This document shows, piece after piece, positions 1 through 64,000 of a stretch of 64,000 nt of DNA. The notes beneath the pieces are model-generated. The model saw nothing but the letters and a program-made list of their open reading frames with translations, made no database searches and was not told the DNA's origin. This DNA is from Alphaproteobacteria bacterium (GTDB taxonomy: Bacteria > Pseudomonadota > Alphaproteobacteria > MPNO01). Made by a program: the position numbers and the translations under genes. Location of the stretch: positions 288,001 through 352,000 of the forward strand of contig OZ219866.1 in assembly GCA_964291675.2 (NCBI GenBank), read 5' to 3'. The number at the start of each line of letters is the position of its first letter. The first letter of the stretch is position 1.

Positions 1-311
<311 letters not shown>

Positions 312-399
312 GGCAGGCGCGTCCGAACGCACGCTTCCGATGCCGGGGCTTTACACTTATAAGTTTATCGTGGGTTGACAATTACGCGCATGGGGAGCA

Positions 400-2790
400 A
401 TGCGGTTTAGACGGCGGCGCGGCTTCAGATCCTGGCTGCGGCGGATCGCGGCGGCCCTCGCGGTTCTCGCGGTCGCGGTCGTCGGCGGTGCCTATCTGCT
501 GCTCGAATCGGCGCGGCCGCAAACCGAGGGAACGATCGAGCTCGCCGGGCCGAGCGCGCCGGTTTCGATCCTGCGCGATCGCTACGGCATCCCGCGCATC
601 GCCGCCCGGAACGAGCGAGACGCTTATTTCGCCCTGGGCTATGTCCATGCCCAGGACCGTTTCTTCCAGATGGAGTTCATGCGCCGGCTGGGCGCCGGAC
701 GCCTGTCGGAGGTCGTGGGATCGTCGACCCTGTCGATCGATCGCTGGATGCGCGTGCTCGGTCTCTACCGCCTGGCCGAGGCCTCGCTGAACCGGCTCTC
801 CCCGCAGGTCGTCGACGGCCTCGAAGCCTATGCCGACGGGGTCAACGCCTATCTCGACTCCCATTTCGGGCTGGTCTCGGTCGAGCTCGCGATCATGCTG
901 ACGGTGCCGGAGAAATGGCGCCCGGCGGATTCGCTGGTCTGGGGGCGGCTGATGGGAATGCGGCTGTCGGGCAATTCGCATGCCGAGACGCTGCGCGCCC
1001 GGCTCTCCGACCTTCTGCCGCCCGAACGTGTCGACGAGCTGTGGCCCGACATCGCCCGCGACGCGCCGCCGACGATTTCGGCGCTCGGCCGGGCGGGCCG
1101 GTTCCCGTCGCTGTTCGCGGACTGGCCCGCGGCGATCGCGCCGGTCACCGCTTCGAACGTCTGGGCGGTCTCGGGATCGCAAACCGCATCCGGCCGCCCG
1201 ATCCTCGCCAACGACCCCCATCTCGGTTACCGCGCGCCGGGGCTGTGGTACCTGGCGCGGATCGAGACCCCGGGCCTGACGCTCGTCGGAGCGACCGTGC
1301 CGGGCGTTCCGATGACCATACTCGGCCATAACGGGTCGATCGCCTGGGGCCTGACGACCACGGACAGCGATACCCAGGACCTGTTCCTGGAGCGCGTCGA
1401 TCCCCTGGACCCGAACCGCTACCTGACCCCCGAAGGATCGCTTCCCTTCGGCATGCGGGTCGAACGGATCGGGGTGCGGGGCGGCGAGGACGCGACGCTC
1501 GTCGTGCGCTCGACGCGGCACGGGCCGGTGATTTCGGATGTCGACGAGAAAGCCGCGGGCATCGCCGGCTCGGGCCATGTGGTGGCCCTCGCCGCGGCGG
1601 CGCTCCGCGAAGACGACATGACCGGGGAGGCGGTCTGGCGGCTCAACCGGGCGCGCGGCTGGGAGGACTTCAACGCGGCGCTCGCCTCGTTCCACGCGCC
1701 GCATCAGAACGTCGTCTATGCCGATACCGCCGGCAATATCGGAATCGTCGCGCCCGGGCGGGTGCCGATCCGGCGGGCGGGCGACGGGCTCTACCCGGTG
1801 CCGGGATGGACCGGGGAGCACGACTGGACGGGGTTCATCCCCTATCCCGAGCTGCCCCGCCTCTTCAACCCGGCGAGCGGGCGCATCGTCAACGCCAACC
1901 ACCCGGTGGTCGGTCCCGACTACCCCTATCGCCTCGGCCACGGGGACACCCCGCATTACCGGGCGACGCGGATCCACGCGCTGCTCGATTCCGGCGGATC
2001 GCGGACCCCGGCCGGAGCGGGCGCGATGCAGAACGACTCGGTCTCCCTCGCCGCCCGCGAGCTGCTGCCGGAGATGCTGCGCGTGGTGCGCGAGACCGAC
2101 CCGCGGTCGGGCGCGGTCGGGCGGCTGCGCGCGTGGGACGGCACGATGGATCGGCGCCGGGCGGAGCCCCTGATCTTCGTGGCCTGGCTGCGCGCGCTCA
2201 ACCGCCGCCTCTACGGCGACGAGACCGGCGAGGTGTTTGAGGATATGTGGCGGCTCAGACCGGTATTCGTGCGCCGGACGCTGGAGCGCGGCGCCGCCTG
2301 GTGCGACGACGTCGCCACCCCCGCCCGCGAGACCTGCGGCGAAATCGTCGGCGCGGCGCTCGACGACGCGCTCTCCGAGCTCCGCGCACGGTTCGGCGAC
2401 GACCTGGCCGATTGGCGCTGGGGCGACGCCCATTACGCGCATTTCCGCCACCCGGTTTTCGGCTGGTTGCCGGTCATCGAGCGCATCGCCGACATCCGCG
2501 TCCCGGCCGATGGCGGCGCGTTCACCGTCAACCGCGGGCAGCACCGCTCCGCCCGCGACGACGCGCCCTATGCCAGCGTCCACGGCGCGGGTTACCGCGC
2601 GGTCTACGACCTCTCCGATCTCGACCGCTCGCTGTTCATCCAGGCGACCGGGCAGTCCGGGCACCTGACATCGCCGCACTATCGCGACCTCACACCGCTT
2701 TGGCGGGACGGGGTCTTCCTCACCCTCGGCCCGATCGCCGCCGACGCCGATGAAGCGATCAGCCTGCTTACCCTGATGCCGCGCCGGTGA
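400..2790 (+). CDS. Penicillin acylase family (Ntn hydrolase) protein
   Basis: N-terminal TM segment, RDRYGIPRI, GYVHAQDRFFQME, nucleophile motif ASNVWAV, LANDPHL, GQSGH. Confidence 0.92.
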   Translation: MRFRRRRGFRSWLRRIAAALAVLAVAVVGGAYLLLESARPQTEGTIELAGPSAPVSILRDRYGIPRIAARNERDAYFALGYVHAQDRFFQMEFMRRLGAGRLSEVVGSSTLSIDRWMRVLGLYRLAEASLNRLSPQVVDGLEAYADGVNAYLDSHFGLVSVELAIMLTVPEKWRPADSLVWGRLMGMRLSGNSHAETLRARLSDLLPPERVDELWPDIARDAPPTISALGRAGRFPSLFADWPAAIAPVTASNVWAVSGSQTASGRPILANDPHLGYRAPGLWYLARIETPGLTLVGATVPGVPMTILGHNGSIAWGLTTTDSDTQDLFLERVDPLDPNRYLTPEGSLPFGMRVERIGVRGGEDATLVVRSTRHGPVISDVDEKAAGIAGSGHVVALAAAALREDDMTGEAVWRLNRARGWEDFNAALASFHAPHQNVVYADTAGNIGIVAPGRVPIRRAGDGLYPVPGWTGEHDWTGFIPYPELPRLFNPASGRIVNANHPVVGPDYPYRLGHGDTPHYRATRIHALLDSGGSRTPAGAGAMQNDSVSLAARELLPEMLRVVRETDPRSGAVGRLRAWDGTMDRRRAEPLIFVAWLRALNRRLYGDETGEVFEDMWRLRPVFVRRTLERGAAWCDDVATPARETCGEIVGAALDDALSELRARFGDDLADWRWGDAHYAHFRHPVFGWLPVIERIADIRVPADGGAFTVNRGQHRSARDDAPYASVHGAGYRAVYDLSDLDRSLFIQATGQSGHLTSPHYRDLTPLWRDGVFLTLGPIAADADEAISLLTLMPRR

Positions 2791-4010
2791 CTGTCTCGCT
2801 GGACGATGTGAAGGCGGCCGCCCGGGCGATAGCCGGCAGCGTGATCGAGACGCCAACGGTCCACTCGCCGAAGCTGTCCGACCTGCTGGGCGCCCATATC
2901 GGCCTCAAGCTGGAGAACCTGCACTACACCGCCTCGTTCAAGGAGCGGGGCGCGCTGAACTGTCTGCTCGGTCTGGACGATGCCCGGCGGGCGGCCGGCG
3001 TGATCGCCATGTCCGCCGGCAACCATGCCCAGGCGGTTGCCCACCACGCGCGCAGGCTCGGCATCGCGGCAACGATCGTCATGCCGGGCAACACGCCGTT
3101 CCAGAAGGTCGCCAATACCGAGGCGCTGGGCGCCACGGTGATGCTGGAGGGAGACGACCTCGCCGAATCGGCCGCCGTCGCCGCCCGCGAGGTGGAGACG
3201 CGCGGGCTGGTTCTCGTGCACCCGTATGAGGATCCGCGAGTGATCGCCGGCCAGGGCACGGTCGCCCTGGAGATGCTGCAAGCCGCGCCCGATCTCGACA
3301 TGCTGGCGGTGCCGGTGGGCGGCGGCGGGCTGATCGCCGGCTGCATCGTGGCCGCCCGGGCGATCAAGCCGGACATCGAGATCGTCGGGGTCCAGGCCGC
3401 CCGCTGCCCGGCGATGCTGGCGGCGATCGGCGGGACCGACCCGGAGATTCGCACCGACACCCTGGCCGAAGGAATCGCCGTCAAGCGGCCCGGGCGGACG
3501 ACGCGCGCCATCATCGCCGGGTCGGACACCGACATCCTGCTGGTCGAGGAAGGCGAGATCGAGAGCGCCATCATGCTGCTCGCGGAGGCGGAGAAGCTGG
3601 TGGTCGAGGGCGCGGGGGCGGCCGCGCTGGCGGCGGTCCTCGCGCATCCCCGCCGGTTCGCCGGTCGCCGCGTCGGCGTGGTCGTCTCGGGCGGCAATAT
3701 CGACCCGCGGCTGCTCGCCGGTGTGCTGATGCGCGGGCTGGTCCGGCTCGGCCGGCTGGTGCGTCTCAGGGTGGAGATCGACGACCTGCCGGGCAGCCTG
3801 GCGCGGCTGACCCGCACGGTCGGCCGGCTGGGCGGCGACATCGTCGAGGTCGAGCACCAGCGCTGGTTCCACGACGTGCCGGCGCGCAAGACGCTGGTCG
3901 ACCTGCTGGTCGAGGTCCGCAGCCCGGGGGAGGCCGACCGGCTGGTCGCCGGGCTGACGGAAGAGGGCTATGCCGTCAGCCGCCGGGGCTCTACGTCCGA
4001 GATGCGCTGA
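2787..4010 (+). CDS. ilvA: Threonine/serine ammonia-lyase with C-terminal ACT domain
   Basis: SFKERGA PLP lysine, SAGNHAQ, VGGGGL, SGGNID; GTGA overlap with upstream gene. Confidence 0.88.
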   Translation: MTVSLDDVKAAARAIAGSVIETPTVHSPKLSDLLGAHIGLKLENLHYTASFKERGALNCLLGLDDARRAAGVIAMSAGNHAQAVAHHARRLGIAATIVMPGNTPFQKVANTEALGATVMLEGDDLAESAAVAAREVETRGLVLVHPYEDPRVIAGQGTVALEMLQAAPDLDMLAVPVGGGGLIAGCIVAARAIKPDIEIVGVQAARCPAMLAAIGGTDPEIRTDTLAEGIAVKRPGRTTRAIIAGSDTDILLVEEGEIESAIMLLAEAEKLVVEGAGAAALAAVLAHPRRFAGRRVGVVVSGGNIDPRLLAGVLMRGLVRLGRLVRLRVEIDDLPGSLARLTRTVGRLGGDIVEVEHQRWFHDVPARKTLVDLLVEVRSPGEADRLVAGLTEEGYAVSRRGSTSEMR

Positions 4011-4500
4011 CCGCCGCCTCGCCGGCCAGCGCGTTGTAGCGGCCCCGATAGAAGAGCAGCGGCCGGGAGTCGTCCTCGCGATAGGCCATCTCCCGGACGC
4101 GTCCCACCACGATGACGTGGTCGCCCCCCTCGTGGATCGCATGGGTATCGCATTCGAGGTTGGCGAGGCATCCGGGCAGGATCGGGCTGCCCGTCTCCCA
4201 CGTGCTGTAGGCCACCCCGTTCCACTTGTCGGGCTGCGAGCGGGCGAAGTTGGCCGAAACGCCCTCCTGGTCCTCGCCGAGCACGTTGACCGCGAAATGC
4301 CTGGACGAGTGGAACGCCTCGAAGCTCATCGCCTTGTAGTCGAGACAGAACAGGCAGAGCGGCGGTTCGAGCGAGAGCGAGGTGAAGGAATTCGCGGTCA
4401 CGCCGTACGGGGTCCCGTCCGCATCGACCGTGGTGATCACGGTAATGCCGGTCGCGAAACAGCCGAACGCGTCGCGCAAATCCCTGGGATCCAAAGTCAT
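3991..4500 (-). CDS. Flavin reductase (HpaC/RutF-like)
   Basis: FATGITVIT, TANSFTSLSLEPPL, GGDHVIVVG, PLLFYRGRY. Confidence 0.92.
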   Translation of the reverse strand: MTLDPRDLRDAFGCFATGITVITTVDADGTPYGVTANSFTSLSLEPPLCLFCLDYKAMSFEAFHSSRHFAVNVLGEDQEGVSANFARSQPDKWNGVAYSTWETGSPILPGCLANLECDTHAIHEGGDHVIVVGRVREMAYREDDSRPLLFYRGRYNALAGEAAVSASRT

Positions 4501-4584
4501 CTCGCCTTCCGTCGTCCTGCCCCGCCGCGCTCGCTTCGGCCAGTGTACTTGAGCCGGACAGCGGCTTCAAAGCGGGGCGGCGGG

Positions 4585-5007
4585 TCAGGACTTGGCGGCG
4601 GCGGCGAAATAGACCCCGCGCCCGCTGGCGATCAGCCGGTCCTCGCCGTCGTGGACCGACGCCTCGGCGACGGCGTTGGTGCCGCCGAGACGGACCACCC
4701 GTCCCCGGGCCACCAGGTCGCCGGGCCGGGCGGCGCGGTGATAGTCGACCCTGAGATCCACGGTCGGCACCGGCACCCCCAGCTTGGCGGCGACCGCGTA
4801 ATCCGCCGCCACGTCGACCAGCGCGCCGATGATGCCGCCATGGGTGATCCTGAGCCCGGGATTGGAGATCATCTCCTCGCGCCAGGTCATGCCGATCTCG
4901 ATACCGTCCTCGGTGCAGGAGAGGATGCGGAGCCCCATCCAGGCGTTGAAAGGGGCGGCGACCAGCCGCGCTTCGAGCTCGGCGGCCGCGATCACGTTCT
5001 CGGCCAT
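4585..5007 (-). CDS. PaaI family hot-dog thioesterase
   Basis: HGGIIGALVD and TVDLRVDYHR motifs. Confidence 0.9.
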   Translation of the reverse strand: MAENVIAAAELEARLVAAPFNAWMGLRILSCTEDGIEIGMTWREEMISNPGLRITHGGIIGALVDVAADYAVAAKLGVPVPTVDLRVDYHRAARPGDLVARGRVVRLGGTNAVAEASVHDGEDRLIASGRGVYFAAAAKS

Positions 5008-5269
5008 TCGGGCCTCCCTTGACGGCTGTGTCGGGCGCCGCGCGGCCCGCGTCCAAAGCAGCGGGTCGGGACAGCCCTTTTCCGGGCCGGAGGATACATT
5101 TTAAGCTATTGAATTCCTAGGGTAATTTATGTGACAGACCAGCCGGGTCAAGCGCTCGCGGCGCTGTTCGCGGGGCTTGCCGCGATTTCTTCGGGTGTTG
5201 GCGGGCCGCCGCGGCTCGCCCTATTATCGGGTCCATGACGGGCGCAACGATCGTGGATACGACGCGGCG

Positions 5270-6007
5270 ATGACCGGCCAGCCGCTCCGCCGGCCGGACC
5301 GGATGTTCTTCGGCACCCGCGTGCTGCCCTGCCCCTATCTGCCCGGGCGGCAGGAACGCAAGGTCGTCACCGAGCTCGGCGGTCCCGGCGCCGAAGAGCT
5401 GTACGAGCGGATGTCGCGCGCCGGGTTCCGCCGCAGCCACGGCCTCGCCTACCGCCCCGCCTGCCCGAGCTGCTCGGCCTGCGTGCCGATCCGGATCTGC
5501 ACCGACGGTTTCGAGATGAGCCGGTCGATCCGGCGCGTCGCGCGCGCCAACGCGGATCTCGGCGCAAGCGACCTCGCGGCGGTCGCCAGCGTCGAGCAGT
5601 ACCGGCTGTTCGCCCGCTACCAGCGATCGCGCCACGGCGGCGGCGACATGTCGTCGATGACCTTCGGCGACTATCGCTCGATGGTCGAGGATACGCCGAT
5701 CGACACCAGGCTGATCGAGTTCCGCGACCGGGACGGCATGCTTGTCGGCGTCATGCTGGCGGACCGGCTCGGCGACTCGCTGTCGGCGGTGTACAGCTTC
5801 TTCGCGCCGGACCGGCCGCGCCGCAGCCTCGGCACCTACATGGTCTACTGGCTGGTCGAGCGCGCGGCCGCCTGTGGCCTGGCGCATGTCTATCTCGGCT
5901 ACTGGATCGAGGACTGCGCGAAGATGGCCTACAAGATCCGCTTCCGCCCGGTCGAGATCCTCGGCGCCGGCGGCTGGCAGCGGTATCGGCCGGCGGGCTC
6001 CGGCTGA
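5270..6007 (+). CDS. bpt: Arginyl-tRNA-protein transferase-like (bacterial ATE/Bpt)
   Basis: PCPYLPGRQERK, GFRRS, YRPACPSCSACVP, YLGYWI..KMAYK; ATG at 5270 chosen over the ORF-track start. Confidence 0.9.
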   Translation: MTGQPLRRPDRMFFGTRVLPCPYLPGRQERKVVTELGGPGAEELYERMSRAGFRRSHGLAYRPACPSCSACVPIRICTDGFEMSRSIRRVARANADLGASDLAAVASVEQYRLFARYQRSRHGGGDMSSMTFGDYRSMVEDTPIDTRLIEFRDRDGMLVGVMLADRLGDSLSAVYSFFAPDRPRRSLGTYMVYWLVERAAACGLAHVYLGYWIEDCAKMAYKIRFRPVEILGAGGWQRYRPAGSG

Positions 6008-6017
6008 CCCGCAATTC

Positions 6018-8675
6018 TCAGAAGTCGAGCGAGATGTCGCGGTGGACGGCGAGGCAGCCGGAGAGCGCGCTCGCCTGGTCGCCGGTCAGGCGGTCCTGCT
6101 GCCGGACGCCGATGGTGTCGTGGATGGCGAGGTCGTAGGCGGCGAGCCCGGGCGCGAGCTCGGTCGCCGCGCGCGAACGCCAGGCAAGCTCGGTGCGAAA
6201 CGTCTCGACCGCCTGGTCGAAGTTGCGCATCGCCTTGTCGCGGTCCGGGGTGCGGCGCCGGAGCTCGCGCCGCGCGCGCGACAGCTTGCTGCGGATCTGG
6301 CCGGCGCCGGCGATCTTGCCGATGCCGCGCTCGACCTCGCGCACCGCCTCCATCGCCTGCTTGGGCGCCGCCTCGGCGATGACTTCCCGCAGCCCGAGCA
6401 ACGCGTCTTGCAGCGCCGCCAGCTTGCCCGCATCGCCGATGACGGCGCGCAGCGTGGAGACCGACTCATAGGCGCCGTCGACATTCCGGCGATAGGCGAG
6501 GCGGGCGCGGCGTTCGGCGCCGCTGAGGCTGCGGAAGCGCTTCTCGGTCTCCTTCCAGCCGGCCGGCAGCCGCGCTGCCAGCGCCTGGCGCTCGCGGACC
6601 AGCGAGTCGATCTCGGCGCGCCGCGCGGCGGCGGCGGCGGGGTCTGCAAGGGCGTCGATGCGCCGCAGCTCGGCCTCGAGCGCCTCGCGCCCCTCGTCGG
6701 CGCGGCGCATCGCCGCCTGCAGCCGGCGGACCTCGCGATGGACCGGCTTGTAGGCCGGGCGCATCCGGGCGACCTCCGCCTCCGCCTCGCGCACCTTCTC
6801 GACATGCGCGAACGTCGCCGCCGCGGAATCGAGCCCCTCGGCGAAGGTCCGGCGCCGGGAATCCGGCAGGTAGCTCACGTCGAGACCCCGTGCCGTCCCG
6901 ATCGCCCGGCGGAGCCCGTCCCGCCGCGCGTCGTACTCGCCGAACAGGTGGTCCTCCAGGCAGAGCTGGAGACGCGGGTTCTTGGGCGGCGGCGCGGTCT
7001 CGGAGCTGAGATAGACCCGGTTGGGCAAATAGTTCACCAGCGCCGGGAACAGGCCGACGATGCCGAGCGCCACGAGCTGGAGCAGGATGAACGGCACCAC
7101 GCCGAGATAGATCTGGGTGGTCCTGACCTCGGGCGGCGCGACCCCGCGCAGGTAGAACAGCGCGAACCCGAAGGGCGGCGTCAGGAACGAGGTCTGCATG
7201 TTGACGCCGATCATCACGCCGAGCCAGACCGCGGTGACGTTGGCCGAGGTGTCGGCCAGCAGGATGGGCGCGATGATCGGCACCACCACGACGGCGATCT
7301 CGATGAAGTCGAGGAAGAACCCGAGGATGAAGATCACCGCCATGACGACGGCGAACTTGGTGTAGAACCCGCCGGGCAGCCCGGTCAGGAACTCGCGCAC
7401 TCCCTCCTCGCCGCCGAAGGCGCGGAAGGCGGCGGTCAGCATCGCCGCGCCGAGCAGGATGATGAACACCAGCGAGGTGGTCTTGGCGGTCTCGACCATC
7501 ACCCCGCCCAGCGTGTCGTCGGTCTTGTAGGCGCGCCACGCGCTCCACAGCACCGACGCGACGAAGACCGCCGTGGCGACGGCGGCCAGCGCGACGGCGA
7601 GTTGGTCGGTCCCGGTCTTGATGTTCTTGACGTTGATGTCGAAGAAATAGAGCAGCACCGCCATCGCCAGCACCGAGGCGATGGCGAGCAGCGCCGGCGT
7701 GAACGCGCCCTTCTCGCCGGCATGGAGACGGTAGCCCGCCATGATCAGCGCGCCGACCGCGCCGATGGCGCCGGCCTGGTTGACGGTGGCGATGCCCATG
7801 ATGATCGAGCCCAGCACCAGCAGGATCAGCGTCAGCGGCGGCACCAGCGCCACGAGGACGCGCTGCACGAAGCGCCGGTCGTAGCGCCCCTGGAAGGGCA
7901 CCGGCGGCGCGGTGCCCGGCTTGAGCAGCGACAGGACGAGGATGTAGGTCATGTAGAGCCCGACCAGCACGAGCCCCGGCAGCAGCGCGCCGACGAACAT
8001 GTCGCCCGCGCTGGTCGAGGTGAGGCCGAACTCGGTCGGCATGCTGAACTGGCCGGTTGCCTGCTTGTACTCGGTCGAGCGCAGCGTGCTCGCCTGGTCG
8101 GTGGCGCTGGAAAGCTGGTCGGCGAGAATGATCAGCACGATCGAGGGCGGGATGATCTGGCCCAGCGTCCCCGACGCGCTGATCGTGCCGGTGGCGAGCT
8201 GGCGCGAGTAGTTGTTGCGTAGCATCACCGGCAGCGAGATCAGCCCCATCGCGATCACCGTCGCGCCGACGATGCCTGTGGTCGCGGCCAGCAGGGCGCC
8301 GACGAAGACGACCGCGACCCCGAGCCCGCCCGGGATCGGCCCGAAGAGCTGCGCCATGGTGACCAGCAGGTCCTCGGCCACCTTGGAGCGTTCGAGCATG
8401 ATCCCCATGAAGACGAAGAGCGGGATCGCGATCAGCGTGTCGCGCTCGACCTCCCAGTAGATCCCGCGGAAATTGGTCACGCCCGCGTTGAGCCACTGGG
8501 TCGGCCCGCCATGGCTGAAATAGGCGTCGGTGTCGCCTTGCAGGAGCCAGCCGGTGAGCGCGGCGAGCCCGATGCTGAGGATCGCCGAGCCGGGCAGCGC
8601 GAAGGCGACCGGGTAGCCCGACGCCAGGGCGAACGCCATCGACAGGATCAGGATGGCGAGAAACAGGGTTTCCAT
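6018..8675 (-). CDS. TRAP large permease (DctM) with long C-terminal helical extension
   Basis: AIPLFVFMG, GTLGQIIPPS, QTSFLTPPFG motifs followed by about 330 aa soluble tail. Confidence 0.9.
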   Translation of the reverse strand: METLFLAILILSMAFALASGYPVAFALPGSAILSIGLAALTGWLLQGDTDAYFSHGGPTQWLNAGVTNFRGIYWEVERDTLIAIPLFVFMGIMLERSKVAEDLLVTMAQLFGPIPGGLGVAVVFVGALLAATTGIVGATVIAMGLISLPVMLRNNYSRQLATGTISASGTLGQIIPPSIVLIILADQLSSATDQASTLRSTEYKQATGQFSMPTEFGLTSTSAGDMFVGALLPGLVLVGLYMTYILVLSLLKPGTAPPVPFQGRYDRRFVQRVLVALVPPLTLILLVLGSIIMGIATVNQAGAIGAVGALIMAGYRLHAGEKGAFTPALLAIASVLAMAVLLYFFDINVKNIKTGTDQLAVALAAVATAVFVASVLWSAWRAYKTDDTLGGVMVETAKTTSLVFIILLGAAMLTAAFRAFGGEEGVREFLTGLPGGFYTKFAVVMAVIFILGFFLDFIEIAVVVVPIIAPILLADTSANVTAVWLGVMIGVNMQTSFLTPPFGFALFYLRGVAPPEVRTTQIYLGVVPFILLQLVALGIVGLFPALVNYLPNRVYLSSETAPPPKNPRLQLCLEDHLFGEYDARRDGLRRAIGTARGLDVSYLPDSRRRTFAEGLDSAAATFAHVEKVREAEAEVARMRPAYKPVHREVRRLQAAMRRADEGREALEAELRRIDALADPAAAAARRAEIDSLVRERQALAARLPAGWKETEKRFRSLSGAERRARLAYRRNVDGAYESVSTLRAVIGDAGKLAALQDALLGLREVIAEAAPKQAMEAVREVERGIGKIAGAGQIRSKLSRARRELRRRTPDRDKAMRNFDQAVETFRTELAWRSRAATELAPGLAAYDLAIHDTIGVRQQDRLTGDQASALSGCLAVHRDISLDF

Positions 8676-9673
8676 CAGCCGCTCTCGCCCGGCTCGGGCT
8701 CATCGAGCAGGGTCGCGGCGTTGGCGAGGAACTGGCTGAGGAACTGGGCCAGCATCGACAGCGCGTAGACCAGCAGGAACCCGGCCATCAGGTACTTGAC
8801 GTACATGCCGTAGCCGCTCTGCGAGACCTCGAAGCTCAGCAGCGGCGCGTTGATCAGGTTGGACTTGTCGGCCAAGCCGCGGGTCAGGATCACCCAGCAG
8901 AGCGGCACGCCGAGCAGCGCCGCGCCGAGCGCGTTGGCCCACGCCTTGCCGCGCGCGCCGAACCCGGTGTAGAGCACGTCGACCCGGACATGGCCCTCGT
9001 GCAGCAGGGTGTAGGCGCTGGCGAACAGGAACAGGGCGGCGTACCAGAACCGGACCAGGTCGCCCATGAAGGCCTGCTCGTAGGAGAACACGAAGCGCGC
9101 GATGACGATCTGCAGCTCGGCCAGCACGATCAGGAAGGCGAGCCAGGTGAACCCGACCGACCGGGTGAGCGCGGCGATGACCAGGGCCACGCCGATCAGC
9201 GGGTAATGCACGAACTCGCCGCGGAATCGCGACCGGCCGAGGGACTCGGCGAGCTCGGCGCCGACCGCGCCGACCAGCAGGTCCTCGACGCGCAGGAACG
9301 AGATCGTCATGTCCACCAGCCCGACCAGCAACACCCCCCAGAAGGCGGCGCGCGCGATATAGGCGGCGGCGGCGGACAGTATCTCGGCGTCGCTCCGCAT
9401 CGGCCGGCCGCGCCACCAGGCATAGGCGAAGGGCGCCAGCACCGCCGCCGCATAGGCCGCGAGCTGGAGCCAGCCGAGCGCCGCCCCGGCGGCGTCGAGG
9501 CCGGACCCCTTCGGGGCATGGCCCAGCACGCCGAGATGGCCGAACAGCCCTTCCAGCCCGGGCCAGCCGCGCCAGAAGATGAGGTAGTTGCAGACGGTGA
9601 AGACGAAGGCGACCGCGGCGGTCGCGAGGGCGAGCCCGCGCAGCGCGGTCGCCGGCCAGCCGGCGGCGGTCAC
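8675..9673 (-). CDS. TRAP small permease (DctQ), N-terminally extended
   Basis: YTLLHEGHVRVDVLY motif; between dctP and dctM. Confidence 0.85.
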   Translation of the reverse strand: MTAAGWPATALRGLALATAAVAFVFTVCNYLIFWRGWPGLEGLFGHLGVLGHAPKGSGLDAAGAALGWLQLAAYAAAVLAPFAYAWWRGRPMRSDAEILSAAAAYIARAAFWGVLLVGLVDMTISFLRVEDLLVGAVGAELAESLGRSRFRGEFVHYPLIGVALVIAALTRSVGFTWLAFLIVLAELQIVIARFVFSYEQAFMGDLVRFWYAALFLFASAYTLLHEGHVRVDVLYTGFGARGKAWANALGAALLGVPLCWVILTRGLADKSNLINAPLLSFEVSQSGYGMYVKYLMAGFLLVYALSMLAQFLSQFLANAATLLDEPEPGESG

Positions 9674-9774
9674 CCGTGCGCCCCGCCGGCGGCCGGAGGG
9701 CCGAAATATCGCATACGTCTACGCCGCGTGGCGGACGGGCGGCGGTACCGCCCCTCCGCCTTGCGACCTACGCG

Positions 9775-10869
9775 TCAGACACCGAGCACGCGGTTGCGCT
9801 GTGCGAGATAGGCCTGATCGGCGATCTTGGCCCATCCTCCGACATCCTTGCGCGTCTTGAGGAAGCTCTCGTGGATCCGGTTGGCCAGGTCGCTGTGCGC
9901 GCGTACCGTCTCGAACACCTCCGCGGAGCCCTCGCCGAAGCTGTCATAGACGTCGTCGTTGAACCGGCGCAGCTTGACGCCGTGATCGGTGAGCAGACGG
10001 GTAAGCGCAGCGCCGTTCTTGGCGTTGTACTCCGCCATCATGATGTCGTTCTCCGCCGCGGCGAGAGACTCGATGATGGTCTGGTCGGACTTGGAGAGCT
10101 TGCCCCACCAGGATGCGTTCATGCCGAACGAGAGCATCGTGCCGGGCTCGTGCATGCCCGGGTAGTAGTAGTACTTGGCGGCTTCGTAGAACTTGAGGAA
10201 GCTGTCGTTCCACGGCCCCACCCACTCGGTGGCATCGATCGCGCCGGACACCAGGTTCTCGTAGATCTGGGCCCCCGGCAACGAGACCGGCGAGGCCCCG
10301 AGCTTGGCCATGACGTCGCCGCCGAGCCCGGGAATACGCATCTTGAGGCCCTTGAGATCGTCCGACGAGTTGATCTCCTTGTTGAACCAGCCGCCCATCT
10401 GGACGCCGGTATTGCCGGCCGCGAGGCATTTGAGGCCGAACTTCCCGGCCAGCTCGTCCCACAGCTCCTGGCCGCCGCCGAAGCGGATCCAGGCGTTCAC
10501 CTCGGTATAGGTGAGACCGAAGGGCACGGAGGAGTAATACGCCCAGCCGGGATGCTTGCCTTTCCAGTAGTAATCGGCCGCGTGGTAGGCCTGGGCGTTG
10601 CCGGACGCGACCTCGTCGAAGGAATCGAACGCGCCCACCCGTTCGCCCGCGGCGAAGTATTGGACATGGATGCGGCCGTCGGTCGCGTCGTTGATGCGCT
10701 TGGCGAGGCGCTGCGCGCCGGTCCCGAGCCCCGGGAAGTCGCGCGGCCAGGTGGTGACCATGACCATCTCGATGCGCTTCTGCGCGATGGCGGGGGCGGC
10801 GAGGGTGGTCGCCGCGGCCGCGCCGGCGACGCCCGCGCCGGCCTTGGTAAGGAAATTGCGTCTCTTCAT
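9775..10869 (-). CDS. TRAP solute-binding protein (DctP/TakP-like), Tat signal
   Basis: MKRRNFL twin-arginine signal, GNTGVQMGGWF, LKMRIPGLGG, YYYPGMHEPG. Confidence 0.93.
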   Translation of the reverse strand: MKRRNFLTKAGAGVAGAAAATTLAAPAIAQKRIEMVMVTTWPRDFPGLGTGAQRLAKRINDATDGRIHVQYFAAGERVGAFDSFDEVASGNAQAYHAADYYWKGKHPGWAYYSSVPFGLTYTEVNAWIRFGGGQELWDELAGKFGLKCLAAGNTGVQMGGWFNKEINSSDDLKGLKMRIPGLGGDVMAKLGASPVSLPGAQIYENLVSGAIDATEWVGPWNDSFLKFYEAAKYYYYPGMHEPGTMLSFGMNASWWGKLSKSDQTIIESLAAAENDIMMAEYNAKNGAALTRLLTDHGVKLRRFNDDVYDSFGEGSAEVFETVRAHSDLANRIHESFLKTRKDVGGWAKIADQAYLAQRNRVLGV

Positions 10870-10952
10870 CGGGAGGCTCCCTGCTGGACAGATGTCGCCG
10901 ATTCTGTAGCAGATTCGCCGCCGCGGCTCAATTTCCGCGGCCGGGAGACATC

Positions 10953-13193
10953 CTACATCTCGTCCAGCGAGAACCGGTTGGAGCGCGGAAAGCCCCGGGG
11001 CACAACGCGGCCCGCCTGGCCGCGCTTTCCGGTCCACGGCTGGAGCGCGGTCTCGCGCCGCGTCCGCTGGCCGGAACGCCAGGCGAGGCCCCGGGCGCGG
11101 TCGAACACGGCGATGTCGGAGAGCCCGCCCTCGGCATAGCGCTGCATGATCACGCCGCGCCCGCGGGTCATCTCGGGCAGCTCGGAAAGCAGGAATATCA
11201 GCAGCTTGCGGTTGCTTCCGACCGCCGCCACGCTGTCTCCGGCGGCGCGGGCGCAGGCCTGCGCCTCGGCCCCGGGGGCGAGGTTGAGCACCTGCTTGCC
11301 GGCGCGGGTCTGCGCCGCGACGGCGTCTTCCGGCACCACGAACCCCCGACCGTCCGACGCGGCGACGACCAGCTTCGCGCCGGGCTCATGCACCAGCAGC
11401 CGGACGATGTCCTGGTCGTTGCCGAGCTCGACCATGAGGCGGATCGGCTCGCCATGCCCGCGCCCGTTGGGCAGGCGGTCGCAGGGGATGGTGTAGAAGC
11501 GCCCGTTGGTGCCGAAGGCGAGCAGCCGGTCGGTGCTGTGGGCGTGCAGCACGAAGCGGCCGCGGTCGCCGTCCTTGAACTTGAGCCCGGCGGGGTCCTC
11601 CTGGTGGCCGCGCACGGCGCGGATCCAGCCCTTCTGCGAGCAGATCACGGTAATCGGCTCGCGCTCGACCGCCGCGTCGTCCGCCGCCTCGTCGAGGATC
11701 GGCGCATCGGCGATCCGGGTGCGCCGCGCGCCGCCGTCGCCGTCCGCGCCGAAGCGGGCCCTGACATCGCGGATCTCGCCTGCGATGCGCTCCCAGCGCA
11801 GCGATTCCGTCTTCAGCAGGCGCTTCAGCTCCCTCTGCTCGGATGTGAGGGATTTGTGCTCGTTTGCGATCTCCGCTTCCTCGAGCCGGCGCAGCGCGCG
11901 CAGGCGCATGTTGAGGATCGCCTCGGCCTGGACCTCGCTCATCTCCCAGCGCGCCATCATCGCCGCTTTGGGGTCGTCGTCCTCGCGGACGATGCGGATG
12001 ATCTCGTCGAGATTGGCGAACGCGATCAGGTAGCCCGCGAGCACTTCGAGGCGGGCGGCGATCCTGTCCAGGCGGTGACGGGTGCGCCGGCAGAGAATGT
12101 CGTGGCGGTGGTCGAGGAAGGCCCGCAGCATCTGCCGCAGGTTCATCACCACCGGCACCCGGCCGCCGTCGAGCACGTTCATGTTCACCGAGACCCGGGT
12201 CTCGAGCTCGGTCAGGCGGAAAAGCTGGGCCATCATCGCCGCCGGATCGACGGTGCGCGTGCGCGGCTCGAGGACGAGGCGCAAATCTTCCGCCGACTCG
12301 TCGCGCACATCGACCAGCGAGGGCAGCTTGCGCTCGACGATCAGCCCGGCGATCCGTTCGATCAGCCGCGCCTTCTGGGTCTGGTAGGGGATTTCGGTCA
12401 CCACCACCTGGTACTGGCCGTGGCTCAGCTTCTCGACCTCCCAGCGCGCGCGCAGGCGCAGGCTGCCCCGCCCGGTGGCGTAGGCCTCCTCGATCGCCGG
12501 GCGCGGCTCGGCGAGAACCCCGCCGGTCGGAAAGTCCGGCCCCGGCACCAGCTCGACCAGCGCCGCGACGGACGCGTCGGGATTGTCGATCAGATGGAGC
12601 GCCGCGTCGCACACCTCGCCCAGATTGTGCGGCGGAATGCTGGTCGCCATGCCGACGGCGATGCCGCTCGCCCCGTTGCACAAGAGGTTGGGAACCGCAC
12701 CCGGCAGCACCGCCGGCTCGTCGTCGGTGCCGTCGTAGTTGGCGCGGAAATCGACCGCGTCCTCGTCGATCCCCTCCAGCAGGGCGAGCGCGTAGCGCGT
12801 CAGCCGCGCCTCGGTGTAGCGCATCGCCGCCGCCCCGTCGCCGTCGATATTGCCGAAATTCCCCTGCCCCTCGACCATCGGGTAGCGCACCGCGAAATCC
12901 TGCGCCATGCGGACCATCGCGTCGTAGATCGCCTGGTCGCCATGCGGGTGGAACTTGCCCATCACGTCGCCGACCACCCGGGCGCATTTCTTGAAACCGG
13001 CATCGGGGTCGAGCCTGAGCTGGCGCATCGCGAACAGGAGCCGGCGATGCACCGGCTTGAGCCCGTCGCGCACATCGGGCAGCGACCGCGCGGTGATGGT
13101 CGACAGCGCGTAGGCGAGATAGCGCTCGCCCAGCGCCTCGGCCAGCGGGATCTCGCGGGTCGCGGAATCGAACAGATCGGCTTGGTCGGTCAT
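10953..13193 (-). CDS. parC: DNA topoisomerase IV subunit A
   Basis: [29 protein letters not shown]; synteny with recO. Confidence 0.96.
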
Positions 13194-13924
13194 CGGGTCC
13201 CGGCGGTACGTCGAACCATGGCGTCGTGCAGCCGCGCCCGCGCCGGCGGCATCTTGCGCTCGGCGGGCGCGAGCGCCTGGCGGGCGAGGAAATGGCCGGT
13301 CAGCCGGAGCGCGGCGGCCACCGACCCAGCATCGGCCGACTCACCGCGGTCGATCAAGAACGGCGGCAGGGCGAGCAGGCGATTCTCGTAAGCCCCGGCG
13401 GCGGCGCGGGAGACCGCGCGTCCGGTGCGCGGCGAGACGAAGGCGAGATCCTCGGTCGCCCCGGTGACGGCGCAGCTCGCGAGGTCGAGCCCGAAACCGA
13501 GCGCGGCAAGCAGGGCGACCTCGAACCGCGCATAGGCCGCCGCCCATCCGGCGGTGCCGAGCCCGTCGAGCAGCGCCACGAAGGCCTCGAACACCGGGCG
13601 GTTGGGTTCGCGCTCCGGCAGCGTCGCCTCGACCAGCGCCGCCGCCGCGCCGAGCCCGGCAAGCGGTCCCCCGGCGTCGAGCAGCTCGGCCGCATGCGCC
13701 CGCAGGAGCTCGCCCCGATAGTTGCCCAGGTGATCGGCAAGCCTCGCCCGCCAGGTCGCGGCGACGCGGTTGCCGATCTGGTAGGTCGCGCGCGCGGCGC
13801 GGCCGGTGCCGCCCCGCACCAGCCCGGCATGCAGGCCGTGGCTCTCGGTCAGCAGCTTGACCACCAGCGAGCTCTCCCCGTGCTTGAAGCGGGCGATAAC
13901 GATGCCGTGGTCGTGCCAATCCAT
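13190..13924 (-). CDS. recO: DNA repair protein RecO
   Basis: MDWHDHGIV..HGESS, FVSPRTGRAVS; follows era. Confidence 0.93.
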   Translation of the reverse strand: MDWHDHGIVIARFKHGESSLVVKLLTESHGLHAGLVRGGTGRAARATYQIGNRVAATWRARLADHLGNYRGELLRAHAAELLDAGGPLAGLGAAAALVEATLPEREPNRPVFEAFVALLDGLGTAGWAAAYARFEVALLAALGFGLDLASCAVTGATEDLAFVSPRTGRAVSRAAAGAYENRLLALPPFLIDRGESADAGSVAAALRLTGHFLARQALAPAERKMPPARARLHDAMVRRTAGTR

Positions 13925-13935
13925 CGCCGTCCCCG

Positions 13936-14850
13936 TCAGGCGTTGAAATCGAGCCCCCAGGGCGAGAAACGCTCGGGGTCGTCGCCCCATTTCTGACGCA
14001 CCTTGACGAAGATGAACAGGTGCACGCGGCGCTCCAGCATCGCCTCCAGCTCGGCCGCGGACTGCTCGCGCACCGACTTGATGCGCGCGCCCTGGCGTCC
14101 GAGGACGATCCCCTTCTGGCTGTCGCGCTCGACGAACACCGTCTGCCCGATGCGGACGCTGCCGTCGTCGAAGGACTGCCAGTCGTCGGTCTCCACGGTC
14201 AGCGCGTAGGGCAGCTCCTGATGCAGCCGCTCGAACAGCTTCTCGCGGGTGATCTCGGCGGCGAACAGCCGGTCGTTCATGTCGGAGAGCTGGTCCTCCG
14301 GGTAGAGCCAGGGCCCGGCGGGCACCGCCCGGGCGAGATGGCGCGCGAGATCGCCCACCCCGTCCCCCGTGGTCGCCGAGATCATGAAGGTCGCCTCGAA
14401 CGCGCACGCCGCGTTGGCCTCGCGCGACAGCGCCAGCATGGCCTCGCGCCGCACCAGATCGATCTTGTTGAGCGCCAGCACGCGCTGCGCCCGCGCCCCG
14501 GCGAGGGCGGCGAGGATGTGCCCCGCCTCGTCGTCGAGCCCCTTTCTCGCGTCGATCAGCAGCAGGCGGATATCGGCGTCGGCGGCGCCGGTCCAGGCGG
14601 CGGCGACCATCGCCCGGTCGAGCCGGCGCCGGGGCGCGAAGATGCCCGGCGTGTCGACATAGACGAGCTGCGATTCCCCGCAGACGGCAACGCCGCTGAC
14701 CCGGTGGCGGGTGGTCTGCGCCTTGGCGGTGACGATCGACACCTTGGCGCCCACCAGGCGGTTGGTCAGCGTCGACTTGCCGGCATTGGGCGCGCCGATC
14801 ACCGCGACGAAGCCGCAGCGCCTCGCGCCTTCGGGATCGGCGTCAGCCAC
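13936..14850 (-). CDS. era: GTPase Era
   Basis: GAPNAGKST, QTTR, DTPG, NKID and KH-like C-terminus. Confidence 0.96.
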   Translation of the reverse strand: MADADPEGARRCGFVAVIGAPNAGKSTLTNRLVGAKVSIVTAKAQTTRHRVSGVAVCGESQLVYVDTPGIFAPRRRLDRAMVAAAWTGAADADIRLLLIDARKGLDDEAGHILAALAGARAQRVLALNKIDLVRREAMLALSREANAACAFEATFMISATTGDGVGDLARHLARAVPAGPWLYPEDQLSDMNDRLFAAEITREKLFERLHQELPYALTVETDDWQSFDDGSVRIGQTVFVERDSQKGIVLGRQGARIKSVREQSAAELEAMLERRVHLFIFVKVRQKWGDDPERFSPWGLDFNA

Positions 14851-15520
14851 CGGGAGCGGCCGCGATGTCGAGCAGGTCGCGGGCGGCGGCCTGCTCGGCG
14901 GCGCGCTTGGAGCCCGCGCTCGCGCGCACCGGCTCCAAGCCCTCGACGCGGGCCTCGACGGTGAGCACCGGCGCGTGCGGCGGGCCGTCGGTCGCCACCA
15001 GCGCGTATTCCGGCAGCGGCAGCGCGCGCGCCTGCGCCCATTCCTGCAAGGCGGTCTTGGGGTCGGGCGGCGGCCGGTCGCCGATCATGGAGCCCCAGAA
15101 TCTGGCCACCACCGCCATCGCCGCATCGTGCCCGCCGTCGCGGTATACCGCCCCGATGAGCGCCTCGCAGCTATCCTCGATCACCGACGGCGGCAGGGAG
15201 TCGCGGTCGAAACCCCGGTCGATGCGGATACGCCGGTGCAGCCCGATCCCGCGGCCGATCGCGGCCAGGGTGGCGCCGCTGGCGAGTCTCGCGTGGCGTC
15301 GCGCGAGGTCGCCGGGAGCTTCGTCGGGATGCGCCTCGGCGAGCAGCGCCGCGAGCCCGAGTCCGAGCACCCGGTCGCCGAGGAATTCGAGCCTTTCGAG
15401 CGACGGGCGGCTTGCCCCGGCGGCGCTTGCGTGGGTCAGCGCCTCCTCGAGCAGCGCGCGGTCGGCGAAGCGATGGCCGAGCGCGGCCTCGATGTCCTGC
15501 AATGCGTCCTCGCCGGACAA
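14843..15520 (-). CDS. rnc: Ribonuclease III
   Basis: ERLEFLGDRVL signature and dsRBD (DPKTALQEW); TTG start inferred. Confidence 0.93.
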   Translation of the reverse strand: MSGEDALQDIEAALGHRFADRALLEEALTHASAAGASRPSLERLEFLGDRVLGLGLAALLAEAHPDEAPGDLARRHARLASGATLAAIGRGIGLHRRIRIDRGFDRDSLPPSVIEDSCEALIGAVYRDGGHDAAMAVVARFWGSMIGDRPPPDPKTALQEWAQARALPLPEYALVATDGPPHAPVLTVEARVEGLEPVRASAGSKRAAEQAAARDLLDIAAAPGG

Positions 15521-15522
15521 GT

Positions 15523-16266
15523 CTATTCCACGGCGTCGAAGAAGCGTTTGAACCGGATCGTGCTCGGCCAGCGCCAGAATTCCCACACGCTGGCCGAGCC
15601 GTCGATCGAGAAGAACAGGATCTCGGCGCGGCCGACGAGGTTCTCGGCCGGCACGAAGCCGACGCCGCTCAGCACCCGGCTGTCCAGCGAGTTGTCCCGG
15701 TTGTCGCCCATCGCGAAATAGTGTCCCCTCGGCACGACATAGACCGGCGTGTTGTCGAGTTGACCCCGGTCGGTGTGTTCGAGGATGCGATAGGTCCGGC
15801 CGTTCGGCAGGATCTCGTCGAACTGCGCGGTCCGGTGCAGCCGGCCGTGCCCGTCTATCTCGATGAAGTCGACCACCCGGCGGCGCGCGACCTGCTCTCC
15901 GTTGATGTGGAGCCGGCCGCCGCGCACCTGGATGCGGTCGCCCGGCAGGCCGACGATGCGCTTGATGTAGTCGGTCTTGTCGTCGGTCGGCAGCTTGAAC
16001 ACCGCGATGTCGCCGCGCTCGGGCTCCGACATCAGGATGCGCCCGGGGATCAGGGGCAGGCTGAGCGGCAGGGAATGCCGGCTGTAGCCGTAGGAATACT
16101 TGGAGACGAACAGGTAGTCGCCGACCAGCAGCGTCGGCTTCATCGAGCCGGAGGGGATGTTGAACGGCTCGAAGGCGACGGTGCGGATGGCGAGCGCGAT
16201 CAGCACCGCATAGACGACGGTCTTGACCGTTTCCCACAGCCTGCCCGCCCTGCGCGTCGCCATCAT
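15523..16266 (-). CDS. lepB: Signal peptidase I
   Basis: [32 protein letters not shown]. Confidence 0.96.
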
Positions 16267-16676
16267 CGCGGCCCGTCCCCGTCGCGGATGGCGGAAATCA
16301 CCACCATGGCGTGCGCCAGCGGCGGCTCGTCGGTCATCGTGAGCTCGACCGTCGCGGTCATCCCGTCGGGGGTGAGCGCGAGCAGCCGGTCGGCGGCGCC
16401 CCCGGTCAGGGCCATCGAGGGCTTGCCGCCCGGCAGGTTGACGACGCCGAGATCGCGCCAGTAGACGCCGCGGCGAAAGCCGGTCCCGAGCGCCTTGGCG
16501 CAGGCTTCCTTGGCGGCGAAGCGCTTGGCGTAGCTCGCCGCCCGGCCGGCGCGGCGTTCCGAACGGCGGCGCTCGGTCTCGGTGAACACGCGTGCCAGAA
16601 AGCGGTCGCCGAAGCGCTCCAGCGTCCGCTCGATGCGCCGGATGTCGATCAGATCGGTGCCGATGCCGATGATCAC
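16263..16676 (-). CDS. acpS: Holo-ACP synthase
   Basis: [23 protein letters not shown]; GTG start overlaps pdxJ stop. Confidence 0.94.
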
Positions 16677-17428
16677 GCCGGCGTGCTCGCGCGCCCGCCC
16701 CGCCGCGCCGCGTCCATCAGCTCCCGCATGCGCCGGATGGCCCGGTCGATCCCGTCGAAGATCGCCTCGCCGATCAGGAAGTGACCGATATTGAGCTCGG
16801 CGAGCGTCGGGATGCGGGCGATCGGCCCGACCGAATCGAAGGCGATGCCGTGCCCGGCATGGCATTCGAGCCCGAGCGCGGCGGCGGCTTCGGCGGCCGC
16901 TTCGAGGCGCGCGAGCTGGGCCGGGGCGTCGCCGGCGCCGGCCTCGCAATAGGCGCCGGTGTGCAGCTCGACCACCGGCGCGCCGATCGCCGCGGCCGCC
17001 TCGATCTGCCTTGCCTCGGGCTCGATGAACAGCGAGACCCTGATGCCCCTGGCGGTGAGGGAGTCGACGAAGCGGACCAGGCGGTCGCGCCCGCCGGCCA
17101 CGTCGAGCCCGCCCTCGGTGGTGCGCTCCTGGCGCCGCTCGGGCACGATGCAGGCGGCGTGCGGGCGGTGGCGCAGCGCGATCCCCAGCATCTCGTCGGT
17201 CGCCGCCATCTCCAGGTTGAGCGGCAGCTCGATATCGGCGATCAGCCGCTCGATGTCGCCATCCGTCATGTGCCGGCGGTCTTCGCGGAGATGCGCGGTG
17301 ATGCCGTCGGCGCCGGAGGAAGCGGCGAGGCGGGCGGCGCGCACCGGGTCCGGGTGGCGCCCGCCGCGGGCGTTGCGGATGGTCGCCACGTGGTCGATGT
17401 TCACTCCCAGTCGAAGATGTTCGGGCAT
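16673..17428 (-). CDS. pdxJ: Pyridoxine 5'-phosphate synthase
   Basis: [30 protein letters not shown]. Confidence 0.97.
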
Positions 17429-17444
17429 CGCGGTCCGGCCGGCT

Positions 17445-19628
17445 TCAGTACAGGCTGCGCGCGCGCTCGACCGAGGTGACCGAGGGGGTCGCCCTGAGCG
17501 CGGCGATGATGTCGGTCAGGTGGCCGGTATCGGTGACCTCGATGTCGAGCACCATCTCGAAGAATTCGGGGGTGCGGTTGGTGAACCTCAGATTGTTGAT
17601 GTTGCCGAGGTGGTTGCCGATCATCGTCGTCAGATTGCCCAGCGTCCCGGGTTCGTTCGAGACGACGATGGTGATGCGCCCGATATGGGAATCGGCGCCC
17701 AGCGTATCCAAATCCCAGGCCACGTCGAGCCATCTCTCGGGCGTCGCCTGGAAGCTCTCCAGGCTCTCGCAATCCACGGTGTGGATCGACACCCCCTTGC
17801 CCGCCGTGACGATGCCGACGATGCGGTCGCCGGGCAGCGGGTGGCAGCAATTGCCGTAATGCACCGCCATGCCGGGGATCAGGCCGCGGATCGGCACGGC
17901 GACGGTATCGCCCGCCCCGGGCGCGCTCTTCCGGCGCTCGAAGGGCACCACGTTGCCGGCCGGCTTCGCCGCGTCCCCGCCCTTGGCGACCCGGCGGCCG
18001 CGCCGCGTCCGCGGCGCGATCGCCGCGATCACGTCGGCGGCGGTGATCAGCCCCTCGCCCACCGCGGCGTAGAGATCGTCCGCGGTCTTCACGTCGAACT
18101 TGCCGAGCACCCGCTTGATCACCGCGGCGGACGGCTTGTAGCCGGCATCGCGGTAGCCGGTCTGCAGGATCGCCTTGCCGAGCCTGAGGAACTCTTCGCG
18201 GCGTTCGCTGCGCACGAAGCGCCGGATGCGGGCGCGCGCCTTGCCGGTGACCACGATGTCCTCCCAGGCCGGCGTCGGCGTGCCGGTCTCGGAGGTGACG
18301 ATCTCGACCTGGTCGCCGTTGTTGAGCTGGGTCCTGAGCGGCATCATGCGGCCGTTGATGCGCGCGCCGACGCAGCGGTCGCCGACCTCGGAATGCACGG
18401 CGTAGGCGAAATCGACCGGCGTCGCGCCGCGCGGCAGGGCGATCAGCTCGCCCGCCGGGGTGAAGCAGAACACCTGGTCCTGGTACATCTCGAGCTTGGT
18501 GTGCTCGAGGAACTCCTCCGGCCCGGAGGCCTGTTCCAGGATGTCGAGCAGATGGCGCAGCCAGCGATATTGCCGCCCGTCGGTGCTCGCCTCGTCCTGC
18601 TTGTAGCGCCAGTGCGCGGCGACGCCGTATTCGGCGACCCGGTGCATCTCGCCGGTGCGGATCTGGATCTCGATGCGGCGGCTCTCGGGTCCGATGACGC
18701 AGGTATGGAGCGACTGGTAGCCGTTCATCTTGGGCGTCGAGATGTAGTCGTTGAACTGGTCGGGCACCACGGCGTAGGCGGTGTGGATGATGCCGAGCGC
18801 GCGGTAGCACTCCTCGACCGAGGCGACCACGACGCGGAACGCCATGACGTCGGAGAGCTGGTCGAAGTCGACGTTCTTGCGCTGCATCTTGCGCCACACC
18901 GAATAGGCGCGCTTGATGCGCCCGGACACCTCGGCGTCCAGCCCGCCATCCGACAGCACCGCGCCGACCCGCTCGACGATATGGGGGATCGACTCGCCCG
19001 ATTTCTGGCGCAGATAGCCGAGCCGGTTCTCGATCGACGACGCGGCGTCGGGGTAGAGATGGGCGAAGGCGAGCTCGGCGAGCTCGTCCTTGATCTCCTG
19101 CATGCCGATCCGCTCGGCGAGCGGCGCGTAGATCTCCATGGTCTCGGCGGCGATCCGCCGGCGCTTGGCCCGGGCGGGCACGTGCTGCAGCGTGCGCATG
19201 TTGTGCAGCCGGTCGGCGAGCTTGATCAGCAGCACGCGGATGTCCTGCGAGCTGGCGAGCAGCAGCTTGCGGAAGTTCTCGGCCTGCTGCGTGTCGTCCG
19301 ACTGGAGCTCCAGCAGCGACAGCTTGGTCACCCCGTCGACCAGCCGGGCGATCTCGCCGCCGAAACGGGACTCGATCTCGGGCAGGGTGGCGACGGTGTC
19401 CTCCACGGTGTCGTGCAGCAGCCCGGTGACGATCGAGGCGCAGTCCAGCTTGAGCTCCGACAGGATGCCGGCGACCTCGACGGGATGGGAGAAATAGGGA
19501 TCGCCGGACAGCCGGGTCTGGCTGCCATGCGCCTTCATCGAGAACACATAGGCGCGGTTCAGCGCGTCCTCGTCCGCCGACGGGTCGTAGGCCTTGACCC
19601 GCTCGACGAGCTCATATTGCCGGATCAT
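17445..19628 (-). CDS. spoT: Bifunctional (p)ppGpp synthetase/hydrolase
   Basis: HD domain (LLHDTVED), synthetase (YQSLHT, EIQIRT), TGS and ACT domains. Confidence 0.96.
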   Translation of the reverse strand: MIRQYELVERVKAYDPSADEDALNRAYVFSMKAHGSQTRLSGDPYFSHPVEVAGILSELKLDCASIVTGLLHDTVEDTVATLPEIESRFGGEIARLVDGVTKLSLLELQSDDTQQAENFRKLLLASSQDIRVLLIKLADRLHNMRTLQHVPARAKRRRIAAETMEIYAPLAERIGMQEIKDELAELAFAHLYPDAASSIENRLGYLRQKSGESIPHIVERVGAVLSDGGLDAEVSGRIKRAYSVWRKMQRKNVDFDQLSDVMAFRVVVASVEECYRALGIIHTAYAVVPDQFNDYISTPKMNGYQSLHTCVIGPESRRIEIQIRTGEMHRVAEYGVAAHWRYKQDEASTDGRQYRWLRHLLDILEQASGPEEFLEHTKLEMYQDQVFCFTPAGELIALPRGATPVDFAYAVHSEVGDRCVGARINGRMMPLRTQLNNGDQVEIVTSETGTPTPAWEDIVVTGKARARIRRFVRSERREEFLRLGKAILQTGYRDAGYKPSAAVIKRVLGKFDVKTADDLYAAVGEGLITAADVIAAIAPRTRRGRRVAKGGDAAKPAGNVVPFERRKSAPGAGDTVAVPIRGLIPGMAVHYGNCCHPLPGDRIVGIVTAGKGVSIHTVDCESLESFQATPERWLDVAWDLDTLGADSHIGRITIVVSNEPGTLGNLTTMIGNHLGNINNLRFTNRTPEFFEMVLDIEVTDTGHLTDIIAALRATPSVTSVERARSLY

Positions 19629-19712
19629 CGGGCCGATCCATCGCCGTCCGCCGCCGCTCCGCCACCGTCGCGCCCGCCACGCCCTGCGGCGGAAGCCCGG
19701 GCGCGGCGGAGG

Positions 19713-20150
19713 TCAGATGTCGTCCGGCGCCGGGCCGTCGTCCTCGTCCATCGCCTCGGCCTCCGAGATGTCCTGGAAGGCGACCATCTGGGGCCCGGCA
19801 TCGCCGCTCTCGGCCGCCGCCGGCGCCGCCGCGTCGGCGCGGTGGAAGCCCATCCGGACGAAATCGCCGAACGCCTCCTCGGCCGCGAGGAAGGCATCGC
19901 TCTCGTCGACCTGCTCCTCGACATCGACGTATTTCTGCAGGCTGCGGACCAGCGCGGACTCGATCTCCTCGGTATCGACGGTCTCGTCGGCGATCTCGCG
20001 CAGCGCCACCACCGGGTTCTTGTCGTTGTCCCGGTCGACGGTCAGCTCGGCGCCGATCGACAGCTCGCGCGAACGCTGCGCGGCCACCATGACCAGCTGG
20101 AAGCGGTTGGGAATCTTTAGGATACAGTCTTCTACGGTAACCCGCGCCAT
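19713..20150 (-). CDS. rpoZ: RNA polymerase omega subunit
   Basis: [21 protein letters not shown]. Confidence 0.96.
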
Positions 20151-20210
20151 CGCTGCTTCGCTCTCCAAAATCGGTTGTCGCGGAAGATATAGGCCAAGGC
20201 GCGACGATTA

Positions 20211-20819
20211 TCAAGTAAAATCAATAACATCGGGACCGCCGGTCGGAGCCGGGGCGAGCGGCGTGCAGCGCTGCCCGGGCGGCAGCGCGGCAACCAGCTC
20301 GGAAACCGTCCGGCCGCTCCCCGGATGCCGCCAGCCCGGCGCCAGCTCGGCCAGCGGCAACAGCACGAAGGCGCGCTCGCCGAGCCTGGGATGCGGCAGC
20401 ACCGGACCGCCGCCGGACCGGCCGGGGCTGCGGCACAGCCGGCCATAGGCGATCAGGTCGAGATCGATCTCCCGCGCCTCGTTGCGCGCCCGCCGCCTGC
20501 GCCCGAGCCGGTGCTCGACTTCGTGCAGCGTCGCCAGCAGGCGGCAGGGCGGGAGCGCGGTGGCGATCCGCGCCACGCCGTTGACGAAGTCGGGCTGGTC
20601 CGCGGCGGGGACCGGGGCGGAGCGGTACCAGCGCGACCGCGCGAGGATTCGCACCGGCTCCCGCGCGAGGTCCAGCAGGGCCCGCTCGCAGCTCTCCAGC
20701 GGCGATCCGCCCCGGGAGATCGGCAGATTGGAGCCGATGGCCACGAAGATTCCGTCGTCGCCGGCACCTAACGAAGTTGTGAACGCTCGATCGGAGAGCT
20801 TGGCCGTATCATCTGTCAT
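20211..20819 (-). CDS. folK: 2-amino-4-hydroxy-6-hydroxymethyldihydropteridine diphosphokinase
   Basis: AIGSNL, QPDFVNGV, REIDLDL, LPHPRL..RAFVLLPL; start approximate. Confidence 0.92.
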   Translation of the reverse strand: MTDDTAKLSDRAFTTSLGAGDDGIFVAIGSNLPISRGGSPLESCERALLDLAREPVRILARSRWYRSAPVPAADQPDFVNGVARIATALPPCRLLATLHEVEHRLGRRRRARNEAREIDLDLIAYGRLCRSPGRSGGGPVLPHPRLGERAFVLLPLAELAPGWRHPGSGRTVSELVAALPPGQRCTPLAPAPTGGPDVIDFT

Positions 20820-20947
20820 CGCAGTATTGGCATGGCAGCACGCAGAAAGAGAATAGTGCGAGAGATGTACAAGCAACGGTGCGGAGCGCTAAACTGCATC
20901 TGCGATCGCCGCTGCTGGACAGCTTCCGAAAGGTGGGCGCGAAACCC

Positions 20948-21556
20948 ATGAATTTTCATCCGCAGGAACGCATAGCCATATTCATCGACGGCTCGAACCT
21001 GTACTCGGCGGCCCGGGCGCTCGGCTTCGACATCGACTACAAGAGCCTGTTGGAGCTGTTTTCCGCCCAGGGACGGCTGGTGCGGGCATTCTACTACACC
21101 GCCCTGGTGGAGGATCAGGAATATTCGCCGATCCGTCCGCTGGTCGACTGGCTCGACTATAACGGCTACACGCTGGTCACCAAGCCGACCAAGGAATTCA
21201 CCGACGCGATGGGACGCCGCAAGATCAAGGGCAATATGGACATCGAGCTCGCCATCGACGTGATGGAGATGGCCAAGAAGGTCGACCATATCGTCCTGTT
21301 CTCCGGCGACGGCGACTTCCGCCGGCTGATCGAGGCGGTGCAGCGCAAGGCGGTGCGGGTCAGCGTGGTGTCCACGCTGCGCTCCTCGCCGCCGATGGTC
21401 GCAGACGAGCTGCGCCGCCAGGCGGACTCCTTCATCGAGCTGCAGGACCTCGCGCCGCAGATCGCGCGCGCGCCGCGCCAGACGGAGAGCCGCCAGGCCG
21501 AGCACCGCATGCCGACGCCGGCGCGGCCCGATCTGGATACCGTGGACGCCGACTGA
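20948..21556 (+). CDS. NYN domain (LabA/DUF88) protein
   Basis: FIDGSNL, KGNMDIELAID, SGDGDF; usual alphaproteobacterial position beside folK/rpoZ. Confidence 0.93.
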   Translation: MNFHPQERIAIFIDGSNLYSAARALGFDIDYKSLLELFSAQGRLVRAFYYTALVEDQEYSPIRPLVDWLDYNGYTLVTKPTKEFTDAMGRRKIKGNMDIELAIDVMEMAKKVDHIVLFSGDGDFRRLIEAVQRKAVRVSVVSTLRSSPPMVADELRRQADSFIELQDLAPQIARAPRQTESRQAEHRMPTPARPDLDTVDAD

Positions 21557-21576
21557 CCCGCCGCAAGCGGCAACCC

Positions 21577-22218
21577 GTGGAGCCGAGGCAACCGCCGCCG
21601 GACTGCGACCTGTGCCCCCGCCTGGCCGCATTCCGGGACCGCCACCGCGCCGCCGAGCCCGGCTGGCACAACGCGCCGGTCCCCTCCTTCGGCCCGGTCG
21701 ATGCCCGCCTGCTCGTCGTCGGGCTCGCCCCGGGGCTGCGCGGCGCCAACCGGACCGGGCGGCCGTTCACCGGCGACTACGCGGGCGACCTGCTCTACGC
21801 CACCCTGCTCGATTTCGGCTTCGCGACGGGCGGCTACGACAGGCGGATCGACGACGGTCTCGCTTTGGTCGATTGCCGGGTGACCAACGCGGTGCGCTGC
21901 GTGCCGCCGGAGAACCGCCCGCTGGGGGGAGAGGCGACCGCCTGCCGCGGGTTCCTCGCCGGCGAGATCGAGGCGATGCCGCGGCTCGCCGTGATCCTCG
22001 CGCTCGGCACCGTCGCCCATGCCTCGGTCGTCCGCGCGCTCGGCCGCCGCATCGCCGACTTCAAGTTCGCGCACGGCGCGATGCACGCGCTCGACGGCGG
22101 AACGGTGCTCGCCGACAGCTACCACTGCTCGCGCTACAATCTGAACACCGGCCGGCTCACCGAAGCGATGTTCCACGCCGTCATCGCGATCGTCCGCGAG
22201 ACGCTCGACCGCGGCTAG
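21577..22218 (+). CDS. Uracil-DNA glycosylase (4Fe-4S, family 4/5)
   Basis: CDLCPRL, GLAPGLRGANRTGRPFTGD, RCVPPEN, YHCSRYN. Confidence 0.92.
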   Translation: MEPRQPPPDCDLCPRLAAFRDRHRAAEPGWHNAPVPSFGPVDARLLVVGLAPGLRGANRTGRPFTGDYAGDLLYATLLDFGFATGGYDRRIDDGLALVDCRVTNAVRCVPPENRPLGGEATACRGFLAGEIEAMPRLAVILALGTVAHASVVRALGRRIADFKFAHGAMHALDGGTVLADSYHCSRYNLNTGRLTEAMFHAVIAIVRETLDRG

Positions 22219-24231
22219 CCCGACTTCCGCAACTCGGCACGCGTTTCGATTAATTTGACGTTTTTTCGGCGCGTGAAGTGGCAGCTTTCCGGGCTTTGGC
22301 TCTCGAGAACCGCGTGTAGTGCCGACCTACCCCCTTGATCGGGCCGGCGAAGCGCCGGACGCTGCGCCGATGTTCGTGCGCTGCAAGCGGCGCTTCAAGG
22401 ACGGTAAGGAGCACCGTTACTGGAGCGTGGTGGAGAACGTCCGGGTTCGCGGCGGGCGGGTCGTTCAGCGTCAGGTTCTCTATCTCGGCGAGATCAACGA
22501 CAGCCAGCGCGCGGCGTGGTGCCGCTCCATCGAGGTTGTGGAGGGCAAGTCGGGGTCTCGCCAGATGGCTCTGTTTCCCGAGGATCGCGACGCGCCGGCG
22601 CTGGACTGCGAGGTGGTCAAGATCGACGTGGCGGAGGTGTCGCTGCACGATCCGCGCCAGTGGGGGGCGCGCTGGCTCGCTCTGGCCTTGTGGGAGCGCC
22701 TGGATCTGGACCGCTTCTGGGGTGCGCGCCTGCCGCCGAGCCGGCAAGGCACGCGGTGGCTGGACGTGCTGAAGATATTGGTCTGCTACCGGCTGATCGA
22801 CCCTGGCAGTGAGTGGCGTCTTCACCGTCACTGGTACGAGCACAGCGCGCTGCGCGATCTTCTGGGCAGCGACCGGGCGATCGCCGACGACACGCTGTAT
22901 CGCTGCCTCGACAAGCTGGTCGCGCACAAGCAGGACTTCTTCTCGTTCCTGCGCGCCCGCTGGGCGACGTTGTTCGACGCGCGCTTCGACGTGCTGCTCT
23001 ACGATCTGACCTCGACCTATTTCGAGAGCGATCCGCCGTTCGAGGACAAGCGCCGCTTCGGCTACAGCCGGGACCGGCGCCCGGACTGCGTACAGGTGGT
23101 GATCGCGCTGATCGTCACGCCCGAGGGCTTCCCGCTGGCCTACGAGGTGATGCCAGGGAACACCGCCGAGCAGGCCACGCTGGCGGCGTTCCTGGAGAAG
23201 ATCGAGGGTCAATACGGCCGCTCCGAGCGGATCTGGATCATGGACCGCGGCATCCCCAGCGAGGAGACGCTGGCCTCGATGCGCGAGGGCGAGGCGCCGC
23301 TGCGCTATCTGGTGGGCACGCCCAAGGGCCGGCTGACGCGGCTCGAGACGGCATTCCTCGGCCTGCCCTGGCAGGAGGTGCGCCAGTCCGTGGACGTGAA
23401 GCTGCTGGTCGAAGACGGCGAACTCTACGTCCTGGTGCGCTCGGAGGGGCGGCTCTTGAAGGAGCGCGGCATGCGCCGGCGCCGGCTCGGCAAGCTGTGG
23501 CGCCGGCTGGCCGAGCTGCAAGGGCAGTCCAACAGCCGGGACCGGCTGATGCTCAAGCTCGGCGCCGCCAAGAAGGAGGCGGGCCGGGCCTGGAGCCTGG
23601 TCGACATCCGCCTGCCCGAGACCGACGAGGAACTCGCCGCCAACGGCTTCTCATTCCGCCTGCGGCGCGACCGGCTGCGCCGCGTCCGCCGCCGCGAGGG
23701 CCGCTACCTGTTGCGCTCCAACATGGTGGCCGAAGACCCGGCCACGCTGTGGCGCCTGTACATGCGGCTCATCGAGATCGAGCAAGCCTTCAAGGAGCTC
23801 AAGCACGAGCTTGCAATCCGGCCCATCTTCCATCGGCGCGAGGCGCGGATCGAGGCGCACATCTTCGTGTCCTTCATCGCCTACTGCCTGCTGGTGACGC
23901 TGAAGAACCTCGCCCGCCCCCGCGCCAACGGCCTGACCCCGCGTGCCATCATCGAGGCCTTCGCCACCATCCAGATGGTCGACGTCCACCTGCCGACCGC
24001 CGACGGCCGCCACCTCGTCCTGCCGCGCCACACCCGGCCGAACAAGCAGCACGAGCTTCTGCTGCACCAGCTCGGAATGACCCTGCCGCAACAACCGGCG
24101 CCGCGCATCGCCGCCTGACAACCCACGCCGCGCCTCTCCGTTCGGCGCCCTGTAGTGCCGACCTTTGGAGGTGCGATCACAGAGAATCAATGGGTTAGAG
24201 CCTCCATAACCGTTGAGTTGCGGAAGTCGGG
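22219..24231 (+). mobile_element. IS1634-like insertion sequence with 17-bp perfect terminal inverted repeats and CTAG target duplication
   Basis: CCCGACTTCCGCAACTC at 22219-22235 and its reverse complement at 24215-24231; CTAG at 22215-22218 and 24232-24235. Confidence 0.9.
22370..24118 (+). CDS. DDE transposase, IS1634-like
   Basis: LYDLTSTYFE, FGYSRDRRPD, IMDRG, IEQAFKELK..LAIRPIFH; uninterrupted frame. Confidence 0.9.
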   Translation: MFVRCKRRFKDGKEHRYWSVVENVRVRGGRVVQRQVLYLGEINDSQRAAWCRSIEVVEGKSGSRQMALFPEDRDAPALDCEVVKIDVAEVSLHDPRQWGARWLALALWERLDLDRFWGARLPPSRQGTRWLDVLKILVCYRLIDPGSEWRLHRHWYEHSALRDLLGSDRAIADDTLYRCLDKLVAHKQDFFSFLRARWATLFDARFDVLLYDLTSTYFESDPPFEDKRRFGYSRDRRPDCVQVVIALIVTPEGFPLAYEVMPGNTAEQATLAAFLEKIEGQYGRSERIWIMDRGIPSEETLASMREGEAPLRYLVGTPKGRLTRLETAFLGLPWQEVRQSVDVKLLVEDGELYVLVRSEGRLLKERGMRRRRLGKLWRRLAELQGQSNSRDRLMLKLGAAKKEAGRAWSLVDIRLPETDEELAANGFSFRLRRDRLRRVRRREGRYLLRSNMVAEDPATLWRLYMRLIEIEQAFKELKHELAIRPIFHRREARIEAHIFVSFIAYCLLVTLKNLARPRANGLTPRAIIEAFATIQMVDVHLPTADGRHLVLPRHTRPNKQHELLLHQLGMTLPQQPAPRIAA

Positions 24232-24741
24232 CTAGCCGTGCATCTGCCTGTATGCGAGCAACGCGGTGAGAAAGGTGTCGGCCTGAAGGGTTCCCCGGAC
24301 GTCGCGCCAATCGCGAAATGCGCGTTCGGCGCTCTCGATGAGGTCGAGCGTCTCGCCTCGGGTGAACCGGCGGGCGCGGTCGTAATCGGCACGGTGGCGG
24401 GCTGCCTGGAGCTCGACAAAGGTTTGGGCCACATCGGTCAGCCCGGGCTGGATGGGTCGACCGTCGAAGCCACGGGAAAGCTTGCGGGATACGCGTCTCT
24501 GGGCGAATTGGTTCGCGGCCTGTTTCATGGCGGAGTGGCTGAACGCGCGTGCCAGGCAATCGCGGAGCGGGCCGCGGGGGCGGCCGGACAGCATGAGCCT
24601 CGTCGCTTCGTCGACAAGCAGGTGAAACAGGGCGTAGTAGGTGGCGGACACGGCCCGGCGAAGGCTGGCCTGCGAGGGCCTCCTGGGCTCCTTGACGGCA
24701 AGGAAACGCGCCTGTTTCAGAAGATCCGCCTGCAGCGTCAC
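24232..24741 (-). CDS. HEPN-like protein (putative toxin/RNase)
   Basis: RRAVSATYYALFH and RHRADY motifs typical of HEPN domains; GTG start overlaps upstream TGA. Confidence 0.72.
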   Translation of the reverse strand: MTLQADLLKQARFLAVKEPRRPSQASLRRAVSATYYALFHLLVDEATRLMLSGRPRGPLRDCLARAFSHSAMKQAANQFAQRRVSRKLSRGFDGRPIQPGLTDVAQTFVELQAARHRADYDRARRFTRGETLDLIESAERAFRDWRDVRGTLQADTFLTALLAYRQMHG

Positions 24742-25019
24742 ATCGCCTGCTCCATCTCGGATGCTCGGGGGAAACTGACATAGACCAGAACCTCGGTGCC
24801 GGCCTCCTCGCGCACCCGTTCCCGGATCATCCGACGCAGCAGGTGGCGGGTGTCGAAGTCGACGTCGTCGTCGCGCAGGACGGCCCGAACCCAGACGGCG
24901 GGATCGTCGGTCCAATCGGGCCCGGTCTCGATCTGCCACTCGGATACCGGCGTCGGGAGCCGGGGAAGACTTTGCAGCGCCTGTTCGATCGACTTTGCCG
25001 AGATTTCCATTTGCGTCAC
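24738..25019 (-). CDS. Small acidic protein coupled to HEPN gene (possible divergent MNT-like antitoxin)
   Basis: 93 aa, 4-nt overlap with HEPN gene; GPDWTDDPAVWV; lacks canonical GS..DxD. Confidence 0.6.
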   Translation of the reverse strand: MTQMEISAKSIEQALQSLPRLPTPVSEWQIETGPDWTDDPAVWVRAVLRDDDVDFDTRHLLRRMIRERVREEAGTEVLVYVSFPRASEMEQAM

Positions 25020-25195
25020 CCTGGCACCGTTGTCGCTCCCATCCGCGATCCCGGCAGGGGCACCGCGCGGCGGCCCCGGTCCGGAGTATGGTCGCGGGAG
25101 CTTGCGAATTCAATCTTCGGTAGTATCGCCGACACGGGTGCGTCCGCCGGGCCGCGGCGCCAGCGCTGCCGGCCCAGGGGTCGTCCGCGGCCGTG

Positions 25196-25660
25196 TCAGT
25201 CCCTGGCGCGCATGAGCCGCGCCTGCTGGCGCTGCCAGTCGCGCTTCTTCTCGGTCTGGCGCTTGTCGTACTGGCGCTTGCCGTGGGCCAGTCCGAGCTC
25301 CAGCTTGGCGATCCCGCGGTCGTTGAAATAGAGCCTGAGCGGCACCATGGTCGCGCCGTCGCGCTGCACCGCGCCCAGCAGCCGGTCGATCTGGCGGCGC
25401 TGCAGGAGCAGCTTGCGCGGGCGCCTTGCGTCGTGCCCGGCGGGCCCCGCCTGCTCGTATTCGTCGATATGCGCGTTGACCAGGAAGATCTCGCCTTCGA
25501 CCGGCCGCGCATAGGCTTCGGAGATGTTCGCCCGCCCGGCGCGCAGCGACTTCACCTCGCTGCCGGTGAGCTGGATCCCGGCTTCGAGAGAGGATTCTAT
25601 CGAGTAGTTGCGCCGTGCCTTGCGGTTGTCCGCCGCGACCCGGGTGGTCCCCCGCGCCAT
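25196..25660 (-). CDS. smpB: SsrA-binding protein
   Basis: [29 protein letters not shown]. Confidence 0.97.
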
Positions 25661-25664
25661 GGAG

Positions 25665-26540
25665 TCAATTGAGCAGCCCGGCGGAGCGCATCGCGTCCTC
25701 GACCGTGCGCCTGGAGCTCTCGGCGATCTCGCAGAGCGGCAGCCTGGTGTCGGGCAGGCACTTGCCGAGCAGGCTCGCGCCGTACTTCACCGGGCCCGGG
25801 CTGGTCTCGCAGAACAGGCCGGAATGGAGCGGCATCAGGCGCTCGTTGATGCGCTGGGCGGCATCGACCTCCCTGCCTTGCCAGGCGCGGTGCATCTCCG
25901 ACATGTCCTTCGGCGCGAGGTTGGCGGTCACCGAGATGCAGCCGTCGCCGCCCTGGGCGAGGAAGCCGAGCTGGGTCACGTCCTCGCCGGAGAGCTGGCA
26001 GAAATCGGCGCCGGCGGCGAGGCGCTGCTGCGTCGCGCGCGACACGTCGGCGGTGGCATCCTTGACGCCCACGATGTTGGGCAGCTCGGCGAGCCGGGCC
26101 ATGGTCTCGACCTTCATGTCGACGATCGAGCGCCCGGGGATGTTGTAAATGACGATCGGCAGGTCGGCCGCGTCGTTGAGCGCCTTGTAGTGCCGGTAGA
26201 GCCCTTCCTGGGTCGGCTTGTTGTAATAGGGCGTGACCACCAGCGCGGCGTCGGCGCCGGCCTCCTTGGCATGCAGCGTCAGCTCGACCGCCTCCTCGGT
26301 GCAGTTCGACCCGGTGCCGGCGATCACCGGCACCCGCCCCCTGGCGACGCCGATGCAGATCTCCGTCACCCGGCGGTGCTCCGCGTGGCTGAGCGTGGGC
26401 GATTCGCCCGTCGTCCCGCACGGCACCACGGCCTGGGTGCCCTCTTCGATCTGCCAGTCGATAAACGCCTCGTAGGCCTCCTCGTCGACCGCGCCGTCCC
26501 GGAACGGGGTGATCAACGCGCAGATGGAGCCGTTGAACAT
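25665..26540 (-). CDS. dapA: 4-hydroxy-tetrahydrodipicolinate synthase
   Basis: [27 protein letters not shown]; ATG at 26540. Confidence 0.96.
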
Positions 26541-26644
26541 CGTGACCTCCGGCGAGAGTTCGTCCGCCGCGCGCGCCGGCGGATCGCTGTCCGACAACCT
26601 ACCCCCGGTCCGGGGGGCGGGCAAGCGGCCGGGCGTCCGCCGCA

Positions 26645-26796
26645 CCCCGTCGCGGCCGGCCCCCGGATCGAGTCCGGGGGCGATCCCGCCATCCATGCGG
26701 CCTCTCCGGCGGCGAGGCGGCCGGTCGGGAGGGATGCCGGCGCCCGTGGATGCCCGGAACAAGTCCGGGCAAGACGGGGTGGGGACGGGCATGACG
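26645..26796. repeat. REP-like palindromic element, family A (degenerate)
   Basis: Contains cccggatcgagtccggg, ccatgcggcctct and gatgcccggaacaagtccgggca, similar to copies at 40234 and 46369. Confidence 0.65.
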
Positions 26797-26842
26797 GCTT
26801 GGGGGAGGCCCGGGCTTTCCGCCTCGCTCCGCGCCGAATGTC

Positions 26843-27406
26843 CTACCCGGACCCGCGCCCGCGCTCGAGCTCGGCGATGCGCTGTTCGAGCTCCTTGATC
26901 CGGCGCTCGAGGGCTTCGTTCCCGCCCGCGCCGTCCCCGGCTTCCGGCTCGCGCCCGGAAAGGGCGGCGAGCGAGCGCTGGAACTCCTCCAGATTGCGCC
27001 GCGACAGATCGGCCATCCGGTCGAGCGCGGTGCCGGGGTCGAACATCTCGCCCATCTGGCGGGCGACGTTCTGCTGGTGGTTGGCGAAGGCCTCCATGCC
27101 GCGCTCCAGAAAGGCGGCGAGCTGCGGCCCCACCCCCTCGCTATAGGCCTTGAGCGCCTGGCGCAGATAGTCGTGCGGCAGCACGCTGTGCCCCCTGGTC
27201 TCCTCCTCGGCGATGATCTGGGCGAGCACCGAGGCGGTGATGTCGCGCCCGGTCTTCTCGTCGCGCACCACGAACAGCTCGCCCGCCTTCACCATGCGGT
27301 GCAGATCGTCGAGCCTGACGAAGGATGCCGTCGCCGTGTTGTAGAGCCGGCGGTTGGCGTATTTCTTGATGACCACCGGTCGGTTCGGCGCGTCCTGGTC
27401 GGCCAC
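26843..27406 (-). CDS. phaR: PHA synthesis repressor
   Basis: VVIKKYANRRLYNT, DITASVLAQII; divergent from phasin. Confidence 0.93.
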   Translation of the reverse strand: MADQDAPNRPVVIKKYANRRLYNTATASFVRLDDLHRMVKAGELFVVRDEKTGRDITASVLAQIIAEEETRGHSVLPHDYLRQALKAYSEGVGPQLAAFLERGMEAFANHQQNVARQMGEMFDPGTALDRMADLSRRNLEEFQRSLAALSGREPEAGDGAGGNEALERRIKELEQRIAELERGRGSG

Positions 27407-27451
27407 GGGGGGGCTCCTTTCGGCACCATTGTGGCACAGCGGCGGGCGCTG

Positions 27452-27541
27452 CCGCGACGCAAAACGCGGCTCTTTTTGTGTCGCAAAAAGAGCTCTTGCA
27501 AATGCCGGAAGGCCGCCTATATTCCTTTTTGCAACGCAAAA
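27452..27541. promoter_or_regulatory. Putative PhaR operators and phasin sigma70 promoter
   Basis: Palindromes GCTCTTTTTG-tgtcg-CAAAAAGAGC (27469-27493) and TTTTGCAACGCAAAA (27527-27541); TTGCAA-N16-TATATT at 27496-27523. Confidence 0.65.
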
Positions 27542-27571
27542 TACACCCCGTCGAATCCCAAGGAGAATCCG

Positions 27572-27991
27572 ATGACCGCCGAAAAGCCCGCCGCCAAGCC
27601 GACCGCCAAGCCCGCCCCCAAGGCCGCGCCCCGCATCGAGGAGCAGGTCGAGATGGCCAAGACCGTCGGCGCCGCCAATCTCGACGCGCTCGCCGAGGCC
27701 TCGGCGCTCGCCTTCGACGGCGCCCAGGCCTGCATCGCCGAGATGGCGGACTATGCCCGCGGCTCGGTCGCCAGCGGCTTCGACCTCGTCGAGCGCCTGT
27801 CCGCGGTGAAGACCCCGCAGGAGTTCGTCGCGATCCAGATCGAGGCCGGCAAGGACTCGGTCAACCGCGCCGTCGCGCAGACCACCAAGATCAACCGGAT
27901 GGTCGGCGACTCGGTGATCAAGGCGTCCGCGCCGCTGAACGCGCGCGCCAACGAGACCATGGAAGTCCTGCTCAAGCCCTACGCGGCGTAG
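27572..27991 (+). CDS. phaP: Phasin family protein
   Basis: AGGAG RBS, Ala/Lys/Pro-rich N-terminus, VKTPQEFVAIQ; between phaR and phaC. Confidence 0.85.
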   Translation: MTAEKPAAKPTAKPAPKAAPRIEEQVEMAKTVGAANLDALAEASALAFDGAQACIAEMADYARGSVASGFDLVERLSAVKTPQEFVAIQIEAGKDSVNRAVAQTTKINRMVGDSVIKASAPLNARANETMEVLLKPYAA

Positions 27992-28083
27992 TATCGAGGG
28001 ACGCGCGGGCTCGGGATGAGGGCAATTTTCAGTTCCCTCATCCCGAGCAGCCCCGGACTTGATCCGGGGCGTATCGAAGGACG
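27991..28083. repeat. REP-like element, family B
   Basis: gctcgggatgaggg..ccctcatcccgagc hairpin followed by gcgtatcgaaggacg, as at 53016-53124. Confidence 0.7.
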
Positions 28084-28175
28084 GCCGCGGATGCGTCGGC
28101 GGTTCCATCCGAAACGGATGCAGCCTAGACTCCCCGTCGACCGCCGGGGGTCGCCTCAAGCAAGGCGCGGAGGAG

Positions 28176-29954
28176 ATGACGCAGAAGGACCAGGACGGCG
28201 GCGCCGCAGACGACCCGGTCGCGGCGCTCGGCGAGGCCATGGGCGCCGCGGCGCAGCAATGGCAGGAGAGCTGGTCGGACTGGCTCGGCGCGCTGTCCGC
28301 GGCGGCGAAGGACGACGCGAAGCCCGATCTTGCGCCGACCGCCGTCAACCTCGATCCGGCGGCGATGCTGGAAGCCCAGATGGAGCTCTGGCGCGACTTC
28401 CAGGCGCTCTGGGCCTCGACCACCGCCCGTATGATGGGCGGGCAGGCCGAGCCGGTGATCGCGCCCGAGAAGGGCGACAACCGTTTCCGCGACGCCGAGT
28501 GGTCGGACAACCCGGTCTTCGACTTCCTCAAGCAGTCCTATCTGCTGAATGCGCGCTGGCTGCGCCGCAGCCTCGCCGGGGTCGAGGGGCTCGACCGCGG
28601 CGAGGCGGAGAAGCTCGACTTCATCGGCCGCCAGATCGTGGACGCGTTCTCGCCCGCCAACTTCGCGCTGACCAACCCGGTGGTGCTGCGCGAGATGCGC
28701 GAGACCAGGGGCGAGAGCCTGATGCGCGGGATGCGCCAGCTCGCCGAGGACCTCAAGGACTCCGAGCGCGGCCTGCGCCCCCGGCAGACCGACATGGACG
28801 CCTTCGAGGTCGGCGGCAACATCGCCACCGCCCCCGGCGCGGTGGTCTTCCAGAACCGGCTGATCCAGCTCATCCAGTACGAGCCGGCGACCGAGACGGT
28901 GTACCGCAAGCCGCTGCTCATCGTGCCGCCCTGGATCAACAAGTTCTACATCCTCGATCTCAGGCCGGACAATTCCTTCATCCGCTGGGCGGCGGCGCGC
29001 GGCTACACGGTGTTCGTCATCTCCTGGGTCAACCCGGACGAGAGCCACGCCTCGCTCCGCTTCGACGACTATCTGCGCGACGGCATCCTGGCCGCGCTCG
29101 ACGCCATCGAGCGGGCGACCGGCGAGCGCCAGACCACGGCGATCGGCTACTGCATCGGCGGCACGCTGCTCGCCGCGGCGCTCGCCTATATGGATGCGGT
29201 CGGGGACAAGCGGATCGGGGCGGCGACCTTCTTCGCCGCGCAGGTCGATTTCGAGGACGCGGGCGAGCTTCGCCTGTTCACCGACGAATCCCATATGGAG
29301 GCAATGGAGGCCAAGGTCCGCGAGAAGGGCTATCTCGACGCGGCCGACATGGCGGGGACCTTCAACGCGCTGCGCGCCAACGACCTGATCTGGCACTTCG
29401 TGATCAACAACTACCTGCTCGGCAAGGAGCCGCCGGCCTTCGACCTGTTGTTCTGGAACGCCGATTCGACCAACTTCCCGGCCGAGCTGTTCGTCGAGTA
29501 CATGCACAACATGTACCAGCACAACAACCTCGCGCGCCCGGGCGGGTTCGAGCTGATGGGCGAGAAGATCGATCTCGGGCGGATCGCCGTCCCGACCTAT
29601 ATCCAAGCCTCCAAGGAGGACCACATCGCGCCGGCCGCCTCGGTGTTCAAGCTGACCAGGCTGTTCGGCGGCCAGAAGCGCTTCGTGCTCGCGGGCTCCG
29701 GCCACATCGCGGGCGTGGTCAACCCGCCGGAGAAGAAGAAGTATCAGCACTGGCTGGCGAAGGACGGCGCCGGGCACGGCGATTTCGAGTCCTGGTTCGC
29801 CGCCGCGGAGGAGCATCCGGGCTCCTGGTGGCCGGACTGGCATCGCTGGCAATCGCGGCGTTCGGGCAAGAAGACACCCGCCCGCAGGCCGGGCGAGGGC
29901 GGGCTGGCCGCGATCGAGCCGGCGCCGGGGTCCTACGTCAAGCGGCGCAGCTAG
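28176..29954 (+). CDS. phaC: Class I PHA synthase
   Basis: PPWINKFYILDL, GYCIGG catalytic Cys, EDHIAP, SGHIAG, GSWW. Confidence 0.96.
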   Translation: MTQKDQDGGAADDPVAALGEAMGAAAQQWQESWSDWLGALSAAAKDDAKPDLAPTAVNLDPAAMLEAQMELWRDFQALWASTTARMMGGQAEPVIAPEKGDNRFRDAEWSDNPVFDFLKQSYLLNARWLRRSLAGVEGLDRGEAEKLDFIGRQIVDAFSPANFALTNPVVLREMRETRGESLMRGMRQLAEDLKDSERGLRPRQTDMDAFEVGGNIATAPGAVVFQNRLIQLIQYEPATETVYRKPLLIVPPWINKFYILDLRPDNSFIRWAAARGYTVFVISWVNPDESHASLRFDDYLRDGILAALDAIERATGERQTTAIGYCIGGTLLAAALAYMDAVGDKRIGAATFFAAQVDFEDAGELRLFTDESHMEAMEAKVREKGYLDAADMAGTFNALRANDLIWHFVINNYLLGKEPPAFDLLFWNADSTNFPAELFVEYMHNMYQHNNLARPGGFELMGEKIDLGRIAVPTYIQASKEDHIAPAASVFKLTRLFGGQKRFVLAGSGHIAGVVNPPEKKKYQHWLAKDGAGHGDFESWFAAAEEHPGSWWPDWHRWQSRRSGKKTPARRPGEGGLAAIEPAPGSYVKRRS

Positions 29955-29979
29955 CGCGACGACCGGAGGAGAGCGGAGC

Positions 29980-30219
29980 ATGAAGCTCAGCATCGATATC
30001 GACTGCACGCCCCAGGAGGCGCGGGCCTTTTTCGGCCTGCCCGATGTGGAGGGGATGCAGAAGGAAATGATGGCCGAGGTCCAGGACCAGCTACGCGCCC
30101 ATGTCGCGGCGATGGACCCGGAGGCGCTGATGAAGACCTGGATGCCGATGGGCACCAAGGCCTTCGAGACCTTCCGGGACGCCTTCATGCAGGGGTTCCA
30201 GAAACGCCCGTCGGATTAG
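29980..30219 (+). CDS. Small conserved protein (DUF6489-like)
   Basis: DIDCTPQEARAFFGLPDV motif, GGAG RBS. Confidence 0.8.
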   Translation: MKLSIDIDCTPQEARAFFGLPDVEGMQKEMMAEVQDQLRAHVAAMDPEALMKTWMPMGTKAFETFRDAFMQGFQKRPSD

Positions 30220-30403
30220 TGTCGTGGTTCAGAAGTTCCTGCGCATGCGGATGCGCCGATGCCCGGTCCCTCGGGGCGAGTCTTTCCCACAATTCGTCAT
30301 GCCTCCCGATCGTCATGCCCGGCCTCCGGACCAAGTCCGGGGGCCGGGCATGACGTGATGGGAGTCCGGTGCAGATGGACGTGAATTTCTGATCCGGGTC
30401 ACT
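30218..30403. repeat. MITE-like element with imperfect terminal inverted repeats enclosing a family A REP hairpin
   Basis: 30218-30238 versus reverse complement of 30383-30403 match 16 of 21; hairpin cgtcatgcccggc..gccgggcatgacg at 30311-30355. Confidence 0.55.
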
Positions 30404-30439
30404 GGCGGCGCGGACAGGTTTCAAACAAGAGGATTCGCG

Positions 30440-30937
30440 ATGGACTCGAACGACCGGCCGGCGGCCGACCCGATGCACGGCTACTTCCTGGAGGATCTCG
30501 AAATCGGCATGTCCGCGGTCTACGGGCGCACCATCGCGGAGGGCGACGTGAGCCTGTTCGCCGGGCTGTGCGGCGACGACAACCCGCTCCACGTCCACGA
30601 GGAGTTCGCGTCCCGCAGCCGCTTCGAGGGCAGGGTGGTGCACGGCGCGCACACCGCGAGCCTGATCTCCACCGTGCTCGGCACCCGCATGCCCGGCCCG
30701 GGCGCGATCTATCTCAGCCAGAACAGCCGCTTCAGGGCGCCGGTGCGGATCGGCGACACGGTCAACGTGCGGGCGACCGTCACCGGGATCGACCGCGGCC
30801 GGAACCGGGCCATCATCGAGACGGTGTGCAGCGTGGGCGAGACCGTGGTGATCGACGGCGAGGCCACGGTCTGGGTGCCGTCGCGCCCGGAGCCCGGATC
30901 GGAGGAGGAGGCAGGCGGTGAGCGCAACGGCGTTTGA
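30440..30937 (+). CDS. MaoC family (R)-specific enoyl-CoA hydratase (PhaJ-like)
   Basis: GDDNPLH, VVHGA, PGPGAIYLSQ. Confidence 0.9.
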   Translation: MDSNDRPAADPMHGYFLEDLEIGMSAVYGRTIAEGDVSLFAGLCGDDNPLHVHEEFASRSRFEGRVVHGAHTASLISTVLGTRMPGPGAIYLSQNSRFRAPVRIGDTVNVRATVTGIDRGRNRAIIETVCSVGETVVIDGEATVWVPSRPEPGSEEEAGGERNGV

Positions 30938-31604
30938 CGATATCGGCGCCTGCGTCTTCGACGCCTACGGCACCCTGCTCGACTTCAACTCCGCGGCCGA
31001 GCGCTGCCGCGACCGGATCGGCGGGCGCGCCGACGAGCTGTCGGCGCTGTGGCGGCAGAAGCAGCTGCAATACACCTGGCTGCGCAGCCTGATGGGCCGC
31101 TTCGTCGATTTCTGGCACGTCACCGGCGAGGCGCTCGACTTTTCGATGAAAGAGGTCGGGCTCGACGACCCGGCGCTGCGGGCCGAGCTGATGCAGCTCT
31201 ATCTCAGCCTCGAACCCTACCCGGACGCGCGCGGCTGCCTGGAGCGCGTCAAGCAGGCCGGGTGCCGGACGGCGATCCTCTCCAACGGCTCGATGACGAT
31301 GCTGGTCGCGGCGGTCAAGAACGCCGGGCTCGACCACCTGGTGGATGCGATCTACTCGGTCGACCGGACGGAGATCTTCAAGCCGCACCACTCGGTCTAC
31401 CAGATGCCGGTCGACGAGCTGAAGCTGCCGGCCCCGCGGATCTGCTTCCTGTCGGCCAATGGCTGGGACGCGCATGGCGCGGCCGCGTTCGGCTTCCGCA
31501 CCGCCTGGATCAACCGCGCCGGCCAGACGGCGGAGAACCTGCCGGGCGACATCCAGGCGGAGCTCTCCTCGCTCGCCGAGCTGCCCGCGCTGCTCGGTGG
31601 CTGA
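30918..31604 (+). CDS. Haloacid dehalogenase type II
   Basis: FDAYGTL, WRQKQLQYTWL, LSNG, FKP, SANGWD. Confidence 0.92.
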   Translation: MSATAFDDIGACVFDAYGTLLDFNSAAERCRDRIGGRADELSALWRQKQLQYTWLRSLMGRFVDFWHVTGEALDFSMKEVGLDDPALRAELMQLYLSLEPYPDARGCLERVKQAGCRTAILSNGSMTMLVAAVKNAGLDHLVDAIYSVDRTEIFKPHHSVYQMPVDELKLPAPRICFLSANGWDAHGAAAFGFRTAWINRAGQTAENLPGDIQAELSSLAELPALLGG

Positions 31605-32454
31605 CGAGCCCTATCGCGAGCGCCGCTTCGCCGCCGGGGACGGGCTCGGCCTCTATTTCCGCGACTACGGCGATCCGGACTCCGGGGCGACGCCGGTGCT
31701 CTGCCTCGGCGGGCTGACGCGCAACGCGAAGGATTTCGACGCGCTGGCGCGGCGGCTTGCCGGAGAGCGCCGGGTGCTCTGCCTCGATCTCAGGGGCCGC
31801 GGGCGGTCGGATTACGACCCGGACTGGCGCAACTACCGCCCGGCGACCTATTTGGGCGACATCGCCCAACTGCTCGCGGTCGCGGGCGTCCACCGGGTCG
31901 CTGTGGTCGGGACCTCGCTCGGCGGGGTGCTGGCGATGGCGATGGGCGCGTCCATGCCGGCGGCGCTCGCGGCGGCGGTGCTCAACGATATCGGCCCGGA
32001 GATCGAGCGCGCCGGGCTCCAGCCCATCCTCGACTATATCCGCATCGACCGGCCGCAGCCGGACTGGGCGAGCGCGGTGCGGACGATCCGCACGCTCCTG
32101 CCCGACCTCGCCTACCAGGACGAGGCGATGTTCGAGGCGATGGCGCGCAACACCTGGCGCGAGGGCGAGGACGGCAAGCTGCATTTCGACTGGGACGTGA
32201 ACATCGTCAGGCCGGCGCTCGCCGATGGCGGCGCGACCGCCGATCTGTGGCCCCTGTTCCGCGGGCTGCGCCGGGTGCCGCTGCTCGCCTTCCGCGGCGA
32301 GGGCTCGACCCTACTCACCGCCGACTGCTTCGCCCGGATGGGCCGCGAACGGCCCGACGCCCGCATGGTCACCGTGCCGCGGACCGGCCACGCGCCGACG
32401 CTCGGCGAGCCCGAATGCACGGCCGCGCTCGACGCCTTCCTGCGCGAGATCTGA
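31597..32454 (+). CDS. Alpha/beta hydrolase
   Basis: GLTRNAKDF, GTSLGG nucleophile elbow, GHAP. Confidence 0.9.
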   Translation: MADEPYRERRFAAGDGLGLYFRDYGDPDSGATPVLCLGGLTRNAKDFDALARRLAGERRVLCLDLRGRGRSDYDPDWRNYRPATYLGDIAQLLAVAGVHRVAVVGTSLGGVLAMAMGASMPAALAAAVLNDIGPEIERAGLQPILDYIRIDRPQPDWASAVRTIRTLLPDLAYQDEAMFEAMARNTWREGEDGKLHFDWDVNIVRPALADGGATADLWPLFRGLRRVPLLAFRGEGSTLLTADCFARMGRERPDARMVTVPRTGHAPTLGEPECTAALDAFLREI

Positions 32455-32529
32455 GCCGCCGTCTGGCGCGGCGACGCGCCGGCCACTATAACTGTCGCCT
32501 TCTTGTCCCATGCGAGGGAGGATCCGGGG

Positions 32530-32895
32530 GTGGCGGAGATTTACGTCGGCAAGCAAGAGGAATTCGGCGAGCGCGATCGCAAGATCGTCGCCCAGGGCGA
32601 TCTCGAGATCGGGATCTTCTTCGTGGGCGGCGAGTTCTACGCCTATGAGAACAACTGCGTGCACCAGGGCGGCCCGGTGTGCCAGGGCAAGATCCTCGGC
32701 AAGGTCGAGGAGGTCCTCGGCGAGGACAAGACCTCGAAGGGGCTGCGCTTCTCCGAGACCGACATCCACATCGTCTGCCCCTGGCACGGCTACGAGTACA
32801 ACATCAGGACCGGCCGCCACCCGGGCGACCGCAATGTCAGGCTGAGGCCCTACGAGGTGAAGGTGGCCGACGGAGAGGTCTATGTCGTCGTCTGA
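32530..32895 (+). CDS. Rieske [2Fe-2S] ferredoxin
   Basis: CVHQGGP and CPWHG ligand motifs. Confidence 0.92.
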   Translation: MAEIYVGKQEEFGERDRKIVAQGDLEIGIFFVGGEFYAYENNCVHQGGPVCQGKILGKVEEVLGEDKTSKGLRFSETDIHIVCPWHGYEYNIRTGRHPGDRNVRLRPYEVKVADGEVYVVV

Positions 32896-33214
32896 CGACG
32901 GCCGCGCGCCCGATTTGGACGCGCTCGCGGAGGCGACCGAGACGGCGCTCGCGATCGCCGAGAAGGCGCTCGACGACGGCGCGACCGAGGTGGTCCCGGA
33001 CGAGATGGTGCAGCGCCTGCTGACCGCCGGCGTCCGTCTGTTCGCCAACAAGGTGGAGATGGAGGACCGGGTGTTCCTCCCGTTCGTGACCGCGGAATCG
33101 GCGACCGCGACCGACGTCGTGGTTACCGTGACCGAGATGCTGCACGCCGCCAACCTCAACACCTTCGACCTCGCGATGTGGTTCCGCCGCCCGCGCCCGG
33201 GCGCGGACGACTGA
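32882..33214 (+). CDS. Hypothetical protein in Rieske-amidohydrolase operon
   Basis: Coding-like composition, overlaps Rieske stop, GGAG upstream. Confidence 0.75.
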   Translation: MSSSDDGRAPDLDALAEATETALAIAEKALDDGATEVVPDEMVQRLLTAGVRLFANKVEMEDRVFLPFVTAESATATDVVVTVTEMLHAANLNTFDLAMWFRRPRPGADD

Positions 33215-33228
33215 AGGAGCGCAAGACG

Positions 33229-34425
33229 ATGGACACAGGACTGGAGCCGCTCAGGGAGAACCCGGTCAGGCAGATCGACGTCGCCACCGACACGCGCGAG
33301 ATCCTGGCCCGCGCCCGGCGCCAGGCGGATGAGCGCAATTTCGACGACGTATTCATCGTCGACATGGACTCGCACCACACCGAGAGCGAGTCCTGGGCCG
33401 ACATCATCGCCTATCTCGACGACGAGGTGATCCGCTCCCAGGCGCTCGACTATCTGAAGAACCGCACCGGGACGCCGCCCTACGGGCTCAACGGCGACCT
33501 CGCGATGCGCTACCAGGATTGCGGCGGGCGCATCCCGCACCAGGCGGCGCGGCGCGAAGCGGCGGACGGCAACGGGCTCCACCGCGACGTGGTGCTGGCG
33601 AGACGCGCCTATGAGTCGATGTCGATCGACCGGCAGATCGTCTTCCCGACGCCGATGCTGTTCCTCGGCATGCACCCGCAATTCGACATGGAGCCGCTGC
33701 TCGGCAACGCCTACAACCGTTGGACCGTCGACACCCTGCTGGCCCAGGACGACAAGCTCAAGTCGATGGCCTTCCTGCCGTTCAACGATGCCGACGAGTC
33801 GAGGAGTTCGGTCGAGTTCGGCGCCGGGCGTGGTGGGCTTCATGGTCACCTCGGTGCGCAACAGGCCGGTGCATCACAACCGGTACATGAAGATCTACCG
33901 CGCGCTCGAGGAGCGCGGCCTGCCGCTCGGCTTCCACGCCGGGTATTACTGGCAGGACCCCTCGATGATGCAGATCAACCGCTTCGGCTCGATGCACGCG
34001 CTGTCCTTCGTCTGGTGCAACGTGGTCCACATGACCAACTGGGTGATGAACGGCCTGCCCGAGCGCTTCCCCGATCTCCCCGTGGTGTGGATCGAGAGCG
34101 GGCTCGCCTGGGTGCCGTGGCTGATGCAGCGCCTCGACCACACCTACATGATGCGCACCTCGGAGGCGCCGCTCTTGAGGCGCAAGCCGAGCGCCTACAT
34201 GGCCGAGATGTACTACACCTCGCAGCCGCTCGAGACCGACAACCTGAAGGCGCTGGAGCTCACCTTCGAGATGACCCGGGCGCGGACCCGCTCTATGCGT
34301 CGGACTGGCCGCACTGGGACTTCGACCCGCCGGCGGTGATCTGGGACCTCCCCTTCCTCGACGACGAGGCGCGCAAGAACATCCTCGGCCTCAACGCCCG
34401 GCGCATCTTCGATTTGGAGAAGTAG
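33229..34425 (+). pseudogene. Amidohydrolase_2-fold protein with two compensating frameshifts (about 33823 and about 34285), real or sequencing error
   Basis: DMDSHH and ASDWPHWDFD in one frame; the middle motifs (PGVVGFMV, GFHAG, WIESG) lie in the +1 frame. Confidence 0.8.
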
Positions 34426-34437
34426 TCCCCGGGGACG

Positions 34438-34514
34438 CCCTACCGCCAGTCTTCGATCGCGAAGATGCCGGGCCGGCCGTAGCCCTCGCCTTCCGGGCGG
34501 AGCATGGCGACGGC
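34438..34514 (-). repeat. 77-bp direct repeat copy 1: orphan duplicate of GNAT gene 3' end
   Basis: 74 of 77 identical to 36729-36805; encodes AVAMLRPEGEGYGRPGIFAIEDWR-stop. Confidence 0.93.
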
Positions 34515-34561
34515 TCTAATGCAGTCAGCGGGGAGGGTCGCGGAAGGCCGGGACTACCGGC

Positions 34562-35479
34562 TCAATCGGACGACACGATATCGCCGATCTCCCGAAACTT
34601 CTCGCGCAGACGCTCCTGCGCCTCGGTTGACGGGACCGTAGGCACGATCCTTCTCTCAAGGATGTCGAGACCGCGCTGCACATCCTCCGTGCCTTGACTC
34701 TCCGTGAACAAGGCGAGGAACTTTTGCCAAGCCCATAGCGGGATGCCGGACAGTGTGTCTTCGAAAAGCTCCTGGATATAGCCGTCCATCTCCCTTGTCC
34801 GGGCGAACCGTCCGAAGTTGCCGCTGCTGTCGCTCGCAGGCCGGTCGGCAATCATGTCGCTCTTGCTCGGATAATACGTGTTCACTGCGGACAGGGTGAT
34901 GTCCTTGTTGCCGTGCCCCACGCGCGCGTGCTTCCAGTACCAGTTGCGGATTTCGGCCGCCTGTCGCGCCCCGATCACGTAAGGAGAGAACACCTTGGGC
35001 GAGCCGGAAATGACGTTGGACAACACCCACGGCACCACGACCAGGAGGTCCGCGGGCGCGCAGACGGCGGGGGTGACCTTGTAGCGGAAGCTGGGCTCCC
35101 TCTCCTTCGCGAGCACGTACCAACCCTTGAGCTCGATTCCCATGAGTACTTTCTGTTCAACGTCCGGAGCGGACGTCCGCAGCACCACATCCGGGAATGT
35201 CTGGGGCTGGCGCTCGAAGCTGTAGAGCGAATATTTCTGGCCCGCGTCCCATACCGCGCGCAGCAAGTTCAGAGAGGCGATGACTTGTTCTTCGATCGTC
35301 GCGGCCAGCGAGGAATTGAAGGCGAACAGGTCCGTGGAGAGCACTCCGGAGATCGCCAACTCCGACTCGAATCGGGTCGGCAAGGTGAAGATGGCCCTCT
35401 TCACCGCCTTCCAGAGTTCAATGTGTTCCCAGGCGGGATCAGGCTCTGTTGGGCCGGGGCGACCGGGTGTTTCGTTCAA
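34562..35479 (-). CDS. Putative PD-(D/E)xK restriction endonuclease
   Basis: FPDVVL..GIELKGW motif; overlaps methylase 3' end; TTG start after AGGAG inferred. Confidence 0.7.
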   Translation of the reverse strand: MNETPGRPGPTEPDPAWEHIELWKAVKRAIFTLPTRFESELAISGVLSTDLFAFNSSLAATIEEQVIASLNLLRAVWDAGQKYSLYSFERQPQTFPDVVLRTSAPDVEQKVLMGIELKGWYVLAKEREPSFRYKVTPAVCAPADLLVVVPWVLSNVISGSPKVFSPYVIGARQAAEIRNWYWKHARVGHGNKDITLSAVNTYYPSKSDMIADRPASDSSGNFGRFARTREMDGYIQELFEDTLSGIPLWAWQKFLALFTESQGTEDVQRGLDILERRIVPTVPSTEAQERLREKFREIGDIVSSD

Positions 35480-36527
35480 TATCCATTGACTCCTGTTCAA
35501 GCCGATCCACAGCCGCCGAATAGAACGCGGGAATGACCTCGGCTGCGAAGCCGTGTCTGTCCGAACGGAGCGCACTGACCGCGGCGGAGCAGAGCCCCCC
35601 GAACGGCTCCCACACGACATCGCCCGGGTCGGTCGACGCTTCGACGATACGTTCGAGCAGGCGCACCGGTTTCTGGTTCATGTGAAGCGTCTTGAGATCG
35701 TCCGTCTTGACCCGTTCCGGGCCGCGCACTGCGGGCTCCGACCAGACATTGGTGACGCCGTGGCTATGGTTCCACTTCGCGCGCATTCTTTCCCATTGCT
35801 GAGCCGTCAGCGGAGTCTTGCCGTCAAGAGAGAAATAAGGCCGGTCCGTCTGCCGACCTTGCTTTGTCGCGTAGGCCGCGAGCGCGACCATCTTGTCGGC
35901 CGGGGGGAAGTACCAGAGGTGGCACTGCGTGAAATACTTCCGGGTCGCCGCGTCGACGACGCCGCAGGCCTCGTTGGTCTTGTTGAGCGGGAGGCCGCTT
36001 CGCCGCCATTCGTGGCGCAGCCACTCCTTCAAGGAGAGCCGTTGGCCATCCTCGGTTGCCAGCTTCACGTCGCGCACGTAGCGGACGCAGATTTCGGTCA
36101 CGACCGGGAATCCCCGGATCGTGTTGCCGTTGCAGTTGCCGGCGACATGCCCCACACCCTTGTCCCAGACGTGGGCCGCCTTGTACCGCCAGCCGTGCAG
36201 CTTCAGCACCGGGTGAACCTCGGCCCAGCCGACCTCCGAGCACCAGAACCACAGCGTCGTCTCGGGCAAAGCGAGACGCGCCCATTCCGCGACATGCGGC
36301 GCATACCAGTCGCCGAGCCCGTCCGCCGTGTCGGGATCGCCCGGAAACTTTCCGAGGCCGTACGGACCGTCTGCAACAATGGCTGTCGGCGGCGGCCACC
36401 TCTCGTAGCACGCCAGCGCATCCTCCAAGGTCAGAGAGACGCTGGCGTCGTCATCTCCGAAGATCGCTGGCGATCTGGGCGCCGTCTCAAGCTTGACGAC
36501 CTTGGGCATTCCTACATCTTGTAGCAT
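35439..36527 (-). CDS. N4-cytosine/N6-adenine DNA methyltransferase (beta arrangement)
   Basis: Catalytic DGPY near N-terminus, HMNQKP, SAM motif EPFGGLCS near C-terminus. Confidence 0.88.
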   Translation of the reverse strand: MLQDVGMPKVVKLETAPRSPAIFGDDDASVSLTLEDALACYERWPPPTAIVADGPYGLGKFPGDPDTADGLGDWYAPHVAEWARLALPETTLWFWCSEVGWAEVHPVLKLHGWRYKAAHVWDKGVGHVAGNCNGNTIRGFPVVTEICVRYVRDVKLATEDGQRLSLKEWLRHEWRRSGLPLNKTNEACGVVDAATRKYFTQCHLWYFPPADKMVALAAYATKQGRQTDRPYFSLDGKTPLTAQQWERMRAKWNHSHGVTNVWSEPAVRGPERVKTDDLKTLHMNQKPVRLLERIVEASTDPGDVVWEPFGGLCSAAVSALRSDRHGFAAEVIPAFYSAAVDRLEQESMDIERNTRSPRPNRA

Positions 36528-36728
36528 TACACTGCTCCATACCCATCATGTGGGCATTCAACGAAATAGGCAACTAGCCATGATAAGAACATACAGCGAA
36601 CATTTCTCTTCGCTCAAGGAGAAATATCGCCCACCCGCGCGTCGCAGATCGTGGCATGGACAGGCGGGGCAGTGCAGAACATCGATGGAAGTCGAGCTGC
36701 GGTCTGAGCGCAAGCCCGTCGCCCCTCC

Positions 36729-36805
36729 CCCTATCGCCAGTCGTCGATCGCGAAGATGCCGGGGCGGCCGTAGCCCTCGCCTTCCGGGCGGAGCATGGCG
36801 ACGGC
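36729..36805 (-). repeat. 77-bp direct repeat copy 2 (functional 3' end of GNAT gene)
   Basis: Matches 34438-34514 with 3 mismatches. Confidence 0.93.
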
Positions 36806-37660
36806 GTTCATGAAGCTCCGGTAGCCGCGCTCGCGGAGCGCGCGGTAGGCCTCGCGGCGACCGGTGTTGGTGCCGGCGGCGATGGCCTCGGCGCCGCGGC
36901 GTGCGGCGAGCGCCTCGCAGGCGGCGAGCAGCAAGGCGAAATCCGCCGCCGCACCCGGGCCGGGCCTCACCGCCGCCGCCTTGACGAAGAGCAGCGCCGA
37001 ATTGCCCTCGCTGCCGGCGCCGTGATGGCAGACCGCGTAGCCCGCGAGCCCCGCCCCGCCGGCACGGTCGAGCAGCACCGTTGCGCCGAGACCGTGGCGC
37101 AGCACCGCGGCGATCTCGCGGCCGTGGTCGAGCCCGGGATAGACCGCGTCCGCCACCTCCCGGCAGGCCTCGGCGCCGGCGGGATCGGCGAGCAGCCGGG
37201 CGCGGGCAGGCATCGGCGTCGGGGACACGTCGCGGCGCAGCACCGCGATCGGGCGATGCAGCTCGAAGCCGAAGGATTCGTAGAGCCTGACATGGCGCAC
37301 GGATTGCTGGTGGGTCAGCAGCCCGACGAAGTCGTGGCCGCGCGCATCCAACACCTCCAGCAGCGCCCCGGTGAGCCTGCGTCCGATCCCCTCGCTCCAA
37401 CGCCCGGGGTGGACGGTGAGCGGGCCGAGCAGGCCGACGCTGCCCCAGTTCGACACCAGCCCCGAGGCGACGATCCCGTCGCCTTCCTCGGCGACCAGCA
37501 CGCCGCCGGGGTCGGCGAGAAAGCGCGGGCGCACCAGCGCCCCGTCGCCGCGGAACGACAGCGGGTCGGCGAGGCCGAAGAAGGTGCCGAAGGCGAGCCG
37601 GCAGACGCGCTCGGCCGCCTCGATGTCGGAATCGGCGAGCGGCCTTACGGTAACCGTCAT
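36731..37660 (-). CDS. GNAT family acetyltransferase (tandem fold)
   Basis: LGPLTVHPGRWSEGIGRRL acetyl-CoA motif, LYESFGF; ATGA overlap with FAH gene. Confidence 0.85.
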   Translation of the reverse strand: MTVTVRPLADSDIEAAERVCRLAFGTFFGLADPLSFRGDGALVRPRFLADPGGVLVAEEGDGIVASGLVSNWGSVGLLGPLTVHPGRWSEGIGRRLTGALLEVLDARGHDFVGLLTHQQSVRHVRLYESFGFELHRPIAVLRRDVSPTPMPARARLLADPAGAEACREVADAVYPGLDHGREIAAVLRHGLGATVLLDRAGGAGLAGYAVCHHGAGSEGNSALLFVKAAAVRPGPGAAADFALLLAACEALAARRGAEAIAAGTNTGRREAYRALRERGYRSFMNAVAMLRPEGEGYGRPGIFAIDDWR

Positions 37661-38514
37661 CCGGCGGCCCGGACCGCGACCTCCATCGCGCCGATTCCCT
37701 CGATCTCGCAGCGCATCGTATCGCCCGGCACGACCGGGCCGACGCCCTCCGGCGTCCCGGTCATGATCACGTCGCCGGGGTAGAGCGTGTAGTGGCGCGA
37801 GGCGTAGGCGATCAGCCGGCGGCAGCCAAAGATCTGGTTGGCGGTCGTCGAGTCCTGGCGCAGCTCGCCATTGACCCAGAGCCTGAGCTCCAGCGCGTCG
37901 GGGTCGGCGATCTCGTCGGCGGTGACCAGCCAGGGGCCGAGCACGGAATACGAGTCGATCGCCTTGCGCAGGCTGCGCTCCTCGCGCCCGCGCATCGTCA
38001 TGTCGAGCCCGATCGCATAGCCCGCGACGCAGCCGAGCGCGTCGGCCTCGGCGACGTCCCTGACCTCGCGGCCGATTATCATCGCGAGCTCGATTTCGTG
38101 GTCGTTGCGCCGGTCGGTGTAGCGCAGCGCCACCCCTTCCGACGGCCCGACCGGGACCGGGTTCTTGAGGAACAGCCCGTACTCGTCGATCGCGCTGGTC
38201 GTCGCGCCGAAGGTGATCCCGGGATCCTCGTTGGCCTCGTCGATATGGGCGCGGTAGTTGGCCGGCGCGCCGATCACCTTGGTCGGGTTGGCGACCGGGC
38301 TCAGCAGCGACACGCTCGCGTGTAGCTGCACGAAGCCCCATTTGCGGCGCGCATCGACCTCGGCGCGGACGGCATCGAGCGCGGCGACCAGCCGGTCGCC
38401 CGGCGGCAGCGGCCAGCGCCAATCGCCGGCGGCGGCGATTGCCTCGGTCACGTCGATCAGCTGCTCGCCGACGACGAGGCCGAGCTTCTGGTCGTTGTAG
38501 CGGCAGAGCTTCAT
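37657..38514 (-). CDS. Fumarylacetoacetate hydrolase family protein
   Basis: NYRAH, DHEIEL, LGPWLVT, PGDVIMTGTPEGVG. Confidence 0.93.
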   Translation of the reverse strand: MKLCRYNDQKLGLVVGEQLIDVTEAIAAAGDWRWPLPPGDRLVAALDAVRAEVDARRKWGFVQLHASVSLLSPVANPTKVIGAPANYRAHIDEANEDPGITFGATTSAIDEYGLFLKNPVPVGPSEGVALRYTDRRNDHEIELAMIIGREVRDVAEADALGCVAGYAIGLDMTMRGREERSLRKAIDSYSVLGPWLVTADEIADPDALELRLWVNGELRQDSTTANQIFGCRRLIAYASRHYTLYPGDVIMTGTPEGVGPVVPGDTMRCEIEGIGAMEVAVRAAG

Positions 38515-38523
38515 GGCAGCGCC

Positions 38524-39606
38524 TCAACCGGTGACGCGGAATTCCTCGCGCGCGCCGGACGCCCAGGCAAGGCCGTGACCCGGCGCGTCGCCCGGCGTCA
38601 TCGCGCCATTCTCGTCCATCCCGAGCGGGCTGTCGAACAGCGGCTCCAGCAGCGGAAAATCCTCCAGCCAGCGCACGTTCGGAGCCGCCGAGGCGAGGTG
38701 GACGAACAGCGCCGGCAGGAAATGCGGCGCCACCGAGACGTCGTGGTACTCGGCGATGCGCGCCGCCCGCAGGCATTCGCCGATCCCGCCCATCATCGCG
38801 AGGTCGGGCTGGAGCACCGCGCAGGCGCGCGACGCGAAATAGGGTTTTAGCTCCACCACGCCCTGCAAATGCTCGCCGGTGGCGATCGGGACGGGCGAGC
38901 GCGCGGCGAGCGCGGCATAGCCCTCCAGCGCGTCCGCCGGCAGCGGCTCCTCCAGCCAGAGCGCACCCACCTCGCCACATCGCTCGGCGAGCCAGAGCGC
39001 CCGCGCGAGGTCGCATCGCTCGTTGGCGTCGGCCATCAACTCGACCCCGGCGGGCAGGGCGTCGGCGACCGCGCGCATCCGCGCGACATCGGCGCGGTTG
39101 CCGGCGAGGCGGAGCTTTATCGCCTTGCAGCCGCGCGCGGCGTAGGCGAGCGCCTGCGCGACCGCCGCATCCGGTTCCTGGTCGGGGCGGAACCCGCCGG
39201 AGCCGTAGACCGGGACCGTCCGGGCGGTGCCGCCGAGCGCGGCGTAGAGCGGCAGCCCCAGGGCGCGCGCGTGCAGATCCCAGGCGGCGACGTCGATGGC
39301 GGCGATGGCGATATAGCCGATGCCGCGCCCGAGACGGTTGAGCGAGCCGGCGAGACGGCGCCACAGCGCGTCCGGCGACGCGCAGACCTCGCCGGCGACG
39401 AAGCGCGACAAGAGGTCGTCGGCGGCCGCCTCGACCGCCGCGCCGCCGCCGCCCAGCACGTAGCTGAAGCCGAGCCCGGTGTCGCCCGCGTCGTCCTCGA
39501 GCGAGACCGCGATCACGTCGACCTCGGCGATGCCCGACCCGCCGGTCGGCCCGGAGAGCGGGTAGCGCCAGAGCTCGGCCTCGGCCCGCGCGTAGCGCCG
39601 CGCCAC
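38524..39606 (-). CDS. Mandelate racemase/muconate lactonizing enzyme family
   Basis: KAIK, DANE, WLEEP, ATGE, QPD, APH; GTG start inferred. Confidence 0.9.
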   Translation of the reverse strand: MARRYARAEAELWRYPLSGPTGGSGIAEVDVIAVSLEDDAGDTGLGFSYVLGGGGAAVEAAADDLLSRFVAGEVCASPDALWRRLAGSLNRLGRGIGYIAIAAIDVAAWDLHARALGLPLYAALGGTARTVPVYGSGGFRPDQEPDAAVAQALAYAARGCKAIKLRLAGNRADVARMRAVADALPAGVELMADANERCDLARALWLAERCGEVGALWLEEPLPADALEGYAALAARSPVPIATGEHLQGVVELKPYFASRACAVLQPDLAMMGGIGECLRAARIAEYHDVSVAPHFLPALFVHLASAAPNVRWLEDFPLLEPLFDSPLGMDENGAMTPGDAPGHGLAWASGAREEFRVTG

Positions 39607-39610
39607 CGCC

Positions 39611-40036
39611 TCAGCCCTTCGTCCGCCCGATCGTGAGCCGCACCGGATCGCCGTCCTCGACGCCCAGCGCCTCGCGCAGGCCGATCTCGGCGACGATCTC
39701 GATCTGCGCCGGCGGGTAGCTCTCGACCTCGGGGTAGACGATCGCCGCCTCGATCCTGCCCTCGACCAGCACCCTGTAGCAGCGCGCGTCGCAGTCATGC
39801 GGCCCGTTGCCGGGGTTCTCCATGCGGATCCCGGGCGTCTGCCGCAGCCGCACCCAGACCGGCACCGCGTCCGGGTCGTCGACCACGACGTTGAGGGTGC
39901 CGGGAAAGGGATCGATGCCGAGCCGTTCGACGAACTGCGCGCGCGCCCAGGGGAGCTGCGTGAAGTGCCGGCCCTGGCCGATGCCGCTGGCCAGCCGCCC
40001 CAGGATTTCCTCGCCCGTTCCGGATCGCCCCATCAT
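39611..40036 (-). CDS. CTP-dependent (archaeal-type) riboflavin kinase domain protein
   Basis: GRLASGIGQG.HF, LGIDPFPGTLNV, IEIVA..LREALGVEDGD. Confidence 0.8.
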   Translation of the reverse strand: MMGRSGTGEEILGRLASGIGQGRHFTQLPWARAQFVERLGIDPFPGTLNVVVDDPDAVPVWVRLRQTPGIRMENPGNGPHDCDARCYRVLVEGRIEAAIVYPEVESYPPAQIEIVAEIGLREALGVEDGDPVRLTIGRTKG

Positions 40037-40420
40037 CGCGGCGGTAATGACAGCCGACCGTCCCGGGGTCCAGCGAAATCGCCCGCGTCCTTCGATACGC
40101 CTCCAAGTCGTCATGCCTGGCTGCCGGAACGAATCCGGCGGTGTTCCGCTGCCGTCCGGTCTGGATTTTCGGCGCGGGCTCCACGGCATGAACGAGACCG
40201 TCTCCGTTCCCCCTCTTATCGGCCCTGTACCCTCGTCATGCCCCCCCAATCGTCATGCCCGGACTTGATCCGGGCACCCATGCAGCCTCTCGGCGCGCAC
40301 GGCGGCCGGGCGGGAAAGGTGTTGGCGGCAGTGGGTGCCCGATGGAGTGGACGCCCCCTCCGACGGCATCTGTGTGCCAAAGTGGCGGTGTCATCAACCC
40401 ACTTGGAGGAGGGAGCATCC

Positions 40421-41452
40421 ATGGCCGAGGTTAGCATGATCGGGATCGATCTTTCGAAGCGGAGTTTTCAGCTGCACGGGATGTGCGCGGACGGCTCGGT
40501 GGGTTTCCGCCGGACGCTGAGCCGCGGCAGGCTGCTCGCCTTTCTGGCGCGTCAGCCGCGCTGCGTGGTGGCGATGGAGGCGTGCGGGGGCGCGCATCAC
40601 TGGGGTCGCGAGATCCTCGATCTGGGCCATGAGGTGCGGCTGGTGCCGCCGGTCTATGTGAAGCCCTTCGTGAAGCGCCAGAAGAACGATGCGGCGGATG
40701 CGGCGGCGATCTGCGAGGCGGCGTCGCGGCCGACCATGAGCCTGGTTGCGGTGAAGACGGCCGAGCAGCAGAGCCGCGGCATGCTGTTCCGGGTGCGCGA
40801 TCTCCTGGTGCGCCAGCGCACCCAGGCGCTCGACGCGCTGCGCGGCCATCTGGCGGAGTTCGGGCTGGTGGCGCCGAAGGGTCCGGCGAGTGTCGGCAAG
40901 CTCGCGGTGGCGCTGGAGGCTGCGCGGGCCGGTCTGCCGGACCGGGTGGGCGAGCTCGCCGGGGTGCTGCTGGAGCAGATCGCCGGGCTGGACGAACAGG
41001 TCGCCGAGCTCGACAAGGAGCTGCGCGCCGAGGCGCGGCGGGATGCGGATGCGCGCCGGCTGATGACCATACCGGGGGTCGGGCCGGTCACCGCGATGGC
41101 GATCCAGGCCTTCGCGCCGCCGCTCGACGGGTTCCGCCGCGGGCGCGACTTCTCGGCCTGGCTCGGGCTGGTGCCGCGCCAGCACACGACGGCCGGCAAG
41201 CCGCGGCTGGGCAGGATATCGAAGATGGGCCAGCGCGATCTCAGGCGGCTCCTGGTGCTCGGCGCCATGTCGGTGGTCCGCAGCGCCGGGCGCCACGACA
41301 CGGTGCGCGACCCGTGGCTGGCCGGGATGCTGGCCACCAGGAAGCCGAAGAAGCTGATCGCCGTGGCGCTGGCCAACCGCACCGCGCGCATCGCCTGGGC
41401 GATGACCACGAGACAGCAGAGCTACCGGGCGCCCGCGCCGAACACCGCCTGA
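40421..41452 (+). CDS. IS110 family recombinase/transposase
   Basis: DEDD RuvC-like motifs IGIDLSK, MEACG, KNDAADA; C-terminal IPGVGP, WLGLVP, RISKMG. Confidence 0.95.
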   Translation: MAEVSMIGIDLSKRSFQLHGMCADGSVGFRRTLSRGRLLAFLARQPRCVVAMEACGGAHHWGREILDLGHEVRLVPPVYVKPFVKRQKNDAADAAAICEAASRPTMSLVAVKTAEQQSRGMLFRVRDLLVRQRTQALDALRGHLAEFGLVAPKGPASVGKLAVALEAARAGLPDRVGELAGVLLEQIAGLDEQVAELDKELRAEARRDADARRLMTIPGVGPVTAMAIQAFAPPLDGFRRGRDFSAWLGLVPRQHTTAGKPRLGRISKMGQRDLRRLLVLGAMSVVRSAGRHDTVRDPWLAGMLATRKPKKLIAVALANRTARIAWAMTTRQQSYRAPAPNTA

Positions 41453-41700
41453 GCGCGGCGGATGCGGGCCGCCGTCGGCAGTGCGGGCGAGGTCTGAGGA
41501 CGGGTAAGGACAAACGGTCGATGAGACGGGATCGGGAAAACCAGTTTGATCCGGCGCGCCGAAGAGCACGCGTGCCCGATTTGGACCCGATCCGCGTATG
41601 CCATACAGGCCCGCGGCGCCGCATAGGCCGCAAGCAGAGGCCGCATAGACGACAGCACCTGACCGCACTGTCCGAACCGTTCGAAAAAAACCTTGCACCG
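41453..41700 (+). ncRNA. Putative bridge/seek RNA of the IS1111-type element
   Basis: Stem GGATCGGG/CCCGATCC enclosing TTGATCCG (41546-41553) and GTGCCCG (41572-41578), matching the target; CATAGACGA (41644-41652) matches the circle junction; RNA ends unknown. Confidence 0.8.
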
Positions 41701-41786
41701 CCGGGGGCGTCCATAGACGGATCAAGTCCGGGCATGACGATCGGGGGCCATGACGGGTTGCGGGAAGGGCGCGGCCGGAGGGGCCG

Positions 41787-42740
41787 CTACGCGGGATCAG
41801 GGGCGGGCGACCGGTGCGTTTGCCGCGCGGCTTCGCCGCGCACCCAGTCGCGGAACGCCCTGACCCCGGGCCGCTCCAGCGCGCCGGGCGCGGTGCAGAG
41901 CACGTAGGAGGCGGGCGCGGGAACGCCGCTGCCGAAGAGCGGAACCAGAGCCCCCCGTTCGAGCTCGTCGGCGATCATCCTGGCATGGCCGAGGGCGACC
42001 CCCATGCCCTCGACCGCCGCCCGCACGGTCATGCTGTGCGACTGGAAGCCGGAGGCGAGGGAGAGGTCGGCCGGGGCCGCGCCGTGATGCGCGAACCAGT
42101 ACGCCCAGTGGGGCGCCCAGCCGAGGTCGTAGAGCAGCGGCCAGCGGTGCAGGTCGTGCGGCTCCGCGGGGCGGGCGTGCCGGCGCAGCAGCGCCGGACT
42201 GCATACCGGAACCAGCGTCTCCTCGAACAGCGTCTCGCAATCGGGGGCCGCGTCGACCCGGTCGGTGAAGGCGATCCACGCATCGAAGTCCCGCTGCGCC
42301 GGGGCGAAGGCGCCGCGGTCGGTCTCCACCTCGACGGCCAGATGGGGGTGGGCGGCCTTGAAGCCGGGCAGCCGCGGCGTCAGCCATTTCTCCGCCACCA
42401 CCTCGACCGCGACGAGCTTGAGCCGTGGCTCCCGGCCGCCGTTGCGCAGCCGGGCGTTGGCCTGGCGCAGACCGGTCAGCAGGCGCCGAACGTCCTCCAG
42501 ATAGGCCTCGCCCTCGGCGGTCAGCCGAACGCCCTGGCTGTGACGGGTGAACAGCGCTACGTCGAGACACCGCTCCAGGCACTTGACGCGATAGGCGATG
42601 GCGGCCGCGGTGATGCCGAACTCCGAGCCGGCCGCGACGAAGCTCCCGAGGCGCGCCGCCGCTTCGAAGAAGGGCAGCGTATCCAGCACGCGCGAATCGG
42701 GCGGTTGCGTCTTCGGCGGGATCTGCGAGGGGCCGTGCAA
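41787..42740 (-). CDS. LysR family regulator (GcvA-like)
   Basis: FEAAARLGSF HTH, LFTR..VRLTAEG, substrate-binding domain; start uncertain. Confidence 0.9.
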   Translation of the reverse strand: MHGPSQIPPKTQPPDSRVLDTLPFFEAAARLGSFVAAGSEFGITAAAIAYRVKCLERCLDVALFTRHSQGVRLTAEGEAYLEDVRRLLTGLRQANARLRNGGREPRLKLVAVEVVAEKWLTPRLPGFKAAHPHLAVEVETDRGAFAPAQRDFDAWIAFTDRVDAAPDCETLFEETLVPVCSPALLRRHARPAEPHDLHRWPLLYDLGWAPHWAYWFAHHGAAPADLSLASGFQSHSMTVRAAVEGMGVALGHARMIADELERGALVPLFGSGVPAPASYVLCTAPGALERPGVRAFRDWVRGEAARQTHRSPAPDPA

Positions 42741-42996
42741 GGCTCTGGCCTCCGGACCATGGCGGAAAGCCGGGACAGCCGCCGCCCTGCCGCGGCGGCG
42801 AGTAGCCCGACCGAATATATCGATAAGATCATGTTAACATTTTTTTTGCGCATGATACAGGCCCTCGCATGTCGCAGCCGCCGCCATTGCCGGCCGGGCG
42901 CCTTGACGCGGGCCTCGTCAACGGTAATTTTGGGGAGAGGCCTCAGGTCGCCGCGCATTGCGGCCGGGAGCAGGGGTTGGCGCCCGAAACGCGCAG

Positions 42997-43071
42997 GCGG
43001 GTGTAGTTCAGCGGTAGAACGTCAGCTTCCCAAGCTGAATGTCAGGGGTTCGACTCCCCTCACCCGCTCCA
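42997..43071 (+). tRNA. tRNA-Gly(CCC)
   Basis: Acceptor GCGGGTG/CACCCGC, anticodon arm TCAGC-ttCCCaa-GCTGA, GTTCGA, encoded CCA. Confidence 0.97.
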
Positions 43072-43088
43072 CCCCTCCGGCGGCGGCC

Positions 43089-44534
43089 TCACCTGAGATA
43101 GCCGGGCAGCCAGGTCGCGACCTCGGGCGCGGCGATCAGCAGCACCAGCACCGCGAGCTCGATCAGGATGAACGGCATGGCCGACATCACCACCTGCCCC
43201 AGGGTGACGCTGAACGGCGCCACCCCCTTCATCACGTAGAGCAGCAGCCCGAAAGGCGGGGTGAGCAGGCTGATCTCCATGGTGATCAGCATGAGGACCA
43301 TCAGCCAGATCACGTCGATGTCGAACACCGCCTGGAGCGACTGCGCGCCGAGCAGGAAGAAGGGCAGCGTGAGAAGCAGCATGCTCACCTGGTCCATGAA
43401 GGCGCCGAGGAACAAGAGTACCGCCATCATGATGATCACCACGGCGAGCGGCGTGAGCTGCATCGCGGTGACCGCCCGCAGCAGCCCGTCGGTGGCGCCG
43501 GAGTTGGACAGCGCCTGGCTGAACACCAGCGAGCCGGCGATGATGAACAGGATCATCACGTTGATCTTGGCGGTCTCCATCAGCGACTTGGCGATCGCCC
43601 GCCAGCCGAAATCGGCGCCCTCGATGCCGGTGACGGTCACGGTGCGCCGGAACAGGCGGAAGAAGTAGCAGGCGGCGAGCGCGGCGAGGCAGCCGAGCGC
43701 CGCCGCCTCGGTGGGGGCGGCGATCTTGAAGAAGATGCTGCCGACGACGACCACGAAGATGATCATCAGCGGCAGAATGTAGAGCAGGAAGGGCAGTACC
43801 CGGTTGACCGCCTGGCGGTGGCGCCCGGCATAGGTCCACGACCAACGGGTCCTGCCCGCGAGGTTGAGCGAGACCGTCACCGGTGCGTCGAGCGCGCTGG
43901 TGTCCGGCGTATAGGCCGGCGCGAGCTCGGGGTTGATCGTGCAGCGCCCCACCACGTAGGCGAAGAACAGGGCGGCCATCAGGATGCCGGGGACGATGCC
44001 GGCGATCAGCAGCAGCGCCACCGACTGCTCGGCCAGGCTCGCCAGCAGCACCGCGAGCGCCGACGGCGGGATCAGCATGGCGATGCCGCCGACCGCCATG
44101 ATCGGCCCCATGGAGATCGAGGGCTGGTAGCCGCGCTTGACCATGTCGGGCAGCAGCACCGAGCCCAGGATCGCGGTGTTGGCGATGGTCGAGCCCGACA
44201 GCGAGGAGAAGATCGTCCCGCCGACGATGGAGACCACCGACAGCCTGCCGGGCACGCGGGCGATCATCCGGTCGATCGCGCCGATCGCCTTGAAGGCGAC
44301 GCCGGTCTGCAACAGGATCTCGCCCATCAGCAGGAACAGAGGGATCGGCGCGAGGGTGAACTTGATCGCGTTGTGGAACTCGGCCGGCATGAAGACCAGC
44401 CCGATATCGCCGTTGATGAACAGGAAGGTGCCGAGCACGTTGGCGGCGAAGAAGGCGAGCGCCACCGGCATGCCGAGGAACATCGCGGTGCACACCGTGC
44501 CGAGCAGCAGGATGAAGGCCCAGTACCACTCCAT
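43089..44534 (-). CDS. TRAP large permease (DctM)
   Basis: PIPLFLLMGE, AMLIPPS, SLLTPPFG. Confidence 0.93.
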   Translation of the reverse strand: MEWYWAFILLLGTVCTAMFLGMPVALAFFAANVLGTFLFINGDIGLVFMPAEFHNAIKFTLAPIPLFLLMGEILLQTGVAFKAIGAIDRMIARVPGRLSVVSIVGGTIFSSLSGSTIANTAILGSVLLPDMVKRGYQPSISMGPIMAVGGIAMLIPPSALAVLLASLAEQSVALLLIAGIVPGILMAALFFAYVVGRCTINPELAPAYTPDTSALDAPVTVSLNLAGRTRWSWTYAGRHRQAVNRVLPFLLYILPLMIIFVVVVGSIFFKIAAPTEAAALGCLAALAACYFFRLFRRTVTVTGIEGADFGWRAIAKSLMETAKINVMILFIIAGSLVFSQALSNSGATDGLLRAVTAMQLTPLAVVIIMMAVLLFLGAFMDQVSMLLLTLPFFLLGAQSLQAVFDIDVIWLMVLMLITMEISLLTPPFGLLLYVMKGVAPFSVTLGQVVMSAMPFILIELAVLVLLIAAPEVATWLPGYLR

Positions 44535-44537
44535 CGC

Positions 44538-45068
44538 TCAGAACCCCGACCCGGCGGCCGGGTCCTTGTCCGCTTCCAGGGCTTCCGGCGCGCGGCGGAA
44601 GCGCAGCGCGAACTCGATCGCCAGCAGCAGGAAGGACAGCGCGAAGACCGCCATCATGTACCAGTTCTCGATCCTGAGATCCTTGTCCGGCAGGGTGCCG
44701 TCCTGGAATTCGAGCAGCGCGAGCCGCAGCCCGTAGACGCAGAGCAGCAGGCAGAGCAGCACCCCCGCCACGTCCAGCACCTTCTCCAGCCGGGCGGCGG
44801 CGGCCTTGGGGAGCGCCGCGGTCACCACGTCGACGCGGATATGCGCGCCCTGGCGCAGCACCCAGGGCGCGCCGATGAACACGCCGACATAGAGCGCGTA
44901 CTCGACCGCCTCGAACAGCCAGGGAAGGGTGCCCCACTCCGCCTTGACGAGGAAGAGGTTGAGCGGGATGAGCACCGCGAACAGCCCGACCGAGACGGCG
45001 ACCAGCACCGCCAGCCACTCGACGAAGCGCGCGAACGCCGCTTCGAATGCGTCGATCCGGCTTGCCAT
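44538..45068 (-). CDS. TRAP small permease (DctQ)
   Basis: Four TM segments, GAHIRVD. Confidence 0.9.
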   Translation of the reverse strand: MASRIDAFEAAFARFVEWLAVLVAVSVGLFAVLIPLNLFLVKAEWGTLPWLFEAVEYALYVGVFIGAPWVLRQGAHIRVDVVTAALPKAAAARLEKVLDVAGVLLCLLLCVYGLRLALLEFQDGTLPDKDLRIENWYMMAVFALSFLLLAIEFALRFRRAPEALEADKDPAAGSGF

Positions 45069-45153
45069 GGCGCGCCGCGCGGTCGTCCGGCCGGGGGGTG
45101 GGCGGAAACCCGCGTGACGCGCCGGCTCCCGCCCTCGACTCCCGTGTCGGCCG

Positions 45154-46140
45154 CTACTTGGTGAACAGCGCCCTGAGCTTGGGGCCGTGCTCCGGGCTGC
45201 GTTCGATCACCTGCGCCCAGGCCGCGTCATTGGCGGTCTTGACCCACTTCTCGCCCTCGGCGCCGGTGAAGGTGATGGTCTTCAGCCCCTCGCTCGCCAT
45301 CCAGTCGAGCTGCTTCTTCTGCCTCGCCTTGAACTTGGGTCCGCTGGTCTCCGCGTCGACCTCGAAGGCGAGCCCGATCTTCTCGATGATGTCGCGCGCG
45401 GCCTGCGGCGTCTTCTTCCACGCCCTGAGATTGGCCAGCGTGTGCAGCGTGGCGAGGTAGAAGCCGGGATCGACCCGGTACTTGGTCACCTTGATCCACG
45501 CCGGCACCCAGCCCACCGCCGGCCACCCGAAGCCCTGGACGGTGTTGTTCTCCATGTAGGTGTAGACCTGGGCGATGTTGGAGAGCTGGGTGGTCGCGCC
45601 AAGCGCCTTGAAGAACGGCGTGTAGACCGGCGACACGCGAAGATGGAGGCCGGTCAGATCGGGCTTGTCGATCGGCTTCGACAGCCACAAATGGAACGGA
45701 CCGTTGTCGTCGTGCCGGGCGATGAACTGGATGTTCTTCTTCGCCAGCAGCTGTTGAGCGTAGTCGAGCGCACCGTTCTTGCGCAGCTCCGCATAGGTCA
45801 TGTTGCTGAGCCGGAATACCGGCGCCTCGGGCAGCACGTTGCCGAAATAGGCCTCCGTGCAGCCCACCATGTCGTAGGCGCCCCGCGCCATCTTCTGGGT
45901 CAGGGTGAACGGGCTGCCGATCGCCGGCGCGCCGCCCTTGAGGTCGATCTTGACGGTATCGCCGCCCTGGGCGTTGATCTCCTTGACCAGCGCCTCGAAG
46001 GACCGGCTGGGCGGGCTCCCGATCGGGAAGCAGCTCGCCGCGGTCAGCGTCGTCGCGGCGGATGCGGGCATCGTCGAGCCGCCGAGCGCGGCGGCCGCGG
46101 CAAGGACGGCCGCGCACGCGAATTCAATACGCCTGGTCAT
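45154..46140 (-). CDS. TRAP solute-binding protein (DctP)
   Basis: Signal peptide, DLTGLHLRVSP; operon with dctQM. Confidence 0.88.
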   Translation of the reverse strand: MTRRIEFACAAVLAAAAALGGSTMPASAATTLTAASCFPIGSPPSRSFEALVKEINAQGGDTVKIDLKGGAPAIGSPFTLTQKMARGAYDMVGCTEAYFGNVLPEAPVFRLSNMTYAELRKNGALDYAQQLLAKKNIQFIARHDDNGPFHLWLSKPIDKPDLTGLHLRVSPVYTPFFKALGATTQLSNIAQVYTYMENNTVQGFGWPAVGWVPAWIKVTKYRVDPGFYLATLHTLANLRAWKKTPQAARDIIEKIGLAFEVDAETSGPKFKARQKKQLDWMASEGLKTITFTGAEGEKWVKTANDAAWAQVIERSPEHGPKLRALFTK

Positions 46141-46250
46141 GTCGATCGTCTCCCTGTTCGTCTCCCCGCCGGTCCTGCCGGCGGCCGGTCGGCGGAGTCT
46201 ATAGCCTATCCGGTCCGGTTGGAACCGCGGCGGAATTCCGCCCTTCGATA

Positions 46251-46585
46251 GGGGCTTATCCAGATTACTTGACGGAGCGGGGGCCGGGCGTCACGGGGGG
46301 CGGCGCGCCCGCCGGCGATCCCCGGCGTCGCGCCCGAACGTCGGAACGCTCGCCATGCCTCCCCACCTCGTCATGCACCCCCCGTCATGCCCGGACTTGA
46401 TCCGGGCACCCATGCGGCCTATCGGCGCGCACGGCGGGCCGTGGGGAGGCGTGGCGGCGCCGGTGGGTGGCCGGATCAAGTCCGGCCATGGGTGCCCGAA
46501 TCACCCCCGGACTCGATCCGGGGGCCGGGCATGACGGAAGAAGTGTCGTTGGCGTCCCGCCCGGCAAGTATTCGGTATAAGCCCC
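46251..46585. mobile_element. MITE with GGGGCTTAT terminal inverted repeats and 8-bp target duplication CTTCGATA
   Basis: GGGGCTTAT 46251-46259 and ATAAGCCCC 46577-46585, imperfect pairing to about 30 bp; CTTCGATA at 46243-46250 and 46586-46593. Confidence 0.8.
46369..46535. repeat. Family A REP-like element (uninterrupted) inside the MITE
   Basis: cgtcatgcccggacttgatccgggcacccatgc..ccggatcaagtccggccatg..gccgggcatgacg. Confidence 0.85.
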
Positions 46586-46641
46586 CTTCGATACGCCCCG
46601 GCTCGGGTCCGGGGCTTGTTCCGGGGCGTATCGAAGGGCGG
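46586..46641. repeat. Family B REP hairpin (left arm tip displaced to 46238-46250 by the MITE)
   Basis: cttcgatacgccccgg..ccggggcgtatcgaagggcgg. Confidence 0.8.
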
Positions 46642-46642
46642 C

Positions 46643-47352
<710 letters not shown>

Positions 47353-47356
<4 letters not shown>

Positions 47357-48084
47357 TCCCGGACGCGCCCGAGATAGGCCTCGATCACCGTCGGGTCGGC
47401 GGCGATCTCGCCGGGCGGCCCCTCGGCGATCTTGACCCCGTGATGCAGCACGACGAGGCGCTCGCAGAGCCGCATCAGCGCCCGCATGACGTGCTCGATG
47501 ACGACGACGGTGAGGCCGTGGCGCTCCTTGAGCCCGACGATCATCTCCAGCGCGTCCGACACCTCGGCCGGGGTGAGGCCGGCCATCACCTCGTCGAGCA
47601 GCAGCAGCCGGGGCCTGGTGGCGAGCGCCCGGGCGATCTCCAGGCGCTTGCGCCCGGCGAGCGTCAGCGTGCCGGCCGGGTCGGCGGCGCGCGCGGCGAG
47701 CCCGACCTCTTCCAGCACCTGCATCGCAAGCTGCCCGGCGGCGCGCGGCGAGCGCTCGCGCCCGCTGCCGAACAGCGCGCCGACGGCCACGTTCTCGCGC
47801 ACGCTGAGCCCGGCGAAGGGGCGGACGATCTGGAACGCGCGCGCGATGCCGAGCCGGTTGACCCGGTCGGGGCGGAGCCCGTCGATGCGCCGGCCGCGGA
47901 AGCGGATCTCGCCCGCGCCCGGGCGCAGATTGCCGGCGATCAGCCCGAACAATGTGGTCTTGCCGGCGCCGTTGGCGCCCATCAGGCCGAGGATCTCGCC
48001 CTCCTCGACCGCCATGTCCATCGAATCGACCGCGACCACCCCGCCGAAGCGGCGCCCCACCCCGCTGAGCTCCAGGAGGCTCAT
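47353..48084 (-). CDS. Branched-chain-type ABC ATPase (LivG-like)
   Basis: GANGAGKT, LLLDEVMAGL, VIEAYLG. Confidence 0.93.
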
Positions 48085-48989
48085 CCGCGCGCCCGCCGCC
48101 AGGCCGCGATCCGGCCGTGGATCCCGTCCGGCACCCCGAGCACGAAGGCGACCAGCAGCGCGCCGAGCAGGATCATGTAGATCTCGGGCCAGTTGGCCCA
48201 CAGCATCTCCTGCAACAGCACCAGGAACAGCGCGCCGAGGACCGGCCCGGGCACGTCGTCGCCGCCGCCGATGATGGCGATCGAGACGATGGTGAACGAG
48301 GTGATCGGGTTGAACAGGTCGAGCGGCTCGAAATAGGTCGTCCGCATCACCATCGCCGCGCCGACCATGCCGGGGACCACCGCCGACAGGGCGAAGGCGA
48401 GCACCTTGTAGCGCGCCACGTCGATACCGAGCGTCTCGGCGGCCTCCTCGTTCTCGCGGATGGCGCGCAGCCCGGCGCCGAAGCGCGAGCGCCGCACCGC
48501 ATAGGTGATCGCCGCCGAGGCGGCGGCAAGCGCCAGCACGACATAGAAGATCTCGGCGAGCCCCGGCCCGCCGAACAGCAGCCTGCCGAACTGGCCGAGC
48601 GCGGCCTCGATGTTGATGACGACGAACTTGACCAGCTCGGCCAGGCCGAAGGTGAGGATCACGAAATAGGGCCCCCGCACCCGGAGGCAGGGATAGCCGA
48701 CGACCAGCGCGAGCAGCCCGGTCGCCGCGCCGGCGACGATCACCGAGGCCCAGAACGGCAGCGAGCCGAAGCACAGCACCATCGCATAGGCGCCGGCGCC
48801 GAAGAACACCGCGTGGCCGAGCGAGACATAGCCGGTCATCGCCGACAGCACGACCCAGCTCTGGGTGAGCGCGATCCACATCAGGAGGTTGAGCGCGACG
48901 CCGATCGCGTAATCCCCGCCGAGAAACGGGACCAGGGCGAAGGCGGCGGCGAATGCGGCCAGCAGGGCGGCGAAGCAAGGCGGGGTCAC
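48081..48989 (-). CDS. ABC permease (LivM-like)
   Basis: GYVSLGHAVFFGAGAY, GLRAIRENEEAA. Confidence 0.92.
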   Translation of the reverse strand: MTPPCFAALLAAFAAAFALVPFLGGDYAIGVALNLLMWIALTQSWVVLSAMTGYVSLGHAVFFGAGAYAMVLCFGSLPFWASVIVAGAATGLLALVVGYPCLRVRGPYFVILTFGLAELVKFVVINIEAALGQFGRLLFGGPGLAEIFYVVLALAAASAAITYAVRRSRFGAGLRAIRENEEAAETLGIDVARYKVLAFALSAVVPGMVGAAMVMRTTYFEPLDLFNPITSFTIVSIAIIGGGDDVPGPVLGALFLVLLQEMLWANWPEIYMILLGALLVAFVLGVPDGIHGRIAAWRRARG

Positions 48990-49876
48990 CGCACCACGCT
49001 CCTGCGGCCGAACAGCCCCTGGGGGCGCCATACCAGGATCGCGATGAACACGCCGTAGATCAGGATCGAGCGCATGCTGGCGCTGGTGAGCGCCACGCCA
49101 TAGACCTCGATCGCGGCGAGCACCGCGGCGCCGGCGAGCCCGCCCGCGATATTCCCGAGCCCGCCCAGGATGATCACGATGAAGGCGGCGATGGTGAAGG
49201 GGAAGCCCATGAAGGGCGAGACCTGCTCGATCATCGAGATCAGGCAGCCGGCGACGCCGGCGATGGCGAAGCCGAGCGCGAAGGCGACGGTCCGCATGCG
49301 CTCGACGTCGACGCCGACGAGATGCGCCGCGTCGGGCTGCTCGATCAGCGCGCGGATCGCGAGCCCGGTGCTCGACAGGCGGAAGAACAGGATCGCGGCG
49401 AGGCAGAGCGCGAGCCCGATGCCGAGCACGACGAGCCGGTCCGCCGTCACCTGGAAGGCGCCGATGCGCACGATGTCGTCGAGATAGGGGTAGGCGCGGG
49501 CGGTCGCGGTGAAGGAGAGCGCGATCGCGTTCTGCAGGACGATCGAGACGCCGAACAGGACGAGCAGCGAGTTGGCCTCGATCTGCTCGATCAGCCGCGC
49601 CGAGCGCAGCACCCGGCGGCACAGCGTGCGATAGACCGCGGCGCCGAACGCGCCGGCCAGCACCAGAGCGAGGAACATCGACCACACCGGCCCGACCCCG
49701 GTCAGGGTGAAGCACCAATAGGCGAGATAGCCGCCCAGCATCAGGATCTCGCCATGCGCCACGTTGAGCAGCCGCATGGTGCCGTAGATCAGGTTGAGGC
49801 CGAGCGCGACCAGCCCGTAGATCCCCGCCAGCACCAGGGCGGCGATCAGCAACTGGCCGGAGAGCAGGTCGGCCAT
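48986..49876 (-). CDS. ABC permease (LivH-like)
   Basis: ALGLNLIYG..NVAHGE, ILGGLG. Confidence 0.92.
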   Translation of the reverse strand: MADLLSGQLLIAALVLAGIYGLVALGLNLIYGTMRLLNVAHGEILMLGGYLAYWCFTLTGVGPVWSMFLALVLAGAFGAAVYRTLCRRVLRSARLIEQIEANSLLVLFGVSIVLQNAIALSFTATARAYPYLDDIVRIGAFQVTADRLVVLGIGLALCLAAILFFRLSSTGLAIRALIEQPDAAHLVGVDVERMRTVAFALGFAIAGVAGCLISMIEQVSPFMGFPFTIAAFIVIILGGLGNIAGGLAGAAVLAAIEVYGVALTSASMRSILIYGVFIAILVWRPQGLFGRRSVVR

Positions 49877-49925
49877 CGCCGTCTCCCGGCCGCGCGGCGG
49901 GGCGCGTCGCGGGCGGGCGCGGGCG

Positions 49926-51095
49926 CTACTTCCAGGCGGGCTTGGCGATCGGCTCGGCGGTGCGCTCCTCGGGCGGCCAGACGATGTGCTGGGTGCCGCC
50001 CTGGATCTGCGAGATCATCGTCGGCAAGGCGACGTTCATCACGCCTTCGAACCTGACCGGCCCGTTGATGGTGGCGAAAGCCGTGCCGGCGATGGTCTGG
50101 CGCAAATTGTCCTTGTCGAGCCCGGCCACGGCGACCGCCTGCTGCAGGATCTCGACCGAGACATAGGCGAGCGGCGCGTCGAGGAAGTCGGGGTCGGTCT
50201 TCCACCTCGCCTTGAAGGCGGCGGCGAAGGCCTTGGCCGAGGGCCAGTCTTTCCGCGCCGGCGTCCAGTGGCCCATCGTCAGGATGCCGTTGCGCGCGGC
50301 TCCGAAGATCTTGCCGAAAAAGTCGTATTGCGGGCCAAGCAGCACGACCTGGGTCCGCTGGTCGAGCCCGACCTCGCGCGCGCCGTTCATGTAGAGCACC
50401 GCGTCCGCCGGGTAGGTGTAGGCGAGCACCGCGTCGGGCTTGGCGTTCTTCACCTTGGTGAGCACCGCCGTCAGGTCCTTCACGTCGGGCGGGTAGTCCT
50501 CGTTCAGCACCAGCTCGATGCCGGCCTTCTTCAGCGCCGGTACGACGAAGGCCTTGTTCTCCTGGGTGTAGGGAAGCTGGTTGGTCACCAGCGCCGCCGA
50601 GGAGACGCCCCGGTCCTTGAGCAGCGCCGCCAGCGCCTCGCTCTGCCGGTCGGGGAACAGCGAGGTCGGGAACCAGATATTGCCCGCCTTCAGCTTGCGT
50701 AGCTGCACCGAGGCCGCGGTGTTGCCGACGACGGGGAACTTGTAGCGCTCGATGACGCCGGCGATGGCGAGGTGGAGCGACGTGCCCCAGGGCGCGAGCA
50801 GCAGATCGACCTTGTCGTCGGTGATCAGCTTCTCGTAGATCTGCACCGCCTTGCCCGGGTTCGACTGGTCGTCGTAGGAGACGAACTCGACCTTGCGCCT
50901 GGCTCCGGCGACATCGAGCCCGCCGGCGGCGTTCACCTGCTCGCGCCACAGATTGTAGGACTGGTACTGCGACGTGGCGGCCTGGGCGAACAACCCGGTC
51001 TTCGATTCCGAGAAACCGATCTTGACGGGTTCGGCCGCGTTGGCGGCGATCGATCCGGCCAGCGCCGCCGCGATGGCGGCGAGAAATTTCTTCAT
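49926..51095 (-). CDS. ABC substrate-binding protein (LivK-like)
   Basis: Signal peptide MKKFLAA, YDDQSNP, YEKLITDDKVD. Confidence 0.9.
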   Translation of the reverse strand: MKKFLAAIAAALAGSIAANAAEPVKIGFSESKTGLFAQAATSQYQSYNLWREQVNAAGGLDVAGARRKVEFVSYDDQSNPGKAVQIYEKLITDDKVDLLLAPWGTSLHLAIAGVIERYKFPVVGNTAASVQLRKLKAGNIWFPTSLFPDRQSEALAALLKDRGVSSAALVTNQLPYTQENKAFVVPALKKAGIELVLNEDYPPDVKDLTAVLTKVKNAKPDAVLAYTYPADAVLYMNGAREVGLDQRTQVVLLGPQYDFFGKIFGAARNGILTMGHWTPARKDWPSAKAFAAAFKARWKTDPDFLDAPLAYVSVEILQQAVAVAGLDKDNLRQTIAGTAFATINGPVRFEGVMNVALPTMISQIQGGTQHIVWPPEERTAEPIAKPAWK

Positions 51096-51124
51096 CGTCC
51101 TTTGCCTTCCCTGTCTGGATGCCG

Positions 51125-52189
51125 TCAGCGCGCGACCCGTTGCACGACCATGTCCGGGTCGGCGAACCGCCCCCTGTCGAGGATGAGCTCGTTGTCGAGC
51201 ATGATCGAGCAATCGCGCATCGGCACGTCGTAATGGCCGGTGGTGGTCCGGCTGCCGCCGCCCTGCGAGTTCGGCCCGGTGGAAAACAGGAAGTTGCCGG
51301 CAAACGCGCGCAGCGAGGCGTTCGAGCGGTCCGGGTCGTCGCCGTAGAGCGCCACGTTGTCCCAGCGCGATTGCGGGTTGAGCCCCCAGCCGAGATGCGA
51401 GACCGCATGCCCGTCCATGTCGCCGGCATGGGCCCGGTTGTCCTCCAGCCACTGGCTCATCAGCTTGGCGTCGAGCCCGCCCTCGATCCGGCGGATGAAG
51501 CCGTCGCGGATCTCGAGCCGGATCTCGTCGCTGACGTAGCGGTTGTAGGGGAGGACGACGAAATCGCCCGGGCGGATGACCACGGTGCCGTTCGCCGAGC
51601 CCTCGTTGGGGAAGGTGTGGACGTGCCCGGCGCCCCAATGGTCGAAGCGGCCGGGCTCCTCGGCGAAGCCGTACTGGATCATCGTCGGGTACTCGCCGAG
51701 CGAGACGGTGAGATCCATGCCGTCGTCGTTGAACATGCGCATGGTCTCGGCCTGTTCGAGGCGCTTGCCCGAATGGATCGCCGCCTGCTTGAGCCCGGGC
51801 GGCGCCATCGTGCGCTCCAGGTCGTCCGGATGGTCGACCACCATCAGCACCCGGGTCCCGGCGTCGCGCACCTGCTTGAGCCATTTGGTGAACAGCGGGA
51901 TGTGCAGGCAGACCAGCATGTCGGCTGCCTTCAGCGCCTCCAGCGTGCCCTTGCACGCGCCGACCGTCGCCACCCCGACCGAGGTCCAGCTCGGCACCGC
52001 GTTGACGCACATCTCGTAGGCATCGGCGCCCAGCGCTTCCGCGGCGGCGAACGAGGCCTGGACGTACTCGCGCCTCGTCGCCAGATCGCTCAGCAGCGCG
52101 ACCGTCTCGCCCTTCTGCACGTTGCTGAGCTCGAACTCGGCGCGGAACAGATTGGCCAGCCTGGCCGGATTCAGGGATTGCGGGCGCAT
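51125..52189 (-). CDS. nicX: 2,5-dihydroxypyridine 5,6-dioxygenase-like protein
   Basis: YGFAEEPGRFDHW, SHLGWGL, GNFLFSTGPN, HYDVP resemble Pseudomonas NicX motifs (from memory). Confidence 0.8.
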   Translation of the reverse strand: MRPQSLNPARLANLFRAEFELSNVQKGETVALLSDLATRREYVQASFAAAEALGADAYEMCVNAVPSWTSVGVATVGACKGTLEALKAADMLVCLHIPLFTKWLKQVRDAGTRVLMVVDHPDDLERTMAPPGLKQAAIHSGKRLEQAETMRMFNDDGMDLTVSLGEYPTMIQYGFAEEPGRFDHWGAGHVHTFPNEGSANGTVVIRPGDFVVLPYNRYVSDEIRLEIRDGFIRRIEGGLDAKLMSQWLEDNRAHAGDMDGHAVSHLGWGLNPQSRWDNVALYGDDPDRSNASLRAFAGNFLFSTGPNSQGGGSRTTTGHYDVPMRDCSIMLDNELILDRGRFADPDMVVQRVAR

Positions 52190-52257
52190 CTCGGCATCCT
52201 CCCGAACGGGGTCCGGCGAACCTTCACACGCGGCCCGGGGTCTGTCAATTTTCGCCC

Positions 52258-53007
52258 ATGGCGGGCGTCTCCCTGATCACCGGCGGCGGCAGCGGCATCG
52301 GCCGCCAGACCGCGATCTCGCTCGGCCAGGCGGGCGATGCGGTGGCGGTCGCCGATATCGACGCCGGCGCGGCAGGCAAGACCGCCGATGCGATCGTCGG
52401 CACCGGCGGCATCGCCGTTCCGTACGCGCTCGACGTCGCCGATGCGGCGGCGGCGGCCCGCGTCGCAGGCGCCGTCGCCCGCGATCTCGGACCGGTCGAG
52501 CGGGCGGTCAACCTCGCCGGCATCGTCGGATTCGCCGATATCGAGCACATCGCCGACGCGGACTGGCAGCGGATGATGGCGGTGCATGCCGGTGGCACCT
52601 TCCATGTCTGCCGCGCCGTCGTCCCGGCGATGGTCGCGCGCCGCAGGGGCGCCATCGTCAATGTCGCCTCGGTATTCGCGCTGCGCGGCCAGGCCGGCGC
52701 CGCCCACTACGCCGCGGCCAAGGCGGCGGTGATCGCGTTCTCCAAATCGGTGGCGCGCGAGAAGGCGCCGTTCGGGGTGCGCGTCAACGTGGTCTCCCCC
52801 GGCCCGGTCGACACGCCGTTCTTCGGCCGCGGCATGGCGGGCGACGAGCTCGACAGGGTGCGCCGAGAACGGGCGCGAACCATCCCGCTCGGCGCCGTCG
52901 CGCGGGCCGAGCAGGTCTCGTCGGTGATCGTCTTCCTGCTCGGCGACGGCGCCGCCCACATGACCGGCCAGGTGGTCCCGGTCGACGGCGGCGAGACCAT
53001 GCGCTGA
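52258..53007 (+). CDS. Short-chain dehydrogenase/reductase
   Basis: TGGGSGIG, YAAAK, PGPVDT. Confidence 0.93.
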   Translation: MAGVSLITGGGSGIGRQTAISLGQAGDAVAVADIDAGAAGKTADAIVGTGGIAVPYALDVADAAAAARVAGAVARDLGPVERAVNLAGIVGFADIEHIADADWQRMMAVHAGGTFHVCRAVVPAMVARRRGAIVNVASVFALRGQAGAAHYAAAKAAVIAFSKSVAREKAPFGVRVNVVSPGPVDTPFFGRGMAGDELDRVRRERARTIPLGAVARAEQVSSVIVFLLGDGAAHMTGQVVPVDGGETMR

Positions 53008-53015
53008 TCGAGCGC

Positions 53016-53124
53016 TTCCCTCGATACGGCCCTTCGGGCCTACTCGGGATGAGGGAAAGTTACTTCGGCCTCCGGCAAATCCCCCTCATCCTGAGTAGCG
53101 CCCGGAGGGCGCGTATCGAAGGAC
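53016..53124. repeat. REP-like element, family B
   Basis: tcgatacg..ctactcgggatgaggg..ccctcatcctgagtag..cgtatcgaaggacg nested palindrome. Confidence 0.75.
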
Positions 53125-53149
53125 GCCACAGCGTGGCGCGCGGAATCGA

Positions 53150-53176
53150 AAAGGGGCCGGACGGGCCGGCCCCTTT
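53150..53176. terminator. Putative bidirectional intrinsic terminator
   Basis: AAAGGGGCCGG-acggg-CCGGCCCCTTT between convergent genes. Confidence 0.7.
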
Positions 53177-53197
53177 CCCTTTGCCGCGAAACAAGCG

Positions 53198-54247
53198 TCA
53201 GGACTTCGGGCGGTGCCTCTCCGCCACGATCTTCAGCTTGCCGTACAGCTCGCGCACCAGGGGGTTCTTGTGCTTGCCCAGGATCTCCTCGCCCAGCGGG
53301 CGCAGCTTCGCGAGGTAGCGCTTCTGGTCGGCCTCGGAGAACCGGATCAGCTCGACCCCCGCCTCCTCCCAGATCTTGTGCGATGCCGCGACCTTGTTGC
53401 GGACCGCCTCGGCCACCTCCTCCTCCAGCTCGCCGGGGATCTCGAGGGCCATCTTGCGGATGTCGGCCGGGAGCTTGTTCAGCCAGGCCTTGCTGTACCA
53501 GGTCGCGGTCGGGATGTAGCCGCCGCCGGACACGGTGGTGAACTTGGCCACGGTCTGGAACTTCAGCCCGGTCATGGCGACGATGCTGGAGCGGCAGGCA
53601 TCGACCACGCCGCGCTGCATCGCCGGCACCACCTCGGTGAAGTTCATCGGCACGCCGGTGCCGCCCCAGGCGCCGGGTATCGCGCGCTCCACCGGGCTCG
53701 CCAGCACGCGGATCTTGAGCCCGGCGATGTCCTCTGGCTTGCGGATCGGCTTGGTGCTGGCATAGGAGGTGCCCTCATAGACGATCAGCCCGGCGCCGAC
53801 CACGCCCTTGGCCTCCGCGGCGGCCAGGAAGGGCGTCTTGAACTCGGGGTCGCGGATCGCGTCGTTGCCGTGCTTCTGGCTCAGGAAGATGCCCGGCGCG
53901 TCGGGCACCATGAAGGCCTGGTTGACGCCGACATAGAAGGCGGGCGGGGTCAGGAAGACCTCCTGCGTGCCGAGCAGGGTGGCCTCGACCTGGCGCGCGA
54001 TGGTGCCGAGCTGGCTCAGCGGGAACACCTTGTAGGTGACCCGGCCGCCGCTGCGCTCGGCCAGCGCCTTGCCGATCTTCTCGCCCCATTCCTGCTGCGG
54101 GTCGTTGATCGTCGCCATGCCGATCTTCATGTGGAATTTCTGGGCCACCGCCGCCGACGGCTGCAGCGCGAGCGCCGCGACGGCCCCGCCGGCGACGAGG
54201 GCGACGGCGAGCGCGCCCTTCCCGGCATATTTCGAACGCTTAGGCAT
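53198..54247 (-). CDS. Orphan TRAP solute-binding protein (DctP)
   Basis: Signal peptide, DIAGLKIRV, FTEVVPAMQRGVVD; GGGAG RBS. Confidence 0.88.
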   Translation of the reverse strand: MPKRSKYAGKGALAVALVAGGAVAALALQPSAAVAQKFHMKIGMATINDPQQEWGEKIGKALAERSGGRVTYKVFPLSQLGTIARQVEATLLGTQEVFLTPPAFYVGVNQAFMVPDAPGIFLSQKHGNDAIRDPEFKTPFLAAAEAKGVVGAGLIVYEGTSYASTKPIRKPEDIAGLKIRVLASPVERAIPGAWGGTGVPMNFTEVVPAMQRGVVDACRSSIVAMTGLKFQTVAKFTTVSGGGYIPTATWYSKAWLNKLPADIRKMALEIPGELEEEVAEAVRNKVAASHKIWEEAGVELIRFSEADQKRYLAKLRPLGEEILGKHKNPLVRELYGKLKIVAERHRPKS

Positions 54248-54381
54248 GTGGTCGTCTCCCATCGTTGGTCTTCGACGCGCAGACGGCGCCGTCCCGGATT
54301 GCGTCGCCGCTTCGGGGGCGGCATTTTGCCCGTTTAGCGGCGTGCCCGCCAGAGCAAATCGCAATCGCCGGGGAGGGCTCC

Positions 54382-55845
54382 GTGCCGGTCAGGACGGGCG
54401 ATCAATATGTCGAGGGGCTGAGGGCGCGCCCGCGCGCGGTGTGGATCGGCGGCGAGAAGGTGGACGACGTAGCCGCGCACCCCGCCTTCCGGCGCCCGGT
54501 CGCCCGGCTCGCCGGCCTGTTCGACCTGCAGCACGACCCGGCGCTGCGCGACCGCATGACCTGGGCCTCGCCGGCGACCGGCGACGACGTGGCGACCGCC
54601 TTCATGCCGGCGAGCGATAGCGCCGATCTGGAGAAGAAGCACGCCGCCTATCGCGGCATCGCCGAGGCGACGCTCGGCCTGATGGGGCGCTCTCCCGACT
54701 TCATGAACTGCACGCTGCTCGCCTTCGCCGAGGGGGCCGAGGTGTTCGCCCGGGGCGGCGAGCGCTTCGGCGAGAACATGGTGCGCTACTACGAGTTCGT
54801 GCGCGAGAACGACCTGTTCCTGACGCACGCGCTGATGTCGCCGCAGAACGACCGGTCGAGGGCGTCCTCGGCGCAGGCCGAGCGGGACCTCCATCTCGGG
54901 CTGGTCTCGGAGTCCGGCGACGGCATCGTGGTGTCGGGCGCCCGCATGATCGCGACGCTCGGTCCGGTGGCCGACGAGGTGCTGATCTACAACATCCCGG
55001 GCTTGCCGCCCGAGGACGCGCGGCACGCGCTGGTCTTCGCCGTCCCGATCGACGCGCCGGGGCTCAGCCAGATCTGCCGCGAGCCCTATGACCGGGGCGA
55101 CACCGAGCCGGCGGATCACCCGCTCGCGGCGAATTTCGAGGAGCCGGACTCGCTGATGATCTTCGACGAGGTGCTGGTCCCCTGGGACCGGGTGTTCGTC
55201 TACAACGACGCGGCGATCGCCAACGCGATCTTCCCCGACACCAGCCTGCGGTCGTATACCGCGCACCAGACCTCGGTGCGCGGGCTGGTCAAGCTGGAGT
55301 TCGCGGTCGGCGTCGCCATGGCCATCGCCCGCGCGGTCAGGACCGACCGCTTCCTGCACGTCCAGCAGATGCTGGGCGAATGCGTCGAGGCGATCGAGAT
55401 CGTCCGCGCCTGCATCACCCGGTCGGAGGTGCATCACGAGCCGACGCTCGCCGGGTCGGTGCGCCCGGAGATCGCGCCGCTGTTCATGGCGCGCACCTAT
55501 CTCGCGCGGACCTACCCGAGGGTGATCGAGATCATGCAGACGGTGGGCGCGGGCGGGCTGCTGGCGATGCCGAGCATGGCCGATTTGCAGAGCGCCATCG
55601 GCCCCGAGATCGAACGCTACTACCAGGGCGCCGAGGGCATGCCGGGCGCCGAGCGGGTGGCGCTCTACAAGCTCGCCTGGGACCTCTGCGGTGAGGCCTT
55701 CGGCATGCGCCAGCTACAATACGAGCGCTACTACGCCGCCGATCCGGTGCGCAACATGGCGGCCAACTACCTGAACTACGACCGTTCCACCTGCGACGCG
55801 CTGGTCGAGAAGGCGCTGGCGCTGGGCGGGCGGGGGGAACCGTAG
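54382..55845 (+). CDS. 4-hydroxyphenylacetate 3-monooxygenase oxygenase-like (HpaB family)
   Basis: RTGDQYVEGLR, MGRSPDFMN, FDEVLVPWDRVF, RQLQYERYY. Confidence 0.9.
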   Translation: MPVRTGDQYVEGLRARPRAVWIGGEKVDDVAAHPAFRRPVARLAGLFDLQHDPALRDRMTWASPATGDDVATAFMPASDSADLEKKHAAYRGIAEATLGLMGRSPDFMNCTLLAFAEGAEVFARGGERFGENMVRYYEFVRENDLFLTHALMSPQNDRSRASSAQAERDLHLGLVSESGDGIVVSGARMIATLGPVADEVLIYNIPGLPPEDARHALVFAVPIDAPGLSQICREPYDRGDTEPADHPLAANFEEPDSLMIFDEVLVPWDRVFVYNDAAIANAIFPDTSLRSYTAHQTSVRGLVKLEFAVGVAMAIARAVRTDRFLHVQQMLGECVEAIEIVRACITRSEVHHEPTLAGSVRPEIAPLFMARTYLARTYPRVIEIMQTVGAGGLLAMPSMADLQSAIGPEIERYYQGAEGMPGAERVALYKLAWDLCGEAFGMRQLQYERYYAADPVRNMAANYLNYDRSTCDALVEKALALGGRGEP

Positions 55846-55870
55846 CAATTCGAGCGAAGCGGGGCGCGAC

Positions 55871-56572
55871 ATGGACCTGAACGGCAGGAACGCGGTCGTC
55901 ACCGGGGGCGCGGGCGCGCTCGGCACCGCCGTCGTGGCGCGGCTGCTGGAAGCCGGCGCGACATGCCACGTCCCGGCCCTGGACGATGCGGAGGCGGCGC
56001 GCTTTGCCCATGCCGGGCACGAGCGCGTGCGGCTCGTCGTCGCCGGCGACCTGGCGGACTGGGGCGCGGTCGAGCGGTTCTATTCCGGTATCGACGGCCT
56101 CTGGGCCTCGATCCACCTCGCCGGCGGGTTCGACATGGGCGGCATCGCCGAGGCCCCGCCCGAGACGTTCGCGCGCCAGATGTCGATGAACGCGGCGACC
56201 GCCTATCTCTGCTGCCGCGCGGCGGTCGCCGCTTTGCGCCGGGCGGGCGCGGGCGGGCGCATCGTCAACGTCTCGGCCCGGCCCGGGGTCGAGCCGCGCA
56301 GCGGCGCCGGCATGGCGGCCTACGCCGCCGCCAAGGCCGCGGTCGCGGCGCTGACCCAGGCGCTCGCCGAGGAGGTCGCGGCCGAGGGCATCCGGGTCAA
56401 CGCCGTCGCGCCCTCGATCCTCGACACCCCGGCCAACCGCGCGGCGATGCCGGACGCCGACCACGCCGCCTGGCCGAAGACCGAAGAAGTGGCCCAAACC
56501 ATCGCCTTCCTCGCCGCGCCCGACAACGCGGTCACGCGGGGCGCCGTGGTGCCGGTCTATGGCGGGGTGTAG
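55871..56572 (+). CDS. Short-chain dehydrogenase/reductase
   Basis: TGGAGALG, YAAAK, PSILDTPANR. Confidence 0.92.
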   Translation: MDLNGRNAVVTGGAGALGTAVVARLLEAGATCHVPALDDAEAARFAHAGHERVRLVVAGDLADWGAVERFYSGIDGLWASIHLAGGFDMGGIAEAPPETFARQMSMNAATAYLCCRAAVAALRRAGAGGRIVNVSARPGVEPRSGAGMAAYAAAKAAVAALTQALAEEVAAEGIRVNAVAPSILDTPANRAAMPDADHAAWPKTEEVAQTIAFLAAPDNAVTRGAVVPVYGGV

Positions 56573-56595
56573 AGCGGTGACGCTTCACCAAAATA

Positions 56596-56668
56596 TTTCT
56601 TACACTCTATCAATTTATGCTTCTATGGCATATTTTGTAAGGAGCTTTCCCCATTGTAAGGAATTCCT
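56596..56668 (+). promoter_or_regulatory. AT-rich TA promoter with repeated TGTAAG(G/A)A half-sites
   Basis: TTCTTACA (inverted) and two TGTAAGGA copies upstream of the antitoxin. Confidence 0.5.
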
Positions 56669-56670
56669 CG

Positions 56671-56907
56671 ATGGTCGAGTCCGCAGTCACATCCAAGGGG
56701 CAGACGACGTTGCCCAAGGCCGTCCGGGAGGCGCTGGGTGTTGGGCCGGGAGATCGGGTGCGCTATGTGATTCTGGACAATGGCGAGGTCCGGATAATGC
56801 CCGTGCGGCCGATATCCGAGCTGTTCGGCGTGCTCAAGTATGAGGGGCCGCCGGTGACGCTGGAGGACATGGAACGCGCCGTGGTGGAGGGGGCGACCGG
56901 TCGGTGA
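56671..56907 (+). CDS. vapB: AbrB/MazE-type antitoxin
   Basis: VTSKGQTTLPKAVREALG..GD motif. Confidence 0.9.
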   Translation: MVESAVTSKGQTTLPKAVREALGVGPGDRVRYVILDNGEVRIMPVRPISELFGVLKYEGPPVTLEDMERAVVEGATGR

Positions 56908-57335
56908 TCGCCCTCGACACCAACGTGCTGGTGCGTTTTCTCGTCGATGACGATGCGGTGCAGTCGAGAGCCGCTCGCGCGTTGATCGCCGAGCTCTCGC
57001 CCGAAGCGCCCGGATTCGTGTGCCGCGAGGTCCTCGTGGAGCTCGTTTGGGTGCTGGAACGGGCCTATGGATTTTCCCGGGACCGGATTGCCTCGGTCCT
57101 CGAAATCCTTTTCGGAACTCCGGCTCTGCGCATCGAGGTAGCGGACGACGTGATCCGCGCCGCATTTGGATACCGTCGTGGCGGCGCGGAGTTCGCCGAC
57201 CGGATGATCGCCGCTGCTGCGCGGCGCGCCGGGGCAGCGGCGCTCTACACCTTCGACCGGCAGGCGGCTCGGCTCGAAAACGCAACCTTGCTGGCAGCGG
57301 ACGGCCCCGCATCGACGGGCGGCGCCGACGCGTAA
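56904..57335 (+). CDS. vapC: PIN-domain toxin
   Basis: LDTNVLVR, E..WVL, FAD, TFD acidic residues; GTGA overlap. Confidence 0.9.
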   Translation: MIALDTNVLVRFLVDDDAVQSRAARALIAELSPEAPGFVCREVLVELVWVLERAYGFSRDRIASVLEILFGTPALRIEVADDVIRAAFGYRRGGAEFADRMIAAAARRAGAAALYTFDRQAARLENATLLAADGPASTGGADA

Positions 57336-57379
57336 GCCGTTGCGCCGCCGGCCCCGGCTGTGGCAGAAACCGGGGCGGC

Positions 57380-57454
57380 GCCGCAGTAGCTCAGTGGTAG
57401 AGCGCACCCTTGGTAAGGGTGAGGTCGAAAGTTCAATCCTTTCCTGCGGCACCA
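57380..57454 (+). tRNA. tRNA-Thr(GGT)
   Basis: Acceptor GCCGCAG/CTGCGGC, anticodon arm ACCC-ttGGTaa-GGGT, encoded CCA. Confidence 0.97.
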
Positions 57455-57500
57455 CCTCCTTCTCTTGCGACCCGCATCGTGGTAAGTGCTGGCCCCTGCC

Positions 57501-57593
57501 GGAGGGGTGGCCGAGTGGCTGAAGGCGGCGGTTTGCTAAACCGTTATAGGGGTAGTACCTCTATCGAGGGTTCGAATCCCTCTCCCTCCGCCA
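57501..57593 (+). tRNA. tRNA-Ser(GCT)
   Basis: Acceptor GGAGGGG/TCCCTCC, anticodon loop ttGCTaa, long variable arm, GTTCGAATC, CCA. Confidence 0.96.
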
Positions 57594-57610
57594 CCGAACT
57601 CTCCCGCCGC

Positions 57611-58882
57611 GTGCTCGCGCGGATTCTCTGCGCGGCCGGCGCGCTGGCTTCGATCGCCTCGACCGCCGCCGCCGAGCCGGACCGGGCGCGCTGGCTGCGG
57701 CTCGCCGTCGAACGGATATGCCCGCAGCCCGCCCTGTCGGGCCTCGATGCGCAGCACGCCCTGCCGGGAAGCTGGCTGCTCGGCGAGACCCGCCGGCCGG
57801 ACGACGGCGAGCCGCGGCGCATCGCCGTCCGCCTGCTGCTGCCCGGGGCCGACGAGCTCGTCGTCGAGCGGCGGCAGTTCAGGGGCGGGCTGCGTCAGTT
57901 CCGGGTCTTTTACGCCGCGCATGACGGCGACCGCGCCCGGCCGTCGCTTCAGGCGATCGCGGACGGGACCTGCCGCATCCGCTCGGGCCGGGCGATCCGC
58001 ACGGGCGGCGCGGGCTGGCGATATCTCGACCAGCTCGACGGCGATCTCCAGACCCTCAAATGGACCGAGACCCTGCAGGCCCCGTGGCCCGCGGGCAGCG
58101 ATCCCGGGGGTGTCCGGGTCGCGCTGGTGGATTCGGGCCTGGCCTACGACCTGCCCCTGTTTCGCGACCGGCTCGCCCGCGACGGCGCGGGCATGCCGCT
58201 GGGCTACGATTTCTGGGATCTCGACCCCTGGCCCTATGACGGCGATGTCTCGCGCGGACCCTTCCTGCCGATCCGCCACGGCACGGCGGTCGCATCGGTG
58301 CTGGCGCGCGAGGCGCCCGGGGCCGCGCTGATCCCGTTCCGCTATCCGCGCCCCGACATGAGCCGCATGGGCGAGGTGGTCGCGCGCGCCGCCGCCGCCG
58401 GCGCCCGCATCCTCGCCTTGCCGCTGGGCAGCCGCCGGGCGGAGGACTGGCGGGAATTCGAAGCGGCGCTCCGCGGGCGCGACATCCTCGCCGTGGTCTC
58501 GGCCGGCAATGACGGAAGGGACATCGACGCCGACCCGGTCTACCCGGCCTCTCTCGGGCTCGACAACATGCTCACCGTGACCTCGGCCGACGGCTTCGGC
58601 CGCCTCGCCCGGGGGTCGAACTGGGGGGCGGCGAGCGTCGACGTGATGCTGCCGGCCGAAAACCTCGCGGTCGTCGATTTCCGCGGCGCGTCGGGCCGGG
58701 CGTCGGGATCGAGCTACGCGGTCCCCCGCCTCGCCGCCCTTGCGGCGAGGCTGTTGGCGCGGGAGCCGGGGCTCGGCGCGGCCCGGCTCAAGGCGCGCAT
58801 CCTCGCCCGCGCGGCGCCGTCCCCCTATGAGCGCGAGGGCGTCGTGGCGGCCGGCTGGATCCCCGACCCGCTCGCGGACTGA
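57611..58882 (+). CDS. Secreted S8 (subtilisin-like) peptidase with unknown N-terminal domain
   Basis: VALVDSG, HGTAVA, SAGND, GSSYAVP catalytic motifs; signal-like N-terminus; start inferred. Confidence 0.85.
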   Translation: MLARILCAAGALASIASTAAAEPDRARWLRLAVERICPQPALSGLDAQHALPGSWLLGETRRPDDGEPRRIAVRLLLPGADELVVERRQFRGGLRQFRVFYAAHDGDRARPSLQAIADGTCRIRSGRAIRTGGAGWRYLDQLDGDLQTLKWTETLQAPWPAGSDPGGVRVALVDSGLAYDLPLFRDRLARDGAGMPLGYDFWDLDPWPYDGDVSRGPFLPIRHGTAVASVLAREAPGAALIPFRYPRPDMSRMGEVVARAAAAGARILALPLGSRRAEDWREFEAALRGRDILAVVSAGNDGRDIDADPVYPASLGLDNMLTVTSADGFGRLARGSNWGAASVDVMLPAENLAVVDFRGASGRASGSSYAVPRLAALAARLLAREPGLGAARLKARILARAAPSPYEREGVVAAGWIPDPLAD

Positions 58883-58885
58883 GCG

Positions 58886-60925
58886 CTACCTCCGCCTTGG
58901 CGCGGGCGGGGCGTCGTCGATGAACCGGCGGGCCGCCCGGGCCTGGCGCGGGTCCGCCTTGCGGAGCGCCCGCCAGGCCGCTTCGGCGAGATCCGGCGCG
59001 CCCCCCCAGACGCCGGACTGGATGGCGAGGCGCAGGGCCTGCGGGTCCTCGGGCGCCATCGTCATCGCCCGGCGCGCATGCCCGGTCATCTCGGCGAAGC
59101 GCCCGGCGAGCTGCAGCGCGACCAGCAGCGAGAGCCTGGCGTTGATCGAGTTTGGGACCTGGCGCGCGGCCTGGCCGAGCAGGGCGATCGCGCCGTCGAA
59201 GTCGCGCGCCCGCGCCAGCAGCCGCCCGGCCTTGAGGAGCTGGCCGTGGTTCATCGCCGCGGCGCAGGCCCTGGACAGCGCATCGCGGTCGGGCTGTTGC
59301 GCCGCGCGCGGGCGGAACCCGTCCATCCGGGCGGCGCAGTCCGCGAACGCGCGGCCCAGCCGGCGGGTCACCCGGGCGGCGTTCGCATCCGCGCGCAAGT
59401 CGAGCAGCGCGCGCAGGCCCGCCAGCGGTATCGCCTCGAAACGCCCCTCGCCGCCGCCGACCGCGATGCCCACCAGCTCGCCGTCCCGGTCCACCAGGGC
59501 GCCGCCGCTGACCCCCGGCTGCATGCGCGCGCGCACGTGGAGCCGTCCGAGCGCGGCGCCCTCGGCCGGGTGCGCGATCAGCCCGCCCGGGGCGAAGACG
59601 CGCACCTGCTTGCGGGCGATGTCGGCCCCGACGGCGTAGAACGCGCCGTCCGAAAATTCCCCTTCGAGGTCCGGGATGGCCCCGTCGGGCAGACCCTCGA
59701 CCTCGAGCAGCGCCAGATCGCCGCGATAGGCGGACGGGACCACCCTTGCCTTCCTCGACCCGTCCGGGGTGTGGACCAGCGCATCCGGGCGGTCCGCGAC
59801 GACATGCCGGTTGGTGACCAGCAGCGCGGGGCCGATCCGCGTGGCGCTGGCCGCGGGGTCGAAGCCGGAGACCGGGAACACCGCCTGGCGCGCGCGGCAG
59901 ACCGGCGCCGGGTGGGGGCAGTCGCCGCGCGCCCGCGGCCTCTCCCGCGGCGCCGGCGGCTCGGGCGCGGCGCCGAGACGGAGCGCGGCGACGCGCCGTT
60001 GTCCGCCGCGCTCCACGGTGACCTCGACCGGCCCGCCGGGATCGCGAATGACGGCGAAGGCGGCGATCGAATCGCGCGGCGTGCGAACCCGGCGCGCGCC
60101 GATCTTCAGCACCGCGTCGCCCGGCGCGATGCCCGCCCGGGCCGCCGGACCGCCCCGCTCGACCGCGCGCACCACGGGCGCGGCCAGCCCGGCCAGCCGG
60201 TCGCGCGGGGCGGCGCGCAGAGCCCAGCCGGGCGACGGGTAGCGCACCGCGCCGTCGGCGACCAGCGCGTCGACGACGCGGAGCAGCAGCGCCGCCGAGA
60301 CCGCGAAGTTGACGCCGATATCGGTGTCCCCCTTGGAGGCGAAGATCGCCGACATCATGCCGACCAGCCGGCCGTCCGCGTCGACCAGCGCGCCGCCCGA
60401 GGTGCCCGGGTTCGACGCGGCGTCGGTCTGGACGAAGTCCTCCACCGGGTTGAACCCGGCATCGGTCACGTTCAGCGCCGACACCACGCCGCAGGTCACC
60501 GAGAGGCCCAGACCGAAGGCGTTGCCGATGGCGCAGACCGGCTGCGCCAGCCGCGGCGCGGGCGCGATCGCGACCGGGGTCGACGCGGCGTCGACGCCGA
60601 GCACGGCGATGTCGCTCGCCTCGTCGCCGGCGATCAGCCGGGCCGGCAGGATGCGCCCGTCGGACAGGCGAACGTCGATCCTTCTTGCCGGCTTGACCAC
60701 GTGCCAGGCCGTCGCGACGATCCCGGGCCGCAGCACCACGCCGCTCCCTTCCGGCGCGACGCCGGGACGACCGCCGCCGCCGCCCTGCGCCCGCCCGGGC
60801 CAGACCGGCAGCACCGAGACCACCGAATTCAGGGTCTCGGCGGGAAGCGCGAACGCCGGGCTCGGATGGGCGGCGAGCAACGCGAGCGGCAGCGCCGCCG
60901 CCCGGCAGACCCGCCGCCACCGCAT
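58886..60925 (-). CDS. HtrA-like protein: trypsin domain, PDZ, second trypsin domain, TPR-like tail
   Basis: TAWHVV/DIAVL/NPGTSGG and TNRHVV/DLALL/QPGVSGG; GPAARAGI..GD PDZ motif. Confidence 0.85.
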   Translation of the reverse strand: MRWRRVCRAAALPLALLAAHPSPAFALPAETLNSVVSVLPVWPGRAQGGGGGRPGVAPEGSGVVLRPGIVATAWHVVKPARRIDVRLSDGRILPARLIAGDEASDIAVLGVDAASTPVAIAPAPRLAQPVCAIGNAFGLGLSVTCGVVSALNVTDAGFNPVEDFVQTDAASNPGTSGGALVDADGRLVGMMSAIFASKGDTDIGVNFAVSAALLLRVVDALVADGAVRYPSPGWALRAAPRDRLAGLAAPVVRAVERGGPAARAGIAPGDAVLKIGARRVRTPRDSIAAFAVIRDPGGPVEVTVERGGQRRVAALRLGAAPEPPAPRERPRARGDCPHPAPVCRARQAVFPVSGFDPAASATRIGPALLVTNRHVVADRPDALVHTPDGSRKARVVPSAYRGDLALLEVEGLPDGAIPDLEGEFSDGAFYAVGADIARKQVRVFAPGGLIAHPAEGAALGRLHVRARMQPGVSGGALVDRDGELVGIAVGGGEGRFEAIPLAGLRALLDLRADANAARVTRRLGRAFADCAARMDGFRPRAAQQPDRDALSRACAAAMNHGQLLKAGRLLARARDFDGAIALLGQAARQVPNSINARLSLLVALQLAGRFAEMTGHARRAMTMAPEDPQALRLAIQSGVWGGAPDLAEAAWRALRKADPRQARAARRFIDDAPPAPRRR

Positions 60926-60956
60926 GCGAGGCGTCTCCCGCGCCGGGCGGGACCTC

Positions 60957-61961
60957 CTACATGGCGCTTGCGGGGACCTTGACGCCAGCTTCCTTGTAGT
61001 AGCGCAGCGCCCCGGGGTGCAGCTTCATGTTCATCTGCTTGAAGGCGTTGCCGATGTTGATGGCGTCCTTGGCCCACGGGGCGACGGCGTGCATCTCGTC
61101 GATATGCTCCCAGAAGGTCCTGGTCATCTTGTAGATGACCTCGTCCGGGATCGCCTTCCGGGTGACCAGCCCGACCCAGGCGGCGATGGTCTGCACCGGC
61201 TTCTCGTTGGCCTGGTTGGCGCCGTAGACATCGGCCGGGAACTGGCCGCGGGTGCGCCCCGGGATCGCCATCACCTTCTTCATCGCAGGCTTCTCCCAGT
61301 CGGCGTCGGACGCGCCGAGGAAGCGGATCTTGTTGGTCAGCGCGACCTGGACGAAGTTGGACGAGGGCGGGTTGCCGGAGGCCACCAGAACGTCGATCTG
61401 GCGGTCCTGGAAGGCCTGCATGGCGGGCGAGAAGCCGAGCTTGACGACCTCGTAGTCCTTGCCCGGCTCCAGCCCGCTGATCGCCCTGGCGAAGCCGCCG
61501 GCGACCACGCGCTGCACCGCGGCGGGCGGGCCCAGAAACACCCGCTTGCCCTTGAGGTCGGCCATCTTCCTGATGCCCGAATCCTCATAGACGCCGAACT
61601 GGTAGAAGCCGATCCGGTAGTTGAACACCGCGCGCAGATTGCCGGCGAGCTCCTTGGCGTTCTTCACCTTGGCGAACATCGCCTTGCCGTGCGACATCAG
61701 GTGGTGAAGCGCCGGCGCCCCCATCAGGAAGTCGGTCTTGCCGCGCGCCGCGTCGAGCGCGTGACGCGGCGCCGCGCCCGTCGCGTTGACCTGGATCTCG
61801 ATGTCCGGGTTGTATTTCTGGACCAGCTTGGCGAACGTCGTGTTGATGGCGAACGGCGTCGGCAGGCTGATCGTCGACATCCGGTAGAATTCCTTGGCAT
61901 GGGCGCCGCCGACAAGGCCGGCCGCCAGCGCTGCGATTGCCAGTGTTGCGAGTGTTCTCAT
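60957..61961 (-). CDS. TAXI family TRAP solute-binding protein
   Basis: Signal peptide, DLKGKRVFLG, LHPGALRYYKE. Confidence 0.92.
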   Translation of the reverse strand: MRTLATLAIAALAAGLVGGAHAKEFYRMSTISLPTPFAINTTFAKLVQKYNPDIEIQVNATGAAPRHALDAARGKTDFLMGAPALHHLMSHGKAMFAKVKNAKELAGNLRAVFNYRIGFYQFGVYEDSGIRKMADLKGKRVFLGPPAAVQRVVAGGFARAISGLEPGKDYEVVKLGFSPAMQAFQDRQIDVLVASGNPPSSNFVQVALTNKIRFLGASDADWEKPAMKKVMAIPGRTRGQFPADVYGANQANEKPVQTIAAWVGLVTRKAIPDEVIYKMTRTFWEHIDEMHAVAPWAKDAINIGNAFKQMNMKLHPGALRYYKEAGVKVPASAM

Positions 61962-63907
61962 GGCTTCGAAGCCTCCTTGGGATCCGCATCCGGTGACGGG
62001 GGGCCTCCGCCGCCCCCGTTCTCGCCGCCAAATCTAGCACTTCGCGCCCGCCGGGACTCGACAAACAGCAACGCGATCGACAGCGCGACGGCGGCGACCT
62101 GGAGTTCGGTCATGCCGTGCAGCGCACCGATGCCGAGCGCGAGCCGCGCCGCCCGGGACCAGGGCGGCAGGCGGGTCCGGTCGACGCCGCCGAGCGCCGT
62201 GGTCATCAGCCAGATCGCGAGCCCGAGCCGCGCCACCACCCAGAGGAAGGGCAGGGTCTCGAAGCCGACCACCAGAGACAGCGACGGGTTGTAGACGAAC
62301 ACGAAGGGGACGATGAACCCGACGAAGGAGAGCTTGAGCGCCTGCACCGCCGTGGTCATCGGGTTGGCGCCGGCGATCGGCGCGGCGGCGTAGGCGGCGA
62401 TGGCCACCGGCGGGATGATCGCCGACAGCACCCCGTAATAGACCACGAACAGGTGCACCAGGATCTTGGGCACGCCGAGGTTCTCGATGGCCTGGCCCAT
62501 GATCAGCACGATGATCAGATAGGCCGGGATGGTCGGCAGGCCCATGCCGAGTATCACGCTGGTCGCCGCGACCAGGAACATGGCGAAGAACAGGTCGGTC
62601 CCGGCGAAGGCGAGGATCATGTTGGAGAACCGGATGCCGAGCCCGGTCAGGTTCATCACGCCGACGATGATGCCGATGGCGGCGACCGCGACCATGATGC
62701 GCCCGCATTGCTCGCCGCCCCGGACCAGCGCCGTGAGATAGATCCGCGGCTTGCGGCGCACCTCCGGGTTCATCAGCCCCAGCGCGGCACCGACGGCGGT
62801 GGCCCACAGCCCGGCCATGGCCGGCGACCGTCCGGTCACCAGCACGCCGATGATGACCAGGATCGGGATGACGAACATCAGCGACATCCACCAGTCCCGG
62901 CGCGACACCCTGGCGCGCTGCGAGCGCGGGATCGCCTCGATGCCGCTGCGCGCGGCCTCCACCCAGACGGCGACGAACAGGCTGGCGTAGTAGAACAGCG
63001 CCGGCATCAGCGCGGCAGCGATGATCACCACGTAGGGGATGCCGGTGACATCGGCCATCACGAAGGCGACCGCGCCCATCACCGGCGGCATGAACTGCCC
63101 GCCGGACGACGCCGCCGCCTCGACCCCGCCGGCGAACGAGCTCTTGAAGCCGCGCTCCTTGATCATCGGGATGGTGAACACGCCGGTGCCGACGACGTTG
63201 GCCGAGACGCTGCCGGAGATGGTGCCGAAGAACCCGCTGGCGGCGATCGCCGCATGGGCGGGCCCGCCCCTGAGCCCGCCGGTGAGGCTGACCGCGATGC
63301 GCAGCAGCACCGCGCCGGCCCCGGTCGCCTCCAGCACCGCTCCGAAGACGATGAAGATGAAGATCAGCGAGATGACGGTGATCACGATAAAGCCGAACAC
63401 GCCGTCGAAGGAGTACCAGACGGTCCGCATCACGGTCTCGAGGTCGTAGCCGGCATGGGCGAAGATCCACGGCAGGTCCTCGCCGAACAGGGCGTAGGCG
63501 ATGCACAGCAGCGACAGGGCCGCGAGCGGCCAGCCGAAGGCGCGCCGGGTCAGCTCCAGCACCGCGAGCAGCCCGCCGGCGCCGACCAGGATGTCGAGGG
63601 GCAGGAAATCGTAGAGCCCGCTCTCCAGCTCGTCGTAGACCGAGGCGAACCAGTAGAGCGAGAGCGCCATCAGGAAGATCAGCGCCCCGTCGATGGCGAG
63701 CAGCGCGGCCCGCACCGCGCCCCGCCCCGACCGGTAGAGCCGGACCAGCGGAACCGTGAGGGCGACCAGGATGACCGACGCGCCGACGGTGACCGAGCGC
63801 TGGTAGATCTCGTCGATCACCCCGAAGGCCGCGGTATAGACCGCCATCGCGGCGATGCCGAAGGCGATCGCCCCGATCGGCCAGCGCGCGATGCCGATGC
63901 CCGGCAA
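61958..63907 (-). CDS. TRAP fused 4TM/12TM permease (TAXI type)
   Basis: GGPAHAA, EAAASSGGQFMPPVMGA, LGMGLPT, PPVA; start approximate. Confidence 0.92.
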   Translation of the reverse strand: MPGIGIARWPIGAIAFGIAAMAVYTAAFGVIDEIYQRSVTVGASVILVALTVPLVRLYRSGRGAVRAALLAIDGALIFLMALSLYWFASVYDELESGLYDFLPLDILVGAGGLLAVLELTRRAFGWPLAALSLLCIAYALFGEDLPWIFAHAGYDLETVMRTVWYSFDGVFGFIVITVISLIFIFIVFGAVLEATGAGAVLLRIAVSLTGGLRGGPAHAAIAASGFFGTISGSVSANVVGTGVFTIPMIKERGFKSSFAGGVEAAASSGGQFMPPVMGAVAFVMADVTGIPYVVIIAAALMPALFYYASLFVAVWVEAARSGIEAIPRSQRARVSRRDWWMSLMFVIPILVIIGVLVTGRSPAMAGLWATAVGAALGLMNPEVRRKPRIYLTALVRGGEQCGRIMVAVAAIGIIVGVMNLTGLGIRFSNMILAFAGTDLFFAMFLVAATSVILGMGLPTIPAYLIIVLIMGQAIENLGVPKILVHLFVVYYGVLSAIIPPVAIAAYAAAPIAGANPMTTAVQALKLSFVGFIVPFVFVYNPSLSLVVGFETLPFLWVVARLGLAIWLMTTALGGVDRTRLPPWSRAARLALGIGALHGMTELQVAAVALSIALLFVESRRARSARFGGENGGGGGPPSPDADPKEASKP

Positions 63908-63912
63908 GCCGG

Positions 63913-64000
63913 CTACCTCCCGGCCGGGGAGTCGACGCGGACGGTCACCACGTCGGTGTCGTGGTATTGCTGGTGGTGAACCGACGAGGCGACATGGCGC
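63913..64000 (-). CDS. C-terminal fragment of an unidentified gene (window edge)
   Basis: Open frame RHVASSVHHQQYHDTDVVTVRVDSPAGR-stop upstream of the permease. Confidence 0.4.
   Translation of the reverse strand, partial: RHVASSVHHQQYHDTDVVTVRVDSPAGR

Follow-up and report, generated by a model that had tools for sequence, protein, structure and literature searches.

The window (the whole stretch of 64,000 nucleotides analyzed here) contains an insertion sequence (IS) that splits the right arm of an inverted doublet of the host's palindromic REP repeat, which raises the question of whether the element is programmed against that repeat. The evidence describes, very probably, an intact IS1111-group insertion sequence with a recombinase steered by an RNA from the 3' non-coding part of the element itself. 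The features of the locus are collected in Table 1.

Table 1. Positions in the window of the element, its predicted RNA and the interrupted repeat.
Feature	Position	Strand	Basis
Left arm and spacer of the interrupted doublet	40250..40341	+	Alignment with empty repeats and 3 other occupied copies
Empty exact target GTGCCCGGATCAA, left arm of the interrupted doublet	40265..40277	-	Sequence
IS1111-group insertion sequence, 1378 bp	40342..41719	+	Alignment of 4 genomic copies with flanks; empty sites
Subterminal inverted repeat at the left, TGGACGCCCCC, with the 6-nt extension ATGGAG before it	40348..40358	+	Sequence; conserved in relatives
DEDD transposase/recombinase gene, IS110 family, 343 aa	40421..41452	+	Pfam PF01548 and PF02371
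Target-binding module, predicted bridge/seek RNA	41529..41593	+	RNAalifold and pair counts, 63 relatives
Top-strand guide UUUGAUCCGG	41545..41554	+	Complementary to C-CG-GATCAA of the target
Bottom-strand guide GUGCC-CG, then AU (the dinucleotide that opens the IS left end)	41572..41580	+	Sequence
18 bp absent from copies C and D	41577..41594	+	Copy alignment
Donor-binding module with hairpin P4 (41608-11/41639-42; 41613-17/41627-31)	41595..41653	+	Pair counts of relatives
Candidate left-end guide GCCAU	41600..41604	+	Flanks P4
Right-end guide CAUAGACGA	41644..41652	+	Flanks P4
Candidate -35 box TTGCAC of a junction promoter	41693..41698	+	Conservation in relatives; role inferred
Right subterminal inverted repeat GGGGGCGTCCA, then TAGA and core CG	41703..41713	+	Sequence; copy alignment
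Right half-target GATCAA and remaining REP right arm (GATCAAGTCCGGGCATGACGA)	41720..41740	+	Sequence; copy alignment
Uninterrupted relative of the doublet	46369..46489	+	Sequence; BLAST

The observed anatomy is that of the IS1111 group. The length given in Table 1 counts one of the two flanking CG dinucleotides; this core is present at both the left (40340-41) and the right (41718-19) junctions, so the element ends can be shifted by 2 bp. A preliminary reading made from the letters alone (hereafter the sequence-only reading) had flagged 40234-41755 as the element. An IS is indeed present there, but the extent was wrong: the IS proper covers 40342-41719 and the rest is the interrupted repeat. 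For annotation purposes, 40250-40341, the left part of the flagged range, is host repeat rather than IS. The subterminal inverted repeats are complementary at 11 of 11 bp, a length within the range reported for the IS1111 group (approximately 11-13 bp, PMC11187229; 7-17 in Durrant et al., PMC11208160). According to how the CG core is assigned, the left terminal extension measures 6 to 8 bp and the right one 6 to 4 bp (total 12), and the two are asymmetric under just one assignment; IS1111 elements are described with a left extension of 7 (or 6) bp and a right one of 3 bp, 10 in total (PMC11187229). Non-coding sequence amounts to 79 nt upstream of the gene (40342-40420) and about 267-270 nt downstream (41453-41719), and a longer downstream region is also described for the group (PMC11187229).

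Both transposase domains scored above the Pfam cut-off (PF01548, E 1.4e-12; PF02371, E 2.6e-22). Residues D10, E53, D90, and D93 were invariant across six aligned proteins (the transposase and five relatives), and we take these to be the four DEDD residues. The protein length falls within the 330-350 aa described for IS1111-group transposases, and the translation carries GLVPRQHTTAG, which is the rarer TA form of the group's C-terminal motif GL-P----S/T-G (PMC11187229); the consensus of the relatives at this motif is TTGG. A scan of the linear element for sigma-70 promoters and terminators found none. Near the right end, CTTGC is kept at the same distance from the end among the relatives' alignment rows listed, and it is possible that TTGCAC serves as the -35 box of a promoter formed only upon circular end joining. 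This reading was made by eye and is modeled on published descriptions of IS110/IS1111 circles.

The host repeat is of the REP type, in which a short, imperfectly palindromic sequence recurs hundreds of times and often forms inverted doublets: 383 genomic hairpins match NNNNC[CG]GGANNNAGTCCGG, and 67 inverted doublets occur with a spacing of 40-160 bp. RAYTs define REPINs; a search of the genome (93.7% complete) for PF01797 (RAYT, Y1 transposase) found none, and control genomes gave matches. In the interrupted doublet, the left half-target GTGCC (40335-40339) directly precedes the core CG. The sequence-only reading had proposed that the interrupted repeat has an intact relative at 46369-46489, and BLAST matched the repeat to 46366-46473 of the window with 84.8% identity over 112 bp. 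This relative bears an empty exact target in its left arm (46397-46409) and an incompatible GTGGCC variant in its right arm. The exact 13-mer was thus found unoccupied on the minus strand at both places claimed for it, 40265-40277 and 46397-46409. The variant arms GTGGCCGGATCAA (46467-46479) and ATGCCCGGAACAA (26750-26762) also lie where they had been placed; as claimed, they mismatch the guides, at positions kept paired in 79-97% of relatives.

Four copies of the IS (A to D) were found in the genome, and the X1 assembly depth of ~62 on the IS versus ~15 on the flanks fits this number. The search with flank alignment placed all four inside the repeat, each at exactly the same point of a REP arm (TGCC-CG, the IS, then GATCAAGTCCGGGCATGACG), with flanks diverging beyond the repeat; none was found in unrelated sequence. 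The genome-wide count of the 13-mer GTGCCCGGATCAA was 67 unoccupied exact copies, compared with ~0.17 expected from composition, and GTCCGGGCATGAC follows it in 63 of the 67. The 13-mer that the sequence-only reading took as the target is therefore no chance match, but its exact form is too strict, as copy D lies in ATGCC-CG. The first base differs there, and the G of the RNA can wobble with the bottom-strand T. Accepting this variant, about 118 sites are guide-compatible, which is the number of unoccupied genomic occurrences of [AG]TGCCCGGATCAA. The sequence [AG]TGCC is present in 100 of the 383 REP hairpins, yet 4 of 4 insertions are in such arms (chance ~0.005-0.01). In mixed doublets, where only one of the arms is compatible, the IS occupies the guide-compatible arm in 3 of 3 cases; in one doublet, a further compatible arm lies 83 bp away from the element. 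The public runs X1, X2, X3, and X22 were all available as assembled contigs; among these contigs, which break at repeats, none spans the element, and no joint leaves out precisely the IS.

The same flanks bear on whether the REP arms could belong to the mobile unit, in a MITE-like or IS-carried form, with the target being an artefact of a misplaced boundary. For all four copies, BLAST of the IS with its flanks showed similarity that reaches ~100 bp inside the left repeat, and the left repeat parts of copies B and C are identical; however, that of copy A is ~80% like B and C, and that of D is different again. Moreover, 67 uninterrupted hairpins carry the exact joined half-sites, the shared flanks are also found at empty sites (for example, C2:862021/862022), and the REP shows no relation to the subterminal repeats TGGACGCCCCC. 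A boundary error of this kind is extremely improbable, and insertion into a resident host repeat is the preferred reading.

The 3' non-coding region is predicted to encode the RNA that would specify this insertion. In the target-binding module, P1 (41529-36/41586-93) and P2 (41541-42/41583-84) enclose an internal loop that bears both target guides, with the inner hairpin P3 (41556-59/41566-69) in addition. Compensatory changes were found in 8 of 8 pairs of P1 and 4 of 4 pairs of P3 among 63 relatives; the P3 of the present element contains a C-A mismatch not found elsewhere in the 63 sequences. Over the whole scaffold, 97.5% of the cells were paired and 17 of 23 pairs showed compensatory changes. 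This level of pairing was reached by none of 500 shuffles, and slid controls were 27-42% paired. The scaffold thus shows what is expected of a seekRNA or bridge RNA, a conserved fold around variable guides. Rfam contains no family for the predicted RNA; a scan in evalue mode of 40200-41800 returned only a sub-threshold chance match, on the opposite strand and inside the transposase gene.

The guides agree with the insertion site in both sequence and order. The segment 41572-78 matches the top strand and would therefore pair with the bottom strand, and the two guides overlap on CCG. In the order published for IS1111 elements, the top-strand complement likewise comes first, on the 5' side, and its target positions overlap those of the bottom-strand match (PMC11187229). 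The top-strand guide of copy B reads CUUGAUCCGG. Covariation of guides and flanks was assessed in relatives, for which 82 aligned 3' regions were available; 4 were dropped for gaps in guide columns, 12 because no right end could be placed at 2 or fewer mismatches, and 13 for uncertain ends or short flanks, and the remaining 53 were collapsed by right-flank 6-mer to 38. In these non-redundant relatives, the bottom-strand guide matched the left flank at 5.5 of 9 positions, versus 2.5 when permuted (maximum 3.14, 1000 permutations), and the top-strand guide matched the right flank at 6.24 of 8, versus 3.98 (maximum 4.42) with a free register applied alike to the permutations; as the relatives share phylogeny, these permutation figures overstate independence. 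Positions -1 to -5 of the bottom-strand guide matched the left flank in 79-97% of the 38. The core at the left junction equaled that at the right end in 33 of 37, where the right-end core was itself taken from the right-end guide. By reading of the alignment rows, the bottom-strand guide appears to bear the same CG, TG, or AG core.

Structure recognition is an older idea for REP-targeting IS, and the transposase itself might recognize the REP hairpin by DNA structure or protein contacts, leaving the matches in the 3' region as incidental traces of past insertions or of a palindromic site. The target does lie within a hairpin-forming repeat, the guides are short (7 and 9-10 nt), and the single-sequence fold, which recovered P1 and P2, paired the two target guides with each other. 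Such recognition is nevertheless very improbable, given that the guides change with the flanks in the 38 relatives, many of which have non-REP targets, whereas the scaffold stays constant, and that a sister element uses another position of the same hairpin with guides altered to suit. Experiments on IS1111 elements are also reported to show that the RNA is required and can be reprogrammed (PMC11187229). Programming of the element against the host palindromic repeat, as the sequence-only reading had it, is thus supported by guides matching both half-sites, by scaffold covariation, and by the copies and mixed doublets.

In the donor-binding module, the right-end guide is identical to the terminal 7 nt in all 45 non-redundant relatives compared (12 distinct 7-mers), a match that is partly circular because the ends were located using this guide. 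The candidate left-end guide scored 5.0 against the left ends, versus 4.77 permuted, and is not separable from permutation because the left ends of the relatives are nearly invariant; the element's own left-end guide is one base shorter than theirs.

The sister element was found in the same genus (G004). It shows 72% amino acid identity and the same scaffold with changed guides, and 9 of 9 examined copies are inserted at GGAACAAGTC-CG/GGCATGA, in the same hairpin but 8 bp further along. The sister target AAGTC-CG-GGCATGA also occurs 126 times in the present genome. When paired with its own site, the top-strand guide of the sister shows a single wobble and a single mismatch, indicating that the guide pairing rules are not strict. 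In the present genome, copies C and D are identical to each other and lie at two different loci; their 18-bp deletion takes out the 3' side of both P1 and P2, and the deleted RNA no longer folds these helices. Tentatively, these elements may form a small genus-level IS1111 radiation in which guides drifted along one REP hairpin, with co-evolution of repeat and guide, and in which C and D represent a trans-mobilized, "guide-dead" lineage; this picture is less likely than not. If it is true, the movement of C and D depended on RNA that intact copies provided in trans, and the two constitute a natural non-autonomous lineage.

A mechanism can be proposed on the pattern of published relatives. The recombinase would be steered by a two-module RNA expressed from the element's own 3' non-coding region and bound by the protein. 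In the loop of the first module, UUUGAUCCGG would pair with C-CG-GATCAA of the top strand and GUGCC-CG with the bottom strand, so that both guides jointly define [G/A]TGCC-CG-GATCAA, a site in the 5' half of the REP hairpin stem. In the second module, CAUAGACGA would match the right end of the element itself across the junction of the circle. The element most likely excises as a circle. The recombinase-RNA complex would then exchange strands at the shared CG core, leaving CG on both sides. Because the host hairpin is present in hundreds of copies, about 118 landing sites are free, in repeats and not in genes. Tobes and Pareja reportedly discussed REPs as IS targets in 2006. That the repeat acts as a safe harbor for the IS, an idea already published, is plausible here.

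The sequence-only reading further suggested that genome rearrangement by the recombinase was possible from one copy of the repeat to another. Bridge recombinases are reported to be programmable for inversion and excision (PMC11208160), and the 118 compatible sites lie in both orientations, with a second compatible arm close to the IS in the doublet mentioned above. Inversion or deletion of chromosome segments between REP copies is nonetheless very improbable: in the published reaction one partner is a donor, formed by the joined IS ends, and the other a target, rather than both being targets, and the flank similarity between copies reflects host repeat modules of larger size, which are found at empty sites as well. 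On these two grounds the suggestion was not upheld. No contig joint ties the flanks of this site to another repeat copy, which counts only weakly against rearrangement, as contigs break at repeats. Flank sharing was rejected as a sign of IS-mediated rearrangement, as the 178 bp common to the right flanks of C and D are found at four more loci. The left repeat part of copy B matches many loci, and both modules meet at the empty site C2:862021/862022.

For the mechanism itself, this locus adds nothing, but it is a well-resolved natural case. The 4 occupied, 118 compatible empty, and ~265 near-miss sites form a panel for the tolerance of IS1111 guides to mismatch and wobble. The sister element provides a natural reprogramming pair on the same scaffold, and the copies with the 18-bp deletion are a natural test of RNA acting in trans.

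In sum, the element is a fresh member of a published class; REP-targeting IS110/IS1111 elements with guide RNAs have been known since 2024. The closest description is that of ISPa11, an IS1111 element of Pseudomonas aeruginosa (Siddiquee et al. 2024, PMC11187229), which likewise has a DEDD transposase and a long 3' non-coding region, and whose seekRNA carries a top-strand match followed by a bottom-strand match that overlap in the target. ISPa11 also inserts at one fixed position of a multicopy host REP, although host and REP sequence differ, and the two elements are likened here by the published description (PMC11187229). IS621 of Escherichia coli, an IS110 element (Durrant et al. 2024, PMC11208160; Hiraizumi et al. 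2026, PMC13626964), shares the REP target, separate target and donor loops, and a core dinucleotide common to donor and target. However, its RNA is described as lying upstream of the gene with a reversed guide order, whereas the present predicted RNA lies downstream, and its subterminal repeats are 2-3 bp versus 11 bp here; 11-bp repeats and a downstream RNA are features of the IS1111 group. ISPpu9 and ISPpu10 of Pseudomonas putida KT2440 are multicopy IS110-family elements with every copy reported in a REP, in a host with hundreds of REPs and with recombination at a shared dinucleotide, as proposed here (PMC12288879). ISPpu9 belongs to the IS110 group, is described as lacking inverted repeats, and has the extra sRNA modules Asr9 and Ssr9 (PMC12288879); none like those were seen here. 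The present IS and its sister resemble the pair ISEc11 and ISXne4, whose transposases are 72% identical and which share RNA stems but differ in guides and targets (PMC11187229). The targets of the present pair lie 8 bp apart in one REP hairpin family within one genus, whereas those of ISEc11 and ISXne4 are unrelated in the published description (PMC11187229).

The genome that holds the window consists of two contigs (C1 and C2; 4.81 Mb, 69% G+C), the window being C2:288001-352000, and a BLAST search of the flagged region against it found four full copies of the insertion sequence (IS), all on contig C2; copy A lies in the window, and the others are called B, C and D. Its boundaries were set by aligning the four copies together with 160 bp of flanking sequence. 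With the junction marked by a slash, the left end reads ...TGCC-CG/ATGGAG-TGGACGCCCCC... and the right end ...GGGGGCGTCCA-TAGA-CG/GATCAAGTCCGGGCATGACG; since the CG dinucleotide occurs at both junctions, the IS measures 1378 bp and occupies 40342-41719 or 40340-41717. Thus, an element is present as the sequence-only reading proposed, but the range assigned to it, 40234-41755, is that of the IS plus the interrupted host repeat. The subterminal inverted repeats are perfect over 11 bp. The terminal extensions sum to 12 bp, versus 10 in the IS1111 criteria; the element agreed with the other IS1111 criteria tested.

To the left of the IS lies CGTCATGCCCGGACTTGATCCGGGCAC, followed by a spacer of ~65 bp, and to its right the rest of an inverted copy. 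The two sides jointly make up an inverted doublet of a REP hairpin, and 46369-46489 is an uninterrupted relative that matches the doublet split by the IS. A strict hairpin pattern revealed 383 REP hairpins in the genome, with 67 inverted doublets among hairpin pairs; despite these doublets, a search for a Y1/RAYT transposase (PF01797) gave no match in the genome, whose completeness is 93.7%. Around the insertion point, the hairpins fall into 13-base classes represented by GTGCCCGGATCAA (64), GTGGCCGGATCAA (64), GCCCCCGGATCAA (45), ATGGCCGGATCAA (40) and ATGCCCGGATCAA (36), plus rarer ones. REP hairpins also adjoin one another in the window, three in 46369-46560 and two in 26650-26800, and their subclasses differ (GCCC, GGCC and CCCC stems).

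Rfam gave no match in the 3' non-coding region of the IS (41453-41719). Relatives of this region were collected as 30 loci from 41 related genomes and as the best 80 of 607 matching stretches in a species-level genome collection (53-75% protein identity); they align as a constant scaffold with variable blocks. For 63 distinct sequences, RNAalifold predicted five helices, with compensatory changes in 17 of 23 predicted pairs and 97.5% of cells paired. None of 500 shuffles equaled the observed values, and slid controls were 27-42% paired. The predicted bottom-strand guide has the sequence of the top strand and would therefore pair with the bottom strand. The window copy carries a C-A mismatch in P3 (41557/41568) that is unique among the 63 relatives, and its left-end guide block is one base shorter (at 41599-41600), TAT-GCCAT versus TATCTCCAT in relatives. 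Contigs of an RNA run (X22) have an extra T after 41600; their source is probably a relative.

Features of the window copy and of its predicted guide RNA (window positions)
Feature	Position	Strand	Description
Transposase ORF	40421-41452	+	343 aa; PF01548 + PF02371, both IS110-family Pfam domains
P1	41529-36 with 41586-93		RNAalifold, 63 relatives
P2	41541-42 with 41583-84		RNAalifold, 63 relatives
P3	41556-59 with 41566-69		RNAalifold, 63 relatives
P4	41608-11 with 41639-42, and 41613-17 with 41627-31		RNAalifold, 63 relatives
Predicted top-strand guide UUUGAUCCGG	41545-54		5' side of P2-P3 internal loop; complements top strand C-CG-GATCAA
Predicted bottom-strand guide GUGCC-CG	41572-78		3' side of P2-P3 internal loop
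Candidate left-end guide GCCAU	41600-04		
Right-end guide CAUAGACGA	41644-52		

Whether these guides specify the site was assessed by covariation. Of 82 aligned 3' regions, 66 had ends, 53 had confident ends, and 38 were non-redundant elements. Among these 38, an average of 5.5 of 9 left-flank positions matched the bottom-strand guide, versus 2.5 after permutation (1000 permutations, maximum 3.14), and 6.24 of 8 right-flank positions matched the top-strand guide, versus 3.98 (maximum 4.42); because the relatives share ancestry, the permutation figures overstate independence. Positions -1 to -5 of the left flank match the bottom-strand guide in 79-97% of the elements and positions -6 to -9 in 16-32%, indicating that the guide reads about five bases in addition to the core. 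Relatives differ in the core dinucleotide (CG, TG or AG), and that at the left junction equals that at the right end in 33 of 37 elements, the latter being taken from the right-end guide. A reading of the alignment rows, uncounted, shows a matching core dinucleotide in the bottom-strand guide as well. In 45 of 45 non-redundant relatives, the right-end guide is identical to the final 7 nt of the element, and 12 different 7-mers are represented; this match is partly circular because the ends were located with this guide. The candidate left-end guide scored 5.0 versus 4.77 permuted and is not separable from permutation, as left ends scarcely vary. The idea that the element is RNA-programmed against the host repeat is thereby supported at the level of sequence: predicted guides match both half-sites of the window copy and, across the 38 relatives, track the flanks of their own elements more closely than in permuted pairings.

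The insertions themselves agree with this targeting. Aligned with their flanks, all four copies occupy the identical position within a REP arm, and the flanks diverge outside the repeat. The left half-site is GTGCC-CG in three copies and ATGCC-CG in copy D. The altered position in ATGCC is -5, where the bottom-strand partner T can wobble with the guide G, and the occupation by copy D shows that this variant is usable as a site. The exact 13-mer named by the sequence-only reading is abundant, with 67 copies versus ~0.17 expected (hairpin context not required), but is too narrow as a definition of the target; [AG]TGCCCGGATCAA occurs 118 times. In copies B, C and D, the opposite arm of the doublet is ATGGCCGGATCAA, which differs from the copy D site by one change at the second base before the core; the IS thus sits in the guide-fitting arm in three of three mixed doublets. 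Only at the window copy is the second arm both empty and fully matching; this arm (40265-40277, minus strand) is one of the two empty targets proposed by the sequence-only reading. Among the hairpins of the two window clusters, the guides fit only the GCCC arm at 46397-46409, the other empty target proposed. The variant arms do mismatch the guides: GTGGCC arms (46467) are altered at left half-site position -2, where 97% of relatives are paired, and GAACAA arms (26750) at right half-site position +3, where 83% are. The [AG]TGCC class makes up 100 of the 383 hairpins and holds all four insertions (chance ~0.005-0.01), which is suggestive, not strong. A contig of 1237 nt from a metagenome (run X3) contains a relative of the IS, which matches window 40332-40864 with 36 differences over 533 nt. 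With its start at 40332, the match takes in the left half-site TGGGTGCCCG; the sequence ahead of it is unrelated, and an independent insertion at the same left half-site in another organism is the probable explanation.

A sister IS (protein 72% identical), present in at least 16 full-length copies in a congeneric genome (G004), has a different site, GGAACAAGTC-CG/GGCATGA in nine of nine copies examined, which lies 8 bp farther on in a hairpin of the same kind. The scaffold of the sister IS is unchanged, and its guide blocks are UCAUGUGCGG and GAAGUC-CG. The bottom-strand guide fits this site perfectly; in the top-strand guide, one pair is a wobble and one position is mismatched. The window's genome contains 126 occurrences of the sister-type site AAGTCCGGGCATGA. 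In another genome of the genus (G008, locus L004, reverse-complement strand), the right end of the sister IS, ..GTCCACACACG, lies downstream of the transposase stop and is directly followed by a second copy of its 3' region, which begins at ATTTGGACCC, immediately past the bottom-strand guide's core. Possible explanations are a partial tandem and an insertion into DNA that encodes a guide and resembles the left half-site.

The four copies differ in state. A and B differ at three positions; one is the base that begins the top-strand guide, at which the C of copy B lengthens the Watson-Crick pairing to 10 nt. Copies C and D have identical sequences, which differ from A by three substitutions, an additional A and a deletion of 18 bp (41577-41594); the deletion takes out the 3' strands of P1 and P2. 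In folding predictions, the scaffold fold of the deleted RNA is lost (MFE -41.6 kcal/mol, z 0.16, versus -54.3 kcal/mol, z -1.49, for the intact RNA). The transposase frame is open in all four copies, and C and D are separate loci with unlike left flanks. The deleted form may have moved with RNA from A/B-type copies or may still be functional, or the deletion may have spread by gene conversion.

The left repeat parts of B and C are identical, and C and D have 178 bp in common on the right. An exchange of flanks between copies was considered and rejected: the right-flank module of C/D occurs at four more loci, many loci carry the left module, and both adjoin at the empty site C2:862021/862022, so larger host repeat modules explain the similarities. 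The suggestion that the recombinase could rearrange the genome between repeat copies gained no supporting evidence. Bridge recombination, as described in published work (PMC12288879, PMC11208160, PMC13626964), joins donor to target, and two empty REP arms are two targets.

Other IS110-family elements are present outside the window. One, with eight genome copies of at least 1.9 kb, lies 170 bp from copy C (L111, G000:C2:2998090-3000500; element at ~487-2250, ORF at 700-2082 (+) with PF01548 and PF02371). Its junctions, ..TAAACCG/TCATGG.. and ..GCAAACCG/GACAGCAGTGG, place it too at a fixed point of a host repeat, just upstream of a REP hairpin. A 315-bp repeat module (L111 172-486) has about 20 further occurrences on C1 and C2, with 94-98% identity between loci; it also occurs without this element, and AAACCGGACA..CAGTGG and a REP hairpin then come after it. 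The AAACCGGACAGCA motif is that found after the module and also stands upstream of REP hairpins in G004. A third, partial frame (G000:C2:1586310-1587065) shows 40% identity over residues 5-255 of the window-IS transposase.

REP targeting by the IS110/IS1111 superfamily is already well documented. IS621 targets E. coli REP, according to the title of Choi et al. 2003, ISPpu9 and ISPpu10 are reported to target P. putida REP (PMC12288879), and the IS1111 element ISPa11 is reported to target P. aeruginosa REP, its seekRNA co-purifying with the transposase (PMC11187229). According to Durrant et al. (PMC11208160), 93% of IS1111 elements have a predicted bridge RNA in their right end. In IS1111-family seekRNAs as described in PMC11187229, the top-strand match comes first and the matches overlap in the target; the window IS has the same order. 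The published pair ISEc11/ISXne4 from the same source is a parallel to the retargeting seen between the window IS and its sister in G004.

Follow-up and report, generated by a model that had tools for sequence, protein, structure and literature searches.

RNA-guided recombinases of the IS110/IS1111 type were described as a class in 2024. In the sections of Siddiquee et al. (2024; PMC11187229) covered here, IS1111 elements have a non-coding region downstream of the transposase gene as well as subterminal inverted repeats; their seekRNAs, which are 82–96 nt long, carry a match to the top strand of the target 5' of a match to its bottom strand; the transposase motif is GL-P----S/T-G, a T-A variant of which is mentioned; and retargeting of these elements, both natural and engineered, is reported. 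The parts of Durrant et al. (2024; PMC11208160) used for comparison describe left and right guides, for the target and for the donor, that include the core, and for 93% of IS1111 elements they predict a bridge RNA located in the right end.

The window, by which we mean the whole stretch of 64,000 nucleotides of DNA that was analysed, contains an insertion sequence (IS) that is very probably an intact member of the IS1111 group whose recombinase is guided by an RNA from the + strand of its own 3' non-coding region. Compared by description, from the same sections of PMC11187229, ISEc11, ISPa11, ISKpn4 and ISPst6 likewise have a long non-coding region 3' of the transposase gene, subterminal inverted repeats and, as here, a transposase of 330–350 aa; the type of motif is common to both, being the T-A variant in the present case; the insertion point is where their two short matches to the target overlap, the order of the guides being that found here; and close relatives have been naturally re-directed via guide replacement, as in the window's family. 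What sets the present element apart from these four is its target, a REP with a CG core in a high-G+C bacterium; in addition, one donor-side guide of the window's subfamily clearly covaries with the right end, which is not described in the sections of that paper covered. For ISAzs32, ISCARN28 and ISPa11, the covariance models in the part of PMC11208160 considered predict a right-end RNA that has target and donor loops, as here.

IS621, as treated in the same part of PMC11208160 (8wt6 and related), has guides that read both strands of target and donor, as we propose for the present element, and it shares with it left guides that equal the top-strand sequence, a REP target and a two-domain (DEDD + Tnp) recombinase. 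It differs in that its RNA lies in the left end rather than the right, the left and right guides of each loop come in the opposite order, its subterminal inverted repeats measure 2–3 bp against 11 bp here, and its core is CT, whereas that of the window's subfamily is CG or TG; moreover, the similarity between the two proteins is distant (E 1e-10) and confined to the C-terminal domain. From the portion of PMC12288879 drawn on here, ISPpu9 and ISPpu10 of Pseudomonas putida occupy a fixed position in REP elements, often in inverted REP pairs, as does the present element; ISPpu9, however, belongs to the IS110 group, is without subterminal inverted repeats, usually has its bridge RNA upstream and uses an AG core, all unlike the element described here.

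The hallmarks of the IS1111 group are present in the window's element: a long 3' non-coding region (265 nt at 41453-41717, vs 79 nt at 40342-40420 on the 5' side of the transposase gene), subterminal inverted repeats (11 bp with terminal extensions of 6 and 4 nt, the group being characterised by repeats of 7–17 bp and short extensions), and an equal core dinucleotide at both junctions. Its boundaries follow from an alignment of the flanks of four full-length copies in its own genome, which are 98–100% identical to one another: in all four, identity begins with ATGGAG and ends with CATAGA, with CG on each side. In the window, the left junction GTGCC-CG/ATGGAG spans 40335-40347 and the right junction CATAGA/CG-GATCAA spans 41712-41725. 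With CG at both junctions in 4/4 copies and a single CG in empty sites, insertion is site-specific and occurs without target duplication.

The encoded protein matches PF01548 (DEDD_Tnp_IS110) over residues 7–146 (E 1.4e-12) and PF02371 (Transposase_20) over residues 212–289 (E 2.6e-22), and it scores 319.4 bits against a cutoff of 140 for the NCBIfam model NF033542, 'IS110 family RNA-guided transposase'. Its only relatives of solved structure are the transposases of ISCro4 (E 8.6e-13) and IS621, mainly through the C-terminal domain. The sequence GLVPRQHTTAG is a T-A variant of the group's motif, and its second T aligns with the serine of the S-G pair in the ISCro4 transposase, which is the S/T-G position of the motif. 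The nearest plasmid-borne relatives, 59–67% identical, are annotated 'IS110 family transposase' only.

According to the first-pass annotation, taking out the IS would restore GTGCC-CG-GATCAA, and this is borne out by the surrounding DNA. The joined flanks read GGGTGCC-CG-GATCAAGTCCGGGCATGACG, which is REP-like (target form GGGTGCC-CG-GATCAAGTCC), and the uninterrupted element at 40251-40280, read as its reverse complement, is identical to the rebuilt site GGGTGCC-CG-GATCAAGTCCGGGCATGACGA. Genome-wide, the 13-mer GTGCCCGGATCAA marks 67 uninterrupted exact sites, all of them empty, and 156 more with one substitution, while there are 265 occurrences of the REP core CGGATCAAGTCCGG; the target sequence has the form of an imperfect palindrome. 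All four copies of the IS sit at the identical REP position and in equal orientation. Part of the right flank is common to two of them, so that the set represents at least three independent contexts. The left flank is GTGCC-CG in three copies and ATGCC-CG in one, where the substitution would be a G-T wobble with the left-target guide.

Table 1. Positions, within the window, of the insertion sequence, its REP target and the predicted guide RNA gene
Feature	Position	Strand	Basis or remark
Uninterrupted REP copy	40247-40280	-	in reverse complement, same sequence as the target site without the IS; forms an inverted pair with the interrupted REP
Left half of interrupted REP, AGTGGGTGCC, with left core CG (40340-40341)	40330-40341	+	sequence; copy alignment
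IS1111-group insertion sequence	40342-41717	+	1376 bp without the core dinucleotide; four genomic copies at 98–100% identity end here
Left subterminal inverted repeat, TGGACGCCCCC	40348-40358	+	follows 6-nt terminal extension ATGGAG (40342-40347)
Transposase/recombinase gene, 343 aa	40421-41452	+	DEDD RuvC-like domain and Transposase_20 domain; motif GLVPRQHTTAG
Conserved structured core of bridge/seek RNA gene (predicted)	41491-41668	+	alignment A1 and consensus structure
Helix P0, GGTCG with TGACC	41516-41520 / 41660-41664	+	closes the whole RNA; 2/5 pairs compensatory
Helix P1, GGATCGGG with CCCGATCC	41529-41536 / 41586-41593	+	5/8 pairs compensatory
Helix P1b, CC with GG	41541-41542 / 41583-41584	+	consensus fold
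Right-target guide, TTTGATCCG	41545-41553	+	complements top strand CG-GATCAA(G), right flank
Inner hairpin P2	41556-41569; 41556-41559 / 41566-41569	+	between the two target guides; consensus fold
Left-target guide, GTGCCCG	41572-41578	+	same sequence as left flank and core; complementary to the bottom strand
Candidate right-donor guide, TGCCATAC	41598-41606	+	CCAT (41601-41604) complements left-end ATGG
Hairpin P3/P4	41608-41642	+	between the two donor-side segments; consensus fold
Helix P3, GGCC/GGCC	41608-41611 / 41639-41642	+	consensus fold
Helix P4, GCGGC/GCCGC	41613-41617 / 41627-41631	+	consensus fold
Left-donor guide, CATAGACG	41644-41651	+	equals last right-end bases plus core
Right subterminal inverted repeat, GGGGGCGTCCA	41703-41713	+	followed by 4-nt extension TAGA (41714-41717)
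Right core CG (41718-41719) with right half of interrupted REP, GATCAAGTCCGGGCATGACGAT	41718-41741	+	sequence; copy alignment; REP census

The segments of the 3' region that had been singled out beforehand all lie where they were placed: the two strands of P1, GTGCCCG and CCAT as in Table 1, TTGATCCG at 41546-41553 and CATAGACGA at 41644-41652. The target guide complementary to the top strand lies 5' of the one complementary to the bottom strand. To gauge chance, core-anchored matches were counted in 5000 dinucleotide shuffles of 41453-41700. A match to the left flank of at least 7 nt (7 observed) arose in 239 of the 5000 shuffles, one to the right flank of at least 8 nt (8 observed) in 16, one to the right end of at least 8 nt (8 observed) in 22, and these three jointly in 0. 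The match of CCAT to the left end is 4 nt long, a length reached in 3847/5000 shuffles, so that by itself it does not exceed chance expectation. The right-donor segment of the window's element is one base shorter than in the family consensus (GCCAT vs CTCCAT), and it has a mismatch with the left end at position 5.

The placement of these segments was examined in the family and in the single sequence. Alignment A1 comprises 38 sequences, namely window positions 41491-41668 and 37 elements hand-picked, avoiding near-duplicates, from the 61 elements with assigned boundaries. Its consensus fold has six helices and leaves the guides unpaired: the target guides flank P2 within the P1 arm, and the donor-side segments flank P3/P4. 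The first-pass annotation had placed the target guides in a stem with an inner hairpin between them, and the 38-sequence consensus structure supports this arrangement. Standard pairs fill 98.6% of 1061 cells (28 pairs in six helices across the 38 sequences), 12 of the 28 pairs have changed on both sides in a compensatory manner, and 0 of 500 shuffles reach any of five measures of structure, with slid controls 21–45% paired. One of the four consensus pairs of P2 is C-A in the window's copy. When the window's sequence is folded by itself, the minimum-energy structure keeps P1, but the two target guides pair together because the REP target they read is itself palindromic; the energy of this fold is unremarkable (z = -1.26 and -1.14). 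The loop placement of the guides is drawn from the modelled consensus structure of the family, single-sequence folds being uninformative on this point. G-U pairs are frequent in the helices (e.g., 10/38 at two P1 pairs), and since these would be mismatches on the opposite strand, the predicted fold belongs to an RNA from the + strand.

Relatives of the element were collected from two samples. Of 20 genomes of the same family, G000 among them, 8 contained the protein at E ≤1e-60. One of these, G016, has 16 full-length copies at 72% identity to the window's element, and among 15 aligned copies the left flank is AACAAGTC-CG in 15/15 and the right flank CG-GGCATG in 14/15. Its 3' region keeps the window's stems letter for letter and replaces the guides: AAGTCCG, its own left flank, stands at the window's GTGCCCG; ACACACG, its own right end, stands at the window's CATAGACG; and TCATGTGCG, at the window's TTTGATCCG, complements its right flank apart from one mismatch and one wobble. 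A second element of this sample, G009 (67% identity), retains the scaffold; its right end is aberrant, a left repeat could not be recognised, and it was left out. A scan of one genome per species yielded 536 relatives, the best 80 of which were kept (58–75% amino-acid identity); these best 80 of 536 come from Alphaproteobacteria, Vicinamibacterales, Longimicrobiales and other groups.

Boundaries drawn from the longest inverted repeat were noisy, and they were replaced by fixed anchors in the subterminal repeats, which bounded 61 of 82 elements; the other 21 had no usable boundary pair (no pair in 19, weak repeats in 2). Of the bounded elements 49 were distinct, and 44 non-redundant ones were left after the exclusion from matching of L076 and L093, whose right ends were misassigned, and of L118, which was without a left flank; L111, whose right flank is too short, was also excluded from the column scan described below.

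Among these 44 relatives, three of the four guide slots and the core base covary with their DNA partners. The left-target guide agrees with its own flank at a mean of 4.66 of 5 non-core positions vs 1.37 in cross-comparisons (perfect in 32/44), the right-target guide, allowed a free register, at 5.30 vs 3.52 of 7 positions (perfect in 6/44), and the left-donor guide at 4.98 vs 3.82 of 5 non-core positions (perfect in 43/44), each with 0/5000 permutations, a figure that overstates significance because the sequences are related and not independent. The number of distinct guide types, 28 different 5-mers for the left-target guide and 7 types for the left-donor guide among the 44 elements, speaks against an effect of phylogeny alone. 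In both junctions and in the left-target and left-donor guides alike, the core reads CG in 27 elements and TG in 13 (n = 44); in the other 4, the left side has CG and the right side CA. For the right-donor candidate, only 2 positions vary, and agreement averages 1.30 with the element's own left end vs 1.22 with others (perfect in 16/44), a value reached by 540/5000 permutations; CCAT is invariant in 38/38 sequences of A1 and its left-end partner ATGG is nearly so.

The same correspondences emerged when mutual information was computed between all RNA columns and all flank and end positions, no columns having been chosen beforehand. Left-flank positions -7 to -3 pointed to 41572-41576 (identity 0.89–1.00) and the first core base to 41577 and 41650 (identity 1.00). 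Columns 41646 and 41648 tracked the right end at its positions -4 and -2 (identity 1.00). Columns 41551 down to 41548 followed the right flank from +3 to +6 as complements, at values of 0.57–0.68 that are lowered by register shifts in the alignment, and no RNA column covaried with left-end positions 5–6. It had been argued from the window's sequence that homologues with other targets should not keep the same segments; they do not, and the slots change with the flanks and right ends, while the stems are conserved through compensatory changes. CATAGACGA, which the first-pass annotation equated with the predicted circle junction CATAGA-CG-A, contains the left-donor guide, whose agreement with right end and core is near-perfect across the relatives.

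Two other origins of such matches can be weighed against these patterns. If the segments were DNA relics of the target and of the element's ends, copied by past rearrangements, and the protein alone picked the site, they would not occupy fixed positions within a conserved fold, nor would they follow 28 different left flanks across phyla, and the compensatory and G-U changes in the helices are typical of RNA; furthermore, guide swaps retarget ISEc11 in experiments reported in the sections of PMC11187229 covered. Tandem arrays in two relatives (L034 and L110) do record rearrangement at these very segments, so that shuffling could have happened here too, but we consider an origin as relics very improbable. 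Even less credence is due to the proposal that the segments act as single-stranded DNA guides in the style of IS200/IS605 subterminal hairpins. Short segments that match the flanks of a cleavage site follow a guide logic that suits either nucleic acid; the protein, however, is a DEDD/IS110-family recombinase and not an HUH enzyme, G-U pairs are frequent in the helices, and members of the family co-purify with RNA according to the same sections of PMC11187229.

The mechanism that we favour, guidance of the recombinase by an RNA, starts from features observed here, namely the boundaries of the element, its site specificity, the RNA-type structure and the covariation of three guides and the core. 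A DEDD/serine-type recombinase would be guided by a non-coding RNA transcribed from the same strand as its gene. This RNA would close on P0 and carry two arms. The first (P1/P1b) would hold an internal loop around P2, the right-target guide lying on the 5' side of this loop and the left-target guide on the 3' side, whereas in the second, single strands would flank P3/P4 and the 3' segment would serve as the left-donor guide. The target guides would read both strands of 5'-GTGCC-CG-GATCAA(G)-3' in the REP, and the donor guide the right end, CATAGA-CG, of the excised circle junction, after which strand exchange at the CG core would produce an insertion without duplication. From the published biochemistry of the family we infer that the RNA is produced, that the recombinase binds it, that a circle is formed and that target choice lies with the guides.

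A different question is whether this machinery still operates in the window's genome. The RNA gene could be real in the family and the copies in this genome inactive, the remains of a recent insertion sequence. In all copies, the candidate right-donor segment has lost 1 nt and P2 contains the C-A mismatch; in 2/4 copies, an 18-bp deletion has removed sequence including the 3' strand of P1, and these two are therefore probably unable to make a functional RNA in cis; and only 4 sites are occupied vs 67 exact sites that are empty. On the other hand, the 343-codon frame is open in 4/4 copies, and the 98–100% identity among them points to recent spread. The two copies of full length keep every helix and all three tested guides, one of them differing at three positions of the 3' region, and the right-donor segment varies also in relatives that are clearly multi-copy. 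Inactivity of all copies is thus improbable, and we retain the reading of an intact, RNA-guided element.

Evidence on transcription comes from simple scans and from public RNA libraries. A simple scan of 40200-41800 returned 0 sigma-70-like promoters and 0 intrinsic terminators, and nothing in Rfam matches the 3' region at E ≤10. The only match at that threshold, to the model ASdes, falls within the transposase gene on the minus strand; it scores 21.2 bits vs a gathering score of 40 and was taken as chance. Two sponge-metatranscriptome runs gave small shares (0.10 and 0.09). One 88-nt contig of X2 covers 41457-41544 with no differences and one 97-nt contig covers 41515-41604 with 5 differences, but most of the pieces placed are relatives at 90–95%, and because contigs from RNA libraries may derive from DNA or from relatives, they do not establish transcription. 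One piece stops following the window's sequence precisely at 41544, at the start of the variable right-target guide, and this fits a relative that would carry another guide.

Since the element has the testable defining features of the class described in 2024, it is a member of that class; the protein families, the hallmarks of the element, the structure of the RNA and the guide order of IS1111 seekRNAs (as given in the sections of PMC11187229 covered) all agree with the IS110/IS1111 recombinase reading that the window's sequence had first invited. The mechanism is already established for the class, so its understanding is unchanged. What the locus offers is a clean natural example of the IS1111 type with a readable specificity, 5'-GTGCC-CG-GATCAA(G)-3', in a REP with dozens of empty copies. 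The 28 left-target guides carried on one conserved scaffold amount to a natural reprogramming series for the IS1111 group, complete with covariation of the donor guide and the core. This could become a starting set for choosing or engineering bridge recombinases of the IS1111 type, and it is also a pointer to self-directed rearrangements of the RNA gene.

Such rearrangements were encountered at several places in the family. In L034, from the same genus, a 142-bp segment that runs from just after the core of the left-target guide to the right end is repeated four times in perfect tandem, and the array ends in a true REP flank. In L110, the unit is 131 bp; it begins at a CG that closely follows P1 on the 3' side, extends to the right end and is present in at least 7.9 copies. 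Both arrays are perfect tandem repeats of a donor-loop/right-end module and have their junctions at CG inside the RNA gene. The 18-bp deletion in two copies of the window's genome likewise runs from CG to CG, with a microhomology of exactly CG and a left breakpoint that coincides with the core of the guide.

The two arrays and the one deletion provide a lead which suggests that guide-coding DNA can act as a pseudo-site. Guide-coding DNA reproduces the half-site read by its guide, so that the recombinase may recombine the right end with internal pseudo-sites. We offer only tentatively, as something rather unlikely on present sequence data, the broader idea that recombination at internal pseudo-sites occurs and that self-targeting and conflict between elements are a regular cost, or a regulator, of bridge-RNA systems; if true, it would explain the tandem arrays, the 18-bp deletion and an element retargeted onto a sibling's bridge-RNA gene. 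Rearrangements to which those seen here may be likened, modular, recombinase-dependent and adjacent to the small-RNA gene, are described for ISPpu9/ISPpu10, and around the small-RNA gene of ISPpu9 in particular, in the portion of PMC12288879 considered. The sibling case is that of L062, which is inserted in the conserved 5' scaffold of the RNA gene of another family member, and the guides of L062 match that site.

Two perfect tandem arrays occur among relatives of the IS1111-group element, each built of a unit that ends at the right IS end. The first, in a same-genus relative (L034), comprises 4.0 copies of a 142-bp unit that starts directly 3' of the left-target-guide core (ATTTGGACC...), and the array is terminated by the true REP flank, GGCATGACG. 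The array looks as if the right end had recombined unequally with the guide-coding DNA, whose sequence imitates the target's left half. The second, in an Alphaproteobacteria MAG (L110), has a 131-bp unit running from a CG directly 3' of helix P1 (CG-TATCTCCATAC) up to the right end, with a copy number of at least 7.9; the array extends past the edge of the locus. It is a second amplification of the donor-loop/right-end module, independent of that in L034.

Features discussed in the text and their coordinates
Feature	Sequence	Positions
Inverted REP pair, about 55 bp apart, holding the IS	window	40247-40341
Motif (G)CTTGCA(C/T), about 20 nt 5' of the right end	window	41693-41699
18 bp missing from two of four IS copies (C2:1391795, C2:2996734)	window equivalent	41577-41594
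327 bp, 67% identity to part of the transposase gene (L005)	own genome	C2:1586610-1586936
Tandem array, same-genus genome G014	L034	776-1345
Tandem array	L110	2363-3396
Insertion in another bridge-RNA gene	L062	1100-1125, 2490-2700

The guide region is also altered within the genome itself. The 18-bp deletion has a microhomology of exactly CG, its left breakpoint is the left-target guide core, and it removes the 3' strand of P1; the right flank is partly common to the two copies that carry it. Among the relatives, L062 has inserted into a bridge-RNA gene that belongs to a different family member, one of the TG-core type. The insertion site, GTAAGGGCAAA-CG-GTCAATCGAGAC, is the 5' scaffold conserved in RNAs of the family, and the L062 guides GCAAACG and TTTTGACCG fit this site.

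The REP family numbers about 265 copies in the genome, and the variants GTGGCC, ATGCCC and GCCCCC (each before CGGATCAA) are each about as frequent as the exact target. All four genomic copies of the IS have similar left flanks over about 100 bp.

Near the right end, the motif (G)CTTGCA(C/T) is kept at the same place in most relatives, across phyla. It may supply the -35 half of a promoter created at the circle junction; a basic search for sigma-70 promoters in the linear sequence gave no match.

L005 is probably a further IS110-family element or fragment. Related genomes carry multiple copies of a second family, at 42-44% protein identity. Near relatives of the transposase (58-75% identity; the best 80 of 536) occur in MAGs of several phyla. 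These MAGs carry the labels Alphaproteobacteria, Vicinamibacterales, Longimicrobiales, Binatia, Nitrospinota and others, and both RNA runs with related sequence are sponge metatranscriptomes. This pattern suggests cross-phylum spread inside one habitat.
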